Assembly: GCA_021432655.1 (NCBI GenBank)
Contig: MU271556.1
Span: forward strand, 1-44,771
DNA length: 44,771 bases
Origin: Atractiella rhizophila
Lineage: Eukaryota
Reading direction: 5' to 3'
The number at the start of each line of letters is the position of its first letter. The stretch's first letter is position 1. Position numbers and translations under genes: made by a program. Of the stretch, positions 1 through 44,771 are shown piece after piece. The notes under the pieces were generated by a model that ran no database searches, was not told where the DNA came from, and saw nothing but the letters and a program-made list of their open reading frames with translations.

Positions 1-432
1 AAAGGGGTCCGTTAATTGATCATTCGAGAACAAACTGAACAAGGGTCCAATTGGGAGCATAGGCTCGATCTTTCGCCAGATGTGGACACTCACGATCAGT
101 ACTCTTCATCACAGTATGGTGTTCATGTTGTTGCAAAGAAGCAGTAATGGGTCAGTTCTTCTAGTAGTTCTTGCATTTGTAATTTTCCACGCCATTGAAC
201 TTTGGTATCACTTTTCCTTGAATGGGTATATGGTGTTGGCGTGTATTGTTGTCTTGCCCCGTCTTCGTGAAATCAAACTGAAAGCTACCACTGCGTCAGG
301 TAGAGGCGGCCATGGCCATCTATACCCGTGCTTTAAATGTCACCACTTTCTTCATCCTCAATATGGCATACGATTGCACATTTCCTTTGATTGAAGAATG
401 AGGAACGACATCTAAAACACAGAAACATAGGT

Positions 433-1629
433 TTAGATCTTCGACATCCTCGTCGCCGCATCCAAATGTAGCACAGTCCCATTGAGGTACCCATTCCCTA
501 TCACTTCCATACAAAGACTCGCAAATTCCTCCCCTTTTCCTAATCTGGTGGGGAAGACAGCTTGGCTCTCCAATTGCTTGAGCGTTTTTGAAGGGAGCTT
601 GGTCGCCATCGGCGTCGCCTACAACGACAGGTCAACGTTGGTAAGTCAGCGATCGGTCTTTTTGAATAATATGAGTATGGGGAACGCACGAAGAGGGACG
701 GTGCAATGGCTACGACTCGAATTCCTGGATCGAAAGTCGTTTTAGTTAGTGAGACATCGACTATGTCAATTAACTTACCGTCCCGTGATAGGTCTCTAGC
801 CATAGGAAGCGCAAGAGAGGCCACACCGCCTTTACTCGAGGCGTAAGCGGTCTGTTTCGAACCGTAAACACGTATGATCATTGTGACACAAATGGATGAG
901 AGAAGCCCACCTGGCCAGTTTGACCTTGGTTATATGAATTCGAGGACACGAGGATTATCACTCCCTTGTCTTCCTCATTAGCTGGTAGAAACTTTTCTTG
1001 AAGAACGATAGCAGATGCCACTTGTGCCGATACGTTGAAAGTGCCTGTCTACATCAACATAAACCAGCCGAATGGTGTAAGTGGGAGTATTGGACGAACT
1101 AAGTTTACGTCCAAAATTTGACGGAACGCGTCCAGGGAGAACACGCTGCCATCGCGGTTAACGATCTAGCATTCCACATTAGGCACATTCAACAAGGAAA
1201 GAAGCAACTTCACCTTCCCAGCAATGCCGAAACCTGCACAGTTGATAACACCCCCAATCCTCTTCTTAGGCCAATGCTTCTGTGCGCGTTCGATGATCAC
1301 TTTGATCGCTTCCTCATCTCTTACATCCGCTTGGGCAAAAAATACGTTCTATACGCCAAGAATATGATGTCTAAGCGCCTTCTTGACGGAAGTTGTGTGA
1401 AGAAATGGCGAACTGGCTTGAATCGCTTCACTAGCTCTTCCCCTACTTCTTCATTGACGTCTAGGACAGCTACAAGGGCACCTTTCTCAACCAGAGATTG
1501 TACACATGCGAGACCAAGACCTGAATAGATAAAGTTGTGTATTGTTAGATGCCTGTTTGAAAAGAGAGAAAGATTGAGCTGACCAGAAGAACCGCCAGTC
1601 ACAAAGATGATTTTGTCTTGCACACGCAT
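433..1629 (-). CDS. Short-chain dehydrogenase/reductase, 3-hydroxyacyl-CoA dehydrogenase type-2 (HSD17B10-like), multi-exon
   Basis: N-terminus MRVQDKIIFVTGGSSG/LG carries the TGxxxGxG Rossmann motif split by an intron. Catalytic YxxxK appears as GQTAYASSKGGV, followed by LPMARDL and GIRVVAIAPSLF. The last exon translates ...GNGYLNGTVLHLDAATRMSKI*, with TAA at 433-435. Confidence 0.9.
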
Positions 1630-1898
1630 TTCCTTTTCTTGACACCTGTTACTCTGAACTTGTTACGCGGAACTCGTACTCGTTGAGAGTGTGACTTTCT
1701 TTGCTGTTGTGCCTGAAAGCTCGGCACACCGGGCATGTCGGACAGGTTCTAGCCGGATGGATCGGAATACGCCGTTGACTCATTCGGGTTGCGGGGCTCC
1801 ATGTTCTTCTTCAGAATGCATATTCATGTTGATGACTACGTTCACATTCGTCTTTCACACAGTTACACAGCATTCATCAGAGCATTCATAGAGGCGCA

Positions 1899-3339
1899 AT
1901 GGCACCTACAGTATCCCAACCAAACTCTGGCAAACTGTTCGCAGACATGCTTGCAGGCTTCGCCTTCTCAGACACGGCTGACTCTGCAGAGGCTTCCAAA
2001 CCGCCACGTAGAAGTCCCAGGCTGCATCCTACCGCTGCTTCTCTCACAGTAGCTACTACGAGCGATAAACAACGAGAAGAAAGCGATTCCGCGTCCACGG
2101 AGGTGACCCCTGGTGATGGGGACAGTTTGAAGCGAAAGAGGAGTCTTGGCACAGTGGATGGGGAAGCTTCTGTCGAGACTGCGAAGAAGAAAGTGAGGGT
2201 TGGAAAGAAACCGAATATGGATCCGAAGGCGTATCAAGGTCTTGAACCTATCACTGATAGGTTGGGTGAGAATCTACATGGTGAGTTCTCGTTCCAAAAG
2301 TGCGACGTCCCAGAGAATTGATGTTTCTGTTGACAGTCATCTTCTGTGGTTGCAATCCTGGAATAGAATCGTCTAAACAAGGTATACATATTCTTCCACT
2401 TACAGCATTTCAGCCACAAAAGCATGAATGCAAACAGGCTACCATTATGCTCATCCTGGCAACCGATTCTACAAAGTCCTCTCACAAAGCGGTAAGCCCA
2501 CTTTTAGTTTCTGCTTCAGTGGATTGAAATCTATATGTCCAGGTTTTACAAATGGTGACACAGTCAAGCCTCCTGATTCGCCCAACTTCCCTTCAAAGTA
2601 TTCCATCGGGATACTAGACTTAGTTCAGCGTCCAACCAGACAAGTTCGTCCCCTTCCTCCTCCTAAATAGGCCATAAGCTAAAGAGTGTCCTCTCATGGG
2701 GTTAGTTTGCAGAAGTTTCAGACGCAGAATGCCAGGGTGGCGTACCGGAAGTGTTTCGCAAAATAGTGCAATGCAGACCACGGTGCGGCTTACGTTCTCT
2801 CCCTGATGATGAGTGCAACAAAGACAATTGATACGTATGGATTCGACAAGCAGGATCGTCATCTTCACGGCCTTAAAAATATACGAGCACATCATCGCCA
2901 CGCTCCCACCCTCGCTCAAACTACCCAAACCGAACAAATTGAAACCGAGCCAGTTCGTAGTACCGCTCAAGGTCCTCCTTCCCGAAGGAGGAGAGACGTG
3001 GCTTGTCGCTTCTCCTGGAGTGAGCGGGTTGAGCGCGGCGTATCAAGTCAGTTTTCCGCCATGAACCGACCTCACCTCCAATATCACGCGTTATTAGGTC
3101 TGACTACTGAACTTGGTTGTGTTTGGTGGTGGCGTTGGCAGGTACCAGAGTTGATCGCGATTTGGAACGAAGCGCATCGAATTGCAGAGGTCTTGAGAAC
3201 TCACCTGCCAGGGACGGAGGAGAGGTTGGAGGAAAGGAAGGTTGCGTCCAAGTATGGGTTGCAGGAGATGAAGGTGCTCGTCGCGCTGGACGTTGTGGGT
3301 GGTTCGCGTGAGAAGAAGGGGAAGGAGGACGAGAAATAG
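1899..3339 (+). CDS. G/T-G/U mismatch-specific DNA glycosylase (TDG/MUG family), multi-exon
   Basis: Spliced reading gives LEPITDRLGENLH-VIFCGCNPG (family GxNPG catalytic motif), HYAHPGNRFYKVL, LVQRPT and SPGVSG. The N-terminus is low-complexity and basic. Stop at 3337-3339. Confidence 0.85.
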
Positions 3340-3844
3340 CTTGGAGCACCTGCGTAACGTGTCGAATTTCTAATTGGACTGCTGATGACTGATGGCTTGT
3401 GCCTAGACCATCAGTCTCCTGTGGGAAATCTAACAGGGAGACGGGCACGCTCAGCCCAGTATTGACGGATGACGCCCGCTGACATTTTAATATTGAGCCT
3501 CCTATACTTTTCGATATTGGTTTATATCCACACCCCTCGATGTTATTGGGATAATATCTATTATTCGTTCTCCGTCTTGTTGTCACGTGCCTATCACGTA
3601 GCACGGCCGAACGGCTCTTCTCCTTCGGCCTCGATGTTGCTTCAATAGCGGACAATGCCGTTCTCTGCCGCTGCCACTGAGGCGAATTTCATTGCTAGGT
3701 CGTGTGCCTTCTTCATATAAAGGTTGCTAGCTTTCACCTACTTAGCTCGAGTTGGGAGCAGAGGGGAATCTAGTCCAGTTCCTTACCTTCAGGTCACAGG
3801 TTTTGCGTTGTGGTCTTAGTCGCAGTGCTTCGTGATACTTCGTA

Positions 3845-6301
3845 ATGAGTTTTCTGAAGGCTTTGAAGATGAAGAGAAAGGGCTCTCAGCTCGAAGCTGA
3901 GGTTGAGTCGACCTTGGGAGGGAAGGACTTGGAAACGAAACCGAAACGACATTCTGACACGGCGTCTTATCATCGAGACGATGCAAAAACTCTCGTTACA
4001 GATGAGGATAATACGAAAAGCGGCGAGAAAGAAGAAGAGTTTGATAAAAAGAGTCTTGATGAAGACATTAGGAAGGATGTGGAAGAGAACAAAAGCGGCC
4101 TAGAAGAACCTTCAGGTTCTCAGGCGGATGATCTCGAGAAAGGCAGCCCTGGAGAGCCATCAACTAAGGACCCACCTATTGGAAATAGTGATAATCAACT
4201 TCAGGAGCAAACCAACTTGCTCCCACGGAAAGCCTTGATAATTGTTCGCATTCTTCGATAACTGCTTCATAAGTGGTGTTGATGATGTCACAGGTTTTCT
4301 GTGGTCTCGCACTCGCCATTGTGCTTCCAATGCTGGACCAGACACAGGTACTTTCAAAAAACTGTAGAATCAATTAAGACATGATTGTCAATAGGTCGCC
4401 ACGAGTTTACCTCGAATATCCCAAGACTTCAAAGCGGGCAAAGAGTCGACTTGGGTTGCTACCGCATACCTTTTGACATCGACTTCCTTTCAACCTCTCT
4501 TCGGTCGGTTCAGCGACATATTCGGACGGAAAAGAGTAATGCTGTTCTCGTTGGCCAATTTTTTTGTCTGGACGCTCGCTTGTGGCGTTGCACAGTCGAT
4601 GACTCAATTAATCGTTTTTCGAGCCTTTGCTGGCATTGGAGGTGGAGGTAACGATGGCATTCATTCTCTCTTCACTACCTAGCTCATCATGGGATCTCTA
4701 GGAATTATATCCCTTACTATGATTATTATTAGGTTGGTACTCTTGCTTAAAGGCGGCTATCAGACTGACAAGATGTCAGTGATGTTGTCAGCTTGAGAGA
4801 TCGAGGAAAATATCAGGGCTTTATAGGAGTCACAATTGCTTTCGCAAAGTAAGCCTTAGGATACTCCTCCTATTGCGTCGGCTGACAAGAGACGAAGCGG
4901 AGTTGGGCCGACACTTGGAGGAGTGCTCGCTGAGAAAGCCACATGGCGGTGAGTTGAATCACTAAATAGAATCTTGAATAATCGTTAATCGCTTTCAGAT
5001 GGTCTTTCTTTATCAACCTGCCTCTGTCGATCATAGCTTCGCTAGTCGTTATCTTTGCGCTTCCTCTGCGACACGTGAAGGGCGAGTTCAAGGAGTAAGT
5101 AAAACGACGCAACAAGCTTCTTCTTGCTGACTTGTGTGTTTTCCTGGAGGAAATTGCTGAAAATCGACTATGGCGGATCTATTCTGATCACATGCGGCTC
5201 TGTTCTCCTGCTCTTGTCGCTTAATTGGGGAGGAGTGGAATATCCCTGGGATTCCGGCATCGTTCTAGGCATCTTGATCGCCTCGATAGGCATTTTCGCC
5301 ATTTTCTTGATGTGGGAGTGGAAGGCGGCTCGCATTCCCATCATCCCTCTCCGAATCTTTCGAAACGCCACAGTTTCCGGCGTCCTCGCAACCTCTTTAG
5401 GCAACGGCCACATATTCTACACCTCCCTCTTCTTCGTCCCTCAACTCTACCAAGTATTGCGGGGATATTCTCCAATCACGAGCGGTTTACTCTTGCTCCC
5501 TCTCATGTCCATCCAAGCTGTCGCCAGTCTCGTGTCAGGCTTGATCGTTTCGCGAACCGGTCGATATAAAGTCAACATCCTGTTGGGATGGGCGACATGG
5601 ACGGTTGGAGTCGGTCTGGTTTCGACTTTGGATGAACATTCGACTCCTGGACAAGCTGTGGGATACCTTTTGCTAAGTGGCATAAGTGCAGGTCAAACAT
5701 TTCAAACGACACTCATTGCTGCTCAAGCTTCGGTTCCTCGGAAAGAGATGTCAGTCGTGACATCTGTGAGGAACTTCATTCGCCAACTTGGAGGGACTAT
5801 TGGCCTGGCAATTGGTACGATTCTCCTTGCGCTCAGCTGTTCTTGACCTAATCATTTTGTGTAGCCTCCACGATTCTGTAACGTATTCCCTCACGACACA
5901 GCATCCAATGGAACTGATTCTGCTCATCCGACGGCAGGAACAACTCCCTACGCTCCCACCTCCGAGGGGCCAATTTTTCCGAACAACTAATATCCTCGAT
6001 CCTCGACGACCCAGCGTCCATCCAGGATGCAACTACCTCTCTCACAGCTGCGCAGAAGGCGGCAGCGATAGCAGGGTATCGTCAAGGATTCCGTGTCATC
6101 TTCCTCATCGCCACAGCCGTCGCTGGACTCTCTTTCTTTGTCTCCCTGTTTTTCATCGCCGAAGTCACTCTGAGGAGGGAGGATGAGAAGGAGTTGAAGG
6201 CGAAGAGTAAGCGGTGGTTGGAGGAAAAGAAGAGGAAGGCGGCGGAGAAGGAGAAGAAGGATGCAGACGAGAGAGGGCGTGAAGAGCAGGCTTGTGGGTG
6301 A
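3845..6301 (+). CDS. MFS multidrug transporter (DHA2/14-TMS type), multi-exon
   Basis: Motifs EQTNLLPRK, MLDQT, FQPLFGRFSDIFGRK, FRAFAGIGGG, RGKYQG, WxFFINLP, IDYGG, LNWGGVEYPWDS and RQLGGTIGLA, with many hydrophobic helices. The last exon ends ...EEQACG* (TGA 6299-6301). Confidence 0.9.
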
Positions 6302-7166
6302 GCATGTGAGGATAGATGCAGTTTAGATTGAATGTATTAGATATTTTGAATCCCGGTTTGACAAACGGAAGAAGGGAAACATGATGATCTAGAGTGTTGG
6401 GAGTGAATCGCAAAAACGAAGCTGAAGCAATGGAGCAGTGTTCCAAATTCGAATACAGGATATCCAACATTCAGAAGAGAGTCTCTTCACGAGATCATTT
6501 GGTCAAAGGAAGGAATTGTACCCTTTGTCCTGTCCACAAACTGAGCTCCAAGTCCTGCTGCTGTGGATGCCGGGAGCCCAGGGGATTCGGCGCAGCTCTT
6601 TGCACAACGTTATTGCTATTGCTGTCACAACATTCTTCAGCCTATATTCAAACTGGAATATCCACGCAACCAAATAACATTCAGATGTGATGGGACGAGA
6701 AGGTATCATAGCTACCAGGCGCTACGGACCGTCGAGCTCCGCCGTCTTCAGGACATCTCTCTCATGTTTTCCGCATTATTCCTGCATTATTCCCTTCATC
6801 TTTAGCACTTGTTAACCAGCGTTAACAACCACAATCCTTTGAGCTGCCAGCGGCTCAATGACGTGACTTCCTCGCATCGTGGTTCGACTTCGGAGCTGTC
6901 GGCTGCCATTGATTGCTCAGCAGACAACTACTGCCAAACACTGAACGACCGCTTCACTTCTTGCCGCACTCATCGCTCATCAGTCAGTGCAAGGTGAGCC
7001 CACTGCTCCATAGCCCGTGTATACGCTTACTTGCCTTGTGCTGAAAGAGTACACTGTATAATACGAGAAGTGTTAAAACGCCTCGGGAAGGCTTATAATT
7101 AACCACCATCACGACTTTTCGAAACGACCATCAGGCTGATTGCAAGGAAACGAGCGAAGAACGACG

Positions 7167-10100
7167 ATGGACTATCAGTTCCCTCCTCAGCCTCACTCCG
7201 CCTCTTCTCAGGACTTCGACTTTTCCTTCCTCCCGCCTTCCCATCCCACCTCAAACTCCAACGAACCCTCAAGCGATTTCCTCTCAGGATTGGACCTCAA
7301 CGTCCAGACCTCGTCAGAGTTAAATTTCGCCGATTTCCTCGTCGACGAAGACGTCCTCGCCCAACTCTCCCACGCCGCATCCACCTCCGATTCTGCGTCG
7401 GTCCGAGGACACCAGAGCAGCAGCACGCCCGAGTCTCACTCTTCCCACTGCGCTCCCTCTCTCTCTCCCAGCGGGAGCCATTCCACCGATACCAATTTTC
7501 CATCGCCTCCCCATCTGCATTCCAAAGAAGAAAATAACAGCGCGTTCTTCGATGCTAATCTCCTGGCTGCTGCTGCCGCAGCTGGGTTGGGAGGGTTTGG
7601 TGGGAATGGAAATGGATTTGCGAATCCTGGTTTCGGTCTAGTGGGACCGGCTATAGGTGGAAAGAAGGCGAGTCCGTCTCTTTCGAATGCGGGAAGAGGA
7701 ATGGGAAGCAACGGAGACTTCGGGATGGGGATCGGAGGCATGTTTGACTTTGCGAAAGGAGGAGGGACGCAGGAGATGGGACAGGATGGCGTAATGAAAG
7801 GTGAGATTATCTCTTTGTGGTTGAGTAGGAGCGGGAAGAGGAAGGTGCGAGGCAATAGACATGCCTTAGTTCTTGGAGCCCTTCAGACGCCAGACGCGCT
7901 TAAAGCAGTCTCGGCAAAAAGCATGTCGACCGTCGACCCCAATTCGGATTTACGTCAGAGCATGAGATAACTAGATGCATCCCCATCTATTCTGCGAACC
8001 AGTGAAAGAATTTTATGGCTGACTTTTTTATGTCTGATCGCAGATTCGCCATCCCCTCCCTTTCCTCATCAAGTCCCCGCTCAATCCGCTCCTCAGCCAA
8101 TCATGAGTTCCTACGCCCAACAACCTCAACACCCCGTCCAGACCCCAATCCCCGTCTTATCCTACGCAACTCACACCTTCCCACCACAACAACCGCAACA
8201 GCAACCTCAACCCTTCGCCGCTCTCCCTCCAACCCCCCACACCGGTCCGATCGAACCAACTCCACAACGCAGTCTCAAACGCAAAGCGTCCGCCAACATA
8301 CCCGTACCCCTCCCTCAAGAGCGGGAGCCGGAATTCATCCGCGAGGCTCCGTCGTCCGGAGGACACAATGTGGTCGAGAGGCGGTATAGGAACAACATCA
8401 ATTCGCACATTGCACGCTTGAGAGATCTCGTCCCTGCTCTCAACCATCTCAAGCCGCTCCCTAACACTTCCACGAGCAGTGTGGGTGGTGCGACCGGCGG
8501 AGGGAGGAAGGCGAGTCAGTTTACCCTTACGACCGGCGCGATGCAGCCTATTCCCGTCGGATTGGTGGACGGTGTGAAGGCGGCCAAGAAGTTGAGTAAA
8601 GGTGTGATCTTAGGGAAGAGTATTGAGTATATCGAGTTCTTGAAGAGGGAGAGGGAGGAATTGAGAGATGCGATTGAGTTGTTCAAGAACTTAGTTTTGG
8701 AGAGAGAGGGAGGAGACCAGCTGGTTGATGCGTGGCAGAAGGAGCTGGAGAAAAGGAGCGGCGATGTGGGACGGAGGATGGCACAGGATACCAAAGTGGA
8801 GGAAGAGTGGGATGAAGATGAAGAGGATGACGAGGAGGATGCGCACGTCAGTAAGAAAAGGGCAGTGGAGGTTCCAGTCAAAACGACCGGTAAAGGGAGG
8901 AAGGAGAAACAAGCAACAAAGGCCTCACCTCCCCAACCCTCCCCCGTGTTCTCTCAGCAATCCGCCCAATCACACATCTCTCCTCAGCTTCAGCCTCAAC
9001 CTCAACCGCAAGCTCAGAACCAGCGGTTTGATCCCCAGATGTTCAACGCTCACGTCCCCGCTTCGCAGTACAATCCAGCGTTGAATGGACAAGGAAACCT
9101 CTACCAACAATTGGAGAACTACCGTCTGCGTGCCACTTCCATCTCTCAAAATAACCAGCCAGCACATCAGTTCATCGCTCCGGTACTCCCACCCCAAGTC
9201 CCACAGTTGATGCAACACTACCCGTCCACTGCCGGCGCTCAACAGCAAGGACAACAGTTCCCCAACGCCTATGCCCAACACCAACAACCACAACCAAGGA
9301 CGTTCCTCGCCGTTTTCGCCGGCGCGTCATTCGCTGGTGGAATGGGCTACGCGTCCACCGCGAGTGGAGCGGGAGCGAGCGAGAGTGCTGGAAGGGTGTG
9401 GACTGCGGGGAAGGATATTCTCAAGAAACGGGCTTTCGGCTCCCCATCCCCGGATACTGTGCCTCAAAATACCTTTGGATCTTCTTGGCTCTTCGTTTTG
9501 GGTGGTGCCGCGGTGCTGTTTGCCCTCTGGTGGTCCTTGCTTAGGGAGAGGAGGAGGGATGAGGATGTGAGACGCTTGAATGAGCGGGTGGTTAGAGGTG
9601 GGAAGGAGGGGAAGACTGCCATGGCGGGGTTGAAGGAAGCATTGATGGATGGTTTGAGGTCCTACGTCGGGTTTGGGACTTTGGAAGACTGGCGAGCGAT
9701 GAGCTTGGTGCGCGTAGTGGAACTCGATGTTATACTCGGTACACCTTCCATTCTTCCGCACCACCAGACGCTAATGTGTGCTGTTTTAGGGGAAAGCAAT
9801 CGATGGAACCGTTTCCGTCTCTCCCGCGCCGTCTCCTCTTCGTCATGGCCCCAATCAACCTCCTCAACCCCTCTCCTCTCCCGTTCCTACGTCCATGCTC
9901 TACTCGCGCTATCTCACTACACTCAGTCCTCCCAAACCGCGAATCAGCATTGGGAGCTTGCCCGATCGGCTACAAGCGATAAGAAGGAGGATTCAGTTCT
10001 CCCGTGGCTCGATATGGTGCTTGAGTTGTCCGTCGAAGAAGCGTACAGAATGCTAAGCCGCGCCAACGCCTTGCAAGGAGAGGAAAAGAACGAGAAGAAC

Positions 10101-10889
10101 TGGAGGGCAACAGATAGCAATCCGCTCTCCGTAATCGCAGAAGAAAAATCGTCCCAACTCCTCAATGGGGTCTGGAGCCAAATATTCGTCGAACTGATGC
10201 GTCAACAGGCGCAACCGGACAGTCCAGCTTCGGTATCTTCTCTCTTCATGCCCTCAAAGAGCTCAGCTATCGGCGGCGCCGTCGACCCGCTGGAGAGGCT
10301 GCGGGGATGGACGAGGAAGACGGAAATCGATGATGCCCTTGCTAGATTGACATTACTCGTCAATCCGGGTTCGAGGAACTACCTTCTCTCCATGTTGACA
10401 ACGGTGCTGTGGAATGTGTGGCAGGGACGTGGCAAGCTGAGCGATGTGGAGTCGAATAAACTAGTGAGGATTTTGGAAGGAGAGGAAGATGTGGCTGTCC
10501 GTCTCTTTCTGCTCTATTCTACGGCGGACGCGGACAAACACATCTCATCTTTCTCGTCACTGATCGAAACGCACAAGGCATCTTTCCGCTACATCTCTCC
10601 ATCCACAGCCCTCATTTTCTCCACACTTTCCTACCTCTTCCTCCACCCCCTGCTCCACAGCACTTCGCCAGTCAACGGAGGAAAGGAGGGGATGATGTTG
10701 AATAGGTCGACGCTGGGCGTACGGCTCCTTTTCAACAATAAGGTGTGGGAGGATGAGGAGCTTGGAGAGCGAGGAGAACGGGATTTGGTGGAAGCGGTTG
10801 AGGAATGGGCGGATCGGATTCAGCTCCTTGGGAGAAAGGCGGTTGGGTTGCTCGGCACAGAAGAGGATAGTGGTATTGACGTGGATTGA
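7167..10889 (+). CDS. SRE1: SREBP-like membrane-bound bHLH transcription factor (Sre1-type)
   Basis: bHLH basic region HNVVERRYRNNIN has the SREBP-diagnostic Tyr; helix 2 is KLSKGVILGKSIEYIEFL. The N-terminus is acidic/Ser-rich and there are two hydrophobic segments at ~9300-9350 and ~9484-9543. Exon 1 (7167-7800) splices in frame across the GT..AG intron 7801-8043. A probable 51-nt intron lies at 9739-9789. Confidence 0.8.
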
Positions 10890-11464
10890 AGAATCCTTCT
10901 TAGGATGGACAAGAACGTGTTGGACATTCGTTGGGTTATCTATCAGCACTCTGCTTCTTCTCCGTCCCTCCCTTTCTAAAACAGTCTGTTAGTGTTCACA
11001 AGCTCCAGATGTAGCGCGACGAGGGATCTTTCGACTTTCTTGTCGCATCATTCTTGAGCTTTCTTGCCTCCTTTCTCTCCTTCCTTTCTGAGTGTCTCTT
11101 CCTCCTTTGGTGAAGTTTGCTTGTACACTACTAAGTAGAGAGAAATCCTTTCTGCGTCTTGTTATTTGGTCCACAATATCGTGAAGGTTCAAATACCCTT
11201 AATCAGTGGAATACACATCCTTCTTTGAAATTTCGATGTTTCTTTCACCATTGCTAACTTGGAAGTCGTTTCTTAGCCAGGTTTCTTGGGAAGAGCTCAG
11301 GGTGGCAGCGTTGACAATTGTTGACGCGTTTCAACGGCTGAAATTTGCCACCCGCAGTACTAAACGCCAGCGAACAACGTCACGACCTCAGCAATCCACC
11401 AGTATCGATATTACATTATATACATCCCCGTTATTTGACCATTCCACACCTTTAGCCAAGCAGC

Positions 11465-14400
11465 ATGCTACGCCTCCCCCGCCCACTCCGGCCGCGGCGC
11501 ACAGTGCTCCCTCCGATCCGTCAGCTTCACGTCGTTCGCTCAATCTCCTTCGCTTCTTCTATCCCCCGCATCGCTGGTAGGATCGTTGGGAGGTCGGTAA
11601 TCGTTGGTGGGGGCGTGGCTGGGGGCTTGGGATGGGTTAATTGGAAGGTTGAAGGTGAGCAGTTTCTGTGGTTGAAGGCGCAAAGGTTGCTTTGAGTTCG
11701 CATCTTTCTCAATGGTATCCTTCGCTGTATCATTGAGAAGGTGTTTGGAGAGGTGTGGAGAATATAGAAGATGGGGATTTGAGTGTAGAAGCTGAGAGCA
11801 TGCTGCAAATCTATAGCTCATGGTCGAGTACCCCTTTGGAAAGCTCATCAATGGGCATGCGAGTTGCAACTGCAGGCCGATTATTCTTCATTTGTTTCTA
11901 GCTTTCCAGCCTTGTCAACTCTTTTGCGTCTGCTTTGTGTGTTGCATTTTAATGCCAGACTAGTCACGGCACTTGCTGGCTGCCGCCCGTCTTCTGCACG
12001 GAGGGTACAGCGGGCATGATATCGACAACACCATTCTTTTGCCTTAAGGATTTGAGAAACGTCGAAAGTGATTGCTAAAGAGCGAATTTTTGAGCTGGTT
12101 CGTCGAAGTTGGAAGATAGATAGCTATGATCCCAAGGAATAGCTTAACAGCAACAGTTCTCCTATTGAGTGTAATGGTGAAGTCAGTTAACGATTGGGTT
12201 TTTGACGTGCTCTTGGGCGGGATGTTCTTACCCAAGTTGCGTCTGCATCAAGTAATCGTTCTTTGCCCGTTCAATAAGAAGGTTATATGAAATGCCCTTG
12301 AATCTGTTGTTGAAGGATGGATTGTCTTGTCTTGAAATGAAGGGTGATAATGAGAGTACCCTTTGCGAGTCACGCCTTATTAGAAAACTATACCTCTACT
12401 CATGGCCGACGGTCATGTCTCCTCTGACCATTTTGCCTATTGTGTCCATTGCAACTGACATGCAACTGCACAGGATTTCGACAAAGCGCAGCCTCGTATC
12501 TTGACGGCATCTCATCCAACCTCTCTTCCGCCTACCTCTCTCTGTCTGAAAAGGGGGCTTCGGCTTTCGAGAACGCTTCGGGTGTTTACGATCAGACGAA
12601 GGACAACGCGAAGATTCTTCTTGGGGATGCTAGAGACAAGTTTGACGACATGAGGGATCGAGTGGGCGAGGGATTTTCGGAGTGGTGGAACACGAAGGAC
12701 AACGCGAAGATTCTTGGGGATGCTAGAGACAAGTTTGACGACATGAGAGATCGAGTGGGCGATGGATTTTCGGAGTGGTGGAATGCGAATCGCGGCTCCT
12801 CAGACAGTCCGCCCCCGCCGCCAGAGGAGGATCCTAGGGATGCAGGTTCTGGAGAGGCGTCTACTTCCAAAGTCACGCTCGCTGCTGCCACAGTTGCTGC
12901 AGCTCCGCTGGCCGCGATGACTCCCGACAGTCCAATGTCTGATGATCCGACTAATGACCTTATGCTCCTCACGAGAAAGCTGATTGAGATTCGCGGTATT
13001 CTTTTGTCTATCGATCATGGCGAAGCACTACAGCTACCAAATATTGTTGTCATTGGTAGTCAAAGCAGCGGGAAGAGTAGCGTGTTGGAAGCTATCGTTG
13101 GGAAGGAATTCTTGCCAAAGTGGGTTCCCTTTGTCAAATCATGCTAGTACAAACAGTTTCTGCAGAGGCAACAACATGGTCACTCGACGTCCGATCGAGC
13201 TGACCCTTATTCACACGCCTCCAACAACTGCGAATCCTAAGCCCCAGACTTTTGCCGAGTTCCCAGCATTGGGTCAAGGACACATTACCGACTTCTCCCT
13301 TGTCCAACAAACCCTCACCGATCTCAATCTTTCCGTTCCTGCCTCCCAGACTATCTCAGACGATCCGATCGAACTCCGAATCCATTCTCCCAACGTCCCC
13401 GACTTGTCGCTCGTCGACCTTCCAGGTTACATTCAGATCAGTTCAATGGACCAACCGGACGAATTGAAGGATAAGATTGCCAGCCTCTGCAAAAAGTATA
13501 TCAAGGCTCCTAACATCATACTTGCCGTCTGTTCCGCCGACGTCGATCTCGCCAACTCTCCTGCTCTCCGTGCAAGTCGGAAGGTCGATCCGCTTGGTCT
13601 GAGGACGATTGGTGTGGTGACGAAGATGGATTTGGTCGAGCCGGAGAGGGCGGCCGATGTCATTTCCAATGAGAGGTATCCATTAGCGTTGGGATACGTT
13701 GGAGTGGTTTGTAAGGCTTCAGGGAAGTCGAAGGACAAGAGCGGAGAAAAGAGCTTGATCGGTCCCATCCAGAAGCAGGAGGAGAATTTCTTTGGTGCTA
13801 ACAAGGAGCACTTCAACAAACCAGGGATCCAGTTTGGAATGGCGACCTTGAAGCGAAGACTCATGCAGGTCTTGGAGGAGTCTATGAGTTCAAGTTTGCA
13901 CGGAATTTCCAACGCAGTCGCTGTCGAGTTGGAAGAAGCTTCCTATCAATTCAAGGTCCAATATAACGATCGAACGATCTCTGCTGAAAGTTACGTCGCT
14001 GAAGTTATGGATCAGCTCAAGGGGAAGCTTCAAGAATTTTCAAAAACGCTCAACAAGGCAGAAACGAGGCGAATGCTAAAGGAATCCCTTGATCAAAAGG
14101 TCCTCGACATCCTCGCTCAGATGTACTGGAACGATTCAAAATCAGCCGAGCTTAGTAAACTAGCGACTGACGGTGTCAAGGGGAACGCCGACGATATTTT
14201 GGATCAAGTTTGGAAACATAAGCTTGACGCCTCAACTTCCGCCCTTACCAAGTCCGGAATCGGTCGTGCGTCCACACAGCTCGTCGTTGAAGCGATTCGA
14301 TCACATGTATCGACTATTGCCAATGCGCCGCCTCTTTCTTCTCATCCCAGAGCAGCCGAGCAAATCATCGCTCTTGCGGATGCCATCCTGCGCGACCGTT

Positions 14401-15256
14401 ATGCCATCACTTCGGATCAGGTCGAAAACTGCCTCAAGCCGTTCAAATACGAGATCGAGATGGAGGACAAAGAATGGGACGTTGGAAAGACACGGAGTAT
14501 CGATCTCATCGAGACCGAACTGAAGATGTGCGATAAGGCGTTGAAGGACATCTCGGATGCTGTTGGGTGGAGAAAGTTGAAAAATGCGATGGACTACGTC
14601 AAGGAAGTCGAGAAGCGAGAGAAGCGCAAACGGGAACGTCGGAGGAATAACGAGCCTGAGCCGGAAGATGACAAGGATCCTAACCGAGTCGTCTACAATC
14701 CAAATCTGCTTGTGAAAGGTCTGTATTTCCCCCACGTCATGACATATCTAATTGAGGAGCATAGCTCGAGAGGCAATGTTCCTTACCACTCGGTCATCAG
14801 CACTTAAGCTTCGAATCGCTGCTCTTAAATCTCGTCGGTGTAAAGGAGGTCCAGACAACAAGGGCCTGTGTCCGGAAATCTTCCTCAATGTTGTCGCAGA
14901 CAAACTCGCTTATACTGCTGTGATGTTCATCAACATTGAGCTGTTAGCAGAATTCTTCTATCAAGTCTGTCCTATTTTGAGCCCCGAGTGCTTTCTTGCT
15001 AATGCGAATCGTCTAGTTTCCTCGGGAGATTGACAATCGTCTTTCGTACGACCTTGACCGGTCAGAAATCAGTAGATTCGCTCGAGAGAATCCCGCGGTG
15101 AAGAAGCACCTCGATCTTCAGGAACGGAAAGAAAAACTCGAACTCGTAATGGAGAAGCTGGACAGTTTAGTCAAGCTACAGGCAGAACAGAAGCATGGGG
15201 GTCAAGCACGCCCTTCAGCTCGAGAACGGAAAGGTCTCTTCGGACTATTTTCGTAG
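11465..15256 (+). CDS. MGM1: Mitochondrial inner-membrane fusion dynamin-like GTPase Mgm1/Msp1 (OPA1 orthologue)
   Basis: Arg-rich presequence, a TM segment and a second Ala-rich hydrophobic segment. GTPase motifs [25 protein letters not shown] and TKMD are present. Introns at 11655-12473, 13120-13165, 14719-14764 and 14965-15016 all keep frame. Stop TAG at 15254-15256. Confidence 0.93.
12596..12784 (+). repeat. In-frame tandem duplication (96 + 93 nt) within MGM1 exon 2
   Basis: [32 protein letters not shown] followed by [31 protein letters not shown]. Units 12596-12691 and 12692-12784 differ by a 3-nt indel and a few substitutions. Confidence 0.95.
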
Positions 15257-15758
15257 AGACGTCGAAGGTGTCTGTACAATGCTGTTTCGTTCGTCTAGTG
15301 AATGTATTTGACGTTCTTGTTTCTATTTTTCACCCTTGATAATTCTTCCAATGTTAAACGACTAGATAATACCAGTCACACCTACTCTGCCATTGAGGCA
15401 ATCTGAATGGATAGAATAAATTTCATTCTTGCATCTACCTACAAGGTAGTTAACACGTTGGGTATCAGGGACAAAGGAACACCAGATGGCTACATGATAC
15501 AAGAGTGTTGATGCTGCTAGATATTGAACTCATCACCAATGAAGTGGGCAAAGAGTTTCATCTTCACATCCACATGCATATCAGGGGTCTTGCCAGGGAT
15601 GTTGTACAGTAACCGGTCCACTCTCTTCCTGCAAGCACAATTAGATGAGAGGGCTCACAATATAGGCACATGTGCAGATACTTACCTGATATGTACTCAA
15701 GGGTTCTTCTTGTTTCGGGTAACAGGTCATAGACAACCTCCATCTTTGGTGGTGGATC

Positions 15759-16550
15759 TAGAGATGCCAACAAGTATCGACCAGCTTAAAGCCTGATTTG
15801 TAACTTGTTGTGACCTTTGACACAGGTACCCTGTACTCATGAGTGCAACTCACGGGTACCCTTGTATTAACTTAGACTCTACTCATCAACATTGTTGAAG
15901 CTATGGTATAAAGGCTTAATCTGCACTGTTGGTAAATGACTGGTCATTCTAGCTCAATGGTTAATCCCACGTGGTAGCAAGAGAGTGAGAAATGTACTTT
16001 CTACCACTTTGCACTAACAATCCCCAATCACTTATTAGTGAGTGCAAATGATATAAATGAATATGTGATTGGGGAGAAAGAAAAGGAAAGAAAACACATC
16101 AAGCATACCTATAAGTCCGGACTAGCGGTGAAGTGCACATGTTTGGCACGGCATCCGGAACGCAATGCAAATAGAACAAACAAGTGACATCCACAGATCT
16201 CCAACAAACATAATTTTACAGTTTAGGCACATTAGTTTACATAGATGACTTATTATACATTACTTATGGCTTAAACACCACTATTACTTGTATCTCAGAG
16301 TCAGATAAGCCATTTTGAATGTAAAAAAGATCAAAAATTGATATAAAACTCTCTTTAACTCTTTCAAACAAGTACCCCACGGGTACCTGCCATTTCAGGA
16401 CATATGCTCATGAGTACTCTTAGGTACGTAGCAGAGAACATGAATGGGTACCCCTGATGAAAATTTACCCTCTGTAGCTGATTTGTAACTTGTTGTGCAC
16501 AGGTCCTGTGGCACAAGTACCCATGAGTACCATACTCATTGACATCTCTA
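15759..16550. mobile_element. Non-autonomous hAT-like MITE (unit A copy)
   Basis: Termini TAGAGATGCCAAC... and ...ATTGACATCTCTA are inverted repeats. Flanks GGTGGATC (15751-15758) and GGCGGATC (16551-16558) form an 8-bp TSD with one CpG transition. Many subterminal GGTACC/GAGTAC motifs. Confidence 0.85.
15893..16206. mobile_element. Solo LTR (314 bp) nested in the unit-A MITE
   Basis: Starts TGTTGAAG and ends CTCCAACA. The 5-bp TSD AACAT is at 15888-15892 and 16207-16211. Unit B has the empty site (TCATCAACATAATTTT). Confidence 0.85.
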
Positions 16551-17031
16551 GGCGGATCACAGGGGTGAGGGAACATTGGAGGTGACCCTTGTGGAGGAAG
16601 TACTGCTGGTATGGAGAGGAGGGTTGGGACGTATGAGGCAATTGGCCATCCCTGGCTTGCCCACTGAGGCATGTGACAATCCCATACTACAGCACAAGTT
16701 ACTACTCATCCTGTTACAGAAGCAGTGAGGCACTCATGTTTACTGTTGGCAGCCTGCATGTTGTGCAAGGTGGCCTCATTGTGGAACATCTTCCATTGGA
16801 AGTCGTGAACGGTATCTTGGTGCTGCTCAATTCAGCCTCTGTTCGTTGCATCTCATGCTCCCCTGTGCCCTTGCCCACTCCTGTGTTGTATGTGAAAGGC
16901 AAACGAAAACAAAGTGAGAAACCTTATGGGCAGGCTAGGATTGTGGCAAGGTGCTAAAGTTTAAAACAACACCACAGCTTGGAACCAATGACGGAAAAGA
17001 AAACCACCACATTGCACCACACCCAGTCACG

Positions 17032-17694
17032 ATGGAACCACCGATGGCCAACCTCAGAGTCAACTTGAGAGCCGCATCGAGGACTTTCCTAAATATTTCA
17101 GAGAATCTGGAAAACTTGTATGAACACTTTGACAACCCACCAACTTTGGCGCACAATCAACAACAATTGCTCCAGCAAATCCAGGCAGATCAACAACGAG
17201 CATTGCACCATCTCAATTGGGCCAAATACCTGAGGAAAATTGAAATGTACAACCTGAAGGTTGCACAGCAACAAGTGTAAGTACTTCTTTTCCATGTGAG
17301 CCATGGTGAATGATAACTGGAACCATTGTCAGGGCTGAATGGTCCATTGCTTGAGTCCATAACTCCAATGTTGACCTCCATACGACACCACTGACCCAAC
17401 TCAATATCAAGAGGAAGTGGCTCCACCTATCCCAGCCTTCTTGCCTGGGGTAGCTCCACCCATCCCTCCTCCCTTCAACCCCCCTCCTTTAAATGCAGCA
17501 CCTCACAACCTTTGGGTCAGGTTAGGAACCTCTCTGGTAAGTGTGCTCTGGAATCAGACCCCATGCTTAGTTGCATTACAGTTGAAGCCATGAATGAGCT
17601 GATTGCAGCATATGGTATTCAAGTACCAGCTCGCCAAATGACGGTACAGGACAAACAACTTCCCTTCAGCCACTTCATTGGTGCGAAGTATTGA
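17032..17694 (+). pseudogene. Decayed paralog Y (unit A) of the 3-exon coiled-coil/DUF1773-like family
   Basis: Exon 1 MEPPMANL...LHHLNWAKYLRKIEMYNLKVAQQQ, then intron 17277-17332. Exon 2 has a nonsense TGA at 17352-17354 (CGA in the intact paralog) and two frameshifting deletions. The last exon is ...LIAAYGIQVP...FSHFIGAKY*. Confidence 0.8.
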
Positions 17695-17730
17695 GTCCCT
17701 TCAGCCACTTCATTGATGCGAAGTATTGAG
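17661..17730 (+). repeat. 35-bp tandem duplication at the 3' end of paralog Y (unit A only)
   Basis: TCCCTTCAGCCACTTCATTG(G/A)TGCGAAGTATTGAG occurs twice. Unit B has a single copy. Confidence 0.9.
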
Positions 17731-17994
17731 TCACTCCTTTGAAACATGAATCCATTACAAGGTGTTATACTGTATTCTGTATTTGTTCCACAATTCTTAG
17801 CCAGAGTTCACAATATCTTATCATCTATTCCTCTAAGATTCATCAGTTCTTGGTGTGAGTCATAACACGCACTTTTGAGCCTTTATACCTCCCTCACGAG
17901 GCACATTGAAATGAAATGAAGTACACCATCTTACTGCATATGTTTGCGCCTTTCTGAAAGTGCAAGGAAATTTTATTTTAAAGTTATGAAAAAA

Positions 17995-19818
17995 TCAGAT
18001 CAGTTCAATGGACCAACCGGACGAATTGAAGGATAAGATTGCCAGCCTCTGCAAAAAGTATATCAAGGCTCCTAACATCATACTTGCCGTCTGTTCCGCC
18101 GACGTCGATCTCGCCAACTCTCCTGCTCTCCGTGCAAGTCGGAAGGTCGATCCGCTTGGTCTGAGGACGATTGGTGTGGTGACGAAGATGGATTTGGTCG
18201 AGCCGGAGAGGGCGGCCGATGTCATTTCCAATGAGAGGTATCCATTAGCGTTGGGATACGTTGGAGTGGTTTGTAAGGCTTCAGGGAAGTCGAAGGACAA
18301 GAGCGGAGAAAAGAGCTTGATCGGTCCCATCCAGAAGCAGGAGGAGAATTTCTTTGGTGCTAACAAGGAGCACTTCAACAAACCAGGGATCCAGTTTGGA
18401 ATGGCGACCTTGAAGCGAAGACTCATGCAGGTCTTGGAGGAGTCTATGAGTTCAAGTTTGCACGGAATTTCCAACGCAGTCGCTGTCGAGTTGGAAGAAG
18501 CTTCCTATCAATTCAAGGTCCAATATAACGATCGAACGATCTCTGCTGAAAGTTACGTCGCTGAAGTTATGGATCAGCTCAAGGGGAAGCTTCAAGAATT
18601 TTCAAAAACGCTCAACAAGGCAGAAACGAGGCGAATGCTAAAGGAATCCCTTGATCAAAAGGTCCTCGACATCCTCGCTCAGATGTACTGGAACGATTCA
18701 AAATCAGCCGAGCTTAGTAAACTAGCGACTGACGGTGTCAAGGGGAACGCCGACGATATTTTGGATCAAGTTTGGAAACATAAGCTTGACGCCTCAACTT
18801 CCGCCCTCACCAAGTCCGGAATCGGTCGTGCGTCCACACAGCTCGTCGTTGAAGCGATTCGATCACATGTATCGACTATTGCCAATGCGCCGCCTCTTTC
18901 TTCTCATCCCAGAGCAGCCGAGCAAATCATCGCTCTTGCGGATGCCATCCTGCGCGACCGTTATGCCATCACTTCGGATCAGGTCGAAAACTGCCTCAAG
19001 CCGTTCAAATACGAGATCGAGATGGAGGACAAAGAATGGGACGTTGGAAAGACACGGAGTATCGATCTCATCGAGACCGAACTGAAGATGTGCGATAAGG
19101 CGTTGAAGGACATTTCGGATGCTGTTGGGTGGAGAAAGTTGAAAAATGCGATGGACTACGTCAAGGAAGTCGAGAAGCGAGAGAAGCGCAAACGGGAACG
19201 TCGGAGGAATAACGAGCCTGAGCCGGAAGATGACAAGGATCCTAACCGAGTCGTCTACAATCCAAATCTGCTTGTGAAAGGTCTGTATTTCCCCCACGTC
19301 ATGACATATCTAATTGAGGAGCATAGCTCGAGAGGCAATGTTCCTTACCACTCGGTCATCAGCACTTAAGCTTCGAATCGCTGCTCTTAAATCTCGTCGG
19401 TGTAAAGGAGGTCCAGACAACAAGGGCCTGTGTCCGGAAATCTTCCTCAATGTTGTCGCAGACAAACTCGCTTATACTGCTGTGATGTTCATCAACATTG
19501 AGCTGTTAGCAGAATTCTTCTATCAAGTCTGTCCTGTTTTGAGCCCCGAGTGCTTTCTTGCTAATGCGAATCGTCTAGTTTCCTCGGGAGATTGACAATC
19601 GTCTTTCGTACGACCTTGACCGATCAGAAATCAGTAGATTCGCTCGAGAGAATCCCGCGGTGAAGAAGCACCTCGATCTTCAGGAACGGAAAGAAAAACT
19701 CGAACTCGTGATGGAGAAGCTGGACAGTTTAGTCAAGCTACAGGCAGAACAGAAGCATGGGGGTCAAGCACGCCCTTCAGCTCGAGAACGAAAAGGTCTC
19801 TTCGGACTATTTTCGTAG
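17995..19818 (+). pseudogene. MGM1: 5'-truncated duplicate (or second allele) of MGM1, lacking the presequence, TM segments and G1-G3 motifs
   Basis: Protein-identical to MGM1 from [10 protein letters not shown] to the stop, with the same introns. No upstream exons are present. Confidence 0.85.
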
Positions 19819-20320
19819 AGACGTCGAAGGTGTCTGTACAATGCTGTTTCGTTCGTCTAGTGAATGTATTTGACGTTCTTGTTTCTAATTTTCACCCTTG
19901 GTAATTCTTCCAATGTTAAACGACTAGATAATCCCGGTCACACCTACTCTGCCATTGAGGCAATCTGAATGGATAGAATAAATTTCATTCTTGCATCTAC
20001 CTACAAGGTAGTTAACATGTTGGGTATCGGACAATGGAACACCAGATGGCTACATGATACAAGAGTGTTGATGCTGCTAGATATTGAACTCATCACGAAT
20101 ATGGAGCGGGGAAAGAGTTTCATCTTCACATTCACGTGTGTATCAGGGGTCTTGCCAGGGATGTTGTACAGCAACCAGTCTACTCTCTTCCTGCAAGCAC
20201 AATTAGATGAGTGGGCTCACAATATAGGCACATGTGCAGATACTTACCTGATATGTGCTCAAGGGTTCTTCTTGTTTTGGGTAACAGGTCATGGACAACC
20301 TCCATCTTTGGTGGCGGATC

Positions 20321-20951
20321 TAGAGATGCCAACGAGTAGGACTCGCGAGTACGGGTACCCTTACTCCGGAGTATTGATCAGCTTAAAGCCTGATTTGTAC
20401 CTTGTTGTGACCTTTGACACAGGTACCCTTGTACTCATGAGTACTACTCACTGGTACCCTTGTATTAACTTAGACTCTACTCATCAACATAATTTTACAG
20501 TTTAGGCACATTAGTTTACATAGATGACTTATTATGCATTACTTATGGCTTAAACACCACTATTACTTGTATCTCAGAGTCAGATAGAGCCATTTTGAAT
20601 GTGAAAAGATCAAAAATTGATATAAAACTCTCCTTAACTCTTTCAAACAAGTACCCCATGGGTACCTGCCATTTCAGGACATATGCTCTTAGGTAGGTAG
20701 CAGAGAACATGAATGGGTACTGTTGTCGTTTATGATTCATCCTGCCATCTCACTTGAGTGGCAATTCTAGAACGTTCCTTTTTGCCACCAGTTCTCGTGT
20801 TTTGTCTTATCTTACTTTTCAGAAGATTCTAGAACATTGTATCCACAAGTATATAAAGGCTCTGAAAAGTGAAATAATTATTATGACGTTCTACAATAAC
20901 AACAGGTACCCCTGATGAAAATTTACCCTCTGCAACTTGTTGACATCTCTA
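20321..20951. mobile_element. Non-autonomous hAT-like MITE (unit B copy)
   Basis: Termini TAGAGATGCCAACGAGTA... and ...GTTGACATCTCTA. Perfect 8-bp TSD GGCGGATC at 20313-20320 and 20952-20959. Confidence 0.88.
20721..20904. mobile_element. Solo LTR (184 bp) nested in the unit-B MITE
   Basis: Starts TGTTGTCG and ends TAACAACA. The 5-bp TSD GGTAC is at 20716-20720 and 20905-20909, with an internal TATATAAA. Unit A has the empty site (GAATGGGTACCCCTG). Confidence 0.82.
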
Positions 20952-21442
20952 GGCGGATCGCAGGGGTGAGGGAACATTGGATGTGACCCTTGTAGAGGAA
21001 GTACTGCTGGTATGGAGAGGAGGGTTGGGACACATGAGGCAATTAGCCATCCCTGGCTTGCCTACTGAGGCATGTGACAATCCCATACTACAACACAATT
21101 TACTACTCATCCTGTTACAGAAGCAGTGAGGCACTCACGTTTACTGTTGGCAGCCTGCATGTTGTGCAAGGTGGCCTTATCATGGAACATCTTCCATTGG
21201 AAGTTGTGAACGCTATCTTGGCGCTGCTCAATTCAGCCTGCATTCGTTACGTCTCGTGCTCCCCTGTGCCCTTGCCCACTCCTGCGTTGTATGTGAAAGG
21301 CAAAACAGAAACAAAGTGAGAAGCCTTATGGGCAGGCTAGGGTTGCGGCAAGGTGTTAAAGAAAACCAAGTTTAAAACAACAGCCACAGCTTGGAACCAA
21401 CGACGGAAAAGAAAACCACCACATTGCACACACCCAGTCACG

Positions 21443-22104
21443 ATGGAACCAGTGATGGCCGACCTCAGAGTCAACTTGAGAGCCACATTGAGGACTTTCC
21501 TAAATATTTCAGAGAATCTGGAAAACTTGTACGAACACTTTGACAACCCACCAACTTTGGCGCACAATCAACAACAATTGCTCCAGCAATCCAGGCAGAT
21601 CAACAACGAGCATTGCACCATCTCAATTGGGCCAAATACCTGAGGAAATTTGAAATGTACAACCTGAAGGTTGCACAGCAACAGGTGTAAGTACTTCTTT
21701 TCCATCTAAGCCACGGTGAATGACAACTGGAACCATTGTCAGGGCTGAATGGTCCATTGCTTGAGTCCATAACTCCAATGTTGACCTCCATACGACACCA
21801 CTGACCCAACTCAATATCAAGAGGAAGTGGCTCCACCTATCCCAGCCTTCTTGCCTGGGGTAGCTCCACCCATCCCTCCTCCCTTCAACCCCCCTCCTTT
21901 AAATGCAGCACCTCACAACCTTTGGGTCAGGTTAGGAACCTCTCTGGTAAGTGTGCTCTGGAATCAGACCCCATGCTTAGTTGCATTACAGTTGAAGCCA
22001 TGAATGAGCTGATTGCAGCATATGGTATTCAAGTACCAGCTCGCCAAATGACTGTACAGGACAAACAACTTTCCTTCAGCCACTTCATTGGTGTGAAGTA
22101 TTGA
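21443..22104 (+). pseudogene. Decayed paralog Y (unit B)
   Basis: Same lesions as the unit-A copy plus an extra 1-nt deletion in exon 1 (CAGCAATCC vs CAGCAAATCC). Ends FSHFIGVKY*. Confidence 0.8.
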
Positions 22105-22583
22105 GTCACTCCTTTGAAACATGAATCCATTACAAGGTGTTATACTGTATTCTGTATTTGTTCCACAATTCTTAGCCAGAGTTCACAATATCTTATCATC
22201 TATTCCTCTAAGATTCATCAGTTCTTGGTGTGAGTCATAACACGCACTTTTGAGCCTTTATACCTCCCTCACGAGGCACATTGAAATGAAATGAAGTACA
22301 CCATCTTACTGCATATGTTTGCGCCTTTCTGAAAGTGCAAGGAAATTTTATTTTAAAGTTATGAAAAAAAGTGTTCCCTCCTGGATTTGAACCAGTGAAG
22401 AGGCCCACAAAGCTGATAATGACATGCCGGAAGCGCCGCATGCGATTTCTACAGTGTGTTTTGGGTTTTCTCAGGTTGTGTGCCAGAAGAACATGTTTGC
22501 CTACCATGAGGGGAAGAAAGTGAACACATGTGAGTTGGAATATACTCCTTTACATTATGTTCTCATGCCATCTTAGAATCATC

Positions 22584-24275
22584 ATGCCCCGTCCTAAGAA
22601 AAAAAATTGGTGCAAACCAACGCATCCATGCTCAGCATCAAAGGCGGGAGGAGAGCCCCTCAGATACACCTCAGGTTGCTCCATGTCGCTAGAAAGACAT
22701 CATGCAGGATTGCCGCAGCACTTCCAGATTACACAACTGACACCATCTCAGCATTTGACCTGTCAAATTTGTATGCAGCAACAGCAGGAGGATGAACCTC
22801 CTAGAGGAAGCTGATGCTGACGGCAGCTGGAACCTCCATCTTTATGCGAAGAATTCAATAACATTTCCTCTGATGGACAATAAGAGGGAGTATTTGAGAA
22901 TACTGATCTGCCTGATCAAACAGTGGTAGCTCCTCGGGATACAAGACAAAATCAGCATCCTTTTCTCACATTCAACTACGTACCAGACACAGTGGAGGCA
23001 ATCCGACTTTCGGGCTAGAATGAATCCTTTTGATCAGAATGTGGTCCCTTTCATTGGCTAGCTTGAGGAACAGATAGCCAGGAGCTCTAAACGGAATCCT
23101 TATGACCTTTGTCGGTTTACAGCTCATATCAATGTGGAACTCTGCATCTCCATCAAATCAGTCAAATACCTGTTCAAATGCATCTACGAGGGAAATGATC
23201 AGCACAAGCAATCCTTCATAGCAACCGAGGGGATGATAGGGTGGTGGATGAGATTCAAGAGTACTTGGATGCTAGATTAATTGGATCTTCTGAAGATAAG
23301 TGTTTAGAACTACTCTGAGATGTTGTTAGGGCTTATTTGATACAATTTTACAGCCTGTTACTGGATTTTCCCCTTTACTTTACACCAGCATTTTCCTGTG
23401 GTTATTTGCTTAGCAGTACACCTTCCTGATCGGCATTCTGTGACCTTTAATCCTCATTACTAATGTCCTTACCTATCCTAAGGCTCCTCAATTCCTTACC
23501 TGGAAGTCAGGCTCATGCTCTAGAAAATCTGGGAGAAACAAGAAGCTGCCAGCCGTATCTACTATGTTGCACCGTCACAAGGGGAGTTATTCTATCTCCG
23601 AATGCTTCTGCATCAGGTTGCCAGTCCGAAATCTTTTGCGGATATCTGAACAGTAGAGGGAACTGTCTATGAGACTTTCAAGGCTACATGTGTGGCTCTT
23701 GGACTATTAGAAAGTGATGAAGAATGGGATTATTGTCTCAATGAAGCCAGCACCGTCAAGAATGGCTTTGCAATGCGATCTCTGTTTGTCTACATCCTGC
23801 TATTCAGAGTCGCCAGCGAACCCAGAAGATTATGGGACAGCCATCATGAGCAACTCAGTGACGATTGTAAACACCTTCTATGGACAAAATATGGTGTACA
23901 CAATCCAACGAACGAGCAAATTATCAGCCTCTGTCTCCTCGAAATTAAAAATCTCTCCAGGCTCATGGTAAATCCCTAAGTGACTTTGGACTACCACAAC
24001 CTGCAGAGCGACTACAAAGATGGGGAGGCAAGACAAGGATTATTGGGGAAGAACTTGTATATGATCGACCACTACTTTACACACGTATTCAGACAGAGTT
24101 ACCGTCATTATATCTGGACTAACTTCATGCTTATGACACGGTTGTAGAAGCATGGCAAAATGGAAATGGTAGATTATTTTTTATTGATGGGCCAGGAGGG
24201 ACTGGAAAGATGTTCGTTGAAAACCTATTACTTGCCAGCGTGCGTTCAGTGGGGAACATTGCACTGGCAGTGGCA
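22584..24275 (+). mobile_element. Degraded Helitron RepHel (Rep C-terminal part plus start of the PIF1-like helicase)
   Basis: Canonical Helitron blocks in order: AHINVELCISIKSVKYLFKCIYEGND (~23122-23198, eroded Rep motif 3 YxxKYxxK), DEIQEYLDAR, VHLP, GELFYLRMLL and ALGLLESDEEWDYCLNEA...MRSLFVYILL. Walker A GPGGTGK lies at 24189-24209 within FFIDGPGGTGK, followed by IALAVA. Multiple stops, frameshifts and deletions; the boundaries are approximate. Confidence 0.9.
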
Positions 24276-24735
24276 GGGGGGATGCCCGAGGGACGAGGGC
24301 ACTGGCACACATGTATCCTGATTCATTACACAATTCTTAACCAGACTCCTGACTCATTATCAATATGCTAGTGAGACTGCATTTGGTGAATGCTGTGCAT
24401 GACATGCAGGACTTTGAGGTGCATGAAAAGGGGAAAAGTCTGATGACTCTGTTTTACTCCAACATGCTTGGTTCTTGGTAATATAGGTGCATGTTACATA
24501 ATGTGATACAGCTAACGAGTTAAGATGAGCACGGGAAATGAGCGTAGTTACAGTTACAAGAATGTGCAGAATTCTGCAGATAGGTATAGTAGGTTGCTGC
24601 ACTGAAGCACGGCTGGATGGTTTTGACAAGGCTAGAATAAGCAAAATGTGTATCGACCATCAGGGCCACAAAGGAACTTGAGTACACAACACGAATTTGG
24701 ATCGAGAGGCGGCGGCACACCAGGAGCCCATCAGG

Positions 24736-27140
24736 TCAGATCCCTGATGGACCTGAAGGACCAAATGTATTGTGCGTGAGGCTTGTGAGGACGGATGCAT
24801 CGGAAGTGAAGCTCGCCGTTTTCTTGATGCTGAAATCATGATTGAGGCGCGATCTTAAGAAAGGGTAGTTTTTGCTTACCTGGACCCTCTTCTACCCACA
24901 TCCGTCTCGTGACTCGCAGCAGTAAAGAACGAAGCATCACTCGCCTTCTGCTCAATTATTTCGTCAGCGAGAGGGCGGGTGAATGGAACAACCACATACC
25001 CGACCATAGTCAGTCGGTCCAAAGCTGAAGGAAGAGTAACGCTTCTCTTCCTGTTCTTCCAGGATCGGCGACGGTACTGGACTTGGATGAGAAGCTTGCG
25101 ACTTCCGCTTGAAAGATTTGAGCGACTTGAGAGATTCGACGGAAGGTCGTAAGTCGAGAAAAGATCCACGAAAAGCTGGCGGGATGGCGGGGACACGAGG
25201 ACGGGAAGAGACCTCGCTCCCACTCGCACTGTCGAAATGCAAGAAAGGGGCATCGACATTAACTGCATGCTCCAGATCTAGTGAAGGAGGTTTGGAGTTT
25301 ACTGGAGTGTCGAGGGATGGGCTCTGAGATGTTCCATTCTGAGAGCAGGTCGTTTCTGACCACTTGGACCTGGGTACCACTTCGTGCTCATGTGTCGTGA
25401 CGGACCATTTGCTGCTGAGCACAAATTCTGGAGGTGGTGCGGCGTCGTGAAGAGAAGGTGTAGATACCGACCATTTGCTGCTGAGCACTTGCTCTGGAGG
25501 CGGACGGAATGTGGGTACACTGTCCAATCGTAGCTGATCAGCAGATAGAGAGTTTGAACGACCATCAAAGATGGGGTGGGTGATCGTGCTCGTACTCGCT
25601 CTTGCCGCTGGCTCGGGCATTAATTCCTCTCGAGTAGAAACTGCTCGTTGAGAACGCCCCTCTGTGGGCATGGATGATGGCGACTTGCTTCTACTTTCAT
25701 TGATTTCCGCAATTGGCGTCAGAGGGGTTTGAGAATCTCCTGTGCCTGGTCGAGATCTGCTCTTCTGCATCGAAGGCGCTTTCGAACCCGGGGGCAGATA
25801 GCTGGTGATTCCTAATCCCATACCAAAATTTTCGCTTTGGGGGTATCCGTTGTTGGGCCAACGAGCTGATCCTGGACTGCGCTGCTTCGTCAGCGTATAT
25901 CCAGTCGAATCTCTTTGTTTCGAGAGCGAGTATCCAGTTCTAGAAGCCACAAGCGTTGAAATCGAATTCGTACCCCACGGCGAATAATCTTCGGTGCGCA
26001 TCAGCTCAGCCGCAGAGCGTGGATCGGGAGACACGTGGGTGTGATGATGATGGCTGGGCTCCGCACGAGAAGTAACGAGGTAGTAGAGGAGAGTAATCGA
26101 ATAACCTGTACATTGGTCAATTGCCGTCATAGTATAACTGACGAAAGAGCCGGCTTACATTTTGATAAGAAGACGAGGGGGAAATATCCCCACATTGGTG
26201 ACATATGCGAGGATAATTCGATAATCCAAACGGTACCAGCAAATATTTGAACCTGGAGAAAGTCAACAAAGGTACCTGTGCCGAATGAAGACGAACACCA
26301 AGGATCAAGACACCACTCTCCACCACCAGGAGTAGCAATCGATTGACGATTTTGGCGGTTTCGGCATTTCTGTCTCGAATAGACTTCTTTGTCGTGTACA
26401 GCTCATAGATTAGGAGAATGCTGAGGACGACATCGATTTTGGCGGAAGATATGAGCCAAATCCTGGAAAACAGTCGAAACAGGTGTCCATGTCCCATCCT
26501 CCCTGTCCCAGGATCCGGAAGGCTCAATTCACGGATGTCCTCGACAATCTGGGTTCCACGGAGTGGTTAGCCTCATATAACTTTGCAAAAGGACTTAAGA
26601 CACATACGGCGACCTGAGCGGAAGTTACACAACCTGCGGCGAGAGCTTCGACAATGAAGAATAGCTCGAGTGCAAGGACAGTCCGGAGGATCCACGTCTT
26701 CCGTAAGCGAGCAAAGAGAAAAGAACGTTGGAGGAGGAATAGTTGGCAGGCGGCTTGGATGAAGGCGATAAGGAAGGAAGATATGGCGTCCTCTGGTCGG
26801 CTTTGGAACGTTGCATCGAGATCCCCATACGCTACCGAAACCCTTGCACGTTTGACTATTTCACATACTGTCTGGATGATTTCGAGGGCGACGACAGAGG
26901 TAACGAAGACTCGTAACCACAAGTTGTTCTCTCGAGGATACAACTGGTAGAATCGAGTTAAGAGAGGGAAGAGGAATCCGAGCAGAATGCAAGAGACAAA
27001 AGTTCCCAGGAGGGGAGGCAAGCAGACGTTGCTACCAACCTATCAATGCGCTTGAGCAGTCAGTCGACTCGTCCTCAGCACAGACAGAAGCGAATCGAAA
27101 GGCTCACGGAGGCATCGGTCACCGTCGCGGTGGTGGCCAT
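24736..27140 (-). CDS. Multi-pass membrane protein of the basidiomycete DUF6534-like type with a long Ser/Pro-rich C-terminal tail
   Basis: Motifs PLLGTFVSCILLG..FYQLYPRE, CQLFLLQRS, WLISSAKIDVVLSILLIYEL, IVNRLLLLVVESG and LSK/YSITLLYYL. ATG at 27140. Two terminal GT-AG introns extend the frame to TGA at 24736-24738. Confidence 0.7.
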
Positions 27141-28687
27141 AGGTTGGAGCACCAAAGTGGTGAAAGTGTAACTGGAGATGCTAGATGTTATGTCGTAACC
27201 ACAGAACCAACAATGCACAGTCTTCAAAATATTGCAGGCAAGGGACCAAAACGAGAGACGCAAAGGGATGATATCTGGAGAAACTCGTCACTTTTAGCCC
27301 TCCAAAGCCGACGTAGCTTTGCTTTAACGCGATCGGAAATTAATCAAGTGGACATCCAATCAACTGTGATTGTGCTCGATTTTGTTGCTTGAAACTTCTG
27401 GAAATGAGATTTTTCAGGAATAGGCGCACCCGAGCTTATGGCTTCGGAACACTTTCTAGTCGACTCCATCGTCCTGGTTGGAGGAACAAGTGATGCGCCT
27501 GATTCCGTCTTTTTGTTGTGCACCACACGAACATTTGAGGACTAGGACGGATAAGCGCTTGCAGGGCTCAGAAGGAGCGGCAACAAAAGAGAATGGCTCA
27601 GGTGGCTGCGTGCGGCTGGGGGAACGTTTGAACGGCCGCAAGACTCCGCTAGCATCGTGATTACACCGTGACCACGTACAATCTCCTCTCGGGTGAACTG
27701 AAAATGTAACCTCATGGCACGACATCCAAGGAGAGACTTGCAAAACCCAATTTTCTCTGAGTTTGCCTTTTCTCCTGAAAAGGGTGGGAAGTCTAAGACC
27801 GGTTAGGTCAACCTTCCCTCCCCCACACTCACTTAGATTCTAGGAGTAGTAAGTTAGAGGGAACTTTGACACTTCAACGAGTATAAAGCGAGAGCATGTC
27901 GAAAGCTTGACAGGCTGAAAGGATAGACTGTTGAAATGCAGAAGGTGATAAGTTCTCACACGCCGGGTTGCCAGTCTGCACTGCGAGCTCGCAGTATTAG
28001 CCCATGACACTCATGACACTATTGCAAGACATCGAGAACAAAAGGGAATGCAAAGAGGGTTAGGCCGATCATCGATGTCCATGATATCAAGAAAAGAGGC
28101 TTTCATGCCTCGCAGAAGAGCTCGTTCTTGCAGTAGATGCTGCTGGAATTGAGATTGGTTCAAATCTATCATTGAGAAATCTCGAGTCGCAAACCTTTAT
28201 ACCTACTAATTAGCAGTGTGCAGTTCGGGAGAAGAACTCACCTCGGTCACTAGTCACTTGTGTCAACTGCACTAGGCAAACCTGATAACCAATTCAGGCT
28301 GCACACCAGAATGGTTTCACATCACGGCATCACCCCACTCATAAGCTGGCAGACTGTTGTGTCTCGGTTTGGGATAGAAAAGTGGTCCTTCAAGAACCGG
28401 GGAACGCTACTTGTCGAAAGTCGAAAGAAGGTATCTAAGATTAGTGAAAAATGATGGCAAATCGTGATGCAAAGCAGTAATACACATGCAAGAGAGCGCA
28501 ATGTCACTGGAAATCAACGAATGGATGACGACGGTTCGACTGCACAGCAAGAAGGCAAATCGCAAGGAAAGGGCAAAAGAAATGAGAGACTAGAAATGAC
28601 GAAGGTAAGCCAAAGTTTTGCAACGGAACCAACTTCACGGAACCAAACTGACTGAAAGGTCAATGGAACAAAAGAAAAAGGAGGAAT

Positions 28688-31600
28688 TCACGTCATCCTG
28701 TTTCTAGCCTCTCCAGACTCGACGAATCCTTTCCACTCTGTTCTCCACTCGTCCATCTTCGCTCGGAGCACTTTCATCTGCAGAAGTTTCCTTATCCAAC
28801 GTAAAAAGCTATCTTCGTCTTCGATGACGAAAAAGGAAGAGAGCATCGAAAGAATGGACTCAAAGGATGCATCTTCCGAGACGAATTGCTCTGTGGTACA
28901 GGTCAGGAACCCTGCAACATTATTACGTCAAGAAATGTACCTTCGAATCCAATTATAATGGCGACTGCAATGAGAACGAGCATATCCGGACCTTCCAAGA
29001 AGAGGACGTCCCAAAGTCGGAGTTGAGTTTTGAAAGAGACAGTGTTAGCGAAGAGGGTGATATACCACTTAGTAGCGTATGCGGAGGTGGAGATCATTTG
29101 GGTAGCCTGCTTCACACAGTCAAGTTGACGCCAGAAAACGGATGAAGACTGACAAAAGCTTCTGTGATTCGTGGAGCCAGGAGTTCAACCAGCCTTTCTT
29201 GCACGTAGAAGCACTCGATCAGTCCAGGGAAACCCGGTTGGAATATCCAATGAAGTTCGTAGAAGTCGTGCAATCGTACGAGGGACAAATAGGCGCGCTG
29301 CACCAAGTTGAGGAGCGGATAGGCGTGGAAGGAGAGCTGAGACCTACCTCTGGTTCAAAGTAGCACAAGAGCGTTGCTGCAATTGGACCCATGCCCTGAC
29401 AGTATCCACATACGCCGCAATGAAGTGCGAAAGCATGGAGAACATGGAATAAGGCGCGTTGTCTGCAATCATCATGAATACTGGTGGAAAGGCAACAAGA
29501 AAATCGTACCCTTTCCCATATCTCGTGTGGAAGAACACATTCCCAGTAATGGTCCGTGGGACATCCAGATCTATCTGGATATCGTGCGTTGAAGGTCGAT
29601 TGACGAAATCCTTCACATCGTTAGCCAGAAACGGTGATGAGAAAGCAAACATACATCATAGATCCTTGCAAGTTCTACACCATTGTCCTCCGCAAGAGAC
29701 GACTTCCGCCGGTCCCTCTCATTGTTCAAACGAAGATCGATCATTGCGTCCCATGCCGCTTGTCTCCAACGATCGGGAATACCTTTATATACTCGTTTCC
29801 TAAACTATTCAGCGCCCACATTATATTAACGATCATCATATCGTTCTGAAGACCAACAAACCTTTGGCTTCACGGTGTGTTTCCTCGTCTTGTCATCAAA
29901 ACCCTTAAACTCCTCAGCGATAGTCCACTTCTGCCGACCAACATCTCCTCCCCTACCGGCACCACCACGACCAGCGACATGGAGCATCTTCTCCCACTTC
30001 GCAATTCTATCGATCTCCTTCATAGTCTCCGCCGTTGCATTCGAAGGAACAGTGGAGGCAGAAGTTTGAATGTTGGCGGACGAGGCTTTCGACGATGCCA
30101 GAGAGTTGGGACGTGAGTTTGAGGATGGTGGATGCAGTTGTTGCGCTCGTTGGAGGTCTTTCAACTTCGGAATTCGCAGGTAAGGTGCTTTGGGGAGGAC
30201 AGCAAGACGACCGTGCTGTGAGCGATGAGAGACTGTTGATCCCCCTTCAATTTGGGAGGGAGCATCTGGAGAACCAGACGGATTTGGCGAAAGGAAGCCG
30301 TATCTAAACACTCGTTAGACGAATAACAAGGAACGTTAAGGTGACGTTTCGCACCGATCCACACGTCGCAAGACTTCAAGCTCCTTATTCCACCTATCAA
30401 CAGCATCAAAGGCAGCCACACTACTTTTCCTCTTGACCCCTCTCATCTCTCCACTCTTTCTCTTTCCCAATCCTAACACCCTCCCTTCCCGCGTTCGTTC
30501 TTTACCAGCTTCATACCCATCACCTTCCACACCCTCGACGTCTAGCTTGGCATAGAGAAGCCGAATCTTGTTATTGTCAGATTCATTCGCAAATGATTCT
30601 GTGAGTGAGATCATGGAGTTGGCTGGCGATGAACTGCTGCTCGCCCCGTTGCTGGCTCCGTTGGCTCGTCGGACGGAAGAGGAAGGATGTAGATGTGAGG
30701 AACCTCCAGAAGAGCTGAACTGCCGTGATGAGCGATCCCCTCTCCGTGTTTGCCTGATCATAGATCGGAATAGTCAGCGTTCAAATTTCCTTTTAGCGAG
30801 TGGACAGTGCATCCAAGACGGTGCATCCATCACCTGCAACGACGCATGCTTATGCTCAGATTGATTGATTGGCCAATGCATTTTCGTTGCAGGTATGAAA
30901 AACAGGTACAGATTGCGGCAGGTGGGCTATGGTTGCCTCGCCGAAGCTAACTAACGAACTCAGTATGACGACTTGACACCAAACAAGTCAGGTCGAGTTC
31001 AGGAGTTCAAGAAAACGTGAGAAGGAGCAGAGAGGCAAAATATAACAATGCATGAGAGTCGTTTATATAGCTACTTCAGCAAGAGTGAAATAGACAACGT
31101 AACGCCCAGTCTTTCCCGGAGGAACAACTCACTCTTGGATCTGATCAACGCCCAACACCTCTTCGTCACCATGACCGAGTCCGTTAGCCTCCAAACTGGT
31201 CAAAGCATCCCTTGATCGCTCGCGGCGGCTGTCACTGTCATGCTCAAGGAAGGATGTAGATGTGAGGAACCTCCAGAAGAGCTGAACTGCCGTGATGAGC
31301 GATCCCCTCTCCGTGTTTGCCTGATCATAGATCGGAATGGTCAGCGTTCAAATTTCCTTGTAGGGAATGGACGGTGCACCCATCACCTGCAACGACGCAT
31401 GCTTATGCTCAGATTGATTGATTGGCCAATGCATTTTCGTTGCAGGTATGAAAAACAGGTACAGATTGCGGCAGGTGGGCTATGGTTGCCTCGCCGAAGC
31501 TAACTAACGAACTCAGTATGACGACTTGACACCAAACAAGTCAGGTCGAGTTCAGGAGTTCAAGAAAACGTGAGAAGGAGCAGAGAGGCAAAATATAACA

Positions 31601-31858
31601 ATGCATGAGAGTCGTTTATATAGCTACTTCAGCAAGAGTGAAATAGACAACGTAACGCCCAGTCTTTCCCGGAGGAACAACTCACTCTTGGATCTGATCA
31701 ACGCCCAACACCTCTTCGTCACCATGACCGAGTCCGTTAGCCTCCAAACTGGTCAAAGCATCCCTTGATCGCTCGCGGCGGCTGTCACTGTCATGCTCAC
31801 TTGAGTGCGCAGGAGGGGATAACTGGAGAGATGGTGGGGAAAGCGTTGCAGCTGACAT
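28688..31858 (-). CDS. Rab-GAP TBC-domain protein, multi-exon
   Basis: DRYGF-like, KGIPDRWR, QIDLDVPRT (Arg finger), GYCQGMG (Gln finger), IFQPGFPGL and YATKWYITLFANTVSFKTQLRLWDVLFLEG. Exon 1 MSAATLSPPS... starts at 31858 and the stop is at 28688-28690. The 5' part is complicated by a tandem duplication. Confidence 0.85.
30680..31799. repeat. Tandem duplication (567 + 553 bp) spanning the exon 1 end, intron 1 and exon 2 start of the TBC gene
   Basis: 30680-31246 matches 31247-31799 except for a few substitutions and a 14-nt indel clustered in the intron. Confidence 0.95.
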
Positions 31859-32670
31859 TATGCTGGATGAGAGCTGGTGGGTGCTAGGGTAAGGTATGAG
31901 TAAGGGTAAGGTATAATTTCTCGTGGTTCAAGCGACTTGTCCAAGTCTGCGGAGTCGGACAGCAACCACCCCGTGACCTGGATAACCGAACTGAGAGTTA
32001 AACTTGTTGATCGTAAATAACAATAACAGAGGTCAGTTTGCAGGTTAGCTGCCATCCAGCAAAGCCCTGAGCAAAGCCCCCCTACTCAACCATACACATC
32101 TTTACTATTGGTCATTTACCGATGCTACGCGTCTTTGTCCTCTTGTCAGTGCACGCCAGCTTCCCGTTTGAACTTCTGTGCTAGGATAGCTAGTTGTAGG
32201 CCGAATGTCGCCAACAAATTTCGATGGACTAATTAGAAGGTTGAAAGCGAGTGATCGCTTCTGTGTTGAATGCAAACATTGCTGGATTGGGACAATAAGT
32301 TATGCAGGTTGAGGAGGGAGATGAGACACACTGAGGATTCTGAAACCTAGTGGAGGGTTGATGTGATCTTCGGATGGGAATTATACATAATAACCCATCA
32401 AATCACTGCCTAACGATGTGTCAGAGGTAACTAGTGCGTCACTTGTTTTTTTTTTATTTATTTTGCCTGATTCAGGGGAGCGATGACCATAACTCAAGCA
32501 CGGCAGTCATGTTTGTCCCGATTCAAGTACTCAAAGAATAAACAGACATCAACATTTGAACAGGCTAATATATATTGTGATGGGTACAAGAATCGAGCTA
32601 ACAATTGTGAGGAATTCAGGATACTTGATAAAAATATTGTCAAGGCCATCTTGTGATTGTGACTTCAGAG

Positions 32671-33412
32671 CTAGAATCGAACCCCAATGAAATGACAAAA
32701 TAAGGCACGTCCTTGCTCAGCCGTCGTGACGAGAGCCCTCCCAGGGACATCGTATGCCTCAAGTAACAAGGTCACGTTCTCTTCTGCACCAAACTCGCTA
32801 AGTATATTCGTTGATTTCCAGAGCCACTTACCACGGAGCCTCCTAAGATCACCCCTGGTTAGCGGGAATAGATCGTGAGGTGCTGCAACCAAGGGTTGGG
32901 GATCGAAGGCAGGAGGTGCCTCAAACACTACCGCTGGGATGACTGGCTGCATTTCTCGTTGGTATGGGAGGTTGAGAGGGGCGAGGGCCAAAAGATCGCT
33001 GTTGATGTTGGAGTTATGCACTCGAACAAGCGTCCATTCGTCACTGACAATGTCACCAGTCGCCAGTCACCTAGTGCCGCTATGTGAAAGAATGTACTCA
33101 CGTTTGTTGCCGTGCGACCTTCAGGTTGTGCACCTCGACTTTGTTTACGTACTCGATCCATTCAACACGGTGGAGCTGATCGTGTTGCAGTTGGAGAAAT
33201 CCTTGGACTTCGTTTTGTATCTGTTGCTGACCTGCTTGGATTTCGCCACACGTCTGTTTTAGCTGTTGTTGAGCTGCTTGGATTTCGCCAGTCGCCTGGT
33301 GTAGCTGACGCTGAACCGCTTGAGTTTCCTGGAGTATTTGATGCAGATTGGTAGCCCACTCCGGAATGTGGTTAAGTGCAGGGTTTGGCGTTGGCGTAAC
33401 CTCCTCGACCAT
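32671..33412 (-). CDS. Intact 211-aa, 3-exon protein: Gln-rich coiled-coil plus C-terminal domain resembling DUF1773/Mug135_C
   Basis: Exons 33412-33102, 33043-32832 and 32783-32671 are joined by GTGAGT..CAG (58 nt) and GTAAGT..CAG (48 nt) introns into an open 636-nt frame. The C-terminus reads VRVHNS...LAPL...PHDLFPLTRGDLRRLREENVTLLLEAYDVP...LFCHFIGVRF*. The family assignment is by eye. Confidence 0.8.
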
Positions 33413-33718
33413 GGCTCGATATGAAAAGCTTTCGATGGCTCGTTTTTCGTTTGTTCCCAGATGTGATGTCTTAAAACAATAGGGTTAGGTTAGTAGAGCC
33501 GAGCCAATCTTTTCGTAAATTGACGCCCAAAGCTGCAGTTAATGAGACATAAATTTTATGTTGAGCAAACAGACGCAATAGTAGCCTACTGAAATAACAA
33601 TCTTGAGACATCCAACTGACACCACAGAACTTCTCTTTGCTTAAGACATTAAGAGGAATGGTAGGTTTTGATCGTAAACATCGGTTCAACGTCGGATGGG
33701 CTGGAGCTGATCAAGTTC

Positions 33719-35189
33719 TTACTTGGACTTGCTTGCTGGTGCCTTTCGCGCCTTCTTGCTAGCAGGCTTCTCTGCTTCATCTTCATCATCATCCGCCGCT
33801 TTCTTGGGGGCTCTTCCTCTGAACACTGGTCAGCCAACCTATCGACGTAGAACCAGGGACAAACCTCTTCTTGCTGGCCGGTTTGCTAGCAGGTTCTTCA
33901 TCGTCCTCCTCCATCGCATCATCATCTTTGGCAGCTTTCTTCTTAGTGGCAGCCTTCTTCGGTGCCTGTAATCCATCTCAGCAGATTTGAGGATGATTGA
34001 GGACAGACGCACGGCTTTAGTTTTCTTCTTCGTCGTTTGTTCCTCATCCTCTCCATCCTACAACAAATCCATTAGTCAAGGTAGAACTGGAAAGTCAGAT
34101 TGGGAACGCACATCTTCTCCGTCATCGTTGAAATCGAAAGCCTCGGAATGTTCGTCATCAGAATCGACAGTCTCCTTACTTTTGACCTTGGACTTTTTCG
34201 GTGCAGCTTTCTTTTTCGCCGCAGTTTTCTTCGTCCCCTCTTCCTCATCGTCATTGGCCTCCCCCTCGCTCTCAGCCAAGCTGTGCCCACTGCACAATCA
34301 GTATCTGTATCCTCACAGATGCGGTAACCCCTACCTCTTCTTGTTAGCAGTAGCCCTGGAGCTCTTTCTCCCGGTGGCAGAAGCAGGTTCTTTCTTCGCT
34401 GGGGCTTTCGCTCTCTTCTTTGGCTTCTCCTCCTCCTCAGCATCGTCCTCTTCTCCTTCATCATCATCGTCCTTCTTCTTGGGGGCAGCCTTCTTCCTTG
34501 GTGCGGCCTTCTTCTTCGGCTTCTCACCTTCTTCGTCATCCTCAGCAGCTGCCTTCTTCTTCCGCCCTCCCTTCTTGGGCTCTGGCCTTTCAACACCTTC
34601 AGGTGGATCCGGAATGTCAGCGGGGTCGACTAGTCCAGGAAGCCTCAGTATGGCGGTTCAAAGGGTGAGAGGAAACGGACCATGTCCCACCTCCCACGCC
34701 TTGCGAATTTTCTCCTTATCCTCGTCCTTGAGCTCGTCGAATCCATCCAAAAGATCATCGACGGGTTTGTCATCCGATTCGCCGTCAAGAAGCTTCGTCT
34801 TCATGTTGGCAAGGACCTTGTCACTGACGCATCCCCAATGGCGCCATTGAAACTGTCCCATCCCGTTTTGTCAGACTTCCGACACAACATGCGAAGAAAA
34901 GAGTGAGGACGAACAGAACCTTTCCCATCCCCACCACCGATGTTCATGGTCACGTACGTGCCAAAGCGGAGAGAGCCTTTTTCGATCTTCTGGCCCATAC
35001 AGCCATGGGTCTTCCCGCCTTCATCATTTCGCAATCAGCACTATAGGGTGAAACAAAAATTTATAAGAAAGCCTGCGCACTTTTGCACCCCGCTCGAGCT
35101 GAACTTGCATACTGTCACACCGAACCCCCATTTGTCAGCCTAGATGTGACGGACAGAAAAAGTTGTCATACCTCGACTCTGTACGACAT
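33719..35189 (-). CDS. Small PARP-type zinc-finger protein with Lys/Asp/Glu-rich tail
   Basis: Spliced N-terminus MSYRVE/YASSARAGCK...C..QKIEKGSLRFG...WRHWGCVS matches the zf-PARP C-C-H-C pattern. It continues LDGFDELKDEDKEKIRKAWEVGH and ends ...APASKSK* at 33719-33721. Confidence 0.85.
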
Positions 35190-36241
35190 TTTCTCTTCTA
35201 AATATCAATTCTCGGAATTTTTGCAGCAGGGATGATTGTTGGAGGCGAAATATGACGAGAAAGCCTTGTTTTTTTTCAGGAATCAAACGCGTCTGTGACA
35301 AAGGGAAAATAGGTTAGTGCTTTGCTGAAATATCAACTTTTTTTTACCAAAGAGGGGAAGAACTTGCCTGCGAAAACAGCCCCCGACAAAATTGGTGCTC
35401 GAAATGGCAGCGGTGAGTGGGAAAACTCAGTGGTCCGCAACGCGCTCGCTTTTGATAGACAGGTTGTGCCCCCAGAGTTCTAAGGGGCTTAAGGGCAAGT
35501 CGGCAATGCCTGAAAGGGAAATTGTTCTCCATTGCCTATTAAGAAGACGAGGACGAAGACAACGCAACATCGAGGTTCCTGGTCAGCTCGTGACAAAAGA
35601 GACCGGCCTGCGGGGTGTGTAGGAGCACGCCAAAGTAACATAACGCACTACTGTTAGTGAAGGGCTCTCTCTCCAACGGTGAGTGGATGAGTCTGTGATT
35701 TCTTGAGGGTGTGGCGTATTTTTCTGGTTAGAAATTAGTTTCTTCCTCCCATTGTGCTTATTGTATTTTCAAGATGTAGTTATAGCGGTAGCGCATGTTG
35801 GAATGGATGTAGCACTCTGGATTTTGGCTTAGATTTGTTCCTTCCACCAAAGGTTACGGATAATGCACAAGGGCTCAAAGATGCCGGAGTCCCTGCTCGT
35901 GTTGTGAGAGAACATAAGTGAAGGTTCTAATGGCGGCTGAGGTGCTTTCAAGCTACTGCATCAGGTGACTGAAACGCGGTTGAACGCCATCTGCGCTTGG
36001 CACCATCGAACCAAATGAAACTTTCGACTCGCTTTGCGAGCAGCCAATCATTGCTTCTGTGACTTCTGATTAGTAAACTTGGATTGTAGAGTATTAGTGC
36101 AGCTATCTTCCTTTCGGTCCTAACCAGTTCATCCTTTTGGTGATCATAAATGCCTGCCAAAGTTGCGGGCCATTACTTTCCTCTAAGTTTCATTTGTGAG
36201 ATGAATGAGCTGACGCATTCGTTTATCTGCAGACCGCCAAC

Positions 36242-39200
36242 ATGGCTAGTTCTTCAACTTCGAGTTCCACGAAATTGAACATCTCAAGCATCTCAAAACC
36301 GGAACAATCGAAGGGGGATTCATCTGAAGAAGGCGAGATATCGGATGATGGGCTCACCGTCACGCGCAGAGACTCTGTTCGCGAAGAGGATGGTTTGATC
36401 ATCGAGGATAGAAGGACTTCCCGTTTCCTCAGTCCTGGAAGGTCGAGAAGAGATCGCGCTTCACCACATTATTCTCCGTATCGTGATGGTGCCGAAAGTA
36501 GAGACTGGCAAGAGCGCGGACGGTCTAGGTCGCCTCCGTACCTCAATGATAGACGCGAAAGAAGATATTCCTCAAGTCGGGATCGAGATTGGGAGAGAAA
36601 CAGAGATCACGGATATCCCAGAGACTTTTATCCAGGGACTCTTACGGACGTCACAGAACGCGCTCGCCTCCTCCTCCTCCTGCCGAACGTCAACCATTAC
36701 CTTCATCTACAGACTATCGACCAACCCGTTTGCCTCTTCCCTCTTCCAATCATAATGAACAAGCTGTCTACCCCTTCGAATACCGTCCAACCAAGCTTCC
36801 CCTCCCCCTCCTCCCCCAGAGGAACCTTCAGGGACAAGGAAGCGGAAGGCTTCTGAGGCAGAAGAAGGAGAATTGGATATCGAGGCAGGTCGGACTGTAC
36901 AGAGGCGCCGAAGCTCAACGACCGACTCCAAACCTCTTTCATTTCAGCTCAAAGCCAATCCATCTCAGGCCGGTCATGCAACCAAGAAAAATGTCAATGT
37001 GTTTTTGGATGCAGAATCGCTACTCGAGAGCTCCAGGGCACATAAGACAGAAGGAACGGGAAAAGAGAAGATGACTGGAGTTGAGGGGAAGAAGAAGGCA
37101 CCTCCACCTCCGCCGCCGCCAACAACTCCACCTCCTCCAGGCCTTCCCCCTCCTCCACCACCGCCCTTGCCCGAACAATCCGGAGCACCGACATTTCAAC
37201 CACCTCATCATCCCCCGCCGCCCTCATCTAAACCTCCACCCTTACCCCCACCTTCCATGCCACCGCCAGATCTCATGAGGCGGCAATCGGGGTTTCCCCC
37301 TCCTCCTCAACAAATGATGAATGGCCCTTCAGGAGGAATGCCTCTTCCGCCCCGGCCACCTCCAGAAATGATGGGGATGCAATCGGGCAACATCCATCCG
37401 CCACCTCCAGACATGATGCGAGCACATTCAAGCGGGATTCAAGCTGTCCCTCCTGGGATGAATGGAGGGATGGGTATGCCTCCTGCACCAGCACCTTATC
37501 ACCAGCAATACCCCCAACAATATCCGCCTCCTCAAGGTCTTCAACACTATCCCACCGTCCCCCCTCCGATACAAATGGGACCGTCCCACTCACACTCTCA
37601 ACATGCCCCTCTCATTCCAGAAGCTTATATTCATCCTGAGCAAGCACCAGTGCATCCACCCATCGAAAGGCCTCCCCCTCATCCACATACCCAAATCCCA
37701 CCAACTCGAAAACGCCCCCGATCTCCTTCTTTCGTCCGACCCGTTTCCCCACCTCTGCCTACAGAAAAGGAGAAAGCGCGAGCGATAGATACGAAAGATG
37801 GAACCGTTACGCCTGTATCTCCCAACGTACTAAAGGACAAAGCGCAGCCATTTGTGTCAGCGATTGGAGAGAAAAACACCTCCACCTCTCGGAATCGACA
37901 ATATGGAGGGGTATCCAGGGTTACCGATTACGTTCTACTTGACAAATTGGGCGAAGGGACCTTTGGCGTCGTCTGGAAAGCGAGGAAGAAGACGGCACGG
38001 GACAGTGACTTGGTTGCTTTAAAAAAAGTTATCCTACACAACGAGAACGATGGGGTCCGTTGTCTTCCTTCATTTTAGGACCATATGCTAACAAGCAGTA
38101 GATGCCTGTAACGACTTTGCGTGAAATTAAAATGTTGAGAGCTCTCAGTCATGTCAATGTGGTAGGCTTGAACGAGCTAGCGTATATTGAGGGTTGGTCC
38201 TGTCTCTCTAATTCCGTCCTTCCCTGACTGAATAGAATTTAGGCGACGAGGAGAAGAAAACTCCGGGTGCGACGTATATGGTCTTTCCCTACATGGAGCA
38301 CGATCTTGCTGGCATTCTACAGAATAAAAGCATTAATTTGACCCAAGGCATGATCAAGTCATACGCTCGGCAACTTCTTGAAGGGGTCGCCTATCTGCAC
38401 AGGGTAGATTTTCTGCTTCGTTTGTGCAGAGACGTTGGGGAATACTGACATACAATAACAGAATAAAATTCTGCATCGAGACATGAAGTCCGCCAATCTA
38501 CTCATCAACAACGCTGGCGTTCTCAAAATAGCTGATTTCGGATTGGCACGAAGCATCCATTCTAGATCAGACAGAAGGAGGAGGGTAAGGCTCCACATCG
38601 CACTCATCAGCGTCTCACTGAATTGGATTAGGAATACACAGGAGAGGTAGTCACTCGATGGTACCGTCCTCCTGAGGTTTTAATTCTCGATCGTCGATAT
38701 GGAACGCCAGTAGACATGTGGGGTGTTGGGTGAATATCCCGTTCCCATGTTGTCAAATTGCAAACCCTTGTTGCAGATGCGTCATAGCCGAGATGTACCA
38801 CAAGGTGCCGATTTTTCAAGGGCATTCCGACATCGACCAGCTGCATAAAATCTTCTCTTGGTGTGGCTCGCCTACTGAATCTGCCCTACCCGGATGGGAT
38901 GTTTTCGCTCAAAAGAATGGGATTAAGATCAATTTTATGCAGAGGCGGATCGTCGAAGAGTTTCGGTGAGTTGTTTCACCCAACTTTGCACTTCATTCAT
39001 GAACACGAGCAGGCTTAATACGTATGATGGTGCCGATCTGATCGACAGCATCCTAAAACTCAAGCCTTCAGAACGACTGACAGCAGAGGAAGCACTGCAT
39101 CACAATTGGTTTTGGTCAACCCCGCTCCCATTGAAACCCGGAGAGTGAGTTACTTCCCTATGTATTATCTATGATGGATTTTAAACAGTATGGGCCTAGG

Positions 39201-39857
39201 ATATCAGCCTTCCCTTCGTCTCACGAGTTTGACGCTCGGAAGAGGGCAGAAGGAAACAAGGTGCCCGTCGGAGAGCAGGTGAAGGAATTCCTTGCCCCCT
39301 CCAAGCCAGTCAATCCGCACGCAAGCACTGTAATTACTGAGACGAAAGAAGCTCCACGTCCATCTACAGCTTCCCGACGTGATAAGGATCAAGCTCCTGC
39401 TGCTTCTCGTCGTGGTCAACGACAGCCTCAACCTCGCCCTCCTCCGCCTGCTCCTGCCGCTGCTCCACCACCAATGGGGCCACCATTGCATTTAGGACAA
39501 GGACCACCACACCCACATCATCCAGGACAGTTTCATAACCGTCCTCCGCCTTCTCAATTCCCCCCACATTCTCAATTCATGCTCCCCCCCAACCCCCTGA
39601 ATGCTCCGCCACCTGCTCACTTTCAACAACAGATGCCTCCTTCCGGACAGTACATGGGCGGACCTCCTCGACATCCCAACGATTACACTGACCGTCCACC
39701 TCCTCGGCATCCAGATGACCTTAGTGGCGGTGACTATGGTAGACCACGACCGCGGCACCCAGATGACATTGGCCCGCCGCCTGGGCGGTTCCGGGGGGGG
39801 CCACCATCTAGGCAGGGTGGTGGGAGAGGGGGACGACAAATGGTCAGTTACGAGTGA
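36242..39857 (+). CDS. BUR1: Transcriptional cyclin-dependent kinase, BUR1/SGV1 (CDK9-like), with RS/Pro-rich extensions
   Basis: Motifs [22 protein letters not shown] (PITALRE-like), [30 protein letters not shown] and [10 protein letters not shown]. The N-terminal extension has two apparent 1-nt frameshifts. Confidence 0.85.
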
Positions 39858-40089
39858 CCCTTGCTTGTGCAAAGTTATGCTTGCGGTTTCTTGTGCATCG
39901 TACAAATCTTAGAAATCTACATCGTTTGAGTTGAGGAACAAGTTGCGATTGCAATTCTAAACTAAAGTGGGATAAATACTTGCTTCCAACGAAATTGAGT
40001 GGTGGTGAACATATGTACGATGCCTATAGCTACAAATCAAAACACGATTCCTCCCTTATCCTGTCGAACTAAACTGTCCAACAACAGGC

Positions 40090-42321
40090 CTACTGTATCC
40101 TGCGCTGCCAAAATCCTCGCTTCTTCATCTTGATTGCAGCTGCCAGGCGGCTTTGCCTCTTGTCGGCGACAACGAGACGGTTTTCGACTGGCAGGCCTTC
40201 TTGAATACCCATCCGAGCGACTCCAATGCCGATACCGACTTTCCTAAGCTTGTGCAACCTTCGAATGCCATAAGCAGCCATGAGAACCGAGAGCGCGACG
40301 GCACCAGTGGACGCGAGATAGAAGGCAAACTCGTGATTTTCGAAGCCAGATTTCAAGTTCATTCCTATCCAAATTCCACGTTTCAACTTCCTTTCCTTCA
40401 TCGAACAGTAACTGAGCCTTACCAAACATGGAAGCGACCAAGGCACCACTTCCAATTCCCATTGTCCCGATGGACACCTTCAAATCGAGCGAAAGAAGTT
40501 GGTTCCGGTTAGAATCAAGGATGAGGTCCACGATCTCCTCTGTGCTTTTGACATTGGCGATAAGATTCTCAGCCTCGGATACCATCTCTTCCACCTGTTT
40601 GCTGAACGATTCCAACAGTAATTCCAGCTCTTCATGATCGTCGGAAGCGCGAGGCCGATTCTCTACGTTCTTTTCGGTGAGGTACATAGCCGCCAAGTCC
40701 TCATCTTGTTCAAGCACTTCATCGAAGGACTCTTGAACCAGTTTGGCAACCTTGTGGAAAACAGAAAGCTTTCTCGAATAGTGTAATAGCAGTTTGAGTT
40801 TTTCTCGATCTACGCTTGATCAATCAGCTACTGTTGTCTCGAACAACCAGAAAGGCACATACCGATGTCAATCTCCAAAGCCTCCAACAGCTCCACAATA
40901 ACGGTCCTCAATCCCGTCATCTCGCTCTCCAGCGCTTGCGTCACGCTTGCAAATATCGCCTCCAGAGCTCTAAACTCATAAGGGAGTCCACCGGAAGCTT
41001 TTCGCTCCTAAGCGTAGGTTATGGCCCAAGTTGTACAAAAAGAGAGAGTGGTGTGAAGTGTCTTGTGTGCCGTAAGAGTCGAAGAGGTAGATACTGTCGT
41101 GTTTGATTAGCGCTCGGATGTGCAACATGTTCACCTATCCTTTCATTCCTCTTCAGCGAACCCTTATCTCGTACTGAAGAAGGTGGATTGTGACGAACCA
41201 GAATGCATTCTTTCCGCACCAGAATTGTAGGGACAACATTCGGGACGCGCGAATCGATCTTCCTCAAATCTCGCGGCTACACATATGACAGGTTCATCAG
41301 CCTTCTACTCCATTTCGTTCCAACCCTCACACAAAATCGGAGAGCAAGAAANNNNNNNNNNNNNNNNNNNNNNNNNACAAAATCGGAGAGCAAGAAAACA
41401 TACCTGCAGTCCATGCTCACTACATAACTCTGTCTTCCTAAATTGACCACTAATAACCTGTACATTCCCTACCTCATCCAACACTGTACAGCGCATAGCC
41501 AGTCCATCTCCACGGCTGCCGAGGGAGGCAGGAGAATAACCACTGCCTGCTTCTCCACCACCAGCTTTCACAGCACGCTCCGCTGCCTTTGCACCATTCT
41601 CAACGGCCTCCCACAAACGCTGTTCTCGACGGAGTGGATGGCCGTCAAAAAAGGTCGTGTTCTGTGTTTGGTGTGCGAGCGTGGATGGACGGAAGAGTCG
41701 AAGGAGAGGATTGGTGTTAGACGATGGCGCTCCTCGCAGCAGTGGAGCGTGGGAGAATGGACGGACTGAAAAAAAATGAAAGAAATCAGCTTTTCTCTTC
41801 CTCGTTTAGAATTGTAGGCAGAATTTCAAGGTGAAGAATCAGGAACGACTAGCGTATTGTCGTTCGACAATGCAATATCCTCAAAGTATTTAGGACTGGT
41901 GCCAGCAAGGTTTCTCATCATTTTTCACTCCCTCACTCAAACATGGTTCAGATCGTTAAAGGACCATAGCGACCTAGAAAAAGGTAGAAATCGACGTACC
42001 AAACTCCTCAAGCCCCATAACATGTTTGGCAGCCTGAGGTTGTTTCCCTCGCGCTCGGACTGACATCTTCCTCTTCGATCCTCCGAGTCCACAGGCAAAG
42101 GCTCCCGTCCATCGCGCGTTAGCCGTTGAGGGAGTTGGCGGCACGAATCTAAATGAATGAAGCGCAGACCTGGAAGTAGAGCCCGCCGATGCAGGAATGG
42201 ACATCTCAAAGTCGACTTCGTGTCTTGGTTGCTCAAATTTTTCAGTACTCTGCGCACGTGCAGCATTTCTCTCACACCTGTTGACTGCTGTTATGCATGC
42301 AGGGCTAATTTTGCCCGCCAT
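40090..42321 (-). CDS. MRS2: Mitochondrial Mg2+ channel MRS2/LPE10 (CorA superfamily)
   Basis: Motifs LCSEHGLQ/PRDLRKIDS, PTILVR, LPYEFRALE, EDLAAMYLT, ELELLLESF, LDSNRNQLL and the intron-split FG/MNL (GMN) motif. The start codon is uncertain (42321, or up to 42507). Confidence 0.88.
41352..41376. other. Assembly gap (25 N) inside an MRS2 intron, flanked by a repeated 21-mer
   Basis: ACAAAATCGGAGAGCAAGAAA occurs on both sides of the N run, indicating overlapping contig ends. Confidence 0.9.
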
Positions 42322-43191
42322 TAATCCATCTGAAGTGGATTGCCTAAAACGAGGAAGATTTTGCTTGAGCTGAGAAATAGAAGTAAAGAGATAATGATAT
42401 GGATGGTACCCATGCCCAAAACGTGAGTGTCTATTCGATGCTGCCTTTTCTATGTTTTTGCTGTCTCTCCACGGCTCCAACAGGTCTTGGAAACTTAAAG
42501 GTTTCATCCTTCAGTTGGTATGAAGGGACCGAACACGCCAATCAAGGTGCCTTGTCTTTGAGAGATCCACATCGATCGAGGCGTATAATCTGGCGAAGAT
42601 CTTTCAATCATTTAATTTCTCTACCTGAGAAATTGTTCTCCTGGACTCCTGTAGCAAAACTGTGTTTGTGCAGTTAGATAAAGTAATTCAGCAGAACGTA
42701 TTCTGCCCGAATAGTTTATCACAAGTCTTCAAAAGAGACGTGTAGCTGAATACAAAGGTTATTTCCCGTGCACTTTGCTCCCAAAAATCAAAAGGTTCTA
42801 GTAGCAATGTATCGGCATTGTTTCGGTTCCCTCGCCACGATTGCATGGAGCTGAGAACGCACGATTGCAAGACAGTGTGAAGCTACTCTCACTCCAAATT
42901 CATTGTTTTAAGGGCAAAAGTAAATGGATAGCAGCTCGCTGGCGGTGATGGAGTTGTGATTTTCCTGTGAGATATCTTTATTTTCAGAGTAAAACCTGTA
43001 GAGAGCTTAGAGAATGGTTGCAAAGCCCCTCGAGCACCCGATATATTTGAATTTGCCAGTAGATATTCTAAATTGTTGTGAGTGTCCGGTACATGATCTT
43101 GAGGGCAGGATGTCAGAAACTATAAGCGCTGTAATCGACGGGAGATGTTTCAAGTCTTGCACTACTGCTTGTTTGCTAGAGTGATGTAGCC

Positions 43192-44490
43192 ATGTTTAAA
43201 GCTGACCCACCTTCTTTTTTGAAGCCTCCCACGCTGTCCTCCCTGCCTTCCGAACTTATATACCCCATCCTCACTCCGTTCCTCGATCCACCATTCAAAT
43301 CCGTGCTACTTTCCGTGAACCTGCTCTCGCGACACTTCCACTCCCTCTCTCTGCCACTTTTATATCACACACTTCTTGTTCGCACCACAACTCCCTCGAT
43401 TGCAACAGACGACTTTACCATCCATTTCCGTCACCTCGAACGGCACCCCTCCTTCACACACTGCGTCAAGAAAGTCATAATCCGAGACCCTCTATCTTCT
43501 CGCACATTCGCGTGGGGGAGCGAAAAAACGTGTGCGCGATTCTGGGCCGATGCTAATAGGCTGCTTACTCTCGTATCGACTTCAATCAAGGCTTTGGAAC
43601 TCGTACCACCAGATCCGCCGCATGCGAAAATATGGCAGGATATCTTCAAGAGCGAGCTTTGCGTACCTTCTCTTCCTTATCTCGAACGATTCGCCATCAC
43701 CCCTCCATACGATGTTTTCCAGGTATCCGGCACTTACGCGCTCATCCCTCATATAGACGTATCGAAAAAATGGCTTGCACATCTAGATTTGGAGCACGTC
43801 AACTTCGCTCTCCCCCTAGGAGAGAAAGCAAAAGGATGGACTTTGAGGAGCCTGATATTAAGAAAGGTAACTTGGGAAGGCGATGGAGATCCCAATTGCT
43901 TGTTTAATTGGTTTGAAGAGAGTAGCCAGAGTATGAGGAGCTTAAAGACCGACCTCGACTCCTTCCAAGGTCGCCTTACCGATCTGTTAAAAGCAGTAGA
44001 GACATTCAGGAACATCTCAAAACTGATTATGGAGCTTTACGAAGAAGCACATGAGATTTCCCACACCCGTCTTCTGAGGATTGTACCTCCTTTAGAACGA
44101 CTTACCTTCCTCAGCATCTCGAGCGACGGTTCCCCTCACGCCGCCGTTCCTCTTCTCGAGCTCTTACCGAACATTTCGCAGTCCCCCCTCTCTTCTCTCA
44201 CGCTCGAAAGGATCATCGTCCGCTCCAGAATCTTTCCTCCGATTGAGGAGACAGAGTGGAGGCTGCTGAATCTCAAGTTGGTGGGCCTCAGAGGGAAGTT
44301 CAGCGATGTGGATGCGATGAAAAAGCTAATGGGCAGAACAAGGAAGGAAACACTGCTCGCGAGAGGTAGATTGAGCATGAAGCCAGGTATATTCGCGACC
44401 CGAGAGCTGGAGGAGGAGTTCTGCGATTGGCTGTTAGGAGCTGGAACTCAAGATGACACCCAACTGGAACTTCTGGATGGGACTTCTTGA
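43192..44490 (+). CDS. Intronless 432-aa F-box-like/LRR (RNI-like) protein
   Basis: N-terminal LSSLPSELIYPIL...LLSVNLLSRHFHSLSLPLLY is F-box-like. It is followed by LxxLxL repeats (LERFAI, LRSLIL, LTFLSI, LSSLTL). Confidence 0.65.
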   Translation: MFKADPPSFLKPPTLSSLPSELIYPILTPFLDPPFKSVLLSVNLLSRHFHSLSLPLLYHTLLVRTTTPSIATDDFTIHFRHLERHPSFTHCVKKVIIRDPLSSRTFAWGSEKTCARFWADANRLLTLVSTSIKALELVPPDPPHAKIWQDIFKSELCVPSLPYLERFAITPPYDVFQVSGTYALIPHIDVSKKWLAHLDLEHVNFALPLGEKAKGWTLRSLILRKVTWEGDGDPNCLFNWFEESSQSMRSLKTDLDSFQGRLTDLLKAVETFRNISKLIMELYEEAHEISHTRLLRIVPPLERLTFLSISSDGSPHAAVPLLELLPNISQSPLSSLTLERIIVRSRIFPPIEETEWRLLNLKLVGLRGKFSDVDAMKKLMGRTRKETLLARGRLSMKPGIFATRELEEEFCDWLLGAGTQDDTQLELLDGTS

Positions 44491-44771
44491 CTAGGATTGG
44501 CTCCCTCTCTCCTTCCTCATTGTCAACTTCGTGAACGCGAGAGCCTGAGAAGTTGTTGCTGGCTTTCGGATTTGTTTGAACAAACAGGTGGGGAAATTTA
44601 CCGACAATTTTCCACAATCAAGAGTAATTTCCCCTCTCATTCGATCTCCCTCATCCCAGAAGTCACCGTCGATATCGATGTCAAAATTTCCTGCAGAACC
44701 ACTCTTTCTCGGGTTAGACTGCTCGACCCAGTCTCTCAAGGCCGTCTTCCTTACTTCCTCCCTCAAGACAA
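44491..44771 (-). CDS. 3' end of a hypothetical protein running off the window
   Basis: Open frame from the window edge to TAG at 44491-44493, with coding-like composition. No family was recognised. Confidence 0.4.
   Translation of the reverse strand, partial: VLREEVRKTALRDWVEQSNPRKSGSAGNFDIDIDGDFWDEGDRMRGEITLDCGKLSVNFPTCLFKQIRKPATTSQALAFTKLTMRKERGSQS

Follow-up and report, generated by a model that had tools for sequence, protein, structure and literature searches.

A minus-strand gene at 32671..33412 of an Atractiella rhizophila scaffold (contig MU271556.1) raises the question of whether a protein made up of a helical stalk and a small C-terminal domain belongs with the Tdk1/Mug135 type of meiotic driver, as a sequence-only reading of this DNA had proposed. 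The 44,771-nucleotide stretch, referred to here as the window, makes up the entire scaffold.

Open reading frames, splice signals and translation define a three-exon gene with two introns and a product of 211 aa. All its parts lie on the minus strand. Exon 1 (33102..33412, ATG at 33412) supplies codons 1-103 plus two bases, which encode a short N-terminal part and the bulk of the Gln-rich coiled coil of the stalk. Intron 1 (33044..33101, 58 nt, GTGAGT..CAG) bridges the stop-free stretches 33484..33098 and 33066..32671. Exon 2 (32832..33043) encodes the end of the stalk (DEWTLVRVHNSN), a Pro-rich linker and the start of the head (PHDLFPLTRGDLRRLR), and exon 3 (32671..32783, stop codon included; EENVTLLLEAYDVPG...LFCHFIGVRF) is the best-conserved part of the family. 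Intron 2 (32784..32831, 48 nt, GTAAGT..GCAG) is in frame and stop-free, so that its retention gives an open product of 227 aa in place of the 211 aa of the spliced form. The head-coding region (32674..32886, residues 157-211) spans intron 2, encodes three short helices and holds a sub-threshold match to the Pfam family PF08593. The spliced product is letter for letter KAH8917643.1, hypothetical protein BT69DRAFT_1286463 [Atractiella rhizophila] (P0003), and an HMMER search of 1.84 billion cluster representatives with the exon-2/3 translation, intron 2 retained, gave 100% identity to this protein except for the 16 intron-encoded residues. The 211-aa spliced gene that had been read from the letters is thus borne out; it had also been called hidden, and it is already annotated in GenBank.

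Transcript contigs from public runs were compared with the locus. Run X4, which contains 52% of the sampled words, was treated as RNA in practice because a different X4 contig terminates with a T-run before 33534, the poly(A) site of the neighbouring gene. Contig 6 of this run joins 32783 to 32832, exactly at intron 2 (CT..AC on the plus strand). Behind 33043 the same contig carries a loose end, GTTTGTTG, which corresponds to the final 8 bases of exon 1; therefore intron 1 is spliced out as well, and the RNA check proposed for the splicing supports both junctions. Exon 1 is covered over 33111-33372 by X4 contigs 7-9, and the gaps in X4 cover at 33373-33412 and around 33065-33110 prove nothing. 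Depth in X4 was 16-21 for this gene versus 742 for the neighbour. In the rhizosphere metatranscriptome X2, a contig 95-99% alike also lacks the intron-2 stretch and is thus spliced. The gene is real, transcribed and spliced; the evidence consists of contigs, which do not give transcript ends, strand, level or life stage.

These transcripts bear on the possibility that the gene is an active single-gene toxin-antidote killer meiotic driver of the Tdk type, whose product would be a harmless oligomer in carriers but would assemble into a toxic form in spores without the gene. The RNA comes from a rhizosphere metatranscriptome and from a run that looks like an ordinary culture; it shows no meiotic restriction and speaks against such a killer, although Tdk1 is also made vegetatively. 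Counted against it as well is that we know of no described sexual cycle for A. rhizophila. We consider an active killer improbable.

The architecture of the protein was modelled with AF2. With a seven-row alignment (A3) the mean pLDDT was 72.5 and helices were placed at residues 18-117, 167-171, 175-184 and 196-206; with the single sequence the helix only was modelled and the C-terminal half fell below a pLDDT of 50. The Pro-rich residues 117-156 also stayed below 50, and the model thus does not render the domain as a single compact unit. The stalk is preceded by about 17 residues of low confidence. The long helix agrees with the Gln-rich coiled coil that had been noticed in the letters, and the motifs listed with it (RVHNSN, LAPLNLP, PHDLFPLT, LLLEAY, FCHFIG) are all present. 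Within the stalk lies a 42-nt tandem repeat of 2.5 copies (33216..33322), whose 14-aa units amount to two heptads each. A PP pair between stalk and head is conserved in all three full-length members of the family.

A homotrimer model scored 0.51, against 0.01 for the best of three controls. Of the proteins solved as homomers 21 of 30 attained this mark, and of those solved as single chains none of 23 did (among eukaryotes, 17 of 29 and 0 of 30), figures to be read with the reserve that three copies were modelled here, which departs from the calibration, and that long helices are easily placed side by side. Contacts agreed between runs to at least 84%, with a partner pLDDT of 80. Over residues 23-90 the contacts pair each residue with itself in the other chain at heptad spacing (44-44, 58-58), and residues 101-116 of one copy touch residues 187-205 of another. 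What is predicted, therefore, is a parallel coiled-coil stalk against whose end the heads are packed, the stoichiometry having been modelled as a trimer alone. The AF2 and homotrimer models together support the stalk and compact C-terminal domain described before.

The link of the C-terminal half to Mug135_C (DUF1773, PF08593) was examined by profile. In hmmscan, residues 157-210 of the protein aligned with positions 27-82 of the 82 in PF08593 at 13.1 bits (E 0.12), short of the gathering cut-off of 23.8 bits; PF08593 was the sole family matched on this half, and PF07957 (DUF3294) gave no match at E <= 10. For the two relatives described below (P0005 and P0006), and for three last-exon pieces from paralog copies A, B and C, no PF08593 match was obtained at E <= 10; the two relatives had no Pfam match at all, and the exon-2/3 translation with intron 2 retained matched 0 Pfam families. 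The placement fits the family, whose domain sits at the C-terminus and sets in near the end of a long alpha-helix: the match ends at residue 210 of 211, the head follows the AF2 helix of residues 18-117, and the Atlas structural alignments described below cover residues 100/106-211.

A second route, through embedding and predicted-structure neighbours in the ESM Atlas, led to the same family. The whole protein scored 0.92 (200-201 of 256 features) to clusters in which 10-13% of the members carry PF08593 and 16% PF07957, with a TM of 0.52-0.55 over residues 41/48-211. For residues 100-211 the scores were 0.93 (204/256 features) against a cluster in which 18% of the members carry PF08593 and 0.91 against a 'Mug135-like C-terminal domain' cluster (PF08593 in 35%); scores of 0.9 or more are also reached by 4-10 of every 100 shuffled proteins. 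By structure, the same residues gave a TM of 0.65/0.83 to an 85-aa cluster, aligned over PF07957. A Basidiomycota cluster labelled 'meiotic expression up-regulated', with PF08593 in 58% of its members, was reached at a TM of 0.59, the alignment there falling on PF08593 itself. For residues 100-211, 9 of the 10 best named matches fall in one family or clan, and by these independent measures the nearest neighbours are clusters that carry the family. The family shares in the neighbouring clusters are low (10-58%), and the Atlas neighbourhood is thus lead-grade evidence.

Solved Tdk1 was not recovered by either sequence or fold, and the resemblance to Tdk1 read from the letters gains no support from these searches. 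The Tdk1 chain was not found among PDB sequences at E <= 10 with the single protein or with family profiles, one of these profiles being impaired by the retained-intron columns of P0005. Foldseek against the PDB returned nothing at E <= 0.001, and the 40 matches listed at E <= 10 did not include Tdk1 (9JA5/9JA6), the model being poor at residues 117-156. A wide structural search (VIA) listed coiled coils alone, at Z of about 7.

A further lead concerned the head. Residues 165-210 superpose on helix-loop-helix motifs with an rmsd of 2.0-3.6 A over 41-54 residues (6.2 A for CDNF). In second-look alignments they met residues 992-1035 of TAF1 (Z 5.4, rmsd 2.0, 42 residues), the C-domain of CDNF (Z 4.8), DEK (Z 3.5) and the SAP region of FAN1 (464-506, Z 3.2-3.4), and Rho_N clusters of the ESM Atlas lay at TM 0.34-0.39. 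The head is similar to SAP/HeH motifs in superposition, at Z scores of 3.2-5.4; it differs from them in that hmmscan gave no SAP match by sequence in the protein. A SAP/HeH-like head facing chromatin or DNA is put forward as a hypothesis only, since the Z and TM values are all under the bars of the tools.

The protein could then be an orphan coiled coil unrelated to Mug135_C, with a generic SAP/HeH-like C-terminus and a Pfam and Atlas likeness due to chance or convergence. The sub-threshold PF08593 match, found in one of the three full-length family members, would fit this explanation, as would the alignment of residues 165-210 on the SAP-type motifs of FAN1, DEK and CDNF and on TAF1, the Rho_N clusters, and the finding of two true relatives only among 1.84 billion representatives and 5.8 billion clusters. 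Against it, the two independent routes, HMM and embedding or predicted structure, converged on the same family out of 24,736, with the best named Atlas matches concentrated as they are. The Atlas structural alignments moreover span residues 100/106-211 and are not limited to the last 45 residues, and the SAP-type Z scores stay under the tool's own bar. An orphan origin is thus rather unlikely, and remote homology to the Mug135_C/DUF3294 superfamily is probable. By the family's own cut-off the protein is not a Mug135_C member, and the link appears real but weak. The proposed DUF1773/Tdk1-like character holds, then, as a weak convergent link to Mug135_C, with Pfam in the right register and the Atlas in agreement; it does not hold at the level of a threshold match, and neither of the two relatives matches PF08593.

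Relatives were sought well beyond this genome. The HMMER search of the 1.84 billion representatives had three matches: the protein itself (P0003), the 127-aa product of a Logan contig (P0005, E 2.8e-4) and a repetitive protein of 1047 aa (P0004), the last of which was set aside as spurious. P0005 has an insertion exactly at the position of intron 2, which is probably a retained intron. The second relative, P0006 (164 aa, E 1.4e-6), was found by profile alone; it comes from Pseudohyphozyma bogoriensis, in another class of Pucciniomycotina, and is without a long coiled coil. P0003, P0005 and P0006 have in common R..N, PL, PP, FP.T..D, LL..Y and LF.HFIGV. A whole-protein search returned the protein itself and nothing else, a word-index search for longer proteins returned none, and a metagenome scan with alignment A4 gave 238 pattern matches, 0 of them confirmed.

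Two further diverged paralogs had been reported within 20 kb. Two diverged loci are indeed present, each doubled by a tandem duplication, and all four copies are decayed. Paralog A (17032-17691, plus strand) is a pseudogene: its exon 1 is open (81 aa), and its exon 2 has two frameshifts and an in-frame TGA (EWSIA*VHNSN) where the intact gene has Arg. Paralog B (21443-22101, plus strand) is a duplicate of A at 97.7% identity, with the TGA and frameshifts of A and an extra frameshift in exon 1. Paralog C (15520-15764, minus strand) is a 3' fragment that reads DPPPKMEVVYDLLPETRRTLEYISG, an intron, and a last exon closing with LFAHFIGDEFNI and a stop; its upstream exons were looked for and none was found. 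Paralog D (20080-20326, minus strand) duplicates C at 93.5% identity, with a further frameshift in the last exon. Both introns of paralog A lie at the positions of the intact gene, the place of intron 1 is also kept in B, and the intron-2 position is common to the intact gene, A/B and C/D. Identity to the intact gene was 30-47% over the pieces matched by tblastn. The paralogs are old by this measure, and they amount to two decayed loci.

Loci A and C are each present twice because of a tandem segmental duplication at 13433..22369, with unit 1 at 13433-17994 and unit 2 at 17995-22369 (4.4-4.6 kb). It contains the 3' portion of a dynamin gene of the Mgm1-like type, together with paralogs C and A in one unit and D and B in the other. 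One intact and four decayed copies thus stand on the 44.8-kb scaffold. The pseudogenes that had been listed as typical of a selfish family are found here, and on this scaffold the Tdk trait of many copies with frequent pseudogenes is seen. The copies on the scaffold, described earlier as dispersed, form a local cluster doubled by one duplication.

The surroundings of the gene were scanned with Pfam on 105 ORF translations (batches of 26, 33 and 46 with some overlap, covering part of the ORFs in the window). Named products were an MFS transporter, a bHLH protein, an MRS2-like transporter, and the Mgm1-like dynamin with its truncated duplicate. The intact gene is flanked on one side by a RabGAP-TBC gene at about 28.9-29.6 kb and on the other by a strongly expressed minus-strand gene; the poly(A) site of the latter, at 33534, is 122 bp upstream of the ATG of the intact gene. 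A PIF1-like helicase fragment of 50 aa (24123-24368), separated from the duplication by 2 kb and from the intact gene by 8 kb, was the sole TE-like signal among the scanned ORFs, with neither transposase nor reverse transcriptase among the 105 translations. The association with transposable elements that had been suggested is thus weak.

Variation in the coding sequence was read from the contigs. Nine coding differences were found, 7 missense, 1 nonsense and 1 synonymous, in a small sample of contigs at depth 2-21 from runs of other strains or organisms that may mix alleles and paralogs. The nonsense variant, Q39*, occurs in one X1 contig at depth 2.5, and X4 contributed two variant contigs over 33269-33372. 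Runs X1 and X3 had small shares (0.09 and 0.05) and a guessed RNA status, and were used for variants alone. With 8 of the 9 differences altering the protein, the fast divergence proposed from the letters is in line with the data, and the spectrum is compatible with selection that is relaxed or diversifying and departs from the strong purifying pressure typical of a housekeeping gene.

The same spectrum would fit neutrality, and the gene could be on its way out, a transcribed copy that selection has ceased to maintain, as with its four decayed paralogs. The Q39* variant and the broken state of every other family copy on the scaffold would agree with such decay. The frame is nevertheless intact over 211 codons, both introns are correctly spliced, the conserved motifs are retained relative to P0006 from another class of Pucciniomycotina, and the nonsense variant is that of one contig at low depth. 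Loss of function under way seems to us improbable.

On balance, and as a somewhat likely account, we read the locus as an expressed, lineage-restricted Atractiella gene for a stalk-and-head protein, a diverged relative of Mug135_C/DUF3294 in a fast birth-and-death family. Residues of about 20-117 would form a parallel, in-register coiled coil (modelled as a trimer), followed by a flexible Pro-rich segment at about 118-156. The last 55 or so residues would make a three-helix head that packs back on the stalk end of the neighbouring chain. Stalk end and head together (about 105-211) are most likely a very diverged relative of PF08593/IPR013902 and PF07957 lying outside the current Pfam model, in the Mug135_C/DUF3294 superfamily to which the fission-yeast Tdk killers belong. 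The gene is the one intact copy, beside four decayed ones on the scaffold, of what would be a small and fast-evolving family with birth and death of members. By analogy with Tdk1, the protein may work as an oligomer whose head/stalk junction binds a host, probably nuclear, partner.

Whether this stalk-and-head family arose as a selfish element, now active, resistant or decaying, is a separate matter, and a selfish origin seems to us possible though doubtful. Several features would agree with the active killer introduced above: the remote Mug135_C likeness in Pfam and the Atlas, the predicted parallel stalk with its internal repeat, the excess of protein-changing variants, and the argument of a 2025 preprint that basidiomycete IPR013902 genes may be drivers (bioRxiv 10.64898/2025.12.28.696746). 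Beside the transcription data, the failure to match Tdk1 itself by sequence or fold stands against it, as does the N-terminal region, which in the published account of Tdk1 is required for autoinhibition and for toxic foci (PMC11551426), while here about 17 residues precede the stalk. An unrecognised Tdk/Mug135 clade in Atractiella and Pseudohyphozyma, with the intact copy an active or recently active single-protein killer driver, is in our view very improbable. If true, it would be the first such driver in Basidiomycota, and the N-terminal domain would be dispensable for drive. The gene is only a candidate for drive tests and not a discovery of drive.

The homology would have consequences of its own. 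If it holds, the Tdk/Mug135 superfamily extends further into Pucciniomycotina than the published survey, in whose taxon list the two Pucciniomycotina IPR013902 proteins both belong to Rhodotorula toruloides (10.64898/2025.12.28.696746). The form found here would then be one overlooked by current domain models, which bears on the counting of candidate fungal drivers and helps to ask which parts of Tdk are essential. A taxon-name search of the preprint's six supplementary files did not find 'Atractiella' (10.64898/2025.12.28.696746), and among the titles listed on A. rhizophila, on tdk1/DUF1773 and on Mug135/IPR013902/PF08593 none treats this gene.

The comparison with known systems turns on Tdk1. 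Tdk1 is mug135 of S. pombe (SPCC330.04c), a protein of 357 aa described as an N-terminal domain (1-111), a stalk (112-275) with an internal repeat at 120-226 and a C-terminal domain (276-357), with DUF1773 spanning 268-340; its coiled coils are parallel, with 3 or 4 helices, and a piN/piS of 1.2 is given for it versus 0.16 genome-wide (PMC11551393, PMC11551426). Like the Tdk family of Schizosaccharomyces as these reports and the preprint describe it (PMC11551393, PMC11551426, bioRxiv 10.64898/2025.12.28.696746), the Atractiella protein has a long helical stalk, here a modelled parallel coiled coil, with a small C-terminal domain directly after it. It also resembles Tdk1 and its family in the internal stalk repeat, in the several copies with many pseudogenes, in the excess of nonsynonymous variation, and in matching, if weakly, the Pfam model PF08593 to which they also belong. 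It differs from Tdk1 in that neither sequence nor fold searches linked the two, in a PF08593 match that is sub-threshold and confined to profile positions 27-82, and in a Pro-rich segment of about 40 residues between stalk end and head. At 211 aa it is also shorter than Tdk1 (357 aa), and it has no obvious counterpart to the 111-residue N-terminal domain with its Z-shaped part. In the Tdk drivers as described, a PP linker joins the Z-shaped N-terminal domain to the helix, whereas in the Atractiella protein the PP lies between stalk and head.

With DUF3294 (PF07957), the likeness lies in the nearest Atlas clusters by features and predicted structure, where 13-16% of members carry the domain; the difference is that hmmscan gave the protein no match to it at E <= 10. 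Within the same phylum, the comparison is with the 371 IPR013902 proteins that the preprint counts in 107 Basidiomycota species and for which it proposes an ancient killer-meiotic-driver superfamily, the basidiomycete genes being perhaps drivers (10.64898/2025.12.28.696746). A basidiomycete tdk-like family, as had been suggested for this locus, is therefore an idea already published at the family level. These proteins, for instance those of Botryobasidium botryosum, are as described similarly short, with a helix and a domain, multi-copy and patchy in distribution, and have a PP between the N-terminal part and the domain; in contrast to them, the Atractiella protein is not recognised by InterPro. 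The Atractiella gene and the Pseudohyphozyma protein P0006 would thus form a separate, more diverged clade, and what would be new here is a clade missed by the domain model and reduced to stalk and head.

Sequence variation within the studied gene (33412..32671, minus strand) was seen in contigs of two public sequencing runs, X4 and X1. In X4, in practice an RNA run, two contigs span the same 104 bases at 33269-33372, differ from each other at 3 positions and have depths of 11.9 and 11.3. They derive either from a pair of alleles or from the gene and a second, near-identical copy. In X1, codon 39 of the gene (33298) is replaced by a stop in one contig.

Past the stop codon, contig 6 of X4, which shows the splicing of the gene, continues across 32396-32564 as short pieces (32396-32432 and 32492-32510). 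The stretch that it skips, 32511-32563, has GT..AG borders on the plus strand and not on the minus strand. The extension may be a spliced, convergent plus-strand transcript fused in the contig with the 3′ end of the studied gene, or a misaligned contig end. On the other side lies a minus-strand gene (33534-~35100) encoding a Lys/Glu/Asp-rich protein, for which no Pfam match was found. Its coverage in X4 is ~40 times that of the studied gene, and its poly(A) site at 33534 lies just 122 bp from the ATG of the latter.

The window contains a tandem duplication with a unit of 4.4-4.6 kb (13433-22369), which includes the 3′ part of an Mgm1-like dynamin gene. The full gene occupies ~12428-14807 and the truncated copy 17990-19369. 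Over the dynamin part the two units are 99.9% identical (2 differences in 1375 bp), and over the remainder identity is 93.5-97.7%. Gene conversion could account for the higher identity of the dynamin part, as could selective constraint acting on the truncated copy or an artefact of assembly. Inside the Mgm1-like gene, in its 5′ coding portion, a 79-nt direct repeat (12618-12789; repeat family D9) was observed, with 95% identity and 93 nt from start to start.

Among the 105 ORF translations scanned with Pfam, the sole match resembling a transposable element was to a PIF1-like helicase (PF05970, E 2.6e-9), in an 82-aa open stretch at 24123-24368 on the plus strand. The match covers profile positions 9-58 of 223, and the stretch may be what is left of a helicase gene or a Helitron-type element.

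P0006, the Pseudohyphozyma bogoriensis relative of the encoded protein, is labelled 'AGC/AKT protein kinase Gad8' by its source. This name looks like an annotation error, because the protein is only 164 aa long and contains no Pfam family at E <= 10. P0006 begins with MGASNSK, a start that resembles an N-myristoylation signal.
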